Source: Candidatus Altimarinota bacterium (GTDB lineage Bacteria; Patescibacteriota; Gracilibacteria; CAIRYL01). From it: DNA of 64,000 nt. The stretch is from assembly GCA_965250085.1 (NCBI GenBank), contig OZ252287.1:608001-672000 (forward strand), written 5' to 3'. The notes under the pieces are model-generated. The model searched no databases and was not told the DNA's origin. It saw only the letters and a program-made list of their open reading frames with translations. The translations under genes were made by a program, and so were the position numbers. Shown piece by piece: positions 1-64,000 of the stretch. How positions within the stretch are numbered: position 1 is the stretch's first letter; each line of letters starts with the position of its first letter.

Positions 1-273
1 GGAGAGTTTTCAGAAAAACACGAAGAGAAGCTCAGAGAGATCTGCGATGGAGTCCTGCGCCATCGAGAGCGTGAGATCTCTTTGGTCGACAAGCTGAAGG
101 AATTGCAGGAGCCCAAATCAAGACGTCCAGGTTCTCTTCGAGCCGTTCATATTGCTCCTGTGGATGGAGGGGGGAAGAAGGATACGGCATTCAAAGCGGC
201 TGAAGTAGTCGCTTGGCTGATGAGAAACCAGCCTCAGGTCGTCGGAGTCACTTGGGGCGAGACACCCCAATAA
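1..273 (+). CDS. 5'-truncated hypothetical protein of the GC-rich element
   Basis: Frame 1 is open from position 1 (GEFSEKHEEKLREICDG...) to TAA at 273. Confidence 0.5.
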   Translation, partial: GEFSEKHEEKLREICDGVLRHREREISLVDKLKELQEPKSRRPGSLRAVHIAPVDGGGKKDTAFKAAEVVAWLMRNQPQVVGVTWGETPQ

Positions 274-342
274 CACCACGTGGCGCGCCATAAAGAGTTC
301 CATTTACGCCCAAGAACAGTATGATCAAACAGAGGATACGAT

Positions 343-1176
343 TCATAGAACACCTCCGGCCCAAAAGCCGCATGACTCTAAAGTAAGACCGGGCATATAG
401 AGCCTCATATCCGGAGCCTCTTCCTGAAAGGAACGATATGCGATGGCTCTCGGGTCGGTGTCACGTACGCGGCTGACAATTTCAAACATTGGTGTGGCAG
501 TACTATCTGGATGCAGGGCCGCTCGAACGCATGCGTCAGCGTTTACCCATTCTTGAGGCGTCGCTTGATGCAGGAGAACTTTCTCTAGCATAGCGGCATA
601 CCCCAAGAGCGCTTCCCTCTCCAGCGGCTCGGTCCAGTTGAGTTTGATGTAGCGCTCCACATCGTCTCGCACCCCATCCCCATTCGAGTCAACCCCTTCC
701 AGCGTTGCGTTGTTTAACTCTGGATCTGGCTCTGGAGGCAAACTCTCTTCAAGGGTCGCGACGCCCGTAATTACGAAGGGCAGCGGCTTCGAGAAGACCT
801 TGGGCTTCTTTGATTTCTTCCCAGCACCTCGACTCTTCGGGCTCGCCTCTCGGATTTTCAACGTCCCATCTTGAATGCCGACGAACGGTGCCGAGAGAAC
901 GCAGTCGATCGTAACTTCAGTCCCCGCACTCAAGACCGGAAGTTCGTTCGGTGTACAAGCAGTCCACTCATCGAGACTCGGTGTCACTTCGACAATCGTC
1001 TTTGGAAGATGCTCCAGAACATGTAGCGTCAGACGTACCGGCACACGATCACCAACTGCCAAGACGCGATTCACTTCTTTTGGCTCCCAGTCCACATATT
1101 GACTTGCCAGAAGAGGTATTGCCACCAGGGCCAGTGCCGCAAGAGTGAATCCGATTGAGATGATAGTTCTTCGCAT
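343..1176 (-). CDS. Secreted hypothetical protein with PPEPD...GVDSNGDGVRDDVE motif
   Basis: 277 aa ORF with N-terminal signal/TM segment, AAGGAG SD upstream and a DxNxDG Ca-binding-like motif. Confidence 0.75.
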   Translation of the reverse strand: MRRTIISIGFTLAALALVAIPLLASQYVDWEPKEVNRVLAVGDRVPVRLTLHVLEHLPKTIVEVTPSLDEWTACTPNELPVLSAGTEVTIDCVLSAPFVGIQDGTLKIREASPKSRGAGKKSKKPKVFSKPLPFVITGVATLEESLPPEPDPELNNATLEGVDSNGDGVRDDVERYIKLNWTEPLEREALLGYAAMLEKVLLHQATPQEWVNADACVRAALHPDSTATPMFEIVSRVRDTDPRAIAYRSFQEEAPDMRLYMPGLTLESCGFWAGGVL

Positions 1177-1207
1177 ATTCAGTCTCCTTATTCTCAGGAT
1201 GGACTAT

Positions 1208-1236
1208 ATGCTAGCAGAGCACAAATATAGTGTCAA
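1208..1236 (-). promoter_or_regulatory. Sigma70-like promoter of 343..1176
   Basis: TTGACA-17 nt-TAGCAT with an extended -10 TG on the minus strand. Confidence 0.5.
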
Positions 1237-1395
1237 CTGAGTCAGCATGCATAAGTATGATTACACATCTATGCTTGCAGCACACACCGACCGCCACGGG
1301 AGTCTTAGCGATGGAAATCACCAGCAATACATGATGCGGAGAAAAACTCCGAAGTTCGCCGACTAGCAGATCGGCTGCGAGAGATGGAAGGAGTC

Positions 1396-2052
1396 TTACT
1401 CCGCTTTCTTGGCTGCCCAGCGCGTTTCAGCTGCCTTTTTCGCAATCTCACTTCTTCTCTTAGGAGTCAAACTGCTTGCGCGAATGCTGCCGCCAAGGCT
1501 TTGAACACTTGAAGATTTCTCATTGACGAGCGAATAGAGACGTCGCCCGATCACGCCAGGGTTTCCATCGTAGCCGCACCAAAACTTCTCCCAGGTACCC
1601 TCGGAGACTCGACCTTCATTACGAGGAGAAAAAAGCTTTTGGGAGCGCACCTCAGCGTATTTCTCATACCGATCGATCGTAACCTTAAACCAAGTAATCG
1701 TATGCTTGGAAAGAGGTTTGTCGATCAGTCGAGCGATCTCATCTGCTGGAGGCTCTCGGCGACTTCGTATGTGGAGCATTCCCAACAGGCTTCGGTCTGC
1801 TTGAGTTAGCTCATTATCTGCATCCAAGACATATCGAACACACTTCTTCCAGCCGTCATAGGTCGCAAGTGAAGCTGGTTTCGTTTCTGCATCAGAAAGC
1901 TCGACTGGTGAATCAGAGTAGAGTAAAACCCAGGTGTCTAGTTGATCGAGAATAGCATCTGCTCGACCAACCAAGTCTTCGAGATGAACGGTAACTTCGT
2001 ACCTGTACTTTCGAAGATTATCCAGCTTTTTGGTGTGTTTGGGCATACTCAT
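1396..2052 (-). CDS. Hypothetical protein with C-terminal basic GGxxRAxxLTPxxRSEIAKKAAxxRW motif (common in phage/mobile-element proteins)
   Basis: Motif is in the translation; ORF is open to 2199, start at 2052 or 2046 preferred for SD-like GGAAGG/AGGA. Confidence 0.65.
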   Translation of the reverse strand: MSMPKHTKKLDNLRKYRYEVTVHLEDLVGRADAILDQLDTWVLLYSDSPVELSDAETKPASLATYDGWKKCVRYVLDADNELTQADRSLLGMLHIRSRREPPADEIARLIDKPLSKHTITWFKVTIDRYEKYAEVRSQKLFSPRNEGRVSEGTWEKFWCGYDGNPGVIGRRLYSLVNEKSSSVQSLGGSIRASSLTPKRRSEIAKKAAETRWAAKKAE

Positions 2053-2799
2053 CCTTCCGATATGTCCGGCGTTCGATAGCAAGATTTCGGCGTTTCCCAA
2101 TCTGGAAATCAGATCCAAATGCCAAAATTTATCGTGCTTTACAACATGGACTTGATCGTGATACCACTGCTTGCTCCCGCGCCCTGCGCAAGATTCCAAT
2201 CAAGTTTAGCATGCTTCTTCTACGGAACATCTTTGACCTTACCGTACAGACACCAAAGGCTTCTACCCACCACTAGTTTCATCGAAGCAAGCATCACCCC
2301 CGCATGCACAACCTGACATTGTGCAAAGAGTTTCCGTCCTTCCGACAAGTCAGGAGAACTCCAACTTTGCACGAATGCTGTGTTGTGCTCAGCGCCCAGA
2401 AAAATTGGAACGCGACTCCGCTAGCCTTCTGCGCGAAGACGCCAGAAGGTCAATATTATCTACCGCCATCCTCCCCGCCACCAACCATCAGCCTCGGCTG
2501 ACAGGTCTTCCACGGTTGACAAGTCTCTCTCGGCTACCAGCCTCTTCACCGACTCTTCCTTCGTGCGCTTCTTCCTGAATTCCTGCAGTCTTCATGAGTT
2601 CCTTTTCTGGTGCACCTTCAAAAGAAAAATTAGAGAACGCGAAGAATCTGGAAGTCACTTGTTTCTAAAGCTTTAGAGCTTCAGGATCTACCCGCTCACC
2701 CCACCCGCTTCCCATATCCGAGTGACGGACACTGCATACGGGTACCCCATGCGGATACCAGAAGAAACACTTCACTCTCCAAACTCCAGACTCCCTCCC

Positions 2800-3987
2800 T
2801 CACCTCTGATGAAGAGCAGCCAATAATTCATCACCGACGAGATCGACCGCACGCCTTACCGGATCATTCGCTAAGTGTGCATATCGAGCCGTGGTTGATG
2901 CTTGTGTATGTCCCAGCATTTTTCCAATAAGTGGAAGTGATAATCCAGCACCAGCTCCGAAGCTGGCATAGGTATGCCGCAAATCATGCAGCCGGACATC
3001 TGCGAGATTCGCTCTCTTCCGGATACGCCCCCAGGGCTTCGAGAGATTCACCAGATGCTGACCTTCTCTGGCTCCCGCAATCACATACGGGTTTCCTTTA
3101 ACACATTCCATCTTCTCCAGAACTGAGAAAACTCCTTCACTGACCACGACTATTCGTTTCCCTGTTTTACTGTCCGGTAAATAGAAACACCGATTGACCT
3201 CATCGATATCTTCCCAACGAAGACGCAGAATCTCATTGAGACGACAGCCGGTGAGAAGGAGGAGACGCAGAGCGGGGACAACACCAGGAAGCTCGGTGGC
3301 TTCCCGTTCCACTTCATCCAGCACGGCACCCAATCGTTTGAGTTCCTCCACGCTCAGAAATCGTTCCCGCTTTTCTTCCGTATATTTCTGGATATGCCGG
3401 CACGGATTTGTACTGTCCTGACGCCAACCCCAAACCTCTGCCAAGTGAAGAGATTTTGAGAGAAGGGCAAGTGTTCTGTTGGCCGCGTAGGGCGTGTCCT
3501 TCATGCCTGTATGCAGACGATCAATATCTTCTCGCGTAATGGCAGACACTTTCCGGCTTCCGAGACGCGGCAATATATGTAGTTCCCACATTCGCTCATC
3601 TGTTTTCGCACTACTCGCTTTTTTCTTCGGCGCATGATCGGACAGATACCGCTTCGCCAAATCCGACATTGTTGGAGACTTCAGCAAATCCATTCGCTCA
3701 CGACTCGGATCTCTTCCGTCCGTTACTTTCCCCAGAACCTTGCGGGCTTTTTTGCGGGCTTCGTCCAGCGTGAGAACTCCGTATTTGCCGAGCACCATGA
3801 TCCGTTTGCGACCCTGAACCCGGTACGACACCACAAACGATTTCTTCCCGCTTCGATAAATCCTCACACCAAAACCGGGCATAGCGTCATCCCATCGGTA
3901 ATCCGGTGTGTTGTTGTTCGAGGAAGCAGAAGAAACAGATGATGGCGAATACGTCATCGCATCAATGGCTCGCTTTGTCAGCTTCAT
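2800..3987 (-). CDS. int: Tyrosine recombinase/integrase with N-terminal arm-binding domain
   Basis: MKLTKRAID...WD...GFGVR arm-binding domain; catalytic TGCRLNE, HDLRH, LGH and Y (TARYAH). Confidence 0.95.
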   Translation of the reverse strand: MKLTKRAIDAMTYSPSSVSSASSNNNTPDYRWDDAMPGFGVRIYRSGKKSFVVSYRVQGRKRIMVLGKYGVLTLDEARKKARKVLGKVTDGRDPSRERMDLLKSPTMSDLAKRYLSDHAPKKKASSAKTDERMWELHILPRLGSRKVSAITREDIDRLHTGMKDTPYAANRTLALLSKSLHLAEVWGWRQDSTNPCRHIQKYTEEKRERFLSVEELKRLGAVLDEVEREATELPGVVPALRLLLLTGCRLNEILRLRWEDIDEVNRCFYLPDSKTGKRIVVVSEGVFSVLEKMECVKGNPYVIAGAREGQHLVNLSKPWGRIRKRANLADVRLHDLRHTYASFGAGAGLSLPLIGKMLGHTQASTTARYAHLANDPVRRAVDLVGDELLAALHQR

Positions 3988-4030
3988 TTCCTTCCTCTCT
4001 TCTCCACGCTTTGATCCGAGTTCTGGCAAA

Positions 4031-4051
4031 AAGTAACCACTGAGTAACCAC
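4031..4051 (+). repeat. Integrase arm-type site, left (tandem AGTAACCAC)
   Basis: AAGTAACCACTGAGTAACCA(C); the same 20-mer recurs at 4284-4303. Confidence 0.75.
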
Positions 4052-4177
4052 GAGGAATGATCTCACAGCGTTTTCTATCGTAGCATGTGATTTCACTAAG
4101 GACCGATAACACCTTGTTTTATTGAGAGTTATCGCACCGTATCGTATCAAATCGAAGAAAGAAGAATAGGGAAATAC

Positions 4178-4226
4178 CTGATTCGTAATCAATAGGTCAG
4201 CGGTTCAAATCCGCTCGTCGGCTCCA
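4178..4226 (+). tRNA. 3' half of tRNA-Thr(CGT), att core (not a full tRNA)
   Basis: TGA-TTCGTAA-TCA anticodon arm, AGCGG-TTCAAAT-CCGCT T-arm and CGTCGGC-T-CCA end; no D-arm or 5' acceptor strand. Confidence 0.85.
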
Positions 4227-4240
4227 TTTTTCTTCTTTAG

Positions 4241-4253
4241 AATCAAGATCTTA
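4241..4253 (+). promoter_or_regulatory. IHF-like binding site
   Basis: AATCAAGATCTTA matches WATCAANNNNTTR; a one-mismatch copy is on the minus strand at 4107-4119. Confidence 0.5.
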
Positions 4254-4283
4254 TAAAATATCTCCAAAAGATAGGAAAGAGTG

Positions 4284-4303
4284 AAGTAACCACTGAGTAA
4301 CCA
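4284..4303 (+). repeat. Integrase arm-type site, right
   Basis: AAGTAACCACTGAGTAACCA is a direct repeat of 4031-4050. Confidence 0.75.
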
Positions 4304-4636
4304 TTCTCCATGGACTTCCATGGTACTCAAGCGTAGTCTGGAGAACGTCCTCGGTCTTCCCGCTGCCGGTCTACAAACCAGATTCAGGCGGCCGGTTTCT
4401 CTCCTCGCAGCACGATTTCCCATCGCCGCAACTCCTCGGCTACCGGGTTTAGCTGCGACGTTACAAGGTCCACCATTCGACTCGTTACTGCTTCGCAGTA
4501 ACTCTCTCACGGCAAGGTACTCCTTTGCCATCAAATTGAAGAGTCGAATGACTCTGAGTGAGCCCAGCGAATCGAAGAGCCACATTTGAATTCGAGATGA
4601 TCTCGATCAAAGATCGAGAAAATCCGAAGATACTGT

Positions 4637-4671
4637 GTCCCGCCTATGAGCGAAGCGGATAGTGGCGGGAC
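4637..4671 (+). repeat. Hairpin repeat upstream of GIY-YIG gene
   Basis: GTCCCGCC...GAGCGAAGCG...GGCGGGAC inverted repeat. Confidence 0.5.
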
Positions 4672-4693
4672 TAAATTCTTTCTTTGTATCCTT

Positions 4694-4957
4694 ATGTACT
4701 ACACCTACCTCGCTCGTTGTTCAGATGATACCCTCTATACGGGATATTCTCGTGATGTTTGGAAACGAGAAGCTCGTCATAATGCGGGAGAAGGTGCTGC
4801 ATATACTAGGTCACGGTTACCGGTTGAAGTTGTCTATTGTGAATCCTTTCCTTCACGAAGTGAAGCAATGAAACGAGAATTCCAAATAAAAAAATGGACG
4901 CGTGCGGAGAAGGAGAACCTCGTAAAATCTGGATGCCCAAGTAAAAGACCTTCTTGA
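4694..4957 (+). CDS. GIY-YIG nuclease family protein (UPF0213-like)
   Basis: YTYLARCSDDTLYTGY...HNAG.GA.YTR.R.P...A.KRE. Confidence 0.9.
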   Translation: MYYTYLARCSDDTLYTGYSRDVWKREARHNAGEGAAYTRSRLPVEVVYCESFPSRSEAMKREFQIKKWTRAEKENLVKSGCPSKRPS

Positions 4958-5082
4958 TTACAAATGTTCTTTCCAGCAACTTGAGCTCGACTCCTTTGAC
5001 AAGAAAATAAAATAATAATACCCTCAGTGCTGGGAAATATCTCAACGTAACTTTTAAATTTTAAAACATTATATAAACGCCC

Positions 5083-5445
5083 ATGAGTACAAAAAAGGAC
5101 ACAATAATTTACTACCTCGCCACAGGCCTCATAACCGCACTCATGCTCATGTCCGCAGGGATGTATATATTAAATAATGGAATGGTACGCGAAGCTTTTA
5201 CCGCATTAGGATATCCAATATATATTATTTATCCCTTGGCAACCGCTAAAATTTTGGGACTGATAGCCATCTGGACAAAAAAATCAAAACTTTTGAAGGA
5301 ATGGGCATATGCTGGATTTTTCTTTACCTTGGCTCTTGCCGTATCAGCCCATCTCGTTGTAAATGATGGAGGATTTGCACCTGCTCTCGTGGGGATTATC
5401 TTACTATTGGTATCATATGTATATGACAAGAAGATATATAAATAA
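5083..5445 (+). CDS. DoxX family membrane protein
   Basis: LGYP...LKEWAYAGFFF motif, four TM segments. Confidence 0.85.
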   Translation: MSTKKDTIIYYLATGLITALMLMSAGMYILNNGMVREAFTALGYPIYIIYPLATAKILGLIAIWTKKSKLLKEWAYAGFFFTLALAVSAHLVVNDGGFAPALVGIILLLVSYVYDKKIYK

Positions 5446-5493
5446 CAACTAACGAATTTCTTAATTTATAATTTAAAATCTATAATTTTTATA

Positions 5494-6114
5494 GTGTTTT
5501 TTCAACAGCTCCAACTCGGCCCCATGCAAAACTTTTGCTATCTCTTGGGATGCGCAGAGACCAAAGAATGTGCTGTCATCGACTGTGGATTTGAGCATGA
5601 AAAGCTTCTTCAGAAAGCAACAAGCAATGGATACAAGATTACCAAAATATTTCTTACCCATTTTCATTACGACCATTCTGCAGAAACGGAAGCACTTGCA
5701 GAACAAACTGGTGCAAAAATATTCGGCCACGAGAGTGCGGAAGGAAAAAGTGAAATGGGAGGACTTTTTGTGATCCCAGAGAAAATTGCTTTTTTGAGAG
5801 ATGACCAGGAGATCAGTATTGGTAACATACAAGGAGTGGCATTACACACACCAGGTCACGAAAGTAGCCATATGGTCTATATTTTTGACGATATGTATTT
5901 TTTTACTGGAGATTGTCTGTTTATTGGCAAAAGTGGACGTACTGACCTTCCTGATTCCAATCCAGAAGATATGCAGAAGTCATTAGAGCGTATCAAAAAC
6001 CTCCCTGATGAACTAATTGTCTATCCGGGCCACGATTATGGCGAAGTTCCCTTTCGCACACTTGGAGAGGAAAAAGAGCTTAACCCGTATTTAAAAGGAG
6101 AGATGAGAAGGTAA
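5494..6114 (+). CDS. Metallo-beta-lactamase fold hydrolase (glyoxalase II-like)
   Basis: THFHYDH, HTPGH, GDCLF and YPGHDY motifs. Confidence 0.9.
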   Translation: MFFQQLQLGPMQNFCYLLGCAETKECAVIDCGFEHEKLLQKATSNGYKITKIFLTHFHYDHSAETEALAEQTGAKIFGHESAEGKSEMGGLFVIPEKIAFLRDDQEISIGNIQGVALHTPGHESSHMVYIFDDMYFFTGDCLFIGKSGRTDLPDSNPEDMQKSLERIKNLPDELIVYPGHDYGEVPFRTLGEEKELNPYLKGEMRR

Positions 6115-6147
6115 TGACGAATTTCTCAATTACGAGTTACGAATGAT

Positions 6148-6179
6148 CCCCCCTTTGAAAAAGGGGGTTAGGGGGATTT
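6148..6179 (+). repeat. REP-like palindrome
   Basis: CCCCCTTTGAAAAAGGGGG-TTAGGGGGATTT. Confidence 0.65.
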
Positions 6180-6276
6180 GTTTTTCTAATTAAGCACGCG
6201 TTGCACTTGTCCGCTTGTCTGCCGTAGGCATGGCTTGTGGTGAAAATGTGCGCTAGTGTGGGATAGAATCGTCCAT

Positions 6277-6966
6277 TTATTTGGCAAATGGATCTATGAT
6301 CTCATCAATAGAGGTGACTGTAGTATTACTCATAATTTTGTTTACTAACACTTCAATGTCTTGAATTAGTTCGAGCAATAAATCCCATGTACCAAAGTCA
6401 ATCGCATTTCCAATTACAAATGAATATTCTTCACCCTTGTAAGACAATTTATAATTTTTATTGGATTTATGAAAATAAACACCATTATTGTGAAGAGAAT
6501 TTCGTATTAGCCTTAGTAAATCCAAAAGAACAGGAAAATCATATTTTTTTGATAGTTTTAACTTATTAAAAAGATGATCATATATATTCTTGAAATCAGC
6601 TGTGCCCTTTGAGCAAGCATTAGGATCAAGAGTCTTGAGAAGGAGCCGGAATGAGCTTTCCACAGAACTAAATATAAATTGGAGCAATCCAAGTTTAAGA
6701 AACATATCATACTCATTTGCATATATTTTTCTATCAGCTATGGATATTGATTCTTTTGCAGTTTTCTCCCACCAAGTATTATTTAGTAAACATTGATTAA
6801 TAAAACTTGAACCTAATAAAGCGCTGTTCAAGACGTTGATTATCTTAGAAAAGGCTGTAACCCTTACATCATTTTTATTATATTTTGCACTAGAAGTTAC
6901 TTTCAGTGTGCTGAATGAATCTCTTATTTCCTGAATTTTTTGAATTCTTTTTATAATCATTATCAT
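6277..6966 (-). CDS. Low-GC hypothetical protein, HEPN-like
   Basis: 229 aa, helical-looking, with RLIRNSLHNNG (Rx6H / RNxxH). Confidence 0.55.
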   Translation of the reverse strand: MIMIIKRIQKIQEIRDSFSTLKVTSSAKYNKNDVRVTAFSKIINVLNSALLGSSFINQCLLNNTWWEKTAKESISIADRKIYANEYDMFLKLGLLQFIFSSVESSFRLLLKTLDPNACSKGTADFKNIYDHLFNKLKLSKKYDFPVLLDLLRLIRNSLHNNGVYFHKSNKNYKLSYKGEEYSFVIGNAIDFGTWDLLLELIQDIEVLVNKIMSNTTVTSIDEIIDPFAK

Positions 6967-7014
6967 TCTGTGGATCAGTATAAAAAAATTTGAGGTGAAT
7001 CTTAGGAATCATCA

Positions 7015-8799
7015 TCATTTTACCGTAACACTCTTCGCCAAATTCCTCGGCATATCCGGATCAATGCCACGAGCAACAGCAAGCGAATACGCAAAGAGCT
7101 GAATGGGGATGAGATTGACGATTGGCGATGCCACTCCGCTCTCCGGCGCATACATCCACTCATCAAACACATCTTCATTTTCTGGCCCAATGCCAATGAT
7201 CTTGGCTCCACGGGCTTTGAGCTCCATAGCATTAGAAATCGTTTCCTTTCTGGATTCTTCATCCCCAATCAGCACCAAACACGGAGTCCCCTTTTGAATA
7301 AGGGCAATAGGTCCATGCTTGAGCTCCCCCCCTGCAAAACCTTCGGCATGGATGTAGGAAACCTCTTGTATCTTAATCGCCGCCTCCAGTGCCAGTGGAT
7401 AGTTGGCTCCACGACCAATAATAAACAGATCATTGGTGTACTGAAATTTTTGTGCAATTTCTTCAATATGTTCCAGATATCGGGGATTGAGGAGATCATT
7501 GATCTTAGAAGCCGTCTCCGCCAGCAGTGTTTTTCCTTCTGTGATGTTTCCGGCACAGCAGTATGCGAGCAAAAGCAAAAGTGAAATCTGACTGGTCGCC
7601 GCCTTGGTAGAGGCTACTGCTTTTTCTGGTCCAGCCTTAATAAGAAATGAATAGTCACTCATGCGCGCAATAGAAGATCCCTGCACATTAATAAGTGCAG
7701 CGATCGTAGAATTTGCCTCCTGTCCCACTTCCAGTGCTTCCAGCACATCTGCGGTCTCTCCACTTTGAGAAATAGCAAAGACCAGTGTTTCTGGCTTGAG
7801 AAAATGGTGAAAAAGGCTAAATTCACTCGCTGGTGCAAAATTGACATGACGTTTGGCGATGCTCGCAAAAAAATACTCGCCAATCTGTGCCACTTTACCA
7901 GCCGTCCCACATCCGATAAGAAACACTCCGTTCGCCTTGAGGATCAAGTCCGCAAACTGACAAATCTCTTTTTCATCTTGATTGATCGCTCTGAGGATAC
8001 TGTCCTTTTGATCAAAAATTTCCTTGAGCATAAAATGCTCAAACTCCCCTTTTTCGGCATCTTCGCTCTGCCAGTCTATCGTCACCAGTCTCTTTTGCAC
8101 CTCCTTTCCAGAAGACAAAGAAAAGAATGTCGCTCCCTCGGCAGTGATTTCTACCATTTCACCATCATCCAAATAGTTGACCGTATTGGTAGATTCCAGA
8201 AATGCGGGGATATCAGAAGCGATAAATGTTTCCTGGTCTCCAATGCCAACAATAAGCGGTGCACCACGACGTACCGCAGTAATGCTGTGAGTTTCGAGTT
8301 CAAAAAGGACAAAAGCAAAACGACCTTCAAATTGCTTTGCAGCTTTGCGAGCGGCATCATGCAGAGATGCTCCTTCTTTGCGAAGTACGGCAATCAGTTG
8401 GACACAGACCTCTGTATCCGTTTCAGTGAGAAATTTGATCCCTTTGGCTTCCAGTTCTTTTTTGACTTCAGCAAAATTTTCAAAGATCCCATTATGTACC
8501 AGTGCTATTTTTTGCTCTGTATCCCAATGTGGATGTGCGTTTTCATTGGTCACTCCTCCATGCGTTGCCCATCTGGAATGCCCAATCGCTAAGTTGGCTG
8601 GAGGCAAGTGTCCCACTCCTTCCGATTCAGAAATCTTCCCCACCTGTTTGTGCACGTGCAGAGCAATTTTTCCTTCTTTCTCGCCAGGTATTGCTACTCC
8701 CCATGAATCATATCCCCGATATTCAAGTTTCTTGAGACCTTCTACTACTACTTCTGCTGCGGTGTTTTTTTTTCCTATATATCCAAATATTCCGCACAT
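7015..8799 (-). CDS. glmS: Glutamine-fructose-6-phosphate aminotransferase
   Basis: MCGIFG start, LEYRGYDS, RWATHG and the PRNLAKSVTV terminus. Confidence 0.98.
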   Translation of the reverse strand: MCGIFGYIGKKNTAAEVVVEGLKKLEYRGYDSWGVAIPGEKEGKIALHVHKQVGKISESEGVGHLPPANLAIGHSRWATHGGVTNENAHPHWDTEQKIALVHNGIFENFAEVKKELEAKGIKFLTETDTEVCVQLIAVLRKEGASLHDAARKAAKQFEGRFAFVLFELETHSITAVRRGAPLIVGIGDQETFIASDIPAFLESTNTVNYLDDGEMVEITAEGATFFSLSSGKEVQKRLVTIDWQSEDAEKGEFEHFMLKEIFDQKDSILRAINQDEKEICQFADLILKANGVFLIGCGTAGKVAQIGEYFFASIAKRHVNFAPASEFSLFHHFLKPETLVFAISQSGETADVLEALEVGQEANSTIAALINVQGSSIARMSDYSFLIKAGPEKAVASTKAATSQISLLLLLAYCCAGNITEGKTLLAETASKINDLLNPRYLEHIEEIAQKFQYTNDLFIIGRGANYPLALEAAIKIQEVSYIHAEGFAGGELKHGPIALIQKGTPCLVLIGDEESRKETISNAMELKARGAKIIGIGPENEDVFDEWMYAPESGVASPIVNLIPIQLFAYSLAVARGIDPDMPRNLAKSVTVK

Positions 8800-8981
8800 A
8801 AAAATTGTTTTCTAAAATGCATAAAGTTTTGCAAGTCTTTCTCTATATAAAAAAAGCTCCATGCTCCCCGACTCCCTTTTCCGAACTCTGGTAGTATGCG
8901 GGAAAAAGGAAGGATTTTAAAGTTTTTTATACAAAAACGAAAGATGTTGCTCCTCGGTTCCTTTTACGACATTATTTCTCA

Positions 8982-9314
8982 TTATTTTTTTCCAGATTTT
9001 TTTGAAGGAGTTTTTTTTGGTGCGCTTGCCTGCACCTTTTCAGTAGTTTTGATCCCTGCTGCTTCCATAGCCTTTGCTATTTGAGACTTCTTGTGAGCAG
9101 CGTTATTTTTGTGGATCAGATTTTTTTTTGCAGCCATATCTATGGCTTTTTGTGCTTCAGGAAACGTGCGTTCTGCTTTTTGCTTCTCTCCGCTTTTTGT
9201 CCAAAGAAGAATATTTTTTACCAATGAGCGCATATGGTTTGCTGCTGCACGGTTTCGTTCCGCTTTTTTTCTCTGTTGTCGTACCCGTTTAATGGCAGAT
9301 TTTATAATTGGCAT
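8982..9314 (-). CDS. rpsT: 30S ribosomal protein S20
   Basis: MPIIKSAIKR...IDMAAKKNLIHKNNAAHKKS. Confidence 0.95.
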   Translation of the reverse strand: MPIIKSAIKRVRQQRKKAERNRAAANHMRSLVKNILLWTKSGEKQKAERTFPEAQKAIDMAAKKNLIHKNNAAHKKSQIAKAMEAAGIKTTEKVQASAPKKTPSKKSGKK

Positions 9315-9392
9315 CTTGTTATGAAATTAGTAAAAAAACAAAAACGCGCAGGAGATTGTATGGGTCTGCACTGCGTCTGTCAAAGCTTTTTT

Positions 9393-9749
9393 CTAGAGAT
9401 CCAGAGATTCTATCGCTTCTTTGAGACTCTCATGATGTTCTACGAGGTTTGTGAATCCTACAAGGGTCAAAATATCTAAAATATGCTCGTTTCCTTCCGC
9501 GAGCATAAGTTTTTTATTTTTCTCTCTCAATTCAGAATACATCCCTGCAAAGTATCCGATCACCATAGAGTTGATGAATTGTAAGTCACGAATATGCATT
9601 ATATATGTCTCCACTTCTTCTTCTTCAAGAAGAGGGGCGAATTCTTTTTTAAACTCTCCAAGATTTGACTCATCAATCTCCCCTGAGAGATAAATTACTT
9701 TCAAATTATTCTTTTCTGGCACATCAATTTTGGAAACTTGATAACTCAT
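9393..9749 (-). CDS. STAS-domain anti-sigma-factor antagonist
   Basis: LSGEIDE...LQFINSMVIG (phosphoserine site), ILTLVG. Confidence 0.85.
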   Translation of the reverse strand: MSYQVSKIDVPEKNNLKVIYLSGEIDESNLGEFKKEFAPLLEEEEVETYIMHIRDLQFINSMVIGYFAGMYSELREKNKKLMLAEGNEHILDILTLVGFTNLVEHHESLKEAIESLDL

Positions 9750-9797
9750 ATATGGTCAAAAAAAGCGATTACAATGTAGTTGGTTTCCATATATTCG

Positions 9798-10343
9798 TCA
9801 ATTATTTTGGTCTGTATCTTGTGAGTAAAAAGAATTGTCATAAACATTCTGTCCCAGAATTTCACGAGCAACTTCTTCATAACGCTGGAGTATATTGCGA
9901 ATTTTTTTTTGTAGTGTTCCATCGCTAGTGTCTCCTGCATGAGTAAAGATCTCTTTAATAACATCCGTAATTTCTTGAGGATATGAATTATCAGAATATC
10001 CATAAGAAAAGTATCTAAAAATTCTCTCAAGCGCTTCACAACACTGACATTCTTCTTGAGACGATATATGTGCTCCATGCTTGAGGGTCATTTTTGTGTG
10101 TTGCAAAACATTTACATCATCTTCTACAGTGGATGTTCTATTTTCTGTTCCTTCTCCTTCTCGATCATGATTTTCTATATCTCTAAGAAATTCTTGTGGT
10201 GTTTGTCCTCTGTATTGTATCCATTGTTCTGGTGGTGCATTGGGGGCATCTAAAGGTGGTCTGAGTTCTGTTTTCAAATTTCCAAAAAGTTCATGCACCC
10301 ACCTATCAGATGCTATCCAACTACCGGAGCGTTTGTTTACCAT
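9798..10343 (-). CDS. Hypothetical protein
   Basis: 181 aa ORF with its own consensus promoter. Confidence 0.6.
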   Translation of the reverse strand: MVNKRSGSWIASDRWVHELFGNLKTELRPPLDAPNAPPEQWIQYRGQTPQEFLRDIENHDREGEGTENRTSTVEDDVNVLQHTKMTLKHGAHISSQEECQCCEALERIFRYFSYGYSDNSYPQEITDVIKEIFTHAGDTSDGTLQKKIRNILQRYEEVAREILGQNVYDNSFYSQDTDQNN

Positions 10344-10363
10344 AGGAAATCATTTATATTCTT

Positions 10364-10391
10364 ATTATAAATATATTTATATATTTGTCAA
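10364..10391 (-). promoter_or_regulatory. Consensus sigma70 promoter
   Basis: TTGACA-16 nt-TATAAT, ending 20 nt upstream of ATG 10343. Confidence 0.65.
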
Positions 10392-10409
10392 ATATGTTCT
10401 GTAGCTTTT

Positions 10410-12281
10410 TTATGATTTCTTTCTCACAGGTAACTTTTTCAGAAAAAGTGCTTCAAATTCTTTTTGATCCAATGTTTCATTTTTGAGCAACGCTTTTGCT
10501 ACCGTATCCAAAGTTTTTCGATGTTTTTTGAGAATTGTTTCTGCCTTTTTCTCAGCCTTTTTGAGTAGCTTTTGAACCTCAGCATCTACCTTGGCGGCAA
10601 ATTCTTCAGAATATGCCCTATTGGACCCTGCTTCAACTCCAAATACTCCATATTCATTTTCACCAAACTCCATAGGTCCTATCTCACTCATTCCAAATCG
10701 CATCACCATATTACGAGCAATGCTCGTAGCCTGATGAATATCTCCAGAAGTACCAGAAGTAGTATCACCAAAAACAATTTTTTCTGCTATTCGTCCTCCC
10801 ATTGCCATGCACAGGTCTGCAAAATATTTTTTTGAATACTGAGCATATGTCACCTCGTCTGGTGCAGAGTACGTGACTCCAAGTGCTCGTCCACGAGGAA
10901 TAATTGTCACCTTTTTTATGGGATCTCCTTCGGGAATAATATGGGAAATTATGGCATGTCCGGCTTCGTGATAGGCGGTGTTTCTTTTTTCTTCGTCAGT
11001 AAGAATCAGTGATCTTTTTTCTGGTCCTAAAATTGTCTTTTCATGCGCAGAATGTAAATGCTTCATAGAAATTGTTTTTTTATTTTCTCGAGCGGCAAGA
11101 ATAGCGGCTTCATTGAGGAGGTTTTCCAAATCTGCTCCAGAAAACCCTGGGGTAATGCGAGCAATGTCTTTGAGGTTTGCGTTCTTGGCAATTGGCTTTC
11201 CCTTAGAATGGAGCTGCAAAATCTTTGTTCGTGCATCTATTTGTGGCAAATCAATAGTTACTCGACGATCAAATCTCCCGGGACGAAGAAGTGCTTTATC
11301 CAGTACATCAGGTCTGTTGGTCGCCGCCATGACAATTACATTCGTTTGATTATCAAATCCATCCATTTCTGTAAGAATCTGATTGAGTGTTTGTTCCCGT
11401 TCATCATGCCCACCACCAAGGCCTTGTCCACGCTGCTTTCCTACGGCGTCAATCTCGTCAATAAAAATAATTGCTGGAGCATTCTTTTTGGCCTTTTGAA
11501 ACAGATCTCTCACACGACTTGCTCCTACTCCTACAAACATCTCTACAAACTCTGATCCGGAAATAGAAAAAAATGGAACATGTGCTTCTCCTGCTACTGC
11601 ACGTGCCAAGAGAGTTTTTCCAGTTCCAGGAGGTCCAATGAGCAAAACTCCTTTTGGGATCTTTGCTCCCATCTTCGTAAACTTTTTTGGACTTTTAAGA
11701 AATTCAACGACTTCTTCCAATTCTTTTTTCGGTTCATCGCATCCCGCTACATCAGAAAATCGCGTTCTCCCCTGACCTTTATTGAAGAGTTTGTCTTTGG
11801 ATTTTCCAAAAGAAAATGCACCATTAGCTCCCTTAGAAAAGGCTCGCATCATAAAGAAAAATACGAGAATTATTAGGAAAAATGGGATAATGCGAGAAAG
11901 AAGGTCTGCCCAAAATTCTGAAGACTTTGTAGAAATATATTTGACTTCCGTATTCTGATTGATGAGAGGATTGTCAAATCCAAGATCAGAAATACTTTCT
12001 CGAGGATGAATAATCGCGAATATCTTTTTTTCATCTGTTTCCTTGAGAGATGCTTCTGCTTCTTCATTTTTTATTTCAATGCTACTGAGTTTTCCGAGTG
12101 AATACATCGACTGAAGTTCTGAGAGTGGAATTTCTTCTCTCTCAACCTGTTCCGTAAAGATCTCTTCACTAAAAGCAAATGTAATTGCTGTCAGTACAAG
12201 GAGGACAAGAAGAAAGTTTCTCCATGTTTTCTTGGAATTTGGGGCTTTACGTGGCATTCGTGGTGGAAGCGGACCTTGCAT
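10410..12281 (-). CDS. ftsH: ATP-dependent zinc metalloprotease FtsH
   Basis: Two TM segments, [23 protein letters not shown]. Confidence 0.98.
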
Positions 12282-12356
12282 TGAAGAAGAGAAATGGAAA
12301 AAGCTGATCTATTGTAAGAGACCAAACTTTAAGTTGCAAAAGATTTTCCTGATTTC

Positions 12357-13157
12357 CTAGCTTTTTCCAAGCTTGGTCACATCCCACGACCGAAAAGAAA
12401 TATCCTCAAGTTCCTCATAAGTATCAAATTCCTGATGATCAAAAACATGTATTTTGAAAAAATTATATTTTTGTTGGAGTGCAGAATTCTCTTGGGCAAA
12501 TTGACGAAATACGTTCCCGTGCATTCTATAGAGGAGCAAACTTTCAGCGAAATCCTCAAAAGGATCTGTCATAGCATATCCTCCTACAAAATCTTGAGCT
12601 GTTATTCCCTCTTTTATCTGAGATTCATTTTCCCAAGAAATGCGATAAAATTGGAAACTAAGGTCATTTTTAAAAATCGGAAGATGTCCATCTTTAAATT
12701 CACTTTTTTCTGCTCTTGGGTCACCCCTGAGTCCTCCCAAGTCAATTACATGAGCAAATTCATGAAGCAGAAGTGTTTCGATTTCAGGCTTTGAAAACAC
12801 ATCACTTCTCAGTTTTAAGATGGAACGACCAGAAAGTGCTCGTGGCATATTCGGATCTTCAATAACTTCTATGGTTTTGAGACTTTGCAAAAGATTACAG
12901 GGGAATTTTTGTAAAGCAGCTTCAAAAACATGAGTATACACATCGTCTTTCCAAGGATACCCAGCAGGAATATGACATTCAAGATCGTCTGTAGCCTTAG
13001 ATGGTGATGCCTTTTGGAACGAAGAAATCCTGTGAGAAGCAATTGATGTTGATATTTCTTCTCCTGCACTGGAAAATTGTCGCTCTTCCTCAGATAAGGC
13101 TTCAGGGAAAACGAAGAAAAGCAAAACGCTGATAAAGAGAGAAAAGAAGTGCTTCAT
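12357..13157 (-). CDS. Secreted zincin-like metallopeptidase
   Basis: Signal peptide, HEFAH and YAMTDPFEDFAES. Confidence 0.75.
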   Translation of the reverse strand: MKHFFSLFISVLLFFVFPEALSEEERQFSSAGEEISTSIASHRISSFQKASPSKATDDLECHIPAGYPWKDDVYTHVFEAALQKFPCNLLQSLKTIEVIEDPNMPRALSGRSILKLRSDVFSKPEIETLLLHEFAHVIDLGGLRGDPRAEKSEFKDGHLPIFKNDLSFQFYRISWENESQIKEGITAQDFVGGYAMTDPFEDFAESLLLYRMHGNVFRQFAQENSALQQKYNFFKIHVFDHQEFDTYEELEDISFRSWDVTKLGKS

Positions 13158-13267
13158 AATATGCTGTCCTTGATACTTAGAGAGAGAAAGAAAAAAAGCA
13201 AGGGGATGATAATTTCATATTTTTATATATCTGTCAAGTAGACATCGTGTATTTTCTCAGAAACAAT

Positions 13268-14353
13268 ATGTACATGGATTTACATGCTATGCATCGTGCC
13301 ACAAAACTTGCCATCAGAGGAATCGGATACACAAAGTCCAATCCTTTGGTAGGGTGTGTTCTTAAGAAGAATAAAAAAATTATTGGCGAGGGTTGGCATG
13401 AGCAATTTGGAACGTCTCACGCGGAAATAAATGCTCTTCAAAATGCGGAAAAGAAAGGACACTCTGCTAAAAATTCTGAAGTCTTTCTCACTTTAGAACC
13501 ATGTTTTCATACCGGTAAAACTCCTCCTTGTGTTGATGTGCTCATAAAAAAACAGGTGAAGTCTGTTCATGTTCTTTTTTCAGACCCAAATCCAGAAACA
13601 CAGGGGAATTCACTTCAGAAACTACAAGAACACGGAATTGAAGTTTTTGAGAACTACGATCACCTGAATCGGCAATATGAATATATCTATGAAGATTTTT
13701 TCCACTGGATCACACAAAAAAAACCATTTATGACCCTGAAGATGGCACTGGATACTGGAGGATATATTTCTGATGGAAGCAACGAGAAGCTTTGTATCAC
13801 TGGAAAAGAAGCAAAGAAGTATACTCATTTTTTGAGACAAAAACACGAAGCCGTTCTCGTTGGAGTCCAAACCATCTGCACCGACAATCCTCATTTGGGT
13901 GTCCGACATGGAGATTTTTATCAAGGGTACAGAGATCCACTCAGAATTATTTTTGATCCGCACTGCAGATCTCCTCAAGACGCAACTGTGTTTCGGGATG
14001 AAAACTTTCTCATCATAGTAGCACCAGAGTCAGAGCAGAAGGCACAAAGAATATTTGGGAAAAGGATTCACACTCTTCCACTGTTGGAAAATAATATGTT
14101 TGACTTACCTCAATTTCAAAAAGATATGTGGGGTCTTAAAATTCCCAGTATTTTGGTAGAAGGAGGCAAAAAAACAAATAGAGAATTTCTGAAACAAAAA
14201 TGTGTCAATAAAGGGGTGCTCTACGTTTCTCCAAAAACCCTTGTAAAAGAAGGGCTCAAAGGAATTGATTTTCGAGATACTCCCGAGTTTGAACAACAAC
14301 GAACTGAAAAATTGAGCGAAGATACTCTTTTTGAAGGAAGATTCATATTCTAG
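13268..14353 (+). CDS. ribD: Bifunctional riboflavin deaminase/reductase
   Basis: NPLVG, HAE, LEPC..GKTPPC, DNPHL and ILVEGG; start is approximate. Confidence 0.95.
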   Translation: MYMDLHAMHRATKLAIRGIGYTKSNPLVGCVLKKNKKIIGEGWHEQFGTSHAEINALQNAEKKGHSAKNSEVFLTLEPCFHTGKTPPCVDVLIKKQVKSVHVLFSDPNPETQGNSLQKLQEHGIEVFENYDHLNRQYEYIYEDFFHWITQKKPFMTLKMALDTGGYISDGSNEKLCITGKEAKKYTHFLRQKHEAVLVGVQTICTDNPHLGVRHGDFYQGYRDPLRIIFDPHCRSPQDATVFRDENFLIIVAPESEQKAQRIFGKRIHTLPLLENNMFDLPQFQKDMWGLKIPSILVEGGKKTNREFLKQKCVNKGVLYVSPKTLVKEGLKGIDFRDTPEFEQQRTEKLSEDTLFEGRFIF

Positions 14354-14356
14354 CGC

Positions 14357-14415
14357 CTCCCTTGAAAAGGGAGATTGGGTGGATTTAATAAACCTCTTTT
14401 AATTTCCCCTTTCCC
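14357..14415 (+). repeat. REP-like palindrome
   Basis: CTCCCTTGAAAAGGGAG-ATTGGGTGGATTT. Confidence 0.65.
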
Positions 14416-14486
14416 CATCCGATTCTGATACTCATGGACAGAAACAGACGCGCGCTAGCGAAAAAAGAATAAAGAAAAGAGAAAAA

Positions 14487-15533
14487 TCAATTCTCAATAT
14501 CCCCCCTTACCGCGGCACGAACCCGCGTGTACTCATACTGAAGATCCAAAATAACACTGTCGAGATAAACATAGCGAAGATCAGATCTCCAGGCACCATC
14601 GGCAACTTGGTCCCATCTGTGTATTTCAGGAAGCAAGGTGTATGTTTCTGCATCAACAGGTTCCCCATTTTTCATCTTTCGCATCTGTAAAAGAATATAG
14701 TCAGCATACTCAAGTCCACTCATGTTCTTAGGACCAAAATGAGCCCTAAAGCTCTCAATACGCTCTCTGTTCGTGGGAACATACTCTTCATCATTTCTTT
14801 TCCATGTCCTTTCATTCCACTCACCTTGATCAGTCATTTCTGTGGCTCCGTCTGTGATGCAAAACCGCCATTTGAGTACCTTCCCGATTTTAAAACGCTG
14901 CACATCTTCTTGTGGGAGTTCTGATTTTTTGATCCTGTCTGCTTCCAAGGCAAATGATTTTTCTGGAAAATCAAGAAACGCAGCTTCATTCGCATTGCTT
15001 GGTTCTCTGCAAGCAGGAGAATTGATTGCTTGCTTAAAACGAGAAAGATTTGCCACAGGTACGAGCTGCAATGTAGGTTCTCTGAAATTTCGTATCTCTT
15101 CCCATTGAACTGAGGTTACAGAAGCAAGTACTGCCCTCTTCACCGCATCAACATCTGGAAGAGGTATGTCCCCTAACTCTGAGTCTACTTCAAACATTTG
15201 CGCTGTAGATAATGCCTCAGAATACTGTTGATCCACAAATGTCGACGGCTCTTCTAAGCCAGATGGTGTGTCTTGAGCATATTCGACTTTCAGATTCAAA
15301 TTTCGAATTGCGCTGGAAACTCCTATTTGAATCACTTTAAAAGCTTCCCCTTTCATAAACTGCATCACTTCCTCTGGAATTTGATCTTCAGGAGTTCCAA
15401 AGTTTTTATAAATATCGGTGAGACCCTCTCTTAACTGATTCTCATCAGAAGCAGAGGAAAGGAGCCTCTCAATTTCGCTTTTAAGGTCAGGATGACTCTC
15501 TCTAATAGGTTTTTCAGAAGATACTTCTGTCAT
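14487..15533 (-). CDS. Hypothetical protein with a DGR variable-region-like (CLec-type) C-terminus
   Basis: Ends ADGAWRSDLRYVYLDSVILDLQYEYTRVRAAVRG; 20 of 25 codons in that stretch are NNY. Confidence 0.65.
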   Translation of the reverse strand: MTEVSSEKPIRESHPDLKSEIERLLSSASDENQLREGLTDIYKNFGTPEDQIPEEVMQFMKGEAFKVIQIGVSSAIRNLNLKVEYAQDTPSGLEEPSTFVDQQYSEALSTAQMFEVDSELGDIPLPDVDAVKRAVLASVTSVQWEEIRNFREPTLQLVPVANLSRFKQAINSPACREPSNANEAAFLDFPEKSFALEADRIKKSELPQEDVQRFKIGKVLKWRFCITDGATEMTDQGEWNERTWKRNDEEYVPTNRERIESFRAHFGPKNMSGLEYADYILLQMRKMKNGEPVDAETYTLLPEIHRWDQVADGAWRSDLRYVYLDSVILDLQYEYTRVRAAVRGDIEN

Positions 15534-15551
15534 GTGTAAATAGAATTATAT

Positions 15552-16593
15552 CCTCAATTCGAGTTTGAAGTGCACCACCTCGGAAGAATTTAATACTCTA
15601 GGTGCATGAACAACTATGAACACTTCAGTAAGAGCGAGAGACAAGAACTCTTAATACTCCACTCCAAAGGGTATTCGATGAGATCGATAGCCAAAGCGAT
15701 GAACAGGAGTCACTCTACAATCATCAGAGAGCTCAAGCGGAAGATGAAGAGAGGAGGATACGATGCGTGTAAGGCTCATCAAAAAGCACAGAACAAAAGA
15801 AGATTTAGTAAATACCAAGGAATGAAGGTACGTGAGGATGATGAGATAGAGAAGTATATGCGAGAAAAGATGTTGTTAAAATGGTCACCAGAGAAGATTG
15901 CAGGAGTACTGTACTTGGAGAAGAGAGTTCGTATTGGGAAAGATGCCATCTATACATATCTCTACAGTGCACACGGACAAGACCTATGTCCTCTTCTTTA
16001 TCGCAAGAGATATAGGAAGCGTAAACGGAGAAAGAAGAAATCAAAGCATGAAATCATCAAAGATAGAGTGTTTATTGCCCAAAGACCTCAGCATATCAAC
16101 CAGAAGAAAAGATTTGGACACTACGAAGGAGATACCATGGGCAGACCCAAGAAAGCTTCCCCACAAACTCTTGTCATCGTTAGAGAACGACTCTCTCGTA
16201 AAATATTCGTGAAGAAGGTGTCTCGGCTCAGAGAATCCATGCAGGGATTTGGAGACATTCTGCACCAACTCCCTGCATACTCACTTACCTTGGACAACGG
16301 TGTAGAAAACACAAGATATAAAGACTTAAGAATCCCTATTTATTTTTGTGACCCCTACTCTTCTTGGCAAAAAGGCTCTGTAGAAAACGCCATTGGAAAA
16401 CTTAGAAAATTTGTCCCTAAGAAAGCTGACCTCAAGAATTTCTCTCAAAACCAGTTACAATCCTTTGTTGATACTCTTAACAACACTCCCATGAAAGTTC
16501 TCGGCTTTAGAACTCCCACCCATGTCTTTGACTTCTATAACAATCTCTAATATCTTTTTATCCCAAGTGGTGCACTTCACCACAGAATGCGGG
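15552..16593 (+). mobile_element. IS30 family insertion sequence
   Basis: 27-bp imperfect terminal IRs (core TGAAGTGCACCAC / GTGGTGCACTTCA) and a TAT duplication at 15549-15551 / 16594-16596. Confidence 0.9.
15606..16550 (+). CDS. IS30 family transposase
   Basis: HTH (SMRSIAKAMNRSHSTIIRELKR), WSPEKIAG, EGDT, LTLDNGVE and PYSSWQKGSVEN. Confidence 0.95.
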   Translation: MNNYEHFSKSERQELLILHSKGYSMRSIAKAMNRSHSTIIRELKRKMKRGGYDACKAHQKAQNKRRFSKYQGMKVREDDEIEKYMREKMLLKWSPEKIAGVLYLEKRVRIGKDAIYTYLYSAHGQDLCPLLYRKRYRKRKRRKKKSKHEIIKDRVFIAQRPQHINQKKRFGHYEGDTMGRPKKASPQTLVIVRERLSRKIFVKKVSRLRESMQGFGDILHQLPAYSLTLDNGVENTRYKDLRIPIYFCDPYSSWQKGSVENAIGKLRKFVPKKADLKNFSQNQLQSFVDTLNNTPMKVLGFRTPTHVFDFYNNL

Positions 16594-16757
16594 TATCCAA
16601 AAAGGCGATTATAATACGCGCTTATGTTTATTTGTCAAGAAAAATTTTGACAAAATACTCCAGAACAGGGGATTAACCTTATGAAAAACAATTTACAAAG
16701 AATCTTTTTTGAGCTACACTTCCCTCCTTCATTCACGCATATTGCACACATAATAAT

Positions 16758-17564
16758 ATGAAGCAACTCATCACTCTTTTTGGCATTCTCAGTATCTTGT
16801 TTGCCAACACCGCGTATGCAGAAAATATTCAGCTTACTCCAAGCATAGAGCAATATACCGAATCTATTGATATGGATGATCTGCTGGCATCAGAAACAAA
16901 AATACTTGTCCTCGATTCCTCCAAAAATGCATATGATGAATATGCATTTACCAGAGAAGAAATTGCCTTTCTTCAAGATCAAGGAAAGGTGGTATTGGCC
17001 TCTCTTACTCTTACCGAAGCAGAGATTTGGAGATTTTATTGGAATGATCAGTGGGAAGTGGCCTCTCTCAGTGTTCCCTGCTATGAAACCTACATTCGAA
17101 AAACACGAAATATCTTTGATTGGAGGCGATGTAACACAGATCTTCAAAAACCCCAGTGGTTAGGCCCTCAAAATCCAAGAAATGGAAAATATCGAGTGCG
17201 ATATTGGCAGCAAGACTGGTTTGAAGATGCTCTGCTTCCCTCTCTCGAACGCATTGCTTCCGCTGGATTTGATGGTGTGTATTTGGAAACAAATGAAGAT
17301 ATTGGATTTTGGAAGAGCTCCACAGGAAACTCAAAGTATTCCGTCACGTTTTTGACAGATCAAATGATGAGGCTTGTCTCTAGAATAAAAAATAATGGCA
17401 TGCAGTTTTCAGGTCAGAATGAATTTTTTGTAACAATTGATATTGCTGACTTCCTCTTGAATCGAAATAAAAAGGGAAAGAAGTATCGCCACAATGAAAA
17501 TTTTTACTTTGCAGAAAATATCGATACATTTGCAGAAATTCTGGAAAAACATTTTGACTCCTAA
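16758..17564 (+). CDS. Secreted GH114/TM1410-like glycoside hydrolase (divergent)
   Basis: Signal peptide; EAEIWRFYW, YRVRYW and AGFDGVYL motifs. Confidence 0.7.
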   Translation: MKQLITLFGILSILFANTAYAENIQLTPSIEQYTESIDMDDLLASETKILVLDSSKNAYDEYAFTREEIAFLQDQGKVVLASLTLTEAEIWRFYWNDQWEVASLSVPCYETYIRKTRNIFDWRRCNTDLQKPQWLGPQNPRNGKYRVRYWQQDWFEDALLPSLERIASAGFDGVYLETNEDIGFWKSSTGNSKYSVTFLTDQMMRLVSRIKNNGMQFSGQNEFFVTIDIADFLLNRNKKGKKYRHNENFYFAENIDTFAEILEKHFDS

Positions 17565-17722
17565 CCTTTGAGATTTTACAATTACTTCCGAAATGAAGAT
17601 TCTTTCATCCATTCAGGCGCCATATTATTTTTTCTTTGAATAGTCTCCAAGGAAAGTGCTCGCATATCACATTTACTAAAAAGCGCTTTCCTCATGAGGG
17701 TGTTATTTTTTTATATACCTCT

Positions 17723-19429
17723 ATGAAACATTGCACAGTTGGCATTATCGGTGGAAAAGGGAAAATGGGGCAATTTTTTGCCAGATTTTTTGAACACAAT
17801 GGATGCCAAGTTCTCATTTCTGATAAACGAACAAAACTCACAAATACACAAGTGGCGAGAAAGTCTGACATTGTAATCATTTCTGTCCCCATGGACAAAG
17901 TAGAGCACGTCATAGAAGAAGTAGGTCCTCATATGAAAAAAAGGGATTTGCTCATGGATGTAAATTCTATAAAGGAACCAGTACTCAAAAAGATGCTTGA
18001 ATGCTCAAAGAGTGCCGTACTGGGATGTCATCCACTTTTTGGACCAACAAATGTACTCCAAGGACAGGTTTGTGTGTTTTGTTCAGGGAGAGGTAAAAAG
18101 TGGGAAACTCTTATGAAGGACCTCTTTGAACAAAATGGTGCAGAAGTTCGATTTTTGAAAGCTCGTGAACATGATGAGCTTATGACTATTGTGCAGGGCC
18201 TTATGCACTTTTTGGATATTGCCGCTACAAAAACGCTACAAAGTACTCGGGTTCCTATCAAAAAATACTTTGATTTTCGCTCTCCTTCATATCGTCTGAA
18301 GCTTGATCTTATGGGTCGCACACTTTTTCAAGATGCAAATCTTTATGGCAATATTCAAATGCAAAACCCTCAAACAGTAGCAGTTCTCAAAAAGTTTTTT
18401 CACAATGCACACGAACTTCTCAGTATTATTGAAGAAAATAATATGAAGGAATTTCAAAAATATTGGACTGAATGCCAGAAGTACCTAGGGGATATGGCTG
18501 AGGTGTGTCAGGCTGAGTCAGATGAGATTATTGACTTTCTTTCTGCTGCATCTGCTTCACATGACGACACGTGGATCCAAGACGAACGAGTAGGTAATCT
18601 TGGGGTTTTGGGTCCGGAAAATACATTTTCTCATCTGGCAGCACAAAAATTTTTTCCAAAAGAAAAATCACTGGTGTTTTTTCGAACAATTCCAGAAATG
18701 TTTTTGACCTTTGAAAAAAAGAAAGTGCAAAATGTATTTCTCCCTGTAGAAAATAAGATACACGGAACTGTAGGAGAAACATTGGATGGACTTTTTGAGT
18801 CATCCGGGAAAATTCAAGCCATGTTTTCACTTCCAATTCACCTTACACTCGCCGGACTACATGGGAGTAAGCTCAAAAAAATTCAAAAAATATCCTCTCA
18901 TCCCCAAGCACTGGCCCAGTGCTCTGATGTGCTTAAAAAAATACTTCCGCATGCGGAGCTTGTCCCCGCGTCTTCAACTGCGATTGCTCTCCATGAGATT
19001 CTTAAAAAATCAGACCCATGTCATGCAGTAATTTGTGCTACCCAAGCAGCACAAAACATGGGACTAAATATTCTTGCCACAGATATTTCAAATACTCAGG
19101 AAAATGAGACGCGTTTTATTCTTCTCTCGCATGAAAAAGATAAAATTCTCTCGGCATCATCAAAATTTCAAAGCTCCGTTGTGTTCTACTTTGACCATGA
19201 CTCTCCCGGATCATTGGCTTCTGTGCTCAGCGACTTTTCAGGAGCAAATATTAACCTTACTAAAATAGAATCAAGGCCAGCAGGAAGAAATTTTGGAGAA
19301 TACTTATTCTTCCTCGACTTTGAAGGAAAAATCTACAATGACGCTGTTCAGGAAGTCCTCACAAAAGTAGAACACAAAGTAGCAATGCTCAAGGTTTTGG
19401 GATCGTATCCATTAATTTCGAAGGCATAA
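17723..19429 (+). CDS. tyrA-pheA: Fused prephenate dehydrogenase - prephenate dehydratase (with ACT domain)
   Basis: GIIGGKGKMG, HPLFGP and EHDELM; then LGPENTFS, SHPQALAQC, NETRF and INLTKIESRP. Confidence 0.9.
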   Translation: MKHCTVGIIGGKGKMGQFFARFFEHNGCQVLISDKRTKLTNTQVARKSDIVIISVPMDKVEHVIEEVGPHMKKRDLLMDVNSIKEPVLKKMLECSKSAVLGCHPLFGPTNVLQGQVCVFCSGRGKKWETLMKDLFEQNGAEVRFLKAREHDELMTIVQGLMHFLDIAATKTLQSTRVPIKKYFDFRSPSYRLKLDLMGRTLFQDANLYGNIQMQNPQTVAVLKKFFHNAHELLSIIEENNMKEFQKYWTECQKYLGDMAEVCQAESDEIIDFLSAASASHDDTWIQDERVGNLGVLGPENTFSHLAAQKFFPKEKSLVFFRTIPEMFLTFEKKKVQNVFLPVENKIHGTVGETLDGLFESSGKIQAMFSLPIHLTLAGLHGSKLKKIQKISSHPQALAQCSDVLKKILPHAELVPASSTAIALHEILKKSDPCHAVICATQAAQNMGLNILATDISNTQENETRFILLSHEKDKILSASSKFQSSVVFYFDHDSPGSLASVLSDFSGANINLTKIESRPAGRNFGEYLFFLDFEGKIYNDAVQEVLTKVEHKVAMLKVLGSYPLISKA

Positions 19430-19436
19430 AAATATA

Positions 19437-19916
19437 CTATTTTTTGTCCAAAGACGGTTGTCCAACAAGCACGCCTGGATCCCTTTGAATGCTCCCTAAA
19501 CATGTCTCATCATCATGAAACAGTGTAAGGAGTTTTTCTTGCTCTAAGGGAGAGAAAGGCTCTTTCCCTGCAATTTCATCCCATAATGATTCCAATTGTT
19601 CATTTTCATCCTCACTGCATTCATCTCTGCCAAGAACATATTTCATGAGCCCCATATAAAAAGGGCGATATCTTTCTTCTAGAGAGGAAAATATACGAGC
19701 TAATTCTGGATCGAGGCTGTATTCAGCAGGTGAATATGATTCTCCTTGAGTCTGCCCCCTAAGGCACATTGTGGAGCCTCCTCCTTCAGTCAAGCTGGGC
19801 AAGATGGCGATGAATGCCGTGAGAGTAATCCTACGTACTTTTCTTACGGCTCTTGATTTTATTGGAGGGCTCAAAGTTGTTTCCCGTGTACTTTTGTAAC
19901 GATCCAAGGAAGTCAT
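19437..19916 (-). CDS. Hypothetical protein (N-terminal TM/signal segment)
   Basis: 159 aa ORF with upstream TTGACA-17-CAAAAT. Confidence 0.55.
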   Translation of the reverse strand: MTSLDRYKSTRETTLSPPIKSRAVRKVRRITLTAFIAILPSLTEGGGSTMCLRGQTQGESYSPAEYSLDPELARIFSSLEERYRPFYMGLMKYVLGRDECSEDENEQLESLWDEIAGKEPFSPLEQEKLLTLFHDDETCLGSIQRDPGVLVGQPSLDKK

Positions 19917-19989
19917 ACTCTTTAAAAAGAATTGTATGATATTTTGAATGTTAATTTATATTTTGTCAATATTTTATCTGCTTTCTCGA

Positions 19990-20724
19990 TCATCGCATTC
20001 CTTCAGTAATTTCCATCCGCCGTTTGCCTGCTTGTTGAGCAAGATGAGCAATATCTCCATCTCCTGTTGACTCCACATATGCAATGGTTTGATTAATTTT
20101 TGCAAGCCTCTGCTGAACATAGTATATTTCCTGTTCAGAACCTCGTGACTCTTCTCCTTCTAAAAAAATAAGTTTCTCTTTCATAAGTTCTGCATATTTT
20201 TTAAGGATATTCAGGTTACGTGGGCTTTTGAAAAGTAATTTTTTTGCTTTTTTCTCTTCATCATCAAAATGTTGTACCTGAAATCTGTACGCTGTTTTTT
20301 GTATTTCTATTTCTAAATCTCGTAGCTTGTTGACGAGGTATTCTTTTCCATTCACATCACTATGATTTACTGCCACTCGAATCAATTGGCGTATTTCTTC
20401 AGGTGATTGAGCTTTAGAAAAAACTTCTTGAGCTCTTGCCCGCTGATCCATAGTATACAAAACATTTACCAGAGCTGGTTCAAGATTTTGAGTATTGTTA
20501 TTGCTTTGAATACCAGCAATACGCCGGCAAACAGATATGGCCTGGAGTGGTTGTATGCGAAATAAAATTTTTGCTTTCTCTTGAAGAAGTGGTACATCAT
20601 CAGGACATTGCTGCAGACGCTGATCTATCGACTGTAACCTTGAGCCAGGTGCCAGATTGTCCCTGGGAAGATTTCCTATGTTGTCGAGACTTCCAAGGTT
20701 ATTGAGTCCTTTAATCCTTTTCAT
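19990..20724 (-). CDS. Hypothetical helical/TPR-like protein
   Basis: 244 aa ORF with AAGGAG upstream and a TTGACT/TAAAAT promoter. Confidence 0.6.
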   Translation of the reverse strand: MKRIKGLNNLGSLDNIGNLPRDNLAPGSRLQSIDQRLQQCPDDVPLLQEKAKILFRIQPLQAISVCRRIAGIQSNNNTQNLEPALVNVLYTMDQRARAQEVFSKAQSPEEIRQLIRVAVNHSDVNGKEYLVNKLRDLEIEIQKTAYRFQVQHFDDEEKKAKKLLFKSPRNLNILKKYAELMKEKLIFLEGEESRGSEQEIYYVQQRLAKINQTIAYVESTGDGDIAHLAQQAGKRRMEITEGMR

Positions 20725-20815
20725 TCTCCTTTGTTGGTTAACGTTAAAATAGTCTTGCTATATTAAGACATGACTTATTTTACCTATTTTTATTATTTAG
20801 TCAAATGTCCTCGTC

Positions 20816-23800
20816 TTATTCTGTTAAAAATTCAAATACTCCTTCTTTTGCATCGTCTCCCCAAATATTCTTTGGAGTAAAGTCCAAGTTTTGAATTCGT
20901 TTCCAGACCAGTCGAATCTCTTCTTTGAGACTTTCTTTTTCTTGTTCGGTGATCTCAAACGAAAGCTTTTTAAATGCTCCTGAGGTGTTGGGAATGAGAA
21001 AATCGATCTCAAAGATTTCTGCTCTATACTCAAATCGTGGAGAAAGATCACAAAGTAGTGAATAAAATACAAGCTGACGAAAATATCTTCCGGCAGTAAT
21101 ATCATTTGCATCTGACTCGCGTATTCCACGTATTTGATTTTCTGATTTTGGGGAAGTGGCTTTGTAATCAATCACTTTTACCGTCTTGTTTTGCTCAGAA
21201 ATCCATTCGATCTTATCGAGCTTACCCGTAAGCGGAATACCGCCATCCAGCATGACCTGGTGTGATCTGAAATTCATTTCTGTTTTGAGTGCTGGCATAA
21301 AGCTTCCCGTGTATTCAGTGAGATAATTTTTGAGAATCTCTTTTCCTTCTTCCTCAATTCGATTTCTATCTTCTGTACTCAGGACTTGTCTCTTGAGTGC
21401 GCCAAAAAATATACTTTCAGCTTCATCAGAATCTTCTTTCGGAAGATGCTGCACAAAAGCCTCAAGAGCCCTGTGTAGTGCTGTACCAAGCACTGCCGCA
21501 GGATGTTTGACCTCAGGAATTCTGAGAATATATTCCCAGAGGAATTTTTGTGGATTTTCTCGATAGCTTTCAAAGGCACTATGAGAGAGGAGAAAATTCT
21601 CTGGTTGGAGTGACCGTTCTATAAATTCTTTTGGAAATACAGAAGATTTGGGAGAAGACATCATTTGGTTTTTTATAATTTCAAATGCCGTATTAGATTC
21701 TTCAGATACTGATTCGACTTGCTCGACTGCATCTGGAGGAATTTCTGAAAAAAATCGAGATTCAGATTTCTCTCTATTTTGACCATCAAACTGACTTCGA
21801 GACAGAAATAAGAATTTCTTTGCACGGGTGCAGGCTGTGTAAAAAAGCCTGCGCTCTTCTTCATTTTCATCCCTTTCATGTTCAAATTGTAAAATTTCTT
21901 CTGGCACATGGATTTTGGATATTTTTCGCCTATCTCCCCATTTTCCCTTTTGTCCATGAAGGAGAAACACTGCTTCAAACTCGAGTCCCTTGGCCCTATG
22001 TGCTGTTAAAATCTGCACTGATTCTGCAGAAGAAATCACATCACGTTCGCTCAGCGGAAGCCCAAACTCCTCTCTGAGTTCTATTCTTTGGAGAAATCCT
22101 GCAAGTGAAGCATTTTTATTCTTTTGACAAAAATTTTTGAGATCCATAAAAAGCGCATTGAGATGGTTCAAATTCTGTATGTGTTCTGAAGAGAGAGATG
22201 TGCTCGTTTTTTCTGCGGTAACCATGTCCAGGATTCCGCTTTCGGTAAGCATTACTTGAAACCATTCGAGCAATGACAGTTCTTTCAAGCTTTTTTGCCA
22301 TTTGAGTATATGATCAAAAAATATAGTGAATCCATTTGAAACTTCGCGTGTTGCAGAAGAAAAATATTGCCAAAACTTTCCAGAGTCTTTTACTTCATCT
22401 CGCACTTCTCTCCAAAGATTCCAAATATCCTTCATTTCTAATGAAAAAAATGGATAGTGGAGGCATTCAAAAAATAAGGTGTCATTTTCTGGATTGAGCA
22501 CAAGTTTCAAAAGATTCAATACTTGCCTCGTGATCTGGCTCTGAAGTGCATTGCCTCTACCAGAGAAAATTGCCGGCACTTTTCGCTTTTTGAGGAGATC
22601 AAGAATTTCAAATCCTTCTGCGTTTGTACGGACGAGAATTGCTATTTCTGAATATGAGATGTCTTCTTCTGTACAAAGTTCTTCGATTTTTTGTACGACA
22701 AAGTTATGTTCCTGCTCTTCATGAGAAAATATGTGCATTTGTGGAAGTTCTTTTTCCTTTCGAAGTGCAGCAGAAATATTTTTTGTGACTTCTGGTATTT
22801 GAATCTCAAGTCTTTCAGTATTATTTTGAATCACTGCTGATGCAAGATTTAAAATGGACTGTGTACTTCGATAGTTTTTGGTAAGACAAATTATTTTGGC
22901 AGAAAGAAATTTTTGACGAAAAGAAAGAATGTTCTCGAGTGATGCTCCTTGAAATCGATAAATTGACTGGTCATCATCTCCCACAGCAAAAATATTGGGG
23001 CTCTCTTCGTCTCCGACAAAAAGCTTCAAGAGTCTCATTTGTGCTCCATTGGTATCTTGTAATTCATCTGCGAGCACAAAAAGGTATCTCTCACGAAGTG
23101 TCCAGAGGAGATCTTCATCTTCCTGAAGCAGCTGTAAAACAAACAGAATCATGTCGTCAAAGTCGTACTGACCCTCTCTTTCGAGAAGTTCCTGATACTC
23201 AGTGTAGACTTTGTGTAATTCCACGCTTTTTTGCACATTTTTCTCTTGTTTCAAGTATTTCCCCTTCATTTTTCCTGTTTTGATATTTATTTTTTCTGAC
23301 TCTGGAATATTTTCAAATTCTTTTTGTTCCTGGAGGGCAAGATTTTTGAAAACACCTGGGTCAATACCCTCTTTTTTGAGATGAGAAATAGTAGACGCAA
23401 TTTCACGTAGGAAAAAATTTGGATTGTAGAGTGGTTTTAAATATTTGAGGTTTAGCGAGGTAAGTATTTTCTTGAGTATCTGAAGTTTTTCCAGTTCATC
23501 CAGCACTTCTAGATTTTTGGCAAAAAAGAATTTCTCTGGAAATTCAGAAATTATTTCCTGGCAAAATCCATGAAATGTAGCGATGTGAACTGAATGTGCG
23601 GTACTGCCAATAAAATCTGTGAGGCGTTTGCGCATGGCGATTGCCCCACTTTCTGTAAATGTGAGTGCGAGTATGCTGCGCGGATCAGTATCTGTTTTTT
23701 GCAGAATATTTGCGATCCTCAGGGCCAGTACCTGTGTCTTTCCTGTTCCAGGACCAGCTACTACGAGCACTGGACCATGAAGCGTTTCCACTGCTTTTTC

Positions 23801-23905
23801 TTGTGCAGTATTGAGTGCCTCAAATGCCTGCTGAAACTTTTGTGTATCAGAACTCATGAGTACGGGGAGTATACTTATTTTGTGGTCAGAAATGAAGAAA
23901 CTCAT
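20816..23905 (-). CDS. UvrD/PcrA-family helicase fused to a PD-(D/E)xK nuclease
   Basis: AGPGTGKT, DELQD, GDDDQSIY, AKGLEF and EERRLFY; C-terminal GKLDKI...IDYK. Confidence 0.92.
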   Translation of the reverse strand: MSFFISDHKISILPVLMSSDTQKFQQAFEALNTAQEKAVETLHGPVLVVAGPGTGKTQVLALRIANILQKTDTDPRSILALTFTESGAIAMRKRLTDFIGSTAHSVHIATFHGFCQEIISEFPEKFFFAKNLEVLDELEKLQILKKILTSLNLKYLKPLYNPNFFLREIASTISHLKKEGIDPGVFKNLALQEQKEFENIPESEKINIKTGKMKGKYLKQEKNVQKSVELHKVYTEYQELLEREGQYDFDDMILFVLQLLQEDEDLLWTLRERYLFVLADELQDTNGAQMRLLKLFVGDEESPNIFAVGDDDQSIYRFQGASLENILSFRQKFLSAKIICLTKNYRSTQSILNLASAVIQNNTERLEIQIPEVTKNISAALRKEKELPQMHIFSHEEQEHNFVVQKIEELCTEEDISYSEIAILVRTNAEGFEILDLLKKRKVPAIFSGRGNALQSQITRQVLNLLKLVLNPENDTLFFECLHYPFFSLEMKDIWNLWREVRDEVKDSGKFWQYFSSATREVSNGFTIFFDHILKWQKSLKELSLLEWFQVMLTESGILDMVTAEKTSTSLSSEHIQNLNHLNALFMDLKNFCQKNKNASLAGFLQRIELREEFGLPLSERDVISSAESVQILTAHRAKGLEFEAVFLLHGQKGKWGDRRKISKIHVPEEILQFEHERDENEEERRLFYTACTRAKKFLFLSRSQFDGQNREKSESRFFSEIPPDAVEQVESVSEESNTAFEIIKNQMMSSPKSSVFPKEFIERSLQPENFLLSHSAFESYRENPQKFLWEYILRIPEVKHPAAVLGTALHRALEAFVQHLPKEDSDEAESIFFGALKRQVLSTEDRNRIEEEGKEILKNYLTEYTGSFMPALKTEMNFRSHQVMLDGGIPLTGKLDKIEWISEQNKTVKVIDYKATSPKSENQIRGIRESDANDITAGRYFRQLVFYSLLCDLSPRFEYRAEIFEIDFLIPNTSGAFKKLSFEITEQEKESLKEEIRLVWKRIQNLDFTPKNIWGDDAKEGVFEFLTE

Positions 23906-23956
23906 TGCTGAGTACTTACTTTTTCCTTAGAATCCTAAGCGTTTTCGCATCATATA

Positions 23957-25219
23957 ATGCTTGATATTAAAGCAATCCGAACAAGCCCTGATGATTTTAA
24001 AAAATCTTTGAAACGCAAGGGGGTTGATTCTCAAAAAATTGGCGAGCTCTTAACGGCAGACGAACAACGAAGAAGATTGCTACAAGAAGTAGAAGTAGCA
24101 AGTGCTCAACAAAACGAGGTTTCTAAAAAAATTCCCAATCTTTCTGGAAAAGAAAAAGAGAAAGTGCTTGGAGAAATGAAATCTCTTTCTGATGCAAAGA
24201 AGCAAAAGGAAGAGGAGCTTGAAAAGATTGAAATAAAATATATAGCTCTCCTCGAATCTCTGCCAAATCCTCCCGATGCTTCTGCTCCCGATGGCAAAAG
24301 CGAAGAAGATAATGTGGTCCTCAGAAAAGAAGGTGATATGCCTCAGTTTGATTTTGAACCAAAAGAGCATTGGGAACTTGCAGAAGATCTTGAGCTTCTT
24401 GATATGGAGCGTGGTGCAAAGGTCAGTGGAGCTCGTTTCTTTTTTATGAGAAATGAACTCGCTATTCTTCAGATGGCACTCATGAATTGGGCTTTTCTCC
24501 GTGTTGCAGAAAAGGGGTTTTCCCCAACTATTCCTCCATTTATGACACGAAAAGATGCAATTTATGGTACTGGGTTTTTGGAAAAAGATGAGAATTACAT
24601 AGTAAATCCTGGTGAAGATGATCTGTATCTTATCGGCACTTCTGAAGTGCCATTGACGAGTTTTCATGCAGGTGAGATTTTGAACGAGAAGAATCTGCCG
24701 ATAAAACTCGCTGGGTATTCACCATGTTTTCGGCGTGAAGCCGGATCATATGGAAAAGATATGAAAGGGATTCTAAGGGTTCATCAGTTTGAAAAAATTG
24801 AAATGGTCATTCTCTGCACACCAGAGCAAAGCACACAGATGCACGAACTCATTCGCGAAACTGAGGAAGAGCTTATGAAAGAGCTCGGCATCCCCTATCA
24901 GGTAGTCAATGTGTGTGCAGGCGATCTTGGAAGTTCAGCAATAAAAAAATACGATCTGGAGGCATGGTTGCCTGGGCAGGGAAAATACAGGGAAATGACT
25001 TCAACTTCGACTTGTACTGATTATCAAACAAGACGTCTTGGTATTAGATATCGAACTCAGTCAGGAAAAACAGAGTTCGCCCATAGTCTCAATGGTACTG
25101 CTGTTTCTTCTAGGCCTCTTATAGCTATTTTGGAAAACTTTCAACACAAAGATGGATCTATTGATATCCCAAAATGTCTTATCCCTTTTACCGGGTTCCA
25201 AAAAATAGAGAAAAAATAG
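23957..25219 (+). CDS. serS: Serine-tRNA ligase
   Basis: GAKVSG, GTSE, FRREAG, RVHQF and HSLNGT. Confidence 0.98.
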   Translation: MLDIKAIRTSPDDFKKSLKRKGVDSQKIGELLTADEQRRRLLQEVEVASAQQNEVSKKIPNLSGKEKEKVLGEMKSLSDAKKQKEEELEKIEIKYIALLESLPNPPDASAPDGKSEEDNVVLRKEGDMPQFDFEPKEHWELAEDLELLDMERGAKVSGARFFFMRNELAILQMALMNWAFLRVAEKGFSPTIPPFMTRKDAIYGTGFLEKDENYIVNPGEDDLYLIGTSEVPLTSFHAGEILNEKNLPIKLAGYSPCFRREAGSYGKDMKGILRVHQFEKIEMVILCTPEQSTQMHELIRETEEELMKELGIPYQVVNVCAGDLGSSAIKKYDLEAWLPGQGKYREMTSTSTCTDYQTRRLGIRYRTQSGKTEFAHSLNGTAVSSRPLIAILENFQHKDGSIDIPKCLIPFTGFQKIEKK

Positions 25220-25256
25220 AAGATCGCATCATGTTTCTAAATGATATTATTCTAGA

Positions 25257-25982
25257 TTACGCTTTTTGCTTTTTGGGGATTTTTGTACTCTCCCACATGT
25301 ATCCTCTTTCTCGAATGGTTCTTAGATGTGTTGAGATTTCTTTTCCGAGAAGTTTTTTCAAGTGTGTCATGTGTACTCTCAATTTATTCTTTTGATCTTC
25401 TTCTCGAGAATTGTCTTCACCCCATACATACGAAATAAGACTTTGATATGTCAAAGGTATATCGGGTTTTTGTAAAAATCTTTTTAGGAGAGTAAAGAGT
25501 ATGTTGCTGGGATACATTTCACGATCTCCAATAATAACCTTACGAAGATCTAAATCCATTTTAACTCCATCATGTTCAAGTACATTTGTGGAATTTTTAT
25601 CACAATGGAATCCTCTTCTTGCAGCCGCTTTTATACGAGCAATAACCTCCTTTGGCTTCCATGGTTTTTTAATAAAATCATCTCCACCAACATCAAGTGC
25701 ATCCCATGGAGTAATTTCATCTATTTTGCGTGCTGTAAGAAAAATAACTGGTGTTTGAATATTTTCTTTCCGTATCTCTTTTATAAGATGGATGCCTTGT
25801 TTCGCATTTTTTTCAGAAGAAAGATAATAATCACATACAATAACATCAAAATTGTCTTTTGTGAGTTTTTGTTTCGCTTCATCGTATGTTTCTGCGGTAT
25901 CGATATCCCATCCTTGCTTCTCAAGATACAACTTTATATTGCGCAAAACAGAAGGCTGATCGTCAATAACAAATACTTTCAT
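25257..25982 (-). CDS. OmpR-family response regulator
   Basis: VIDD, VCD, LTA and DDFIKKP receiver motifs; winged-helix TIRERGY. Confidence 0.9.
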   Translation of the reverse strand: MKVFVIDDQPSVLRNIKLYLEKQGWDIDTAETYDEAKQKLTKDNFDVIVCDYYLSSEKNAKQGIHLIKEIRKENIQTPVIFLTARKIDEITPWDALDVGGDDFIKKPWKPKEVIARIKAAARRGFHCDKNSTNVLEHDGVKMDLDLRKVIIGDREMYPSNILFTLLKRFLQKPDIPLTYQSLISYVWGEDNSREEDQKNKLRVHMTHLKKLLGKEISTHLRTIRERGYMWESTKIPKKQKA

Positions 25983-26084
25983 GGAAATAGGGGGTAAAAA
26001 CTTCTGTTTATTATAGAAGCATCTCTCCCAAATTTGCAAATATTAAGACTTTGTTAATATGAACTTTCTATTGGTATTCTACAA

Positions 26085-26663
26085 TTATAGTTCAACTTCA
26101 ATAAACTTTTGCACAAAAGTAACTTTTTTTTCTTCCGCGCCAAAAAGATAGAGCCCTATTTGATATGCGAGTTCTCCATTGTAAAGATTTTCTTTTTGGA
26201 GGCTTTGAGAAATATTTTTGGGCATGAGTTCCTTTTTTGGAGAAAAGTCATGCTGAACGATCAACTTGCAAGGCTCTTTTACAGAGATTCTTACAAAAGA
26301 TGATTTTTGAAAGAGTTTTTGCAGAATATACCTCAGAGCTGTCTCAAAGTAATGACGATCCACAGTAACTTCTACTGTAGGATCGATGTCGACAGTAAGT
26401 TGTATGTAATGAGAAATGATGGTGTCTTCAAGTCCGACGAGAAGAATATCTATGATTTCTCGAAGACACTGCTTTTGTGGAAAGTATTCTGGTTTCTCTC
26501 CGAGTAATATTTCTTCATGCTCAATAAGGACCACTGCAGCCTCAATCAACGGTTGAATTTTTTCTTTACTTCCTGAGAAATGATCGTTTTCTTCACAAAC
26601 CAAAGAAAGAATTGTGCAAATATTGAGAAGTTCATGACGGATAAACTGTTTAGAATCATTCAT
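26085..26663 (-). CDS. Degenerate histidine-kinase-like protein (DHp His, no G-boxes)
   Basis: FIRHELLN H-box and HATPase-like strands (VTVDRHYFETAL), lacking the N, G1 and G2 boxes. Confidence 0.6.
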   Translation of the reverse strand: MNDSKQFIRHELLNICTILSLVCEENDHFSGSKEKIQPLIEAAVVLIEHEEILLGEKPEYFPQKQCLREIIDILLVGLEDTIISHYIQLTVDIDPTVEVTVDRHYFETALRYILQKLFQKSSFVRISVKEPCKLIVQHDFSPKKELMPKNISQSLQKENLYNGELAYQIGLYLFGAEEKKVTFVQKFIEVEL

Positions 26664-26790
26664 ACAGAGAATATATGGGATTCTCTTTAAAAAAACTAGT
26701 ATTTGACTTTGTCTATGATCATGAATGTTAGATATTGTGTTTTTAAGCGGTTTAGATGTATATTGCATTCATACAACTCCATATGCAAAT

Positions 26791-27498
26791 ATGAATATTC
26801 TTATCGTGGAAGACGAGGTACCTATAGCACTCTTCGTTCAGAGGATTCTCAAAAAAGTTTCTGTGAGTAATCTTATTGATACCGCTCAGGGTTTCCAGGA
26901 AGCTTTTTCAAAGTTGTTTTCTGATATTTTTGATGTCGTTATCATTGATATTGATTTGGGAAAAGAAAAGCGAACTGGCATTGATCTTTGTGAAATCATC
27001 AGGTCTCGAGATAAATATATCCCAATAATCATTCTTACTGGATTTCACTCTCTTTCGTATATAGAAAAATCTTTTCTTGCGGGTGCAAATGATTACATCA
27101 CAAAGCCATTTCGTCCACGAGAATTAGAATTGAGGGTAGAAAGATGGAAAAAAATTTCGAACCGTAAAAAAGTTGAACAAAACATGGAGTATGAAGAACT
27201 CTCCTATGATATACAAAAAAACGAATTTTTTTTTAAGCATGAAAAACTGAATCTCACAAAAAGAAATAAAGAATTGCTTCTCTTATTTCTCAAAAACCCA
27301 GAAAGCATGCTTTCCTCCCAGTATATCAGAGCAAAATTCTGGGGGGATTCATATGACACGCAAAAGTCACGAAATCTTCGTTCTAATATTCATCTCTTAA
27401 GAAATTCCTTGGAAAACAAATGTGGAAACTGGATTCATACTACGAGGGGTGAGGGATACATATTACAAAAAAACTTTAGCAAATATAATTTTTCTTAA
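26791..27498 (+). CDS. OmpR-family response regulator
   Basis: MNILIVEDE, IID, GANDYITKPF and HTTRGEGY. Confidence 0.92.
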   Translation: MNILIVEDEVPIALFVQRILKKVSVSNLIDTAQGFQEAFSKLFSDIFDVVIIDIDLGKEKRTGIDLCEIIRSRDKYIPIIILTGFHSLSYIEKSFLAGANDYITKPFRPRELELRVERWKKISNRKKVEQNMEYEELSYDIQKNEFFFKHEKLNLTKRNKELLLLFLKNPESMLSSQYIRAKFWGDSYDTQKSRNLRSNIHLLRNSLENKCGNWIHTTRGEGYILQKNFSKYNFS

Positions 27499-27582
27499 AA
27501 AAATATTAAAAATATGAGGATTTGAATGCATTTAGGTTCAATAGTGCTCTATAGTGCTTGAGGGGAGGACTTACTAAGGTCT

Positions 27583-27972
27583 ATGAATCAAAATACTCTC
27601 AAGCACAAAATACTCATTATCGAAGACGACTCCGTCTTCTGCAAAGAGTGCTGTCAGGTGTTTTCGTCTCAAGAATTTGAAGTACAAGCGAGTACTACGA
27701 GTATGGGTGGTATTGTAAAAGCAGTGGAATTTCGTCCTGATGTGATTCTCTTGGATATCGTGATGCCTGAAGTAGATGGATATGAAATTATTGATGCACT
27801 GAGAAATAATTCAAATATGAATGTCATCATAATCGCCTATAGTAACATTACAGAAAACCTTCAAATACATCGTGCTCTTCAGCTTGGGGCAGATGATTTC
27901 TTTTCGAAAAGCACATGTCCGCCTAGTCAGGCTGTGCAGAAAGTCCAGCATATTTTATCTCAAAAAGCATAA
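27583..27972 (+). CDS. Single-domain response regulator
   Basis: IIEDD, LLDIVMP and GADDFFSK. Confidence 0.9.
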   Translation: MNQNTLKHKILIIEDDSVFCKECCQVFSSQEFEVQASTTSMGGIVKAVEFRPDVILLDIVMPEVDGYEIIDALRNNSNMNVIIIAYSNITENLQIHRALQLGADDFFSKSTCPPSQAVQKVQHILSQKA

Positions 27973-27991
27973 TATTCATTTTTCATCAAAA

Positions 27992-28354
27992 ATGACAAAA
28001 ATTTTATTTTTGGAAGATGAAAAAACCATTGGCCAAATGTACACAGATGCTTTTAAAAAGGCAGGGCATGATATTCTTTGGGTTACAAATGCAGAAGATG
28101 CTGCACTCAAAGCACGTGAATTCTTTGCCGATGTTGTTATTGCAGATTATGGCATTCAGGGTCATAAAATCTCTGGGCTTGATGTTATCCCTCATATTCG
28201 CAAAAATCTTCCTAACGCCCAAATCATCATGCTTTCAAATTATGGAAAATCTCAAATGGAAGAAGATTGTCTGACCGCCGGGGCAAATCATTATCTTCTC
28301 AAAATAGATACCCCACCTAAAAAATTGGTAGAGTATATTGATCACCTCGTCTGA
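27992..28354 (+). CDS. Single-domain response regulator
   Basis: FLEDE, IAD, MLSN and GANHYLLK. Confidence 0.88.
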   Translation: MTKILFLEDEKTIGQMYTDAFKKAGHDILWVTNAEDAALKAREFFADVVIADYGIQGHKISGLDVIPHIRKNLPNAQIIMLSNYGKSQMEEDCLTAGANHYLLKIDTPPKKLVEYIDHLV

Positions 28355-28363
28355 AATATGCCA

Positions 28364-30439
28364 TTATGAGGGGATTAAAAAGCATACAGTAGCTCCTCCC
28401 CCTGGAGTATTTTCCGCCCAAATCTTGCCACTATGGAGTTTTATTATCTTCTTGCAAAGGTAGAGACCCAGTCCTATCCCCATGCCCATGGTGGCATTTG
28501 TGGTCTGAAACTTATCAAAAACGCTTTCTTTATCTCCATCTGTTATTCCATTTCCATTATCTTGAACACAAATCTTTATGTGATTTTTTTCTTTCGAAAG
28601 CACAAGGTTGATTTTTCCGCCTGAAGGAGTAAATTTCATAGCATTTCCCAAAAGATTGTGAAGCACTTGTCGAATCTGTTCTACATCAATAGAGAGAGTC
28701 TGTTTTTTCTTAAGATTATCTTTAAAAGAAAACTTGTAGGACTTTTCCTTCATCAGAGAAGTAAATTCTTCCGTAATTTCCTGAAGAAAATGAGCGATAT
28801 CAATTTCTTGTGAGAAATATTGTATTTTTCCAAGTTCATACTGTTGTACTTCAAAAAATTTTTCTGTGAGATTTTTGAGATCTTCCAACGCACGAGAAAT
28901 AGTTTTTGTGTCTGAGATAAATTCCGTATCTTCCTCATGTGTATCAATTACATCTTGTAGCTTAAATATTGCAATACTCAGAGGTGTCCTGAGCTCATGT
29001 GCCGCAAGAGTCATAAAATCAGACTGTTGCCTTACCAGTGTTTTTAGTTTTTCTGTTTTTTCTCGGATAATGAATTTGAGCATATCTTTTTCTTCTTCAA
29101 AATTATTCTGGAGAAGAATATTCATGAATGTTGTTTCTAGATTTGGAATGCATTCAAGAATGCTCTCAATTTCTTCCTTTGTGTAAGATGCATCTTTTTC
29201 TTTGTATCCCAGTATAAATATTCCAATAAGCTTTTCTTCTGCAAACAGTGGAAAGCAGAGAGCAACATCGAGCTTTTTGAGAGCAAAGAGTTCAACCTCT
29301 CTTCTTTTTTTTGAGACTGGATTTTTCAGAAAGATTTCCTCTGCCACAAGGACTTTCTTCTTCTTTGTTAACCCTTTTGTAAATTGATTTTTCACATAGA
29401 CAGGAACAGCTATGTTTTTTTTCGTATTTCTGAGTACAAAAACTCTTGCATTTGGAATGTTGAGTTTCATTTCAAAAGTTTGATCCAATAAAGATTGGAG
29501 GTGTTTATATGTGGTGCATGCATATATTTTTGTTCGAAACTTTCGAAGAGCGTTTTTAAAATTTCGAAGGTCAGAAGGAAGAAATTGTGGAAATATTTTG
29601 GAAACTTCTACAAAAGCCCCAAGGGCGATCAGCCCACTGATAATATCTCTAAAAACATGGCTCTTCATGAGAGAAAACATACTGATGCCCTGGTACATAA
29701 GGTAGAAGATAACAAGAAATACACTAAGTAATATGATTTTTCTCACAATATTAAGAGTAATGCTGGAGAGATTAAAGAATCTATACCTATGAATTGAATA
29801 AAAACAAGAGATAACAATAGGGGTTATCCAAACATAGCTATAGATAAATTGAGATTGTATGCCAAAAACGGGGAGTATCCCGTTGCTAACAATCAGAATG
29901 CTAATTGCTATAATAAAGACCCAGAAAGCATTTTCAAATTTCAATTTTTCTAAACCTTGTAAGGAATTCATTTTTTTGAATCCAAGAAAAAAGGTGGTAA
30001 TTAGATAAATAAAAACGTGACTCATATAGATCCAGTATGCTTCTCCAAGTTCTACGTTTGGACCTGCCTCTGTCATAACCTCATTTTTATCTACAAGGGG
30101 TGTAAGCGTTGTGAGGATGGAAAACAATATGACCTCTGCAAACACCACCTTCTTGAGCAAAGGCGAGAATTTAATGGTTTCACGGGGAAAATTGTAGAAA
30201 AATAAAGGAAGACCAAAGAAAAAGAACAGACCTACTGCATAGTTGAGTCTGCCTACGAGCAAAAGATGATCTCCCAAATCGAGATATATGTACATGTACA
30301 GTGTTACTGTCCATAGCAACAAGCCAGCAGAGAATATGGCAAAAGATCTATTGATCCATGCTTTCTTGTTTTGCACTAGAGTAATAACAAGCAACACTAG
30401 ATACAAAATAGTCGTAATGATGTATCCAAGTTTCACCAT
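28364..30439 (-). CDS. Membrane histidine kinase (7TM-type sensor, GAF-like linker, HisKA, HATPase)
   Basis: Multi-TM N-terminus, AAHELRTPL, NLLGNAMKF, DNGNG and GIGLGL. Confidence 0.93.
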   Translation of the reverse strand: MVKLGYIITTILYLVLLVITLVQNKKAWINRSFAIFSAGLLLWTVTLYMYIYLDLGDHLLLVGRLNYAVGLFFFFGLPLFFYNFPRETIKFSPLLKKVVFAEVILFSILTTLTPLVDKNEVMTEAGPNVELGEAYWIYMSHVFIYLITTFFLGFKKMNSLQGLEKLKFENAFWVFIIAISILIVSNGILPVFGIQSQFIYSYVWITPIVISCFYSIHRYRFFNLSSITLNIVRKIILLSVFLVIFYLMYQGISMFSLMKSHVFRDIISGLIALGAFVEVSKIFPQFLPSDLRNFKNALRKFRTKIYACTTYKHLQSLLDQTFEMKLNIPNARVFVLRNTKKNIAVPVYVKNQFTKGLTKKKKVLVAEEIFLKNPVSKKRREVELFALKKLDVALCFPLFAEEKLIGIFILGYKEKDASYTKEEIESILECIPNLETTFMNILLQNNFEEEKDMLKFIIREKTEKLKTLVRQQSDFMTLAAHELRTPLSIAIFKLQDVIDTHEEDTEFISDTKTISRALEDLKNLTEKFFEVQQYELGKIQYFSQEIDIAHFLQEITEEFTSLMKEKSYKFSFKDNLKKKQTLSIDVEQIRQVLHNLLGNAMKFTPSGGKINLVLSKEKNHIKICVQDNGNGITDGDKESVFDKFQTTNATMGMGIGLGLYLCKKIIKLHSGKIWAENTPGGGATVCFLIPS

Positions 30440-30525
30440 CTTCTTTGGGTAACGATGATAGGCGAATTGTATCAATTCAAACGGAAAACTCAATTGAAGA
30501 ATTTTCTGTCTGAATATTTGCTCTT

Positions 30526-31287
30526 TTAAAAATCTTGAAAAACAATGTCGGTGATTTTTAAATGATTTCTTGTAAATTCTATAGCCTTTTCAGGTGTGAA
30601 GTGCTTACACGTATAAATGTCGACAGCAAATCTACTGGTATCCCAATGGGCGATAGTTCCTGAGGTTTCCCAGTGCATCCATGCGGTTAGATTATGGATA
30701 ATGGGATCCGATAGTTTATCCATAAAAAGAACTTTGCATAAACTTTGCATATAATCTCTTATTTGTGCTTCAGAGATTGATTCGCTGAGAATGCCTGCTA
30801 TTGATAATCGCTGTCTCAATATATGAGGTGCCAACTCTCTCCAAGTTTCAGCTCCTGGATTCTGCATCGTTTTATGGACAGTGGTTTCACTTGGAGCGCC
30901 AAAAAAACTCCTAGTATGATCAACGACGGAGGGAATATTTGGAAGTGAAGCAGGTGTAGAAATGTCCACGCTCACAAAAGGGTATGTTTCTTTCTCCTCT
31001 TCATCCCAGGCATAAAGATGGATAGCAGATTGATCTTCTAATGGTACCCAACCCGAAAGTCCATATTTTGGAGAGAGATGAGTTTCTGGAATTCGTATTG
31101 GTTGAATATTTAAGGTGTCGGAAAGCTCTTTTAAATATCTTTGAATTTTTTCAACGCTAGTATCCCCAGAGCTCACGGGCTCTGGGAAAGTAGCTTCTAT
31201 TACGAGCGTGTCCCTCGGGAATGGCGATATCCCTTTTGCAGATTCTGCTTCTTTTGCCGTAGGGATATCTGTTGTATTTTGTGTCAT
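30526..31287 (-). CDS. Tandem S-adenosylmethionine decarboxylase (SpeD)-fold protein
   Basis: Two repeats: GLSGWVPLEDQSAIHLYAW...VSVDIST and WRELAP.ILRQRL...AWMHWETSG...VDIYTCKHF. Confidence 0.75.
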   Translation of the reverse strand: MTQNTTDIPTAKEAESAKGISPFPRDTLVIEATFPEPVSSGDTSVEKIQRYLKELSDTLNIQPIRIPETHLSPKYGLSGWVPLEDQSAIHLYAWDEEEKETYPFVSVDISTPASLPNIPSVVDHTRSFFGAPSETTVHKTMQNPGAETWRELAPHILRQRLSIAGILSESISEAQIRDYMQSLCKVLFMDKLSDPIIHNLTAWMHWETSGTIAHWDTSRFAVDIYTCKHFTPEKAIEFTRNHLKITDIVFQDF

Positions 31288-31313
31288 AAAGGAATTTTAT
31301 TTTCTTATCAAAA

Positions 31314-32264
31314 TCAAGCTGTAGACAGAGTAATTTGATTCACAGGTGGCATCATTCCTTCAACAAACTTTCTTAAATTTTGAAAAGTTATTACTGTTTT
31401 CGTATTTTTATCTGCATATACATCTTGAAAGCCCCAAGCAGACCCCATGATCTTATGTGCCTTGCTTCCCAAAGATGTATAGTTAATGGCGGGAGGATCC
31501 TCTCCTTCCATTTCTTGCAATGCACGGGAAAGCATACTGTGAGCAAGTGGTATAGCCATGCCTGAGCTCCTATGGGGCAATGCAATGCCCCATTCTGACA
31601 TATAAAATACCTGAGATTCATCAGAAATATCGTCATCCGTGCAATCACTCACTTTTTGTAAATATGTTTCGTATTCCAATCCAGGAAACATATCTGCAAG
31701 TTTATCTTCCCAAATCTGTTGAAAGTTTGTATACCAACCATAACAAAATCCAACGAGTGATTGTTGTTGTCTGGAAAAAAGAAAGATAGCGAATATCTGT
31801 TTCTGAAAACTCTCAATAATGCTCTGTAATGTTTTTTGTATAGGGTAAAATAAGCCCATGGGCTCAGAGCATGCTGGACATAAATAATCAGAGGGATTTA
31901 CCGGCCTCGTTCTTTCTAATTCAACCAAGGATGAGTTTTGTTGGCTTAGTGAAATATAAACATCCGATATACCAAGTACTTCTGAGCAACTTCTACGAAC
32001 ACAGGTAAGATATTCCTTCCATGGACCTCTTCCATATACATCTCGATAGGTATTTGTAAGATCTATGAAAAATTGATCCAAATGTCCATTTCTAATGGCA
32101 GTTGTTAACTTATTCGAATGTTGGAAAAATCCAACATGATATAATCCATTATCATTTCTATTATTTACTATTTCCATTCCTCCCTCATAAACAAGAGTAT
32201 CTGGTGACAAAATATCTTGTCCTGTGTCAATTTCTGCCGAACTTACATCCTCTGTATGATTCAT
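31314..32264 (-). CDS. GNAT-family acyltransferase with inserted Cys4 zinc finger
   Basis: YRDVY..GPWKE, C(x4)C...CPAC, LVGFCYG and motif A YMSEWGIALPHRSSGMA. Confidence 0.7.
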   Translation of the reverse strand: MNHTEDVSSAEIDTGQDILSPDTLVYEGGMEIVNNRNDNGLYHVGFFQHSNKLTTAIRNGHLDQFFIDLTNTYRDVYGRGPWKEYLTCVRRSCSEVLGISDVYISLSQQNSSLVELERTRPVNPSDYLCPACSEPMGLFYPIQKTLQSIIESFQKQIFAIFLFSRQQQSLVGFCYGWYTNFQQIWEDKLADMFPGLEYETYLQKVSDCTDDDISDESQVFYMSEWGIALPHRSSGMAIPLAHSMLSRALQEMEGEDPPAINYTSLGSKAHKIMGSAWGFQDVYADKNTKTVITFQNLRKFVEGMMPPVNQITLSTA

Positions 32265-32478
32265 GGGAAAAACAAATCGCAGTGAGTTGCTCTTTTTTGA
32301 TGAGGATATACATACATATGTCAAAAAACTGTCGACAATTTAGTAAAAACAATAAAACCTTTTATTTTATTCTTAAGAATGCTCAGAAATTGTTGAAATT
32401 TGGAAAAAAATGATGAGATTCACAAAAAAAGTCTCCAAAAATGACTTTCGAGGTGGTTATGATGAGTGATAAAAATTC

Positions 32479-33894
32479 TTATCGTATTAATTGCACCACC
32501 GTTTCAATATGCGGAGTATGAGGAAACATATCCACTACTTGGAGTTTTTGTATTTTCCAGCTCATTTGACGCAAAAGAGAAAGGTCTCTCGCAAGAGTTG
32601 CGGGGTTGCACGAAATAAAGACCATTTTTTTCGCAGGAATGTCTTGCAAAATTTTCATTGCTTTTGGGTGAACTCCTGACCGTGGTGGATCAACAATAAG
32701 CACATCTGGGTCTGGATACTTTTGGAGTACCTCCAGCAACGTCTGCTCAGCTTTACCACAGAAGTATTCTGTGTTCTGTGCACTATTGAGCTCAGCATTT
32801 TGTATTGCATCCCGCACGGCGTGGGGTTCCATTTCAAGTCCTATGATGTGTTTTGCATTCTTTGCGAGAAAGAGCCCGATAGCTCCCGATCCACAAAAAA
32901 TATCCATTACTGTTTCATTTTCTGAGAGTTCAGCAAATTGCTGGATGACTTCAAAAAGTTTTTTTGCTCCTAGAGTATTGGTCTGGAAAAATGAAAAAGG
33001 AGATATCTTATATTGTGTCTTCCCTATTTTTTCGAGAAGAAAATCTTCTCCCCAGATACATTTCATATCAGGATCAGCAATGAAATCACTTTTGCCGGTA
33101 TGAATGGTAACAAGAATTCCAGAAACACAAGGTAGGTTATTCTTGAGAGTTGTGACCACTTTATCCCAAAAAGTGGATGGCTTGTTTTTTGAAACAACAA
33201 AATTTACCAATATTTCTCCATTCGCTTTGGATTCACGGAGTATAAGGTTTCGCCAAAATCCTCTATGGATTTTAGGATTCCAGACGGAAAATTTGGATGC
33301 CTTCATTATTTCCTCAGCATGACTTCGAACCAAATTCATGTTTTCCGACGCCAAGAAACAATCTTTAATTGATTGTACGAGAGCCCATTTTCCTTCCGGG
33401 TGAAACCCCAGAGATGGGTTCAGGTCATGGAATACTTTTTTCCCATCTTTATCAATTTCTATTCGCATTTCTTCATATCCAAATGAAAACTCAATTTTAT
33501 TTCGATATCTAATAGTTTCTGGAGAAGGAATAATAGGAAGAATTTTTATGTCTTCAGCGTGTACATCAATATTACCCAGATGCTCGAGTGTTTCGAAAAC
33601 CAGTTGTTGCTTTATCGAAAGTTGGTCTTCATATTGTACATTTTGGAAAATACATCCAGGCATACGTTCGTATGGTGATATATGCTCAATAGGTGAAGAG
33701 CTTAAAACTTTAAGAAGCTTTGCTTCTGCATAGTTTTTTTTACTTTTGGTGATTTGAAGCTGAACTTTCTGACCCGGAAGTGCCCCTTTTACAAAAACTA
33801 CTACATTATTAATATGCACAATACCCTTGCCTCCAAGAGCAAGTTTTTCTATCGTCTCTTCAAAAATGTGTCCTGCTTTAAATTCAGAAGACAT
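32479..33894 (-). CDS. rlmD: 23S rRNA m5U1939 methyltransferase
   Basis: TRAM domain, YRNKIEF, SFFQTN, VDPPRSG, SCNPATL and DMFPHTPHIE. Confidence 0.93.
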   Translation of the reverse strand: MSSEFKAGHIFEETIEKLALGGKGIVHINNVVVFVKGALPGQKVQLQITKSKKNYAEAKLLKVLSSSPIEHISPYERMPGCIFQNVQYEDQLSIKQQLVFETLEHLGNIDVHAEDIKILPIIPSPETIRYRNKIEFSFGYEEMRIEIDKDGKKVFHDLNPSLGFHPEGKWALVQSIKDCFLASENMNLVRSHAEEIMKASKFSVWNPKIHRGFWRNLILRESKANGEILVNFVVSKNKPSTFWDKVVTTLKNNLPCVSGILVTIHTGKSDFIADPDMKCIWGEDFLLEKIGKTQYKISPFSFFQTNTLGAKKLFEVIQQFAELSENETVMDIFCGSGAIGLFLAKNAKHIIGLEMEPHAVRDAIQNAELNSAQNTEYFCGKAEQTLLEVLQKYPDPDVLIVDPPRSGVHPKAMKILQDIPAKKMVFISCNPATLARDLSLLRQMSWKIQKLQVVDMFPHTPHIETVVQLIR

Positions 33895-33932
33895 GGCAGA
33901 TTCTGTTTAGAAAAACAATATTTTTTATGACT

Positions 33933-34805
33933 TTAAAAAGGGAGATCTTCTGGCTTGATGTCACTTTCATAGTTGATTTCTGGCACATCAGTGGGTTCTG
34001 CTTTTTGTGGTGCTGGATTTTCAGAAGCGGCCTCATTCCCTACCGGTACGGCTTCTTGTCCAGCGCCTCTTCCATCAGAGGAAGGAAGATTTTGAGATGG
34101 ATGTCCGAGAGCAAGGATACTCTTGGCGTTAATTTCTGTGGTATACCTCTTTTCTCCATCAGGAGTCTCCCATGATCTGGTCTGCACATTGCCAGTAATA
34201 AATACTCGCTGTCCTTTTTTAACAATTTTTTCCGTATCGTCAGCGAGAGCACCCCAAGCAACAATGTTGTGAAACTCTGCCTCTTTTTGTTGCTCATTGG
34301 TTTCTTTGTTGGTCCAAGTGCGATTGGTGGCCACACTGAGTTTTATCACGCTTTTTCCACTGGGCGTTTGTTTTATTTCTGGATCTTGAGTGACGTTTCC
34401 CAAAACATCTGCGCGATTGAGCCCTCCAGCAACTGCAAATGAATCATCCAGTGGAGAAAGTGGCACTCGTGGATCCAGAAGAATCACTGGATCGTATGGA
34501 GAAAGAACAATCTTGGTTTTGTATTTTTTCTTTCCCTGGTCGTCTTCCCAAGAATCTGTTTTGAGCCTTCCGGAAGCATAGACTTGCGAGCCCTTGCGTG
34601 CATATTCACTGAGAAATTTGGCACTCTGTCCCCACACGGTTACCGTATGAAATGATGAGCTTATACCCTCACTTCCATCATCTTTTTGAAATTTTGATCT
34701 TACTTGAACATTGAGATCGGTGACGGACATGCCACTGGGCAAGTCTCTAACCTCTATATCTTCGGTGAGATATCCAATAATCTGTACAGAATTTACGTCT
34801 CGCAT
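33933..34805 (-). CDS. ssb: Single-stranded DNA-binding protein with two OB folds
   Basis: Two SSB repeats (NSVQIIG...G.LKTDSW; NRADVLG...GNVQTRSW) and an acidic tail ending DLPF. Confidence 0.92.
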   Translation of the reverse strand: MRDVNSVQIIGYLTEDIEVRDLPSGMSVTDLNVQVRSKFQKDDGSEGISSSFHTVTVWGQSAKFLSEYARKGSQVYASGRLKTDSWEDDQGKKKYKTKIVLSPYDPVILLDPRVPLSPLDDSFAVAGGLNRADVLGNVTQDPEIKQTPSGKSVIKLSVATNRTWTNKETNEQQKEAEFHNIVAWGALADDTEKIVKKGQRVFITGNVQTRSWETPDGEKRYTTEINAKSILALGHPSQNLPSSDGRGAGQEAVPVGNEAASENPAPQKAEPTDVPEINYESDIKPEDLPF

Positions 34806-35212
34806 GTGTGTGTGTGGAAAAGAAAAAAGCGGAAGATATTATCCCGTGCGAGAAGGTAAAAGGCAAAACAAAATGCCATTATTTTTAATCTTTGAATAAG
34901 AAAAAATAATTGCCCCTTGGAGGGTCGCTTCTTCATTGGAAAACATTTGGCGTATTTTCTCTTTCTGAGCGGAGAAACAAAAATTGCGAGGATGGACAGA
35001 GGAGGATTGCAATTTTTTCGAAGCAAAGAATGAGAAAATCCAAATTTTTCCACCGAAACAAAGGTTTTTGGTTCCTTTTTGGCTGCAAAAAGGAACTCCC
35101 TTTGCTATTACAGTTATCATCTAATGGAGATTTATCTATCATTTTTGTTGTCTTTATCTATCAATCACGATATTCTTCCGCAGAATATTTTGTGTTTCTT
35201 TGAGTTTTTAAT

Positions 35213-36415
35213 ATGGACAAGTTTCTCCGCATGGCACTCACGTTTCTGATTGTGTACTTTGCGTTGTCACTCATTCTCCCTAATCCCGACAAACAAACTC
35301 CTCTCTCTGAAGGTGATGTTGGTGTTGAAATGAAAGATGCGACCATAGCACAGGGAAATTTGGTGAGAGTCGTGGTACAAAACAATATGGAAGAAGAATT
35401 TATCCTCGGGGAGAATGAATATCCACCAGAAAATCTGATCTTTGAGAGAAGAAGCAACGGAAGATGGGAGCACATTGTTCCTGAAAATACTCAAAAAATA
35501 GAAACTCCTCTAGCTATTGCTCCGGGTCAAAAACATGAATTTTCGTTCTCGGAATACAATACCGAGATGTTTTTTGATATCGGAGAATATAGGGTAGCCA
35601 TGCGGCCGACAGAAGATCAGGAATTTATGGCACCATTTGAAGTATACAAACCTGGATTTCTTCGCACTCTCTTTCGAGCAATTTATAAGGTCATCTATAA
35701 CTCCTTTATTGCAATCCTTATGGTGACAAAAGGAAATTTAGGAGTGGCTATTATTGTGATTACTCTTGTCGTCAAAATTTTCCTCTGGGGAGTGAATCGC
35801 AAATCACTTGAATCACAGCAAAAGATGCAAAAGGTCCAGCCAGAACTGCAGAAAATCAGAGATAAGTACAAAAATGATCAGCAAAAAATGGCTTCCGAGA
35901 CCATGGCTCTTTGGAAAAAATATGATGTAAGCCCTTTTGCGGCGTTTACTCCTATATTTATCCAGTTTCCTGTCCTGATAGCCCTGTTTTATGTGATCCG
36001 TGATGGACTGTTACCACACAATCAGTATCTTCTCTATCCCCCACTCCAAGACTTTGATTTTTCTCAGATAAATGAAATCTTTCTCGGATTTTTGAATCTC
36101 GCTCACCATCCCATTGCAGACAAAGCTCTGCTTTGGCTCCCCTTTGTCGTAGCCGGATCTCAGCTCTGGGCCCTGAGACTTGCGATGAAGCGCACGGCAA
36201 AGAAGAAAGAACCAACGAAAAAGAAAGATCCTTCAGAAAAGCCATCTATGATGGGACAGATGGAGAGCATGAACAAAACCATGATGTATGTCTTTCCTAT
36301 TATGATCTTCTTTTTTACATTGAACTTCCCTGCCGGTGTGGGCATGTATTGGTGGATCTCAACGCTTATTGGTGTGGGGCAGCAGTATTTGGTGAATAAG
36401 AAGGCACATCATTGA
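35213..36415 (+). CDS. yidC: Membrane protein insertase YidC
   Basis: QP.LQKIRDKYK, IQFPVLIALF and FPAGVGMYW. Confidence 0.93.
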   Translation: MDKFLRMALTFLIVYFALSLILPNPDKQTPLSEGDVGVEMKDATIAQGNLVRVVVQNNMEEEFILGENEYPPENLIFERRSNGRWEHIVPENTQKIETPLAIAPGQKHEFSFSEYNTEMFFDIGEYRVAMRPTEDQEFMAPFEVYKPGFLRTLFRAIYKVIYNSFIAILMVTKGNLGVAIIVITLVVKIFLWGVNRKSLESQQKMQKVQPELQKIRDKYKNDQQKMASETMALWKKYDVSPFAAFTPIFIQFPVLIALFYVIRDGLLPHNQYLLYPPLQDFDFSQINEIFLGFLNLAHHPIADKALLWLPFVVAGSQLWALRLAMKRTAKKKEPTKKKDPSEKPSMMGQMESMNKTMMYVFPIMIFFFTLNFPAGVGMYWWISTLIGVGQQYLVNKKAHH

Positions 36416-36594
36416 TATTTTAATATTCGGAAGTATTGGTAATTGTATTATTCGGGATTAAAGCCTTGGAAATGTCTTGGTTGAAGGTAAGAGAATATTA
36501 TCCCTCTAATATTAAGTAAAAATTAAATAAAGCCTGTCTTTCTTTGCTTCTTTTTGCTTTTAATCATATAGTGCGAATGCTCTCTCTATTACAA

Positions 36595-37122
36595 ATGCCT
36601 AACGCTTTATTACCACAACAACGGCAAGAGGAAATCGAGCAAATGGTAGATTCGTTGATAGAAAAAAATGATAGTCCGAATAATCAATGGGAGCTGATAC
36701 AATCTATTTGTGAGTCGGAAAATATAACTCTTGAAGAATCTGACATAAAAGATATATCGGGTGCCTTGTTTAAGGAAGAGGATGAATGGAAAATTTTATT
36801 AAATAAATGTGACTCCTTATCACGAAAAATTTTTACAGTAGCGCACGAATTGGGTCACTATTTTCTCCATAAAAATGGAGATGAAGAATTTGTTGATGGA
36901 ATACTTATTCATACTCGAAATGAGGATATAAAATATCAACAAAATGAAGTAGAAGCTAATGAGTTCGCGGGTAACTTATTGATGCCTCGGAAATTTATTG
37001 AGAAAGAAATTGGTCTGCCAAGTGGCACAATAACATGGGGGAAAATAGATCTTTTAGCGTCTAAATTTAGTGTTTCCACAGTCGCTATTACTACCAGACT
37101 TAAAAACTTAGGTTATGCCTAG
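36595..37122 (+). CDS. ImmA/IrrE family metallo-endopeptidase
   Basis: FTVAHELGH, EVEANEFAGNLLMP and FSVS; start is approximate. Confidence 0.9.
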   Translation: MPNALLPQQRQEEIEQMVDSLIEKNDSPNNQWELIQSICESENITLEESDIKDISGALFKEEDEWKILLNKCDSLSRKIFTVAHELGHYFLHKNGDEEFVDGILIHTRNEDIKYQQNEVEANEFAGNLLMPRKFIEKEIGLPSGTITWGKIDLLASKFSVSTVAITTRLKNLGYA

Positions 37123-37333
37123 TAAGGACATACCACGGAAGCCCCAGGAACTGGTAAGAGAGTATTCAAGTCAACGATTCTCTTTTCCTTTTGACGATAG
37201 GTCTGACGGAGAGAAGGATGTAAATGAAAAATTGATGAAAGAAGAGCTTTTCTGGACTAAGTGCAAAAGATGGGCTACAGGTGGCATTATAGGTTTCACA
37301 ATAGGGTTCGTACTAGCACTAACTACTATTTAA
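37115..37333 (+). CDS. Short TM protein coupled to ImmA, possibly truncated
   Basis: Overlaps the ImmA stop; ends within a hydrophobic helix that overlaps the convergent gene. Confidence 0.45.
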   Translation: MPSKDIPRKPQELVREYSSQRFSFPFDDRSDGEKDVNEKLMKEELFWTKCKRWATGGIIGFTIGFVLALTTI

Positions 37334-38201
37334 TAGCTTTTTTCCAATTATTCTGAATCTTCCTCCTCATATCCGGATTATGCAGCTTCTGGATAGTGTC
37401 CTCAAAGATCATTTCCGGAGCATAGTGCGGTGAAGATGGATTCATAAATTTATGAGCCTTGTTGAGCAAGATACATTTGAAAAGTTTTTCAAAAGGGAAA
37501 AGTAAAATCTCAAAAGTTCTTTGTAAAAAGGAACTCTTATTCCCTGCTCCAAACTCCTCACTCCCGACTGACTTGATTCCTGTTTCTGCCTCTATCCGTT
37601 TCGCATTCGCCTCCTTCATCTTTTCAAAATGTTCTGCATTGTAGAGAGGCTTGAGCGTCAGGAGCCAGAAGGCAAGATAAATATCATGTTCATTTTTGAT
37701 TTTTGAGAAATCCAAGTAGTCCTCATCCACAAAAAACGAAAGGCAAAATCTGTCCTTCGTTTTTCTTTTCTTTGCCCTGAGTCCGAGAAGAGAAAAGAGG
37801 AGCGTGCTCCAAAATCGTGCTGTGTATATATGACCTTTTTTGACAATGATAAAGAGATCAATATCGCTCTCTTTTGTTGCCATTCCCATCGCTGGAGTGT
37901 TGGTGAGTGCAATACCCCGAAGAAAAGGGAAGTGCTTTAGGATACAAGTAAATTTTGCCGCTTTTTTGAGGATTTTTGCAGACATTTCCTCCCCTTCTTG
38001 TCTTCTTTTTTTCAGCTTTTCTCTATCCGAATCGATAGAAAAATATGTGCTTCCTGCATGTTCAAAAAACTGAAAATTTTCTTTGAGATCATCAGGCGAA
38101 ATCGATGGAAAAAATGTGAAGATTTCCTCACTTGAGAGAGGAAACCCCCAGAGGTTATAAAATGCAAGGGTGCCGGTAATGAGAGAGAGAGGAGGCTTCA
38201 T
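37326..38201 (-). CDS. Nucleotidyltransferase-domain protein (CPR-type)
   Basis: PFLRGIAL...SDIDLFII...RFCLSFF. Confidence 0.8.
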   Translation of the reverse strand: MKPPLSLITGTLAFYNLWGFPLSSEEIFTFFPSISPDDLKENFQFFEHAGSTYFSIDSDREKLKKRRQEGEEMSAKILKKAAKFTCILKHFPFLRGIALTNTPAMGMATKESDIDLFIIVKKGHIYTARFWSTLLFSLLGLRAKKRKTKDRFCLSFFVDEDYLDFSKIKNEHDIYLAFWLLTLKPLYNAEHFEKMKEANAKRIEAETGIKSVGSEEFGAGNKSSFLQRTFEILLFPFEKLFKCILLNKAHKFMNPSSPHYAPEMIFEDTIQKLHNPDMRRKIQNNWKKAIK

Positions 38202-38275
38202 GGTACTTACGCTTGCTGAGAATACTGCGTTTTGCCTACAATACAAACAGTTTTTTTCTTTTTCCTCTTTTTCAT

Positions 38276-38671
38276 ATGGTATTTGATTCCGTACTTCTGG
38301 CTCAAATCTTCGGCCCATTTTTTGCCATCCTTGGACTGGCACTCCTTATAAATCAAAAAACACTCCAGAAGATGGTGAGTGAAATAAAAAATAACCAACC
38401 ACTTCTTCTGTTTGGAGGTGCATTTAATCTCCTTCTGGGACTTTTTCTCATCTCAGGACACAATATGTGGGTCAAGGATTGGCCAGTCATTATCACTATC
38501 ATTGCGTGGGCTATGATTCTCAAGGGCGTATGTTTGCTTCTGTTTCCAGACTCAAGTCAAAAAATGGCTGCTGCCATGGCTTCAGGATCACAATATACTC
38601 TCAGTGGTCTCGTCATGTTGGTACTTGGCGGATATCTCTGCTATGTCAGCTGGTTCTCTGTAATTTGGTAA
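38276..38671 (+). CDS. Four-TM membrane protein
   Basis: HNMW..DWPVIITIIAW...KG motif. Confidence 0.75.
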   Translation: MVFDSVLLAQIFGPFFAILGLALLINQKTLQKMVSEIKNNQPLLLFGGAFNLLLGLFLISGHNMWVKDWPVIITIIAWAMILKGVCLLLFPDSSQKMAAAMASGSQYTLSGLVMLVLGGYLCYVSWFSVIW

Positions 38672-38675
38672 GAAA

Positions 38676-39308
38676 TTAGCCTCTGAGGATTTTTACTGCC
38701 TTTTCTGGGTCGTCTGATCCAAAGAGATAGGAGCCCGAAACAATCAAATTGGCACCTGCTTCTCGTGCAGAAGTAACAGTGACTCCACTGATACCTCCGT
38801 CAATTTCAATATCTATATCGGGATATTGAGCCCTGAGAGTACGCACTTTTCCAAGTACGTCTGATATAAAGCTCTGTCCGCTAAATCCAGGCTCCACACT
38901 CATAATCAGAACAAAATCCACAGTATCAAGCAGATCTGCAATGGCTGAAAGTTCTGTCTTTGGTTTCATCGCAATCCCCGCCTTCATACCCAAATTTTGA
39001 ATATTTTCAATAATTTCAGAAGATTTGTTTCCTGCGGCTTCGATATGAAAAGATATCATATTTGCTCCAGCTTTTTGAAACGGCTCAACATAATTTTCCG
39101 GATCACTGACCATCAGATGTACATCAAAGATTCCTTTGGTTGTAAGTCTGGAAAGGATAGGGGCTCCCATACTCAGATTTGGGACAAAATGCCCATCCAT
39201 AACATCAAAATGAAATCCTTCTTCTAGTGGCTCGAATCGATCAATTTCTGATTGGAGACATCCAAAATCAGCAGAAAGGAGTGAGGGGAATATGCGAACG
39301 TCTGGCAT
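38676..39308 (-). CDS. rpe: Ribulose-phosphate 3-epimerase
   Basis: PSLLSADF, HFDVMDGHFVPN, MSVEPGFSGQ and IDGG. Confidence 0.96.
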   Translation of the reverse strand: MPDVRIFPSLLSADFGCLQSEIDRFEPLEEGFHFDVMDGHFVPNLSMGAPILSRLTTKGIFDVHLMVSDPENYVEPFQKAGANMISFHIEAAGNKSSEIIENIQNLGMKAGIAMKPKTELSAIADLLDTVDFVLIMSVEPGFSGQSFISDVLGKVRTLRAQYPDIDIEIDGGISGVTVTSAREAGANLIVSGSYLFGSDDPEKAVKILRG

Positions 39309-39333
39309 TTGAAAAAGGGGAGAGAAGAAAAAT

Positions 39334-39621
39334 TTACTGATTATTTTTTGTTTTTGTACAAAATATACCTTTTTTGAGACTCTGTTTCTCCACAAAGTGA
39401 CATATGACATCTCTGAGTGAAACAAATGCCCAAATACTGTTGAGTACAATGAAAGGAATACTGGAAAGTAAAATGGAATACCATATGAGTAGGCCACTTC
39501 CCAGAAAATTGATTAGATCATATATAAGGTCTTCTTCACTCCATACACCCACTTGATGCAGTGTAAACGCCAAGAGAATAAGAAATGCGCCAGTGATGCC
39601 AAGGATGATAGTGATGTCCAT
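39334..39621 (-). CDS. Small membrane protein (CBU_0592-like)
   Basis: GAFLILLAF...Y.LINFLGS...F.VLN.IW. Confidence 0.7.
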   Translation of the reverse strand: MDITIILGITGAFLILLAFTLHQVGVWSEEDLIYDLINFLGSGLLIWYSILLSSIPFIVLNSIWAFVSLRDVICHFVEKQSLKKGIFCTKTKNNQ

Positions 39622-39626
39622 GAAGA

Positions 39627-40049
39627 TTACCCAAGTTGATCTACTCTTCTCTGATGTCTGCCACCTTCAAACTCTGTAGAAAGAAATGTCTCAACTGCTT
39701 TTTCCGCGATATCAAAATCAATGAGTCTTCCTCCCAATGCAAGGATCTGAGCATTATTGTGCTGGCGGGCCAGGCGGGCCATTTTTTCGTTAGTACAGAG
39801 AGCACATCTGGCTCCGGGAATACGATTGGCAGCTATGGAAATACCAATACCACTTCCGCACACGGCTATCCCAAAAATGTCATCCTCTGTGCATTTCTCG
39901 CCAATGAGTTTGCCATACTCTGGATAATCAACCGACTCCTCCGAAGAGCATCCCAGATCTTCGATTTCATATCCCTTGTCCTCCAGAAATATTTTAAGAT
40001 GTTCCTTGAGAGCATATCCAGCGTGATCAGAAGCAAGTGCTATTTTCAT
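39627..40049 (-). CDS. rpiB: Ribose-5-phosphate isomerase B
   Basis: SDHAG, CGSGIG, HNNA and FEGGRH. Confidence 0.96.
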   Translation of the reverse strand: MKIALASDHAGYALKEHLKIFLEDKGYEIEDLGCSSEESVDYPEYGKLIGEKCTEDDIFGIAVCGSGIGISIAANRIPGARCALCTNEKMARLARQHNNAQILALGGRLIDFDIAEKAVETFLSTEFEGGRHQRRVDQLG

Positions 40050-40128
40050 ATTGAAGAAGGAGGGAGAAAGTGCGAAGACATTCTCCCATTTTTTCTGTAA
40101 GTTTTTCAAGCTTCAGCTCCAAAGAATA

Positions 40129-41322
40129 CTACCGCTCCCACTCCCAGCGTCTTTTTTCGAGCCCAGATTCTCCTGTATGGGTATCAACAAGTCCTCCAAT
40201 ATTGAGTTGTACCGGCGTACGAACCTTTTCTCCAGAGGGAAGTTTGCGAACAACGATCATGGTAATATCATCTTCTTGTTTTTCGTATTCTTCCATGAAG
40301 GTACTAAAATCCTTCGTTACACCATCAAAGATTCGCTCTGCAGTTCCTCCTTTAACACAATATTTTCGAAATGATTCTTGCAGTGTGTCCACACTATACA
40401 TTTCTCCTTTTGGATTTTTTCCTTCGGTGATTCCATCGCTATAGAGCAAAATGACGTCATTCTCTTCGAGAGAAATATTTTTTTCTTCAATAAATGATTC
40501 CAAATCTGGCGCCATTCTGAGAGCTATTCCACCAGTAGGAATTTTTTCAACAATCCGTTTTTGAGCCCTGTAGATCAAAATATATTCATGACCTGCCCCT
40601 ATATAATGCATCTGCTGCTTGACCTCATCCCACCTGAGCATTACCAGTGTCATAAATTGCTGAGACTTGAGCCTTTGATGCAAAATAGTATTAATCTTAG
40701 TAAGGATTTCATGGGGGAACATGCCATGCCGTGCAAAAGCGTGAATGAGAGTATTGACCACCATCATGACCAGCCCTGCTGGAACACCGTGTCCCGTCAC
40801 ATCTCCAATATAAATAATCATATTATTGTTCTGTTTTAAGAAGTCAAAAGAATCTCCGCCCACCTGAGCCGCTGGACGAGTACGTGCTACAACATCAAGT
40901 CCCAAAATATCTGGAGCTTTTGAGGGGAGGATATCCTGCTGAATCCTTCGAGCAATATCAATCTCTGACATGAGTTTTTTATTTTCAATAATGTCTTTTG
41001 AAATATTTTCAACACTCAACGTTATCTTATTAAAAAAATGAGTGAGCACCCCTATTTCATCGGCAGAATGTGGATTGAGACGTTGATATTTTTTACCGGT
41101 CAATAAATGTTTTACTTCTGAAGTAAGGCGAAATACAGGGCTTGAAACAAGAAAAATAAAATACAAAAGAATCATTAAAAAAAGTGAAGGAATTCCTATA
41201 TATATAACAGATGGAGGAAAAGATTGAGTTCTCTCAAAAATATAGACCGCACTTCCAACAGCACAACCTCCGAGAAGAAGTAAAAATCCAAAGAACTTGA
41301 ATGTGAGGCTTCGAAGGATCAT
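40129..41322 (-). CDS. SpoIIE/RsbU-type PP2C phosphatase with two TM segments and HAMP
   Basis: DEIG, VGGD, GDVTGHG, YSDGITE and DDITM. Confidence 0.92.
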   Translation of the reverse strand: MILRSLTFKFFGFLLLLGGCAVGSAVYIFERTQSFPPSVIYIGIPSLFLMILLYFIFLVSSPVFRLTSEVKHLLTGKKYQRLNPHSADEIGVLTHFFNKITLSVENISKDIIENKKLMSEIDIARRIQQDILPSKAPDILGLDVVARTRPAAQVGGDSFDFLKQNNNMIIYIGDVTGHGVPAGLVMMVVNTLIHAFARHGMFPHEILTKINTILHQRLKSQQFMTLVMLRWDEVKQQMHYIGAGHEYILIYRAQKRIVEKIPTGGIALRMAPDLESFIEEKNISLEENDVILLYSDGITEGKNPKGEMYSVDTLQESFRKYCVKGGTAERIFDGVTKDFSTFMEEYEKQEDDITMIVVRKLPSGEKVRTPVQLNIGGLVDTHTGESGLEKRRWEWER

Positions 41323-41338
41323 GTTGGTATATTAAGGA

Positions 41339-42145
41339 TTAAGGATTATGTATTTGTTTTTGAAATTCATCGGGAGTGATATGAATCATTTTTGTCATTC
41401 CTACCAGATCAAAAATTTCGAATATTTTTTCAGGAACATTTTGGAGTACTAAGTCACCGTTTTTTTTCTTCATTTTTTGTTTCCAATCAGCAACTTTTGC
41501 AAGAAATGTAGAATTGCAAAATTCAAGATGTGAAAAATCTAAAATCAAAAGCGTCGGTTCTTCTATATCATCAATAAACGAATCTATTGGCTCTGTATTT
41601 TTTTGAAATGTCACATCATCTATCTGCCCAGAAATAGGAAGTTTTTCTAAAGGGAGATGTGGATTGGGAAGACTTTTAAGCGAAGTATTGGCATGTATTT
41701 TGGGTACAGATTCTTCGCCTTCCACCAATATTTTCGTAAAAATCATGCAAATACCTCCTCTGGTACCATCATGTACTTTCAAAGAATCTGCCCATTTGCT
41801 AGAAATTTGTGCAAGTCCTCGACCCGATTGCTTTCCGAGATCTGTATTCGATTCTTCTGCAACGATTATTTTTTTTAGCTCCTGGGCCGAAATTTTCTTT
41901 TCTCCTCCTTCGTCTTCAAGAGAAACTTGAAGAGTCGGGTCTTCAAACTCAAAAGTAATGTAAATATTCGATTCCTCTGTAGATCCATACCGAACTGCAT
42001 TCATGAACAATTCATCAAACACAAGCTGTAGGTGCGAAAGGGTGCTTCCTTCAAATCCACATTCTTGAAATACACACATTGCAATGCTCCTAAGAGCAGG
42101 AGCAAGGTGAATATTGGCAGGAATGGTGAGAGGATACCTCTTCAT
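41339..42145 (-). CDS. RsbW-like anti-sigma kinase fused to a STAS domain
   Basis: ELFMNAVRYG, EDEG and SGRGL; C-terminal FCNSTFL...FDLVG. Confidence 0.85.
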   Translation of the reverse strand: MKRYPLTIPANIHLAPALRSIAMCVFQECGFEGSTLSHLQLVFDELFMNAVRYGSTEESNIYITFEFEDPTLQVSLEDEGGEKKISAQELKKIIVAEESNTDLGKQSGRGLAQISSKWADSLKVHDGTRGGICMIFTKILVEGEESVPKIHANTSLKSLPNPHLPLEKLPISGQIDDVTFQKNTEPIDSFIDDIEEPTLLILDFSHLEFCNSTFLAKVADWKQKMKKKNGDLVLQNVPEKIFEIFDLVGMTKMIHITPDEFQKQIHNP

Positions 42146-42209
42146 GGAGTGTGTTTTAATCCTTTCATTGTACCAAAAAAAAGGAGCAAAAGGAAGAAAA
42201 GAACTACTC

Positions 42210-43004
42210 TTATACCACTTTTTTACTCTTTTTACCTCTTTTTTCTGATATGTAAAATATCCAGGCTCCGACGAGTATGACCAGCACTGAAAGAATTTGC
42301 CCTAGAGAAAAAATACCTACTGGAAATCCAATTTGTGGATCTGGTTCTCGAAAAAACTCCACGAAAAATCGGAAAATTCCATACACAATCAAAAATCCTC
42401 CAAACAGCCTTTTTCCGCCAATCTTTGTGTTCTGACACAGAAAAAAGAAAAGGAGAAACAAAATTGCATCTTTTCCAGCGGCATAAAGCTGTGATGGGTG
42501 GCGCATGATTCCATCACCAAAATTTATTGCCCATGAAACATCTGCCACCCTCCCTATGAGTTCTTTGTTCATAAAATTGGCAATTCTCCCCAACATCATT
42601 CCAAGAGCAATCGCTGGGGGGACAACTCCTGCCATGTTCCAAACGGGAATATTTTTTTTCTTGAGAAAAAAAATGGCCGCCAAAGCTCCTCCCAGTAATC
42701 CTCCATGAATACTCATTCCGCCTTGCCAGACAGCGAAAATGCTCCAGGGATTATGGACAAAATATTCAAAATTATAGACCACGATATAAAAAATACGTCC
42801 TCCGATGACGCCTCCGAGAAATGCCCAAAAAACAAAATCTAAAAGTGTTTCGTTTGAAATATGGAGATTTCGTTTTTTTGCAATATATCGCACCAAAAAA
42901 TAGCCAAGCACTGCTGAAAGTGCATACATGGCTCCATAAAAATATATCGGCACGGAACCGATTTGCACAATAATGGAGGGATCAGGAAAGAATTGGATAT
43001 TCAT
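42210..43004 (-). CDS. lgt: Prolipoprotein diacylglyceryl transferase
   Basis: GGRIFY, GGMSIHGG, GRIANF, HPSQLY and EFFR. Confidence 0.96.
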   Translation of the reverse strand: MNIQFFPDPSIIVQIGSVPIYFYGAMYALSAVLGYFLVRYIAKKRNLHISNETLLDFVFWAFLGGVIGGRIFYIVVYNFEYFVHNPWSIFAVWQGGMSIHGGLLGGALAAIFFLKKKNIPVWNMAGVVPPAIALGMMLGRIANFMNKELIGRVADVSWAINFGDGIMRHPSQLYAAGKDAILFLLFFFLCQNTKIGGKRLFGGFLIVYGIFRFFVEFFREPDPQIGFPVGIFSLGQILSVLVILVGAWIFYISEKRGKKSKKVV

Positions 43005-43015
43005 CGTGAGAGATT

Positions 43016-43828
43016 TTACTGAGTTTCTTCTGTAGCTACCAGAGCTAAATGATCCCCCAGAAATGGGGGATCTATTCCTGCAAGTGAAACTCTTTCACGA
43101 TACTGCGTAGATTGATCAAATATAATATCTGCAAGTTTTCCATGTTCACCATAAAGAAGTGGAATCAAAAACTGATATTCACGGCTTCTTTGTTTTCGTC
43201 GAGCTCGTAATTGGCTTCTCCCTTCATCGACATCTCTTCTCACAGCTCTCTCGAGAGTTTTATGAGGATCATCAACAATAAGCAAATGAATGACTTTTGT
43301 GTTCGTACTTCTTCGTAAAGGAGCAACTATTTCTGCATTCATAGATCCTTCTGTAATAATTTCTGATGCATTTTGAGGAACGGGGATAGAAAGCCCTTTC
43401 CCATTCTGCACTGTTCCTGTCATACGATCATAATATTGTGGAATATGAACATCACCACCCGTTTCCATTGTTTCCAATATGTTCACAAGAGCAAGCTTCA
43501 TAGCACCCTGGTCACAGTATAATTTTCGAAAGGCTTCAATTCCATCAAGCAACATTCCCTCTTCTCTTTCATGACCCTCCCTGTTTGTTGCCAGAAAAAG
43601 ATCCATCGGAAGTTCCACAGTCATGGATCTAGAAAGCCCTAGTCGTTCTCGTATTTCTTCAACCTGCCTTAAAAATGATGTCTTTCCGGTTCCAGGGAGT
43701 GCTGAAATTGAAAATAATAGCTTTTGATCATTTTGATTCTCCAACCAATCTTCATGTGCCTGTAAGATCATTCCCTGTAAATCAGAAATTTTAGAGGTTA
43801 ATTGTGGTTTTATGTCTAAAGACTTCAT
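43016..43828 (-). CDS. P-loop kinase (uridine kinase/PRK-like)
   Basis: ALPGTGKTS, MDLF, YDRMTG, ITEG and RAVRRD. Confidence 0.65.
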   Translation of the reverse strand: MKSLDIKPQLTSKISDLQGMILQAHEDWLENQNDQKLLFSISALPGTGKTSFLRQVEEIRERLGLSRSMTVELPMDLFLATNREGHEREEGMLLDGIEAFRKLYCDQGAMKLALVNILETMETGGDVHIPQYYDRMTGTVQNGKGLSIPVPQNASEIITEGSMNAEIVAPLRRSTNTKVIHLLIVDDPHKTLERAVRRDVDEGRSQLRARRKQRSREYQFLIPLLYGEHGKLADIIFDQSTQYRERVSLAGIDPPFLGDHLALVATEETQ

Positions 43829-43884
43829 ATATTCAAAAAATACAAGAGTATATTCTAATAATTCCTTAAGAAATAACAAGGTTT

Positions 43885-45128
43885 TTATGCTTTTCCTCTC
43901 ATCACTAGTGTCGCTTCCAGTCTTTCGAGAGCCGTAATAAATGCTGCTTGGCGCATAGTGCACCCATATTTCTTTTCATTTTCTACTACCTTAAGAAGCG
44001 CGTCTTCCATAATACATTTGAGTTTTTCCTGTATCACTTCTTCATCCCAATAGTGATTCGTGTTGTTTTGAACTTGCTCAAAGTATGAGACGGTCACTCC
44101 ACCAGCATTGGCGAGGATATCTGGGATTATTTCAAATCCTTTTTCTGTGAGGATTGCATCTGCTTCGGGAGTGATGGGGCCATTTGCCAACTCTACAATG
44201 ATAGGTGCTTTGACTTCACTGGCATTTTCAATAGTGATTTGATTTTCATATGCGGCAAGTACCAGAACGTCTACATTTGTAGTGAGAAGTTCTTCATTGG
44301 TGATTTTTTTTCCCTTGGATACGCCTGCACGGTGCGTTTTTCTCGTTTTACCTGCATTGCGATTTCTGGATCAAGTCCTCCCTCCACAAAGATTCCTCCT
44401 GCGGAATCAGAGACGGCTACTATTTCTACTCTTTTGGGTCCAAGTTTTTTGAGAATTTTTGCCATATTTGCTCCGGCATTTCCAAATCCCTGAATCGCAA
44501 CTCTCATTTTGACAGGGCACGATCCTTTGACATCACAAAATTTATGAATCACATAGGCCCCTCCCTGCGCAGTAGCAGTTGCACGCCCCTTGCTTCCCCC
44601 AAACTCCAGAGGTTTACCAGTAACCACTCCCAAAACGTTGTATCCACGAAGAGTGGAATATTCATCTGCGATCCAGCTCATGATTTGAGCATTCGTGTAC
44701 ACATCAGGAGCAGGGACATCTTTTTTAGGCCCAATAATAGGAGCAATACGACGAGTATATCCACGCGTCAGTGCTTCCAATTCTCGATCAGAAAGTTCTT
44801 TGGGATTACAAATCACCCCTCCTTTTCCTCCTCCGAGTGGAATATCTACTACAGCACATTTCATTGTCATCCATGCGGCAAGCGCCTTCACTTCGTCTAT
44901 GTTCACATCCCAATGATAGCGAATTCCTCCCTTTGCGGGTCCGCGCAGAGTAGAGTGCTGCACACGATAGCCCTCAAACACCTTTGTTTCTCCACTGTCC
45001 ATTTTTACTGGGACAGAAACATGTAAGATTCGTTCTGGTTTCCGAAGGATCTGTTGTACATCTTCGCGAAGATTCATGATCTTTGCCGCATCTTCTATCT
45101 GCCGGAGGGTACTTTCATACAGAGACAT
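43885..45128 (-). pseudogene. gdhA: Glu/Leu/Phe/Val (glutamate) dehydrogenase, split by a frameshift at an A8 run
   Basis: KGGIRY, GGGKGG, DVPAPD and GFGNAG in the first frame; the -1 frame from ~44311 continues KITNEELL...DVLVLAA.EN...ELANGP...[10 protein letters not shown]. Confidence 0.9.
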
Positions 45129-45328
45129 AGAAACAATTACGAGTTACGAATGCAGAATTACAAATATGAATTTCTAAAAGCTAATGGCTAAGAGCTAAAA
45201 GCTTACAAGATGTACCACTCAAAAACAGCGCATGTAACCTGATTGTAGTAAAGAAACAGGGAAAAGCGCAAATAAAAGGATTTTTGCTCTGCAAGAAATA
45301 TAACAATTTTTCATTTGAAAAAACTCTC

Positions 45329-45357
45329 TTGATTTTGTAGTACATATGTAATACAAT
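45329..45357 (+). promoter_or_regulatory. Toxin-antitoxin promoter with overlapping palindromic operator
   Basis: TTGATT-17-TACAAT; near-perfect palindrome TTGTAGTACATATGTAATACAA at 45335-45356. Confidence 0.7.
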
Positions 45358-45388
45358 AGACGTGTATTCACTAAAAAGAATCCCTAAA

Positions 45389-45670
45389 ATGCCCACTTCA
45401 TACGTTTCTAAAGATGCTTCTATACAAGTGCGTCTACCGGCAATAATAAAAACAAAAGCCAGAAAAAATGCCAAGGTTTTAGGTCTTTCTCTCTCTGATT
45501 ATCTTCGTTTTCTGATCATATCCGACACCAAGGAAGCAAAAATAACCGCTCAGAGTATACAGTTTTGGTTAGATGTACAAAAATCAGAAGAAGAATACAA
45601 AGCAGGTTTAGCAACAGAAACTTCTGCCCAAGATCTTATTCACATCGCTCAGCAAACCAGAAGTAAATAA
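45389..45670 (+). CDS. RHH-type antitoxin (RelB/DinJ-like)
   Basis: IQVRL...K..A...GLSLSDYLR ribbon-helix-helix. Confidence 0.75.
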   Translation: MPTSYVSKDASIQVRLPAIIKTKARKNAKVLGLSLSDYLRFLIISDTKEAKITAQSIQFWLDVQKSEEEYKAGLATETSAQDLIHIAQQTRSK

Positions 45671-45987
45671 TGAAAATTTTTAAATCACCACAGTTTGTTC
45701 GGCTTTTTAAAAAATACGTTCGTAAAGTAACAAGAAACCAATTGAAAGAAGTAGAGGTGAATCTTAAGATGTTTGAAAAAAACTGGAAAGATCCCAGACT
45801 AAAAACTCATAAATTAACTCAGGTAAAAGGGAAATGGGCATTTACTGTTTTGAGAGATAAAACAAGAAATGACCGAATCATTTTTATTTTTAAGATACAA
45901 AAACTAAAAAGAACAACAGAAAAAGCTATATGGTTATTAGGGGTAGGAACACATGATGAAGTGTATGGAAAACAAATAAAAAGATGA
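45670..45987 (+). CDS. RelE/YafQ-family toxin
   Basis: F.R.FKK, LKTHKL, RIIF and VGTHDEVY; TAATG coupling to the antitoxin. Confidence 0.8.
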   Translation: MKIFKSPQFVRLFKKYVRKVTRNQLKEVEVNLKMFEKNWKDPRLKTHKLTQVKGKWAFTVLRDKTRNDRIIFIFKIQKLKRTTEKAIWLLGVGTHDEVYGKQIKR

Positions 45988-46054
45988 TAAAAATTTCTAT
46001 TTGAAAAAATCTTCTGCTTTCCGCATGATCAGATCGCATGTTTTTTAATAAAAA

Positions 46055-46849
46055 ATGAAACAGTATCTTGATTTGGCACGCCATATTATGAAGCGTGGAG
46101 TGGACAAAGGCGATCGCACCGGTACTGGAACCCGAAGCGTGTTTGGGCATCAGATGCGATTTGATCTTTCCGAAAAATTTCCCTTACTCACCACAAAAAA
46201 AATGTTTCTTAAAGGAGTTATTTATGAGCTCCTTTGGTTTTTACAAGGAAGCACCAACACCAAGTACCTCACTGAGAACAACGTGCATATCTGGGACGAA
46301 TGGGCAGATGAAGACGGAGAACTTGGGCCAGTGTATGGGAGACAGTGGCGACACTGGGAGAGTAGAGACGGACGAGTAATTGATCAAATTTCTAAAATTG
46401 TAGACCAGATCAAAAAGAACCCTGACTCACGCAGGCATATTGTAAGTGCCTGGAATGTAGGAGAGATTGAGAATATGGCGCTTCCACCATGTCATCTCCT
46501 GTTTCAGTTTTATGTCGATGACGGTAAATTATCCTGCCAGTTGTACCAACGCAGTGCTGATGTCTTCCTCGGTGTGCCGTTTAATATTGCGTCCTATGCG
46601 CTTCTCACCCTGATGATGGCTCAGATATGCGACTTGAAACCTGGAGAATTTGTGCATACTTTTGGTGATGCGCATATCTATACTAACCATTTTGAGCAAA
46701 TTAAAGAGCAACTCAGTCGTAAGCCACTCACGCCCCCAGTTATGAAGATAAATCCTAATGTCAAAAATATCTTTGACTTTACCTTTGAGGATTTTGAATT
46801 GCAGGAATACGAATATCATCCAGCAATTAAGGGGAAAATATCTGTGTGA
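46055..46849 (+). CDS. thyA: Thymidylate synthase
   Basis: DRTGTGT, LPPCH and [14 protein letters not shown]. Confidence 0.98.
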
Positions 46850-46893
46850 TCTGATGAAATAATACTTTAGAAACTTTATAGCTTTAAACTGAG

Positions 46894-49122
46894 TTATATC
46901 ATCGGTTCTTCAAATTCCACTTCCTGAAATTTTTCATTTGCTGGAGACGCTTTTTCTGTGCTTGCATCCACCTCTTCCCATGCAGAAATAACATTTTCTA
47001 CTTGCTCCTTGGGAAGGCAGTAGTTTTCACGTGAAAACTGGCGGGCGGCTTCGGCAGAGTTATTTTTGTTATCATAAAATATATCAAGTGTACGGGCAGA
47101 AAACGCCTGTGTGGTTTCTCCATTGATCGAAATCTTGCAGCAAAAGTCTCTCATCGCAAGATTAATAATATCCTTGGGGGTAAAAATTGGAGAATATTCT
47201 TCAGCAAGAATATCGGCGTCTTCCGCTCCGACACGAAAGGAGATAATGGATCCGATATTTCCAAAGACAGTGGTACGAATACGCTCTGAGAGTTGTCCCA
47301 TAAATTGATGAGCGAGAGTAATATTGAGACGGTATTTTCGGGCTTCAGAGAGGATTTCATCAAAGGTGTCAGTCGCAAAGTTGTGAAACTCATCCACATA
47401 AAAATAGAAATCCTGACGTTCTTCTTCTGGCGTATCCGCCCGTGCCATAGCCGCCTGATAAATCTTAGTGACTGCCATCGCTCCCATAAGTCCCGCATTC
47501 TCTTCTCCGAGGATTCCTTTTGACACCTTCATCAGAAGGATCTTTCCCTCATCCATGATCTGGCGAAAATCAATTTTATTTTCTGGCTGACCAACAATAT
47601 TTCGAATCATATTGGTAGCAACAAATTGCCCCATTTTATTGAGCAGTGGCGTGATGGCCTCAGCATCAAACTTTTCACTCCAGGCGGCGAATTCATTCAC
47701 CCAGAAGTTCTTTACAAAATCTTCTTCAATCCCACGAATAATATACTGACGATAATTCTTGTCCGTTAGCATCTTCATGATCGAGAGTACTGTAGTGTTG
47801 GGCGAATCCAGAAGCGCGAGGATAGTGTACCTCAGAACATGTTCGAGCTTGGCATTCCAGTTCGTACCAAAAAGTTTTTTAAAGATTTCTATAAACCCTA
47901 TGGTAACGCGCATTTTGAGCTCTGGGGGAACTTTTTCTAGCGGATTAAATCCAATAGGAAAGTCCATATCGGCCGGATCAAACAGTACGACATCTTTAAT
48001 TCGATTTTCCGGAATCATCTTGAGTACATTGTCTACGAGATCTCCATGGGGATCGAGAACACCCACTCCCCTCCCATTGATAAGATCGTTACGAATGAGG
48101 AGTTCTAGTAGTTTTGACTTTCCTGATCCTGATTTTCCTACGGTATATACGTGTCTGCGCCTATCAGCACGAAAAATTCCAAATGGAACTCGGGAATTAT
48201 GAAAATTTGTTTCTCCAAAAAATGAAATGTCAGGATTGTTTTGATCAATCGGAAGCGTAGATGGTGGATCTGATTTTTTACTGAGCACATAGACAATATT
48301 GGGTACTTCTCGATCGTTGGGAAGATGATACATAGTGGCAAGTTCTTCAAGTGAGTATTTGTGCCTTCGTCCCATTTTACGAGCTTTCATTGCTGCAAAA
48401 AATCCAGCTCCCTTTTTTGCGCCATTTTGCTTGATGCGATTGAGATCAAGAGTATTAAATTGTGAAAAAGCTCGTACAATAGAATTGAGACGTGCCTTTT
48501 GTTGCTGCTGAGTCGTGCCAAAAACACATACTCTCACCGATCCATCAAACATTCGATGGGTATTTTTCTTTTTAATCGCTTCTTTTATGAACTTTCGTAC
48601 TCCTCCTTTTTTAAACCAGAATTTGACTCGAAAAATATGACGAATGCCTTCCATCCACTTGCGAATACCTCTGAAAAAATGAAATCCTCCAGAGTCAAAC
48701 TGGGGCTTGATGATGTATTGAACAAGTACGCTCTCGTGAACCGGGGTTTTGGAAAGGGTAGAAAGGAGAGCGGCAAGTGAGTCGCCTTCAAACTCCTCAT
48801 AGGTTTTGAGCGGCAGCACATCTGTTTTTTGGAGTCCAAGTTCCGTGCCAAGAAATGTATTTTGTCCCTTGGAAAGATAGGAAAGGAAATCGGGTATTTC
48901 CAAAATATCTGCCTCTGGATAGAGTGAATAGAGCTGTCCACGAATAAGATCTCCGAGTTGGTCATCAGCACTAAATCCGAAGGAAATATGCTGTTGATGC
49001 GCAAACATTTCAAAACTTACTTGGCGGCTACCAAGACTCTCATGCAGAAGCTCAAGAAGCTGTTTGAATGTTTCTTCCTTTTTCTGATTGTTCGGCGGAA
49101 TCTTGACCAGAAACGTCTTCAT
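46894..49122 (-). CDS. HerA/DUF87/VirD4-like ATPase (CPR-type)
   Basis: RRHVYTVGKSGSGKS, DPHGD, YVDEFHNF and SEARKY. Confidence 0.85.
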   Translation of the reverse strand: MKTFLVKIPPNNQKKEETFKQLLELLHESLGSRQVSFEMFAHQQHISFGFSADDQLGDLIRGQLYSLYPEADILEIPDFLSYLSKGQNTFLGTELGLQKTDVLPLKTYEEFEGDSLAALLSTLSKTPVHESVLVQYIIKPQFDSGGFHFFRGIRKWMEGIRHIFRVKFWFKKGGVRKFIKEAIKKKNTHRMFDGSVRVCVFGTTQQQQKARLNSIVRAFSQFNTLDLNRIKQNGAKKGAGFFAAMKARKMGRRHKYSLEELATMYHLPNDREVPNIVYVLSKKSDPPSTLPIDQNNPDISFFGETNFHNSRVPFGIFRADRRRHVYTVGKSGSGKSKLLELLIRNDLINGRGVGVLDPHGDLVDNVLKMIPENRIKDVVLFDPADMDFPIGFNPLEKVPPELKMRVTIGFIEIFKKLFGTNWNAKLEHVLRYTILALLDSPNTTVLSIMKMLTDKNYRQYIIRGIEEDFVKNFWVNEFAAWSEKFDAEAITPLLNKMGQFVATNMIRNIVGQPENKIDFRQIMDEGKILLMKVSKGILGEENAGLMGAMAVTKIYQAAMARADTPEEERQDFYFYVDEFHNFATDTFDEILSEARKYRLNITLAHQFMGQLSERIRTTVFGNIGSIISFRVGAEDADILAEEYSPIFTPKDIINLAMRDFCCKISINGETTQAFSARTLDIFYDNKNNSAEAARQFSRENYCLPKEQVENVISAWEEVDASTEKASPANEKFQEVEFEEPMI

Positions 49123-49183
49123 ATCATCATTGTATCAGAAGATACCATTTGTACACCAAAATTCGTTATTTTGCAATGAGTTC

Positions 49184-49246
49184 CTCCCTTAACAAGGGAG
49201 ATTAGGTGGGTTTTAAACCCCTTTGAGTCCCCCTTTCCAAGGGGGA
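49184..49246 (+). repeat. REP-like double palindrome
   Basis: CTCCCTTAACAAGGGAG...TCCCCCTTTCCAAGGGGGA. Confidence 0.7.
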
Positions 49247-49248
49247 AG

Positions 49249-50907
49249 CTAATACACTTCTGTCAAATAGCACTCTTCACAATACACGATTTCTGGGCGA
49301 TCTGGATCATAACTGGTTTGGATTTCTTTCTTGCATTTTGCGCAATTGCGATCCCAGAGTTTCCGGGGATTACGCATATTGCTTCGCTTTTTGTGACGCA
49401 CCAAAAAATGCTCATGAGGAATGGGGAAATGCATTCGTCTATATAAATCAAGCTCTGCTCTTTGAATCTTAAAGAGTTCTCCAGAGGCGTGGCAGGCTAT
49501 CGCCCAGTTGAGAATATCATCTGGGATTGTATCAATTGTGTCCGGAAGTTTGGATGCAGGAATTTTTTTACTCACATCAGAAAAATCTGCTTCTTCATCA
49601 TCTTTCCATTTATATCCTTTTGCGAACGCTTCATCTTTAGACAGAGGATAGTAGTCTTGGGCCATAGTCTGGTTATAACCAAATGAAGAGATATGTATGG
49701 GAAAAAACTCTCCATATTCCCCTGTTTCAATCATATGCTTTTTGATTCGCGGGATGAGATCTTCATATTCTTCTTTGGTGTATTGTTTGTTCAAAATGCA
49801 GTACTGCTTGTGCCGAAGCCCCATACAGCCAAAAATGTGTGAGGAATGAGGAGAGTACATACAGTATTCTGCATCACTGCACTGTCCCAGTGAATGTGCA
49901 CAAAACTTCATATTATGTGATCCGTATCCACATACAGTGCACTCATACAGTAATTCTCCTTCACCACATTCATGAATATCCATACAGTTTTTTAGTGGCA
50001 TGAATCCCTGATAGATATATTTTGAATCCCAGAGATTTGAACTATCGAAGCAATGCTCTGCATTTTTACAGTGATCGAGGTATTCACCAAAGACGTTTTC
50101 ATTGTGCACGCCATGTAAATATTTTTGTGGAAATTTAATCTGAAATTTTTGAAATTCTTCACGAGTTTTTTGAACCTCTTTCCAAGATCTGAGTTTTTGT
50201 GCATATGATTCGTATGCTTCCTTTGTCGCTTCTTTATTGTGGATGTAATACCGTTTATTACGCAGGTTCACAGAAAAGATACAATTCTTGCAGCCAATAC
50301 AATTTTTAAGAAAATAGCTATCTGAACAACCTTCTGAGTCTTGGAGAAAAGACGAATTATAGCAATTATAGCTATCGACACATTCGTAGCACAGTTCGCA
50401 TTTACGAGCTCTGTAACAATCCATGCAGTTTTTACATCCGTTTATACTGTACCCATACAGACAATCCCAGTTTTCATCAGAGTCAAAAATGAAATAACAA
50501 TTTTTATTTTTCCCAGCATGATTGGTATATGGTGAGTTCTCATCAAATTGGTATCCAGTAAAAAGATTAGGGCGAGGCACTCTCTCAAAAAGATCTTTGA
50601 ATTGGTCAAAGAACGGCTTACTAAAGTCATATTCTCTTCCATATTCCAATGGATCCCATTTATCGCTATACCAAACTTCTTGACCATAAACCCTATATGG
50701 ACTTGACGAAGGGAAATTGGAAATAACATTTTTCCCTGTGAGGTCACACTTGCGCTTATAAAGAAAGAGTTGGTTTGGTTGTGCCAATCTACGTTGTTGG
50801 CGACAATCAATGCAGTGTGTTGGATTTGGAACATCTATTTTTTTATAAAACTCCTGGTCTTCAGGAAAAATATGGAATTCTGCCGAACAATTTATACAAG
50901 TTTTCAT
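49249..50907 (-). CDS. Cys-rich multi-CxxC protein, paralogue 3
   Basis: N-terminal CxxC...CxDCRQQRR, Cys-repeat core and C-terminal RNPRKLW...YCEECY. Confidence 0.85.
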   Translation of the reverse strand: MKTCINCSAEFHIFPEDQEFYKKIDVPNPTHCIDCRQQRRLAQPNQLFLYKRKCDLTGKNVISNFPSSSPYRVYGQEVWYSDKWDPLEYGREYDFSKPFFDQFKDLFERVPRPNLFTGYQFDENSPYTNHAGKNKNCYFIFDSDENWDCLYGYSINGCKNCMDCYRARKCELCYECVDSYNCYNSSFLQDSEGCSDSYFLKNCIGCKNCIFSVNLRNKRYYIHNKEATKEAYESYAQKLRSWKEVQKTREEFQKFQIKFPQKYLHGVHNENVFGEYLDHCKNAEHCFDSSNLWDSKYIYQGFMPLKNCMDIHECGEGELLYECTVCGYGSHNMKFCAHSLGQCSDAEYCMYSPHSSHIFGCMGLRHKQYCILNKQYTKEEYEDLIPRIKKHMIETGEYGEFFPIHISSFGYNQTMAQDYYPLSKDEAFAKGYKWKDDEEADFSDVSKKIPASKLPDTIDTIPDDILNWAIACHASGELFKIQRAELDLYRRMHFPIPHEHFLVRHKKRSNMRNPRKLWDRNCAKCKKEIQTSYDPDRPEIVYCEECYLTEVY

Positions 50908-50925
50908 GTATGGAAAAACAGAGTA

Positions 50926-52524
50926 TTAGAACGCTTTTGACACATAGCACTTTTTACAATAAACCGCTTCTGGTCGATCTTTTGCATATGTTGTGCGAAT
51001 GATTTTTCTACAATTCCTGCATTCTCTGTCATGGAGTTTTCTGGGATTCCTTTGATCAAATCTCATTTTATGTCGAACTTCTGGATGTAGATTGGGGATT
51101 GGCAAGTTCATGGTTTGATAGAATTCTAATTCTTTCTTCTGCAAGAGAAATGGCTTTTTAGATTTTTCACAAATGATCACTGCATTTGAAGGTTTTTCTG
51201 AAATATCCTGTATTGTATTTTCCTTCCACTTCCAACCTTTCATAATAACCTCGTCCTTCTTCATAGGCAAATATTCATATGAAACTGTTTCATTATATGA
51301 GAAGGGAGAAGTATGAATCGGGAAAAATTCACCCCATTCTCTTGCCTGAGTCATGTGTTTTATTATTTGCGAAACCAATTCTTCATACTTTTTTTTCGTG
51401 TATTGTGTATTGAAAATACAATATTTCTTATTTTTTAGTCCTACGCATCCAAATAAATATGAACTATTGTAACAATATTGGCAATATGATGAATTCTGCA
51501 AATAACGCCCAAAATAGCAGCATTTACAATTATGGAACCCCGTTGTGCCATTAAGTTCATAGCAAAGCTCTGCTCCACTCCCACTGTAGGAGCAACGATG
51601 CATATCCTTGGCTCCATCTCCACAAGTATCGCAATGCTGACTGTTTTGCATGTCTAAACAATCATAGCACTCATATAAATCCTTGCACTGATCTATATAA
51701 TCTCCAGTTACATTCTCGTTTTTAACCCCATGCATATATTTATGAGGGATTCGAAGAGCGATCGCATCACGTTTGTTTTTCCATTCTTTAATTTTTGAGA
51801 GAGTGAGCTTAAGAGTTTGCATTTTTTGCTCATACTCTTTTTTTGAGAATTGTTTATTTTCGAATACATATTTCTGATTTCTAAGTCCTGCTGAACAAAA
51901 ACAGTTCTTACATCCAGTACAGTTTTTTAAGAAATAGCTATTGGCACACCCATTACAATCTTGAGAAAAAAACAAACTGTATCCTTGAAAGCAATCTATA
52001 CACTCATAACAGAGCTCGCACTGAATGCATTTGGTTACATCTACACATGATTTGCACCATGCTGCCGTATGGCTGTAATAAACATCTTCTGAATAAAAGC
52101 AGAGAGCTAAATAGCAGGATGTATTATTCCCTCCATAATTCACATACTCACAATTTTCTGAAGTTCCATCTTGCATAAGGGCTACATGGGGAATAGATTT
52201 TTGAAATTCAGAAAATTGATCAAAAAATGATCTACTAAAATCAAATTTTCTGCCGTAATTCATAGGATCCCACTTGTCACTCCACCAGCACTCAGAGCAA
52301 TAAGGCATATATTGTGAATTTATGTCGAAAACAGAAATCATTGATTTTTTGCACAAATTACATTGATGTTTATAGAGATTGCGTTCGTTGCGAAATGCAT
52401 TGCGCCTTTGTCGGGAACAATCGGGGCAACGCGTTGGTTCTGGCACCTCTATTTTTGTATAAAACTCCTGATCTTCAGGAAGTATTTGAAATACTGCCGA
52501 GCAATTTACGCAGGTTTTTTGCAT
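50926..52524 (-). CDS. Cys-rich multi-CxxC protein, paralogue 2
   Basis: Same architecture (WSDKWDP..YGR, EWGEFFP, YNET). Confidence 0.85.
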   Translation of the reverse strand: MQKTCVNCSAVFQILPEDQEFYTKIEVPEPTRCPDCSRQRRNAFRNERNLYKHQCNLCKKSMISVFDINSQYMPYCSECWWSDKWDPMNYGRKFDFSRSFFDQFSEFQKSIPHVALMQDGTSENCEYVNYGGNNTSCYLALCFYSEDVYYSHTAAWCKSCVDVTKCIQCELCYECIDCFQGYSLFFSQDCNGCANSYFLKNCTGCKNCFCSAGLRNQKYVFENKQFSKKEYEQKMQTLKLTLSKIKEWKNKRDAIALRIPHKYMHGVKNENVTGDYIDQCKDLYECYDCLDMQNSQHCDTCGDGAKDMHRCSYSGSGAELCYELNGTTGFHNCKCCYFGRYLQNSSYCQYCYNSSYLFGCVGLKNKKYCIFNTQYTKKKYEELVSQIIKHMTQAREWGEFFPIHTSPFSYNETVSYEYLPMKKDEVIMKGWKWKENTIQDISEKPSNAVIICEKSKKPFLLQKKELEFYQTMNLPIPNLHPEVRHKMRFDQRNPRKLHDRECRNCRKIIRTTYAKDRPEAVYCKKCYVSKAF

Positions 52525-52528
52525 TGAA

Positions 52529-53191
52529 TCATAGTGACTTTTTCACCTTGTAGCTCAAGTACATAAATGGTGTGTCTAAAAGCACCATACAAATTTTAAA
52601 TATATAAGCAGCAATCATCATTTGCCATAAATTTTCATGTATTCCATAAAAAGCAATGGGATAGAAAATCAAAACATCAATCAACTGAGTTGTCAGGGTG
52701 CTGCCACAATTCCGAAGCCAGAGCTTCTTTCCTCGTGTCATTGTTTTTATTTTATGAAACCACCAGATATCAAAGTGTTGCTCTACAGCAAACATAATAA
52801 GAGCGGCTATGACAATGCGAGAGGAAACTTCTAGAAGTGATTTTATATATGGCTGAATAAAGTCTCCTGCGACAGGAGTGAAGAAAACGATCATTTGCTG
52901 AAGAAGTCCAATGATTACTATGATAGCAATAATTAGCCAAACGAGTTCTTGCGCTGCTTTTTTCCCCCAATGTTCGGCAATGACATCGGTAGAAAAAAAT
53001 AAAGTTGCATAGATAAGTTCCCCAAAAAGAAAAACAAATCCAAAAATTTTGATGGTGAAGGGGGCGAGAAATAATGCCAGAACTGCCAAGGCACTTAGAT
53101 ATCCGAAAAATATAGCCTTTCCAAAACGAAATGCCATCAAGGCGAGTGATAACAAAGTAATTATTATGGTGACTATAAGCAATAGGTCCAT
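52529..53191 (-). CDS. Queuosine precursor transporter (YhhQ/Vut_1 family)
   Basis: TDVIAEHWG, RIVIA, WLRNCGST..QLID..IF..IAF and DTPF. Confidence 0.85.
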   Translation of the reverse strand: MDLLLIVTIIITLLSLALMAFRFGKAIFFGYLSALAVLALFLAPFTIKIFGFVFLFGELIYATLFFSTDVIAEHWGKKAAQELVWLIIAIIVIIGLLQQMIVFFTPVAGDFIQPYIKSLLEVSSRIVIAALIMFAVEQHFDIWWFHKIKTMTRGKKLWLRNCGSTLTTQLIDVLIFYPIAFYGIHENLWQMMIAAYIFKICMVLLDTPFMYLSYKVKKSL

Positions 53192-53209
53192 GTTTTTAGT
53201 GTACATTTC

Positions 53210-54880
53210 TTAAAAAACCTCTGCCATATAACATTTCTCACAATACATTTTTTCTGGTCTCTCTGGTGCATAGGTTGTTTGGATTTCCTTATTGCATTTG
53301 TTGCACTTGCGTTTCCAAAGCTTGCGAGGATTACGAAGAGCCTGCCGATGGACATGTCGTATGTCTGGATGAAAATGGGGAATAGGAAATTTTTGTTTTC
53401 GATAAAACTCGAGTTCTGATTTCTGAATTCGAAAAAGTTTTCTGGATTCCTCACATTCTATAGCCCAGTTCAAAATATCATCAGGAATTTTGTCAATGGT
53501 GTCAGGGAGTTTTGCTGCGGGGATCTTTTTGGTGACATCCGAGAAATCTGGCTCTGGTTCGTCATACCACTTCCAACCTTTTTGAAGAACTTCTTCCTTT
53601 GTGAGAGGAAAATATTCTTGAGCAACAGTTTCATTGTATCCAAATGCAGAGAGTTCTGGTGGAAAAAATTCTCCCCACTCCTCCATTTGCAGCATGTGAT
53701 TTTTTATTTGAGAAAAAATATTTTTGTATTCGTCTTCTGAGTATTGCTTGTTGAGAATACAGTGATGCTTCTGCCTGAGGGAGACACAACCCAGAAGGTC
53801 ATGTACGTTTTGCCAGGAAAAGATAGAATGATAGACATCTACTGCCTGAAACGCCACATAATACGATCCAACTACGTTTTTCAGACCTACTCCGACACCA
53901 GCACTATTATAACAAAGCTCAGTACTGTCTCCCCAAATATTGAGGTCATAGCAGTCATTTACTTTTTTATACATATTGGTGCAAAACTTTGAATCTCGTA
54001 TGTCTCCCGCAGAATCATATATTTCAAAAGAGTTTTGACATCCATTCAGATTGTCACCGCTTGTATTCTGATTCATTGCCCCACGAAATGCCCTCTTCAC
54101 TTGCCGAGCACAAAATACTTCGAATTCTTTTTTGAAATCTTGAATCTTTGAATAATGGTGCAAATCAAATTCTCCTGCTTTCTTTGTATATTCCTCTGGA
54201 GAGTAAGGGATATTAAAAATATGATGCTGTTTTTGATGAAGATTGACACATCCAATACAATTCTTACATCCAATGCAATCGACAAGAAATGCAGATTCCG
54301 TGCAGGTCTTGCAAAAACGGCTAAACTTGAGGTCAAAGCAATTAATACAATTGATACACTCGTAGCAAAGCTCATTATCCCAAAGAAATAAAAAGTCCAT
54401 ACAATTTTTTATTTTTGCAAAAGTTTCTCCATACATACAGTCTTCTGCTTGTTCTCCGTCAAATACTAAGTGGCAGTTTTTGAGACGATACGCATCGTGA
54501 ACATAATCACTGTTAATACAATCCCCCAGAATAATAAGTCCTATTTTGGGAACTTCATCCCAAAGTTCTTTAAACTGGCTAAAAAAAGGGCGATTAAAAT
54601 CAAAATTCCGACCATACTCCATGGGATCCCATTTGTCTCCCCACCAACACTCAGAGCAATACACAGTATACGGTTTATCTGAGGAGTAGATGGTTACCAT
54701 TTGTTTTTTACAAAAATCGCACGCTCTCTTGTGCAAATTTCTCTCATTTCGAAAAGCAAGCCGACGTTGCTGACGACAGTCGGGACAGAGTCTTGGCTCG
54801 AGAACATCTATTTTTGAGTAAAATGCCCGATCTTGATCTGTGATCTCAAAATCTGTGCCGCACTGCTGACATGATTTCAC
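53210..54880 (-). CDS. Cys-rich multi-CxxC protein, paralogue 1
   Basis: Same architecture, GTG start. Confidence 0.85.
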   Translation of the reverse strand: MKSCQQCGTDFEITDQDRAFYSKIDVLEPRLCPDCRQQRRLAFRNERNLHKRACDFCKKQMVTIYSSDKPYTVYCSECWWGDKWDPMEYGRNFDFNRPFFSQFKELWDEVPKIGLIILGDCINSDYVHDAYRLKNCHLVFDGEQAEDCMYGETFAKIKNCMDFLFLWDNELCYECINCINCFDLKFSRFCKTCTESAFLVDCIGCKNCIGCVNLHQKQHHIFNIPYSPEEYTKKAGEFDLHHYSKIQDFKKEFEVFCARQVKRAFRGAMNQNTSGDNLNGCQNSFEIYDSAGDIRDSKFCTNMYKKVNDCYDLNIWGDSTELCYNSAGVGVGLKNVVGSYYVAFQAVDVYHSIFSWQNVHDLLGCVSLRQKHHCILNKQYSEDEYKNIFSQIKNHMLQMEEWGEFFPPELSAFGYNETVAQEYFPLTKEEVLQKGWKWYDEPEPDFSDVTKKIPAAKLPDTIDKIPDDILNWAIECEESRKLFRIQKSELEFYRKQKFPIPHFHPDIRHVHRQALRNPRKLWKRKCNKCNKEIQTTYAPERPEKMYCEKCYMAEVF

Positions 54881-54904
54881 AAGAGAACAGTATCAAAAAA
54901 ACTG

Positions 54905-54965
54905 CTCCCTTGAAAAGGGAGGCTGGGTGGATTTAAATAAATCCCCTTTTTCAAAGGGGAGGGGG
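54905..54965 (+). repeat. REP-like double palindrome
   Basis: CTCCCTTGAAAAGGGAG...TCCCCTTTTTCAAAGGGGA. Confidence 0.7.
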
Positions 54966-54973
54966 AATAAAGA

Positions 54974-55738
54974 CTAGAAAAGTCTTTTTTGAACAAATGC
55001 CATAAAAGCTCCCAACATGAGATATCCATTAAATACTTCTATATCAGCAATAATTTTTGCAGGAATAGTTGCCGGAAATACGTCTCCAAATCCAAGTGTA
55101 GTAAAAGTAGCAATGGAAAAATGGAGTGCATCATACCAATGGATTCCGGTTATAGCATTGGAATGTGTAAGACCTCCTGCAATCAAAAAGAGTGCTGCAT
55201 AAAGAGTAACCGCAAAGAGACATGACATTCCCCATCGAAAAAAACTGAGACTATAGAGAGAGCTTAATTCCCAAATTCTATACGCCAGGAATCTCCCCCA
55301 CTTTGATTCAAATTTATAAAACCTCTTTCGGTATTCCATTTTTTGCAAATGTACTTTTTTGTAAGCGTCCCTGAATTCTTTTCTTCGATAACTTGTTTCA
55401 AGTGTCGTGAAGTGTCTCTCCATAATTTGATAAAATGCTTGTGCTTGATGTTTGAGGATTGGATCTTTTGAATTTGATTTCCACTGATCAAGATATTGCT
55501 GTTCTTGTTTCTCAAAGTACTCCAGCATCATGTCATACAAATGCTTTTCCGATCGGGTTTCATACAGCACATGTCTCTGCAGGGAAATTCTGAGAAGGTA
55601 ATAGTAGTAGGTCCCTCGCGTTTCAAAATCATCTTTATCGAGCTGCTCAAATTTGTCTTCAAAAACACTTCTTGCTTCTTCCAAATGAGCAGAAAGCTCT
55701 TGATTTTCAATAGCCGAAACTGCTTCGTGAATTTTCAA
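54974..55738 (-). CDS. Potassium-channel (Ion_trans_2) domain protein with helical N-terminus
   Basis: FSIATFTTLGFGD pore motif between two TM segments. Confidence 0.8.
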   Translation of the reverse strand: MKIHEAVSAIENQELSAHLEEARSVFEDKFEQLDKDDFETRGTYYYYLLRISLQRHVLYETRSEKHLYDMMLEYFEKQEQQYLDQWKSNSKDPILKHQAQAFYQIMERHFTTLETSYRRKEFRDAYKKVHLQKMEYRKRFYKFESKWGRFLAYRIWELSSLYSLSFFRWGMSCLFAVTLYAALFLIAGGLTHSNAITGIHWYDALHFSIATFTTLGFGDVFPATIPAKIIADIEVFNGYLMLGAFMAFVQKRLF

Positions 55739-55918
55739 AGAGTATATGTTTATATCCGATCATTGTACCAGAAACAAAGAAGAAACTCAATAAAATAAGA
55801 AATAAAAATCTACAGGGTGAAAGAGGATCCTGTCTTTTTCTTACAATACTATCATCAGATTTCTTCTCGCTTTTCTCAAAAAATCATGGAAAAATAAAGC
55901 TCCCTCATTTTTAGAGAC

Positions 55919-57268
55919 ATGGCTGCAAAAAAGCAGAAAATCCCGCCACAAGCACTTGATGCAGAGCGCTCGTTGCTCGGATCAGTTTTGATCGATCCGA
56001 ATGCTCTCATCAAAATAGTAGACATTATTCATCCTGATGATTTTTATTCAGATGTTCATAATAAAATTTACTCAGCAATGGCAGAGCTCAGTACAAAACA
56101 TAAGCCCATTGACCTTATTACGCTGTCTGATCTTTTGGAAGAAAAAAATATTTTAGAATCAATAGGGGGTGCTGGTGTTTTGAGTGAGCTAACGACAGAA
56201 GTGCCATCCGCAAGCCATGTCGTGGAATACGCGCAAATCGTGAAAAAAAAATCTGTTCTGAGAAAAATGATTGTGGCTGGAGATAAAGTAATGGGATTCG
56301 GATATGATGAAGAAAAAGAAACAGAAGATCTTTTGGAATCTGCAGAAAAAGAAGTTTTTAGTATTTCGCAAACTTTTCTGCAGAACAAATTTGTTTCTCT
56401 AAAAGATATCCTGAGTAAGCGATTTGAAGCATTTGCTGAGCTACATGAAGCTGAAGATAAAGATCAGATTCGTGGGATATCCAGTGGATTCAAAAGTCTC
56501 AATAATATTCTGGGGGGATTTCAGGCTTCTGATCTCATTGTCCTTGCTGCCCGTCCTTCCATGGGAAAAACCGCTCTTTCTCTTACATTTGCTTTAAGCG
56601 CTGCTATTGATCACAAAAAAACTATTGGTATCTTTTCACTAGAGATGTCCAAAGAACAATTGGTGGACCGTATGTTTGCTTCCAGGCTCAAAGTTGATTC
56701 TTGGAAACTTCAACGAGGTCGACTTTCTGATGAAGATTTTCAGAAAATGGGACCTGTAATGGATGAACTCTCTTCCATTCCGGTTTACATTGACGATTCT
56801 GTGGGCGCGAGCATTTCAGAACTCAGGGCCAAAGCACGAAGGCTTCAGATGGAACATGGACTGGATATGATCATTATTGATTATCTGCAACTCATGACAA
56901 CGGGCAACTCTGCTTTGATGGGCAACAGAGTACAAGAAATTTCAGAGATCTCACGAAGCCTCAAGGCACTCTCACGTGAGCTCCATATTCCTATTTTGGC
57001 ACTCTCGCAGCTTTCTCGTGGGGTAGAAGCTCGAAACGACAAACGCCCTATTCTCTCTGACCTCAGAGATTCGGGTGCCATCGAGCAAGATGCAGATATT
57101 GTGATGATGCTTTATAGAGATGATTACTATAATGAGGATTCCGACTTTCCTGGCATTACAGAAATTTGGGTTCGAAAACATCGAAATGGACCAATCGGAC
57201 ATATTGACCTTCGATTTGATAAAACTCAAATGAGATTTTACGAACTGGAAAAAACTCGAAGTGAGTAA
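55919..57268 (+). CDS. dnaB: Replicative DNA helicase
   Basis: ARPSMGKT, FSLEM, IDYLQL and LRDSGAIEQDAD. Confidence 0.98.
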   Translation: MAAKKQKIPPQALDAERSLLGSVLIDPNALIKIVDIIHPDDFYSDVHNKIYSAMAELSTKHKPIDLITLSDLLEEKNILESIGGAGVLSELTTEVPSASHVVEYAQIVKKKSVLRKMIVAGDKVMGFGYDEEKETEDLLESAEKEVFSISQTFLQNKFVSLKDILSKRFEAFAELHEAEDKDQIRGISSGFKSLNNILGGFQASDLIVLAARPSMGKTALSLTFALSAAIDHKKTIGIFSLEMSKEQLVDRMFASRLKVDSWKLQRGRLSDEDFQKMGPVMDELSSIPVYIDDSVGASISELRAKARRLQMEHGLDMIIIDYLQLMTTGNSALMGNRVQEISEISRSLKALSRELHIPILALSQLSRGVEARNDKRPILSDLRDSGAIEQDADIVMMLYRDDYYNEDSDFPGITEIWVRKHRNGPIGHIDLRFDKTQMRFYELEKTRSE

Positions 57269-57356
57269 GTTCTTATGGTGTTTCAATAAAATTGCTTGAG
57301 AAAATGAAAAGGTTTTTATTTCAAGATTTTCACTTTTAACTTTCGATTCCCTTAGT

Positions 57357-57833
57357 ATGTATTGTCAGAAGTGTCGACACGAAGTAACAAGAGTGATTGA
57401 TTCTCGCATCACTGATGAAGGTTCTTCTACTCGCAGGAGGCGAGAATGTGAAAAATGCGGATATCGATTTACCACGTTTGAGCGCCGTGAAAGCACGGGG
57501 CTCATTGTGAGCAAAACAAATAATCTCAGAGAACCATTTTCAAGAGAAAAATTGGAAAAAAGTATCTGGACTGCATGTGGCAAAAGACCCGTTACTCGAG
57601 ATGAAGTAGAAAATATGATTTCTGAGCTTGAAGAAAAATGGGGGAACAATCGAGAAATATCATCCAGACGAATTGGAGAAGATGTAATGAAATCTCTCAA
57701 AAAACTTGATCACGTTGCCTACATTCGATTTGCAAGCGTGTACAGAAGTTTTAAAGATGTTGAGGATTTCAAGAAAGAAATTTCAGCTCTTTTTGGAGAT
57801 AAAAACAAGAATACAAAACACAACTCCTCATGA
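57357..57833 (+). CDS. nrdR: Transcriptional repressor NrdR
   Basis: CxxC...VIDSR...RRRECxxC.RFTTFE, ATP cone and VAYIRFASVY. Confidence 0.97.
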   Translation: MYCQKCRHEVTRVIDSRITDEGSSTRRRRECEKCGYRFTTFERRESTGLIVSKTNNLREPFSREKLEKSIWTACGKRPVTRDEVENMISELEEKWGNNREISSRRIGEDVMKSLKKLDHVAYIRFASVYRSFKDVEDFKKEISALFGDKNKNTKHNSS

Positions 57834-58399
57834 ACATTGCACTTCAAACATTGTTGCAAAATTTAAAAGAAGAGGGGGAGAAGAGAAATATTCCGAATAT
57901 CTCTTTTCAAACAGGTGAAATTTTGCAATTCCTCATTCAAATCATAAGAGCAAAAAATGTTCTTGAAATCGGGTGTGCAAATGGGTTTTCTACAATCTTT
58001 CTAGCCGCAGTGGCAGAAAAAATAGGAGGCAAGGTCGTTACATGTGATATCTCCCTTCCAAGTTTTCGCGAAGCTCAAAAAAATGTAAAATCTGCGAGTT
58101 TATCTGACATTGTAGAATTTCGATTTGGGGATGGAAGGAATATATGTATTAAAAAAGAGAATTTTAAATTCATATTTATAGATGCTCAAAAGGATAAAAC
58201 TCATGAATTTTTTGAATATGGAATACGTTTTCTTTCTCCCGATGGAGTTATTTGCATAGATAATGCTCGCAAATTTCCTCAAAAAATGAGTCTGTTCGAT
58301 ACTTTAAAATCACAGACTAAAGATTTTATCTTTTTTGATATTTTCATTAGTGAGCATGATGCTATGACACTTTGTTTTTCTCAAAATACTTCCAAGTAA
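57830..58399 (+). CDS. Class I SAM-dependent O-methyltransferase
   Basis: VLEIGCANGFS, FIDAQK and IDN. Confidence 0.88.
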   Translation: MNIALQTLLQNLKEEGEKRNIPNISFQTGEILQFLIQIIRAKNVLEIGCANGFSTIFLAAVAEKIGGKVVTCDISLPSFREAQKNVKSASLSDIVEFRFGDGRNICIKKENFKFIFIDAQKDKTHEFFEYGIRFLSPDGVICIDNARKFPQKMSLFDTLKSQTKDFIFFDIFISEHDAMTLCFSQNTSK

Positions 58400-58401
58400 T
58401 T

Positions 58402-58929
58402 TTAAGAAGCACAATTTGCTCCTGATTGAGTGCAGGACGTATTGTCCACATAGAGCTCTAAAGTGTCATTCCCTCCTGGTTCAATACGGTTCCAATTCGT
58501 ATTTGAAGGACTGTCTCCTTTTCCAGGACTTGGCACCGCCATATAATCTATGCAACAACCGGGGCCCATATTATATTCACTTGCGTCATATTCCGTAGCA
58601 CCATCTTCAATAACAACTGCCCTATCTTCAAGTGTCCATCTCACATGTCCATCATTTCCAAATCGCCGTCTATTATAATTGGAAAGATTGTCAGAAACCT
58701 GATATCCAGGACCGTGTCCAGAGATGTCGTACATAGATGCTTCAAACATCCCATCCACTATAAAATATGAGGCTTTTGCTTCCTGCGCGAGTTTGTTTTT
58801 ATCAGTAGAGTGGATTATGAGCGTTCCTACACCGATAATGGCAACTGACATCACTGCCACAGAAATAATAGAAATGACAATTGCATTTCCTTTTTTTCGA
58901 GTTTCGTGATTACTTCTTCTAAGATACAT
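58402..58929 (-). CDS. PilX-like minor pilin/pseudopilin, possibly truncated
   Basis: KKG|NAIVISII hydrophobic helix followed by A.Y...G...A.Y. Confidence 0.55.
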   Translation of the reverse strand: MYLRRSNHETRKKGNAIVISIISVAVMSVAIIGVGTLIIHSTDKNKLAQEAKASYFIVDGMFEASMYDISGHGPGYQVSDNLSNYNRRRFGNDGHVRWTLEDRAVVIEDGATEYDASEYNMGPGCCIDYMAVPSPGKGDSPSNTNWNRIEPGGNDTLELYVDNTSCTQSGANCAS

Positions 58930-59088
58930 CTTATGGTTTTTAACAGAGACCAACAGACGCTCCAAAGTATACCGATGAAGTACCAGGAAGAAAAGAGAGT
59001 CTTTTTCTCATACATTATATTCTAAAATTTATCTTGTTTTTTAGGGCCTTTTCAGGTACAATGATGAGAAAACTTAATACAAAAACAT

Positions 59089-60240
59089 ATGACTTCTGAT
59101 GCACAAAATACCCCTGGGGATATCGATCCTGTTTTTGAGCAGATACATGCATTGCAGCAATCTAAATCTGAACAAACGGAAATCTCTGGAGAATCCTCAA
59201 AAGCAATGGAAGAAAATGTTATCCCAGTAGAAAAAAATATTTCAGAAAGGTTAGAAAAAAATGTGGGCGAAGATCAAATAGTCACCAAGGATAAAAACAA
59301 TAGAAGTTTATATGTTCTCACTATGGAAAAAGGAAAGCATTTTTTCCAAAAGATACTACTGGACATTCAGGGTGTAGGGAAAAAAGAAGGAAGCTTTTTT
59401 CATTTTTTACACAAATCGAAAGACAAATCTGCTGAAAACATCCTTATTGAAAATATTTTAAGCCAAGGAAAAGAAGAAGAAGAAAAAACAAAACAAAAAG
59501 AAATACTATATAAAAAAAATGCTTTTGCTGAAGATCGCAAACTCTCTCCAGAGGAAATGGCTCAGCAAAAAACAGAGAGGGGGAAAGCTGAAGAACTTCT
59601 TCGATTTTCGAAAGTTCTTACTCTTGGGATTTTGGTGATTCCTCTCTTTTCATTTCTCTTCAGTGCAATGTTTTTGAGTACTTCTGGATTCTTCTCCACT
59701 CTAGTGGAAGACAAGAATTACGCACTTAACTTTCGGAAAAAAACAGAAGAGCTTCACACTCTCAAGTTATTTGTATCTTCTCAAGAGAAAAAAATTGCCG
59801 ATCTCGAAGGAAAAATTGCGGAAATCAAGGAAAACAAAGTACTTGCGGAGATTGCAGATAACAGAATTCACTGGAGAGAGGTTTTTGAAACTATCAATCG
59901 GATTACAGATACTGCTTTTGAAGGAAATAAAATCAGTAAATATGTAAACTATAGTAATTACTCTGGAAATAGTAAGAATGAAACGATACAAGTAGACGGG
60001 AATGTAAGAAGTCTCGTCGGTGCCAGTTGGCAGGATCTTATTAAGCTTCGAAATGTCCTTTCATCACATGACAGCTTTGAACCAGAAGAAATATATTTCC
60101 GCCAATTTGTGAAACACAAAGCCCAAAACTCTTCACAAATTGCTACTTCAGAATATGTGACACCTTTTAGTCTATCGTTTAAGTACATACGTGAAGATCT
60201 TGAAGAAGGTGGTGAGAACGATTTGCATGCGGCTCCATGA
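59089..60240 (+). CDS. PilN-like alignment protein
   Basis: One TM segment, coiled coil and RIHW..V; in the pilus cluster. Confidence 0.6.
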   Translation: MTSDAQNTPGDIDPVFEQIHALQQSKSEQTEISGESSKAMEENVIPVEKNISERLEKNVGEDQIVTKDKNNRSLYVLTMEKGKHFFQKILLDIQGVGKKEGSFFHFLHKSKDKSAENILIENILSQGKEEEEKTKQKEILYKKNAFAEDRKLSPEEMAQQKTERGKAEELLRFSKVLTLGILVIPLFSFLFSAMFLSTSGFFSTLVEDKNYALNFRKKTEELHTLKLFVSSQEKKIADLEGKIAEIKENKVLAEIADNRIHWREVFETINRITDTAFEGNKISKYVNYSNYSGNSKNETIQVDGNVRSLVGASWQDLIKLRNVLSSHDSFEPEEIYFRQFVKHKAQNSSQIATSEYVTPFSLSFKYIREDLEEGGENDLHAAP

Positions 60241-60303
60241 TAAAAAAGAGAATGCCTTGGTGCGTTCATCTATAATTTATTACTTGTAATTTATAATTTC
60301 TCC

Positions 60304-61038
60304 ATGCTTCCTGTCGACAAACGAAAAGCTGAAATTTACCTCAAAAGAGTTCGCACTCTCCATAAAAATGCATATACCTATTTTGCCCTCGCGGGCATAA
60401 TCGTTTTTAGTACTTTGGTACTTCATTCATACCCGAAATTTCAAGAAATGCAGCAACTCAAAAGTGATATTCGGGAAACTGAAACAAAAATAAATGAACA
60501 GGAAGAAAAGAAGCAACAATTGCAGAAAGAACTTGAAGAAATTGCCGATGAATACGAAATAGTGTTGGAAGAGTGGAAGCCAATTTTAGACCAAGTGCTT
60601 CCTCAGCAAAACCCTACAGATCAAGTGGTTAGATTTTTAGAAGAATTTTCTCTTGCTTCTGATACCAAGAGTCATCCTATGAAGATTGAAAATATTTCGT
60701 TTTCTAGTGCTCTTGAGGAAGAAAGCTACTCTGTACTTCCTTTTCGAATGAGTGTGGAAGCAGATGAATACAATTTCATTCTCTTTTTGGAGCGAGTAAA
60801 AAATTCTGGGTCACTTAAAAAATCTGATTTTTACAAACTCGAACCAGTTCCTATCATGAGCATAGAATCTATAAGTGTTAACCTTCCTGAGCAAAGAATA
60901 AACACTCCTAGAATAATCTCATTAGGAGATGAGGGGCTCGAAGTAGAAACTTTCATATTCACTGTAGAAATGGAGGCGTACTTTCGCGAAGAAGTAAATG
61001 AAGAATCTTCTTCTCCGCCTCTTACTCCTGATGCATAA
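60304..61038 (+). CDS. PilO-like protein
   Basis: TM segment, coiled coil, LP, LPFRMSV...F..FL and IMSIESI. Confidence 0.65.
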   Translation: MLPVDKRKAEIYLKRVRTLHKNAYTYFALAGIIVFSTLVLHSYPKFQEMQQLKSDIRETETKINEQEEKKQQLQKELEEIADEYEIVLEEWKPILDQVLPQQNPTDQVVRFLEEFSLASDTKSHPMKIENISFSSALEEESYSVLPFRMSVEADEYNFILFLERVKNSGSLKKSDFYKLEPVPIMSIESISVNLPEQRINTPRIISLGDEGLEVETFIFTVEMEAYFREEVNEESSSPPLTPDA

Positions 61039-61063
61039 AATTTTATGATTCTTTTTCTTTTCC

Positions 61064-62305
61064 ATGGCGGTTCAAGATCTGAGAGAAAAATTGACGGATG
61101 CAATTATAGCGGGAAACACTCCTCAGATTGTAAAAATATGTCTCACCATGGCACTTGAAATGGGTGCTTCTGATGTTCATGTAGAACCTGGAGAAAAAAT
61201 CGTTCGCATTCGATTTCGTATCGATGGCATCTTGAGAGAAATAATTGAATATCCTCATAATATACATTCGGCCGTGATTTCTCGTATAAAAATCATGTCT
61301 GGATTAAAAATCGATGAACAGAGAAAGCCACAAGATGGGCGTATGCAAATGGTTACTGAAAACCATAAGCAAATTGAACTTCGTGTCTCTACTTTGCCCA
61401 CAATAAATACAGAAAAAGCTTGTATGCGTTTGCAAGATAAAAACAAAAATATTCCTCCTCTTGAAAAACTAGGACTTAGAGGAAACAACTATAAAGCAAT
61501 GATGAAAACTATCAAAAATCCAAATGGAATTACGCTTGTGACAGGGCCTACCGGATCAGGAAAAACAACAACCCTCTACTCTATGATGGATGTATTAAAT
61601 AAGGTGGATGTAAATATTTTAACCATTGAAGATCCAGTAGAATACGAAATGCCCGGACTCTCACAGAGTCAAGTAAAGCCTGAGATTGATTATGATTTTT
61701 ACTTCGGTCTTCGTACAGCATTGAGGCAGGATCCAGATATCATCATGGTGGGAGAAATACGAGATCAGGAGACTATTGAAACTGCTATCAAAGCGGCTCT
61801 TACTGGCCATATGGTGCTCTCTACTATTCACACCAATTCTGCTGCATCAACAGTCACTCGTATTTTAGATATGGGGGTAAAGCCTTTTAAAATAACTGCT
61901 TCTCTTAGAACCATTCAGGCACAGAGATTGGTGCGAAAAATTTGCGAAAACTGTAAAGAAGAGTATGTGGCAGAATCAAAAGTAGCTGAGGAAATTGCTA
62001 AGGAACTCCAACAACTCCATGCTGAAGAAGATTTTGATCGCACTCTTTTACAAGATATGAAGCTCTATCGCGGAAAAGGCTGTGAAAAATGTGAACATAC
62101 TGGAATGAAAGGGCGAGTCGCTATTTTTGAAGTAATGACGATGACCAGGCAACTTGAAGAAATGATTCTCAATGGAAAGCATGAAAAGGATATTGAAGAT
62201 TTTGCTATTTCACAGGGAATGACAACGTTATTGCAAGATGGATACATCAAAACACTTTTGGGAGTAACAACTCTCGAAGAAATCTATAAAGTCGCGAACT
62301 CTTAA
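61064..62305 (+). CDS. pilB: Type IV pilus assembly ATPase (PilB/GspE, short form)
   Basis: ASDVH, PQDGR, GPTGSGKTT, EDPVE, LRQDPD, TGH and tetra-Cys. Confidence 0.93.
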   Translation: MAVQDLREKLTDAIIAGNTPQIVKICLTMALEMGASDVHVEPGEKIVRIRFRIDGILREIIEYPHNIHSAVISRIKIMSGLKIDEQRKPQDGRMQMVTENHKQIELRVSTLPTINTEKACMRLQDKNKNIPPLEKLGLRGNNYKAMMKTIKNPNGITLVTGPTGSGKTTTLYSMMDVLNKVDVNILTIEDPVEYEMPGLSQSQVKPEIDYDFYFGLRTALRQDPDIIMVGEIRDQETIETAIKAALTGHMVLSTIHTNSAASTVTRILDMGVKPFKITASLRTIQAQRLVRKICENCKEEYVAESKVAEEIAKELQQLHAEEDFDRTLLQDMKLYRGKGCEKCEHTGMKGRVAIFEVMTMTRQLEEMILNGKHEKDIEDFAISQGMTTLLQDGYIKTLLGVTTLEEIYKVANS

Positions 62306-62365
62306 CTCTTATTTCATAATTTTTTCCTTATACTAGCTACCTCTCAATTTTTAATTCCCCTCCCT

Positions 62366-63565
62366 ATGACAGACTCTCCTTCACTTCATATCGGCAAAGA
62401 CGAATACAAAGCAGTTAATATCACAGATGTAAGGCCTGCAAACCAGCAAATGTCTAGTGGAAGTCTGTTTGAGAGACTCAATGAGTGGGTTATCGTCAAA
62501 TCCCCTTTAAAACTCAAGGAAAAAGTTGCCTTCTTTCGACTTCTCGCAACTATGATCAATGCCGGTGTCTCACTGATCAAAGCGCTTTATATTTTAGAAG
62601 AACAAACTCAGGATCAGAAAATGAAGCGTATTTGTCAGTCCATTGCTCTTAAAATAGAACTCGGGCAAAAGCTTTCTCAGGGACTTGAAGATTATCCTGA
62701 AATCTTTACTGACTCAGAGATTGGAATGGTTCGCTCAGGAGAAGCTTCGGGAAGGCTCAATGATATTTTGATTACTCTTGCAGATGAAGTAGAAAAAAAT
62801 GCAAAGTTAAGAGGGAAAATAAAGGGCGCTATGATGTATCCCCTCGCAATTATTGTAGTAGTTATCGCCGTTTTTGTGACAGTAACAGTGCTTGTAATTC
62901 CAAAAATGCAAGCCATCTTTGAAACTGCTGGAGCAGAGCTTCCCTCAAGTACCAAGTTTTTAATGGCGATGAGTAATTTTTTCCGAGGATCCTTTTTTGG
63001 AATTCCGAATTTTATTTTTATTATTCTGGGAACTATTGGGCTCGGTGTCGCTTTTAAGATGTGGAAAAATACTGAATCAGGAAAGTATTATTGGGATAAG
63101 TTCTTTCTCAAAATTCCTATTTTTGGAACACTCAAGAGAAAATTGGTTCTCACTCAATTTGCCAATAATATTTCAACTCTGACCAAAAGTGGTATCTCTA
63201 TTGTAAAAACCCTTAAAATTACTTCTGATGTTGTAGGCAATGAAGTATACAAAAGACGTATCCTTCTCATTGCTGAAGATGTAAAACAAGGTATTACTAT
63301 TGGAGAAAACATAAAAGGAGACATCAAAATATTTCCCACTATGCTGGTATCTATGATCGCTATTGGTGAGCAAACTGCTCAGTTGGATACCGTGACGGCA
63401 AAAGTAGCAGATTTTTATCAGGATGAAGTAGACACGATGGTCAAATCTCTCTCCTCTCTTATGGAGCCATTCATTATTGTTTTTATAGGAGGAATTGTAG
63501 GATTTATGGTAAGTGCCATCATGCAGCCGGTATTACAACTGAGTGATGTTGCTTCCAGTCTATAG
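62366..63565 (+). CDS. pilC: Type IV pilus platform protein (PilC/GspF)
   Basis: GEASGRL, AMMYP, IGEQT and LMEP. Confidence 0.93.
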   Translation: MTDSPSLHIGKDEYKAVNITDVRPANQQMSSGSLFERLNEWVIVKSPLKLKEKVAFFRLLATMINAGVSLIKALYILEEQTQDQKMKRICQSIALKIELGQKLSQGLEDYPEIFTDSEIGMVRSGEASGRLNDILITLADEVEKNAKLRGKIKGAMMYPLAIIVVVIAVFVTVTVLVIPKMQAIFETAGAELPSSTKFLMAMSNFFRGSFFGIPNFIFIILGTIGLGVAFKMWKNTESGKYYWDKFFLKIPIFGTLKRKLVLTQFANNISTLTKSGISIVKTLKITSDVVGNEVYKRRILLIAEDVKQGITIGENIKGDIKIFPTMLVSMIAIGEQTAQLDTVTAKVADFYQDEVDTMVKSLSSLMEPFIIVFIGGIVGFMVSAIMQPVLQLSDVASSL

Positions 63566-63759
63566 TATTACATACTATTTTTGAGAACTTGACAAACACT
63601 GCTCCCTATGACCTAAGAAATATTGCTTGTTTTTTAAACGGAGAAATGGTATACTGGTGGGTGAAGATGTAGACAAAAATATATTTTTCTTTAAAAATTC
63701 TGTTCTCATTTTTGATTTCTTTTTTTCCTTTTTTTTTATCTTTTTATCCCTTTTTTCTT

Positions 63760-64000
63760 ATGAAGAATACAAAAGGTTTTACCCTTATCGAGCTTCTCGT
63801 GGTGATTGCCATTATTGGTATCCTCGCGACCGGAGCTGTTACTGTATTTTCTCAGGCTCAAGCAAAAGCTCGTGATGCCGTGAGACTTGCAGATCTCAAC
63901 ACACTCCGCAGTGCTGTAGAGGTCTATAGAGCTGACAATACCACCTATCCAGATGGTACCAGCGCCACTACCTTTGACTCTGCTATTGAAGGACCTTATG
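63760..64000 (+). CDS. Type IV pilin, 3'-truncated by the window end
   Basis: MKNTKG|FTLIELLVVIAIIGILA...KARDAVR, read directly from the sequence (absent from the ORF track). Confidence 0.92.
   Translation, partial: MKNTKGFTLIELLVVIAIIGILATGAVTVFSQAQAKARDAVRLADLNTLRSAVEVYRADNTTYPDGTSATTFDSAIEGPY

Follow-up and report, generated by a model that had tools for sequence, protein, structure and literature searches.

A candidate amine-synthesis and sensing module in Candidatus Altimarinota combining a Cys4 GNAT-fold protein, a tandem SpeD-fold protein and a multi-pass histidine kinase

LuxM/LuxN and CqsA/CqsS are synthase-receptor quorum-sensing pairs with multi-pass kinases, in which the gene for the enzyme and that for its sensor belong together. 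For CqsS and CqsA such a pairing is described in the accessible part of a source (PMC13729885). As far as the accessible sections of the respective papers go, the catalytic residues of eukaryotic AdoMetDC are shared out between two halves (PMC1282579), some homologues of SpeD now serve as amino-acid (Arg/Orn) decarboxylases, candidate phyla radiation bacteria included, and bacterial SpeD1-SpeD2 fusions lie upstream of speE and possess an N-terminal half that is a true AdoMetDC (Li et al., 2023, PMC10407285).

In the window, i.e. the whole stretch of 64,000 nucleotides analyzed here, three ORFs were confirmed on the minus strand at their annotated positions: a GNAT-fold acyltransferase of 316 aa (31314..32264; ATG start, alternative TTG at 32324), a tandem AdoMetDC/SpeD-fold protein of 253 aa (30526..31287) and a sensor histidine kinase of 691 aa from its ATG (28364..30439; a TTG at 30493 extends the ORF to 28364-30493). 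The gap between the first two genes amounts to 26 nt and the second to 86 nt, or to 32 nt with the TTG start of the kinase; with such close spacing and no terminator predicted, the three genes may be co-transcribed. No exporter genes are located within the operon. The initial annotation had described three co-directional genes for a GNAT with a Cys4 insert, a protein with two SpeD-like domains and a multi-TM kinase lacking a large extracellular domain, and each part of this description was borne out by the analyses reported below. It had further proposed an amine product of the decarboxylase, its N-acylation by the GNAT and recognition of the resulting compound by the kinase. Extended to sensing of the pathway as well, and with the three genes taken as one functional module, this is the reading favoured here, which we regard as evenly poised between right and wrong.

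Pfam AdoMet_dc matched only residues 173-250 of the tandem protein (E 2.7e-10), yet both the N-terminal (30883..31215) and the C-terminal half (30529..30840) matched single-domain SpeD-like genes in tblastn, and the AlphaFold model (pLDDT 89.2) predicts a double AdoMetDC fold, which aligned over about 120 columns with AdoMetDC of T. maritima and over about 300 with the human enzyme, as would suit a single-chain pseudo-dimer. Column counts over 28 tandem homologues revealed H205-G210 (HWETSG; 30658..30675) and Y225-C227 (YTC) of the C-terminal half, as well as H90, Y92, W94 and D95 of the N-terminal half, in 28/28, while the N-terminal half is degenerate at the positions equivalent to the Ser (16/28) and the Cys (1/28). 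When the profile of the single-domain family was aligned to 1tlu with HMMER, Ser63 of T. maritima was matched by the Ser of ETS and Cys83 by the Cys of YTC; going by its title, PDB entry 1tmi is the non-processing S63A mutant of that AdoMetDC. These patterns suggest that the tandem protein retains exactly one composite active site, a candidate site with Ser209 and Cys227 contributed by the C-terminal and His90, Tyr92, Trp94 and Asp95 by the N-terminal half. The protein would accordingly be classed as a pyruvoyl-type decarboxylase, with Ser209 as candidate pyruvoyl precursor, Cys227 as putative proton donor and a His90-x-Tyr92-x-Trp94-Asp95 strand from the N-terminal half, and it would convert an amino acid, or possibly S-adenosylmethionine, to a primary amine. 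Self-processing at Ser209 is not assured, since Glu62 and His68 of T. maritima correspond to Thr and Tyr in the SpeD-like family. The tandem gene was not found in the relatives searched (0/11 genomes of the same family, 0/8 of the same order), and the distribution of the module is patchy.

Strong indirect support for a decarboxylase followed by a GNAT was obtained from gene fusions and from displacement of the SpeD-fold gene. GNAT and SpeD2 are naturally fused in P0034 (583 aa), P0043 (525 aa) and L073, and a PLP-decarboxylase is fused to a GNAT in L087. Sister modules have, in place of the SpeD-fold gene, a decarboxylase of one of two unrelated types. A pyruvoyl decarboxylase of HDC type (PF02329) is flanked by GNAT and kinase in L067 and L068 (E 1e-55 and 1e-47), and a PLP-dependent Orn/Arg/DAP decarboxylase precedes both in L069. 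With three unrelated decarboxylase families at the same place of the module, decarboxylation appears to be the required activity.

Linkage of the genes was followed from three anchors. Around SpeD-like genes (45 loci in 45 species) a GNAT-type partner was present at 37 loci, five times of family A2, to which the window GNAT belongs, and 32 times of the FeeM/LuxI-like family A4; eight loci had none. A multi-pass sensor was encoded at 31 of these loci, comprising four 7TM kinases and 27 proteins with the TM domain of GGDEF-EAL proteins (GGDEF and EAL confirmed for 24), and at 14 loci no TM sensor was detected. Among 401 genomes of the phylum examined, A2 occurred in seven besides that of the window, at nine loci, five of which carry a 7TM kinase no more than two genes downstream. 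Starting from the kinase domain, 14 kinases were found in 11 of 61 relatives, ten with an A2 GNAT immediately upstream and four without a detected GNAT, and a family HMM of the kinase sensor region (A5) locates its homologues beside GNAT genes in other genomes. The linkage of enzymes and sensor is not due to chance. Co-occurrence with 7TM kinases in other genomes, on which the initial annotation had made its proposal depend, held from every anchor.

The kinase comprises HisKA phospho-acceptor and HATPase_c domains (28370..29026; E 1.5e-4 and 6.5e-27, respectively) and a weak GAF_2 match. Its multi-pass sensor region (29585..30439) is HisKA_7TM-like: the N-terminal 330 aa cover model positions 3-222 of 224, below the cut-off (E 5.1e-4; 20.4 vs 28.6 bits), and a hydropathy scan indicated about nine membrane segments with no loop between them longer than about 20 aa. 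Its orthologues in L002 and L015 share 40% and 33% identity with it, respectively. The genome that contains the window has only one other clear histidine kinase, and four of the seven receiver domains of this genome lie beside the kinase described here, at 25.6-28.3 kb of the window. Two stand-alone receiver proteins are encoded there on the plus strand, one convergent with the kinase (27992..28354; Response_reg E 3.9e-15) and a second at 27583..27972 (E 1.6e-19). As L002 and L015 likewise have the convergent REC-only gene after the kinase (43% and 32% identity, respectively), the former is probably the partner of the kinase. According to the favoured reading, the acylated amine, or flux through the pathway, would be the ligand of this HisKA_7TM-GAF kinase, which would signal to the stand-alone receivers, so that information would pass from enzymes to sensor. 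The compound may leave the cell, but the cytoplasmic GAF-like region would also allow a ligand inside the cell, in which case no signal would have to be secreted.

Gene linkage alone cannot separate a kinase that senses the product of its neighbours from enzymes that act on what is sensed. It is thus possible, if rather unlikely in our estimation, that the kinase senses an outside cue (pH, the free amino acid or amine, or a compound derived from the host) and that the enzyme pair is not the source of a ligand but a response or feedback arm, which would detoxify amines, consume protons or clear the cue. In acid resistance, dedicated regulators are a familiar part of amino-acid decarboxylase systems, and amines are commonly neutralised by a decarboxylase and subsequent N-acetylation, both of which would fit. 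So would the three of nine A2 loci in a catabolic histidine context (HisRS, HutH-like lyase, M20 or AstE/AspA deacylase) without kinase, which indicate that the A2 family can serve plain metabolism. Against such a response arm speaks that the only receiver partners retained next to the kinase in L002 and L015 lack a DNA-binding output and that the sensor in Actinomycetota and other phyla, a GGDEF-EAL enzyme, does not itself control transcription; moreover, the operon contains no amino-acid/amine antiporter, and in these small genomes the kinase seldom occurs without the GNAT.

In the favoured reading the GNAT would N-acylate the amine delivered by the decarboxylase. No Pfam or NCBIfam model matched it at E<=0.01, and its fold was recognized from the AlphaFold model (pLDDT 90.2), with which Foldseek retrieved 198 PDB chains at E<=0.001, the top ones GNATs. 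Family A2 is rare (77 cluster representatives among 1.84 billion at E<=0.001). The Cys4 insert (31869..32003) displays an invariant C88 and C93, C129 and C132 conserved in at least 90% of 48 homologues, and the CxxC pairs are retained in distant A2 members, suggestive of a putative, presumably zinc-binding ribbon. Of the CoA-loop motif R-x-x-G-x-A only Arg232 is conserved across A2 in the homologue alignment, which counts against the favoured reading. The LuxI and FeeM synthases had been invoked by the initial annotation; membership in either could not be demonstrated for this generic GNAT, given the missing Pfam match and tied VIA-align scores. The interpretation as a whole stands in part, supported by linkage, by the indirect evidence for a decarboxylase-GNAT order and by the argument against polyamines given below, and not in respect of GNAT class.

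Improbable, in our view, is that the GNAT is a protein acyltransferase acting on a lysine or N-terminus of kinase, receiver or another protein, with the SpeD-fold protein as non-catalytic partner or regulator. Many of its top structural neighbours are indeed N-terminal or lysine acetyltransferases (NatD, Naa50/60, Ard1, RimI), but the neighbours are tied over many substrate classes (Z 11.5-13.9 against about 50 GNATs). GNAT-like genes of three relatives are fused to a methyltransferase (SET in L078 and L081, class I in L082), which is as compatible with protein-lysine modification as with tailoring of small amines. Among the AdoMetDC-fold matches is human spermine synthase (3c6k), with its non-catalytic N-terminal domain; the strict conservation of the full set of candidate catalytic residues in the tandem protein and the three decarboxylase families sharing one place in the module argue for an active enzyme instead.

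In the genome, a single contig of 1.37 Mb that is 97% complete, a short-domain search in which 11 of 14 controls were positive yielded no PP-binding (acyl carrier) domain, so that long-chain N-acyl products are doubtful and the acyl group would most likely be acetyl. An acetylated amine is no obvious ligand for a membrane-embedded site, and this weighs against the favoured reading. The initial annotation had argued against a plain polyamine role from the lack of spermidine synthase in the window, and the argument holds genome-wide, as no match was found in the whole genome (10 of 14 control genomes positive). Ordinary polyamine metabolism, with an AdoMetDC for spermidine, a SpeG-like polyamine acetyltransferase and a kinase adjacent by accident, is very improbable: it could appeal to the Pfam AdoMet_dc match, to the SAM synthetase present in the genome and to SpeD-SpeD fusions with real AdoMetDC activity in the accessible part of PMC10407285, but besides the missing synthase the tandem protein scored 24 bits against a cut-off of 75.65 bits for the AdoMetDC equivalog TIGR03330, the fusions described there have an active N-terminal AdoMetDC half followed by speE whereas here that half is degenerate and no speE follows, the sensor linkage is conserved across phyla, and HDC-type or PLP decarboxylases replace the SpeD-fold gene in sister modules.

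A description of the module was not found in the literature searched. The pairing of enzymes and sensor recurs in many bacteria and may represent an undescribed chemical signalling system.

Compared with known systems, the window GNAT resembles amine N-acetyltransferases (arylalkylamine, dopamine/spermine), which are GNATs acting on decarboxylated amino acids, and insect AANATs were among its best Foldseek and VIA matches (4fd6, 6v3t, 3te4, 5yag), a fold-level likeness at about 10-13% identity that is not distinctive among GNATs. With FeeM/LuxI-type N-acyl transferases it shares the GNAT fold (RpaI Z 12.7 with 186 aligned, LasI Z 11.8, FeeM at Foldseek rank 43); it differs in having no Pfam match to Autoind_synth or FeeM and in its Cys4 insert, and it is tied with dozens of GNAT classes. 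Closer to these is family A4, the partner of single-domain SpeD-like genes, with weak matches to Acetyltransf_5, TIGR03694 and LasI and with FeeM/autoinducer-synthase look-alikes in the Atlas; A2 and A4 align in the GNAT core motif only (hhalign probability 6%).

The bacterial SpeD1-SpeD2 fusions, as far as the accessible part of Li et al. (2023, PMC10407285) describes them, share the tandem SpeD-fold domains, whereas the window family has a degenerate N-half, the HWETSG motif, GNAT and sensor neighbours and no speE in the genome. Like eukaryotic class 2 AdoMetDC (human, 1msv/1jl0), the window protein unites two SpeD-fold halves in one chain (about 300 aligned columns, TM 0.5), with residues apparently divided between halves so that one site is left, as reported in the accessible part of PMC1282579. 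Unlike that enzyme, it has the order reversed, with the candidate Ser and Cys in the C-half and the His strand in the N-half, the cleavage dipeptide would be Thr-Ser instead of Glu-Ser, it is much smaller (253 aa), and its linkage partners are a GNAT and a sensor rather than aminopropyl transferases. From LuxM/LuxN and CqsA/CqsS the module differs in enzymes unrelated to LuxM or CqsA and in a sensor of HisKA_7TM type; the likeness, at gene level, lies in a candidate small-molecule synthase gene adjoining that of a kinase with a membrane-helix sensor and no large outside domain, and in a pairing that is conserved across genomes.

The ORF check of the window agreed with the initial annotation in placing three co-directional genes on the minus strand. 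A gene for a putative Zn-ribbon GNAT-type acyltransferase (31314-32264, 316 aa from ATG) is followed after 26 nt by a gene for a tandem SpeD-fold protein (30526-31287, 253 aa) and then by a histidine kinase gene (28364-30493), which encodes 691 aa if translation starts at the ATG at 30439 and 709 aa if it starts at the TTG. The alignment of the kinase orthologues starts at this ATG, and the second gap measures 86 nt with the ATG and 32 nt with the TTG start. A spacer of 214 nt lies between the GNAT gene and the upstream TRAM/U5-methyltransferase gene. Between the module genes no terminator-like sites were found on the minus strand, in a scan that was overall at chance level (3 sites in the window, none of them on the minus strand, versus 3.1 expected from shuffles); the promoter scan likewise gave 13 promoter-like sites versus 16.6 shuffle-expected, and Rfam and tRNA scans detected no RNA genes in the window. 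DNA of the locus was present in four sequencing runs, all from one study, and no RNA run with the locus was found. The genome consists of a single contig of 1,368,807 bp and is 97% complete, and its description as a reduced genome of the candidate phyla radiation was judged reasonable, the same-class relative G031 being labelled Candidatus Peribacteria.

Several other features of the window are recorded here in their own right. The first 4 kb show a G+C content of about 0.51 versus about 0.38 in the rest, and this stretch is ended by a phage-type integrase gene (2800-4029, minus strand; Phage_integrase and Arm-DNA-bind_3), so that positions 1-4029 are probably the edge of an integrated element. 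An unusual fusion of enzymes of the Tyr and Phe branches, 597 aa in length, combines prephenate dehydrogenase, prephenate dehydratase and an ACT domain (17636-19429, plus strand), and a 290-aa single-strand-binding protein carries two SSB/OB domains (33933-34805, minus strand; Pfam SSB in two stretches, E 5e-62). At 41339-42145 (minus strand) a 268-aa protein joins an anti-sigma-type kinase domain (HATPase_c_2) to STAS, a single polypeptide that would unite a partner-switching kinase with its antagonist.

The GNAT gene product was described in the initial annotation as a GNAT with a Cys4 insert, and LuxI and FeeM-type synthases were cited there as sharing the fold. Fold and insert were borne out, and the LuxI/FeeM assignment is possible at most. 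None of the curated Pfam and NCBIfam families matched the protein at E<=0.01, and a word-index homology search retained a single one of 969 candidates, the query protein. When 1.84 billion cluster representatives were searched exhaustively with HMMER, 77 matched at E<=0.001, eight of them at E<=1e-30; the family, termed A2 here, is real but rare. Its alignment of 48 members displays the signature YRDxFG...WGEYLxC...C...CPxC, with C88 invariant and conservation of at least 90% at C93, C129, C132, R74, W82, E84, Y85, G172 and R232. The AlphaFold model derived from this alignment (pLDDT 90.2, pTM 0.88) was recognized as a GNAT by two aligners, Foldseek (198 matches at E<=0.001, GNATs at the top) and VIA-align (217 chains at Z>=8, the top 50 all GNATs), and the best match of the GNAT profile to PDB sequences was Naa50 at only E 0.6. 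No subclass stands out structurally: NatD, Ard1, tabtoxin resistance protein, AANATs, RpaI, LasI and FeeM all lie within about two Z units, RpaI (Z 12.7) and LasI (Z 11.8) being level in VIA-align with numerous GNATs of other kinds (Z 11.5-13.9), and the Pfam models Autoind_synth (PF00765) and FeeM (PF21926) did not match. The CoA pyrophosphate loop of GNATs reads Q/R-x-x-G-x-G/A; the corresponding position is R232-S-S-G-M-A, where R232 is the only motif residue at least 90% conserved among the 48 homologues.

In the tandem protein, Pfam AdoMet_dc covers only residues 173-250 in the C-terminal half (41 bits versus a cut-off of 25), and the NCBIfam equivalog TIGR03330 reached 24 bits versus a cut-off of 75.65; single-domain SpeD-like genes of other genomes are matched by both halves. 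A SpeD alpha-beta sandwich was found in the AlphaFold model (pLDDT 89.2) by Foldseek to 1tmi, 1tlu and 1vr7 (TM to target 0.74-0.76), and human AdoMetDC (1msv) was superposed on it over about 300 columns, while the tandem-family profile retrieved nothing from PDB sequences at E<=1. Residue correspondences come from an alignment of T. maritima AdoMetDC (1tlu) with the profile of the single-domain relatives. Here the motif HWETSG, which is invariant, has its Ser (that of ETS) on Ser63, the residue changed in the 'S63A non-processing mutant' structure 1tmi, and the Cys of YTCK aligns with Cys83, the roles of both being assigned according to PMC1282579. Glu62 and His68 of T. maritima are replaced by Thr and Tyr in the HWETSG family, which lacks the Glu-Ser cleavage dipeptide and the processing His at these positions; an invariant His is located two residues before the Tyr.

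Conservation is divided between the two halves. The C-terminal half retains H205-W-E-T-S-G210 and Y225-T-C227 in all 28 tandem proteins, where the N-terminal half has the Ser-equivalent in only 16 and the Cys-equivalent in one; conversely, H90, Y92, W94 and D95 of the N-terminal half are present in 28 of 28, with the equivalent C-terminal positions variable. According to PMC1282579, one half of eukaryotic AdoMetDC supplies the Cys and the pyruvoyl Ser and the other half the ribose-binding Glu and the processing His, and both residue sets are united in prokaryotic single-domain enzymes. Such complementary conservation is the pattern expected of a pseudo-dimer in which exactly one working site was kept, and on these alignments the tandem protein is predicted to be a pseudo-dimer of this kind, with a single putative site. 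The tandem gene was found in nine of 61 genomes including that of the window (none of 11 of the same family, none of eight of the same order), and the same-order genome G014 possesses a GNAT-kinase pair without it; a search of the window's own genome with PF02675 was too insensitive and misses even the gene in the window. Complex prediction for GNAT and tandem protein gave a score of 0.00 in two runs with controls that were not folded, and speaks neither for nor against binding.

The kinase displays HATPase_c (94.6 bits), HisKA just below the cut-off (22.2 versus 26.9 bits) and a weak GAF_2 match, and its C-terminal 230 aa are matched by 80 NCBIfam kinase models. Over its N-terminal 330 aa, HisKA_7TM (PF16927) was matched at E 5.1e-4 and 20.4 bits, below the cut-off of 28.6, along model positions 3-222 of 224; kinases retrieved with the same family HMM pass this cut-off (L008 38.9, L067 40.4, L068 41.7 and L073 34.5 bits), and related kinases of sister modules, in which another enzyme takes the place of the SpeD-fold gene, have clear GAF domains. 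A hydropathy scan indicated about nine membrane segments with short loops. Besides this kinase, one further clear histidine kinase occurs in the genome, and of seven receiver domains encoded there four fall within the adjoining 3 kb, where a dense signalling island (25257-28354) harbours two response regulators of OmpR type along with two stand-alone receivers. The convergent stand-alone receiver gene after the kinase is conserved in L002 (43% identity) and L015 (32% identity). Between the two OmpR-type regulators a 227-aa ORF (26085-26768, minus strand) was observed, without a Pfam match and with an H-box-like RHELLN discerned by eye; this ORF may encode a kinase that has degenerated, or a phosphotransfer protein, belonging to the island. 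In homologous genes of same-class relatives in-frame TGA codons occur, 11 in the G060 kinase (L081) and three each in G059 and G040, which fits a reading of TGA as an amino acid in these lineages; in the window's own genome, translation under table 11 is clean.

That homologues of the enzymes co-occur with 7TM kinases, as the initial annotation had anticipated, was confirmed from three anchors, adjacency of biosynthetic genes and a membrane kinase being conserved. For the SpeD-like anchor, a pattern scan of one genome per species yielded 45 loci, many of them from related carriers and hence not to be counted as independent events, and partners were sought with a six-frame HMM scan. The tandem form adjoins an A2 GNAT in five of these loci; in 32 a single-domain HWETSG protein is accompanied by a protein of about 270 aa from a second family, A4, and eight have neither GNAT type, one of them cut by the contig end. 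A4 proteins match Acetyltransf_5 weakly (five of 14 members, best E 0.0069) as well as the exosortase-associated acyltransferase TIGR03694 (E 6e-6) and LasI (E 1.2); their Atlas look-alikes include FeeM and autoinducer-synthase clusters, and their alignment to A2 is confined to the GNAT core (hhalign probability 6%). A multi-pass sensor was present in 31 of the 45 loci: four contain 7TM kinases (L002, L008, L015, L019) and 27 contain proteins with another TM domain, A6, of about 330 aa, which according to correct-frame Pfam checks carry GGDEF and EAL in 24 cases and GGDEF only in one, two being fragments. The A6 N-terminal domain has no Pfam match up to E 1 apart from chance-level ones, and no homology to the kinase sensor domain A5 was detectable (hhalign probability 0.2%). 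The 14 loci without a detected sensor include L014, with a GGDEF-EAL gene cut by the contig end, several short contigs, L003 with a hybrid kinase and L004 with a hemerythrin-receiver protein. Sensor genes are co-directional with, convergent with or divergent from the enzyme genes, and, going by the record titles, Actinomycetota, Acidobacteria, Burkholderiales, a deltaproteobacterium, Rhodospirillales and Patescibacteria are among the carriers. Two single-domain HWETSG genes without a GNAT partner are followed in L013 by an ATP-grasp-like ORF and in L012 by an uncharacterised ORF of 367 aa plus an aminotransferase, and other amide-forming or amine-handling partners of HWETSG proteins may exist.

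The two other anchors gave a similar arrangement. Among 401 genomes evenly drawn from the phylum, eight including that of the window had an A2 match, and an A5-type kinase follows at most two genes downstream in five of the nine loci of other genomes; three have no kinase and are surrounded by genes for HisRS, a HutH-like lyase and an M20 or AstE/AspA deacylase, and one was too short to judge. The kinase-sensor domain was matched 14 times in 11 of 61 relatives, with an A2-family GNAT immediately upstream in ten, the remaining four being L078, L080 (at a contig start), L083 and L084. We consider it very probable that the three genes form one functional unit.

For this unit we favour a chain in which the decarboxylase would form an amine, the GNAT would N-acylate it, probably by acetylation in the window's genome, and the kinase would respond to the product. 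An acyl-carrier PP-binding domain was not found in this genome, and one ketoacyl-synthase-like frame was. The chain as a whole may hold or fail with about equal weight, and its weakest link is the direction of information flow. What the kinase senses might instead be an outside cue or the precursor, and the enzymes would then carry out the response; this is rather unlikely in our estimate, even though the gene linkage fits it equally well.

Bearing on the chemistry of the proposed chain, the partner enzymes were found to be fused or exchanged. GNAT and tandem protein are joined in P0034 (583 aa), P0043 (525 aa, with the motif HWESSG) and L073, the 7TM kinase lying downstream of the joined gene in L073. 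Elsewhere the SpeD-fold gene is replaced: L067 (E 1e-55) and L068 (E 1e-47) have an HDC-type pyruvoyl decarboxylase (PF02329) instead, and a PLP-dependent Orn/Arg/DAP decarboxylase stands as its own gene in L069 and forms a fusion with the GNAT in L087. That the same slot of the module is filled by decarboxylases of three unrelated folds is a classic case of non-orthologous displacement and the strongest argument for the SpeD-fold protein working here as an amino-acid decarboxylase. At three patescibacterial loci that lack a kinase (L070, L071, L072), distant A2 members are flanked by histidyl-tRNA synthetase, a HutH-like aromatic amino acid lyase and an M20 or AstE/AspA-type deacylase, a setting that suggests a cassette for N-acyl-histidine or N-acyl-histamine metabolism; together with the HDC-type partners, these histidine contexts hint at imidazole amines for some modules.

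GNAT-like genes before the kinase also bear a SET domain (L081, and L078 without an A2 match) or a class I methyltransferase (L082), and these fusions keep alive a role in protein modification, which we hold to be improbable next to the displacement by decarboxylases. A plain polyamine role is highly improbable. SAM synthetase is encoded in the genome; the lack of a spermidine synthase, first remarked for the window, extends to the whole genome, where Spermine_synth had no match in a search whose control was positive in 10 of 14 genomes.

Extending the amine-acylation chain to the relatives, decarboxylase-GNAT pairs might make an unrecognised class of signals, biogenic amines that are N-acylated or tailored in another way, for which HisKA_7TM kinases in the candidate phyla radiation and the TM-domain GGDEF-EAL family in Actinomycetota and other phyla would serve as dedicated multi-pass receptors; we put this forward as a tentative reading of somewhat doubtful standing. 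If true, it would constitute a new chemical signalling system spanning several phyla, in which swaps of the amine-forming or tailoring enzyme (SpeD fold, HDC fold, PLP decarboxylases, SET and class I methyltransferases) would give lineage-specific 'dialects'. For candidate phyla radiation bacteria, the biology of which is largely genome-inferred, it would provide a testable signalling circuit, and for ultra-small episymbionts with only one or two kinases a main cell-cell or cell-host channel. We know of no ligand for HisKA_7TM kinases, and the conserved enzyme neighbours offer a concrete and cheap route to candidate ligands for these and for the TM-GGDEF-EAL sensors.

In the literature searched, no description was found of the SpeD-fold/GNAT/7TM-kinase module, of the HWETSG family or of the actinobacterial trio of SpeD-like, FeeM-like and TM-GGDEF-EAL proteins. 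The literature found for HisKA_7TM comprises surveys of archaeal and eukaryotic kinases and did not bring up the module. The main text of a study on quorum-sensing genes in these phyla (PMC7567580) does not contain the words decarboxylase, acetyltransferase, GNAT, 7TM or histidine kinase, and the synthase-kinase neighbours in its Table S4 might overlap with the present loci.

With regard to known enzymes, the tandem protein is predicted to have the one-site pseudo-dimer architecture of eukaryotic AdoMetDC with the halves in opposite order, which, if true, would make it a second, independent invention of this design. It differs from published bacterial SpeD1-SpeD2 fusions, in which, according to excerpts of PMC10407285, the N-terminal half is a true AdoMetDC and speE follows. 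A synthase adjoining a multi-pass receptor is a kind of system already known; what is new, as far as determined, are its enzymes here, the family of the receptor and how widely the pattern occurs.
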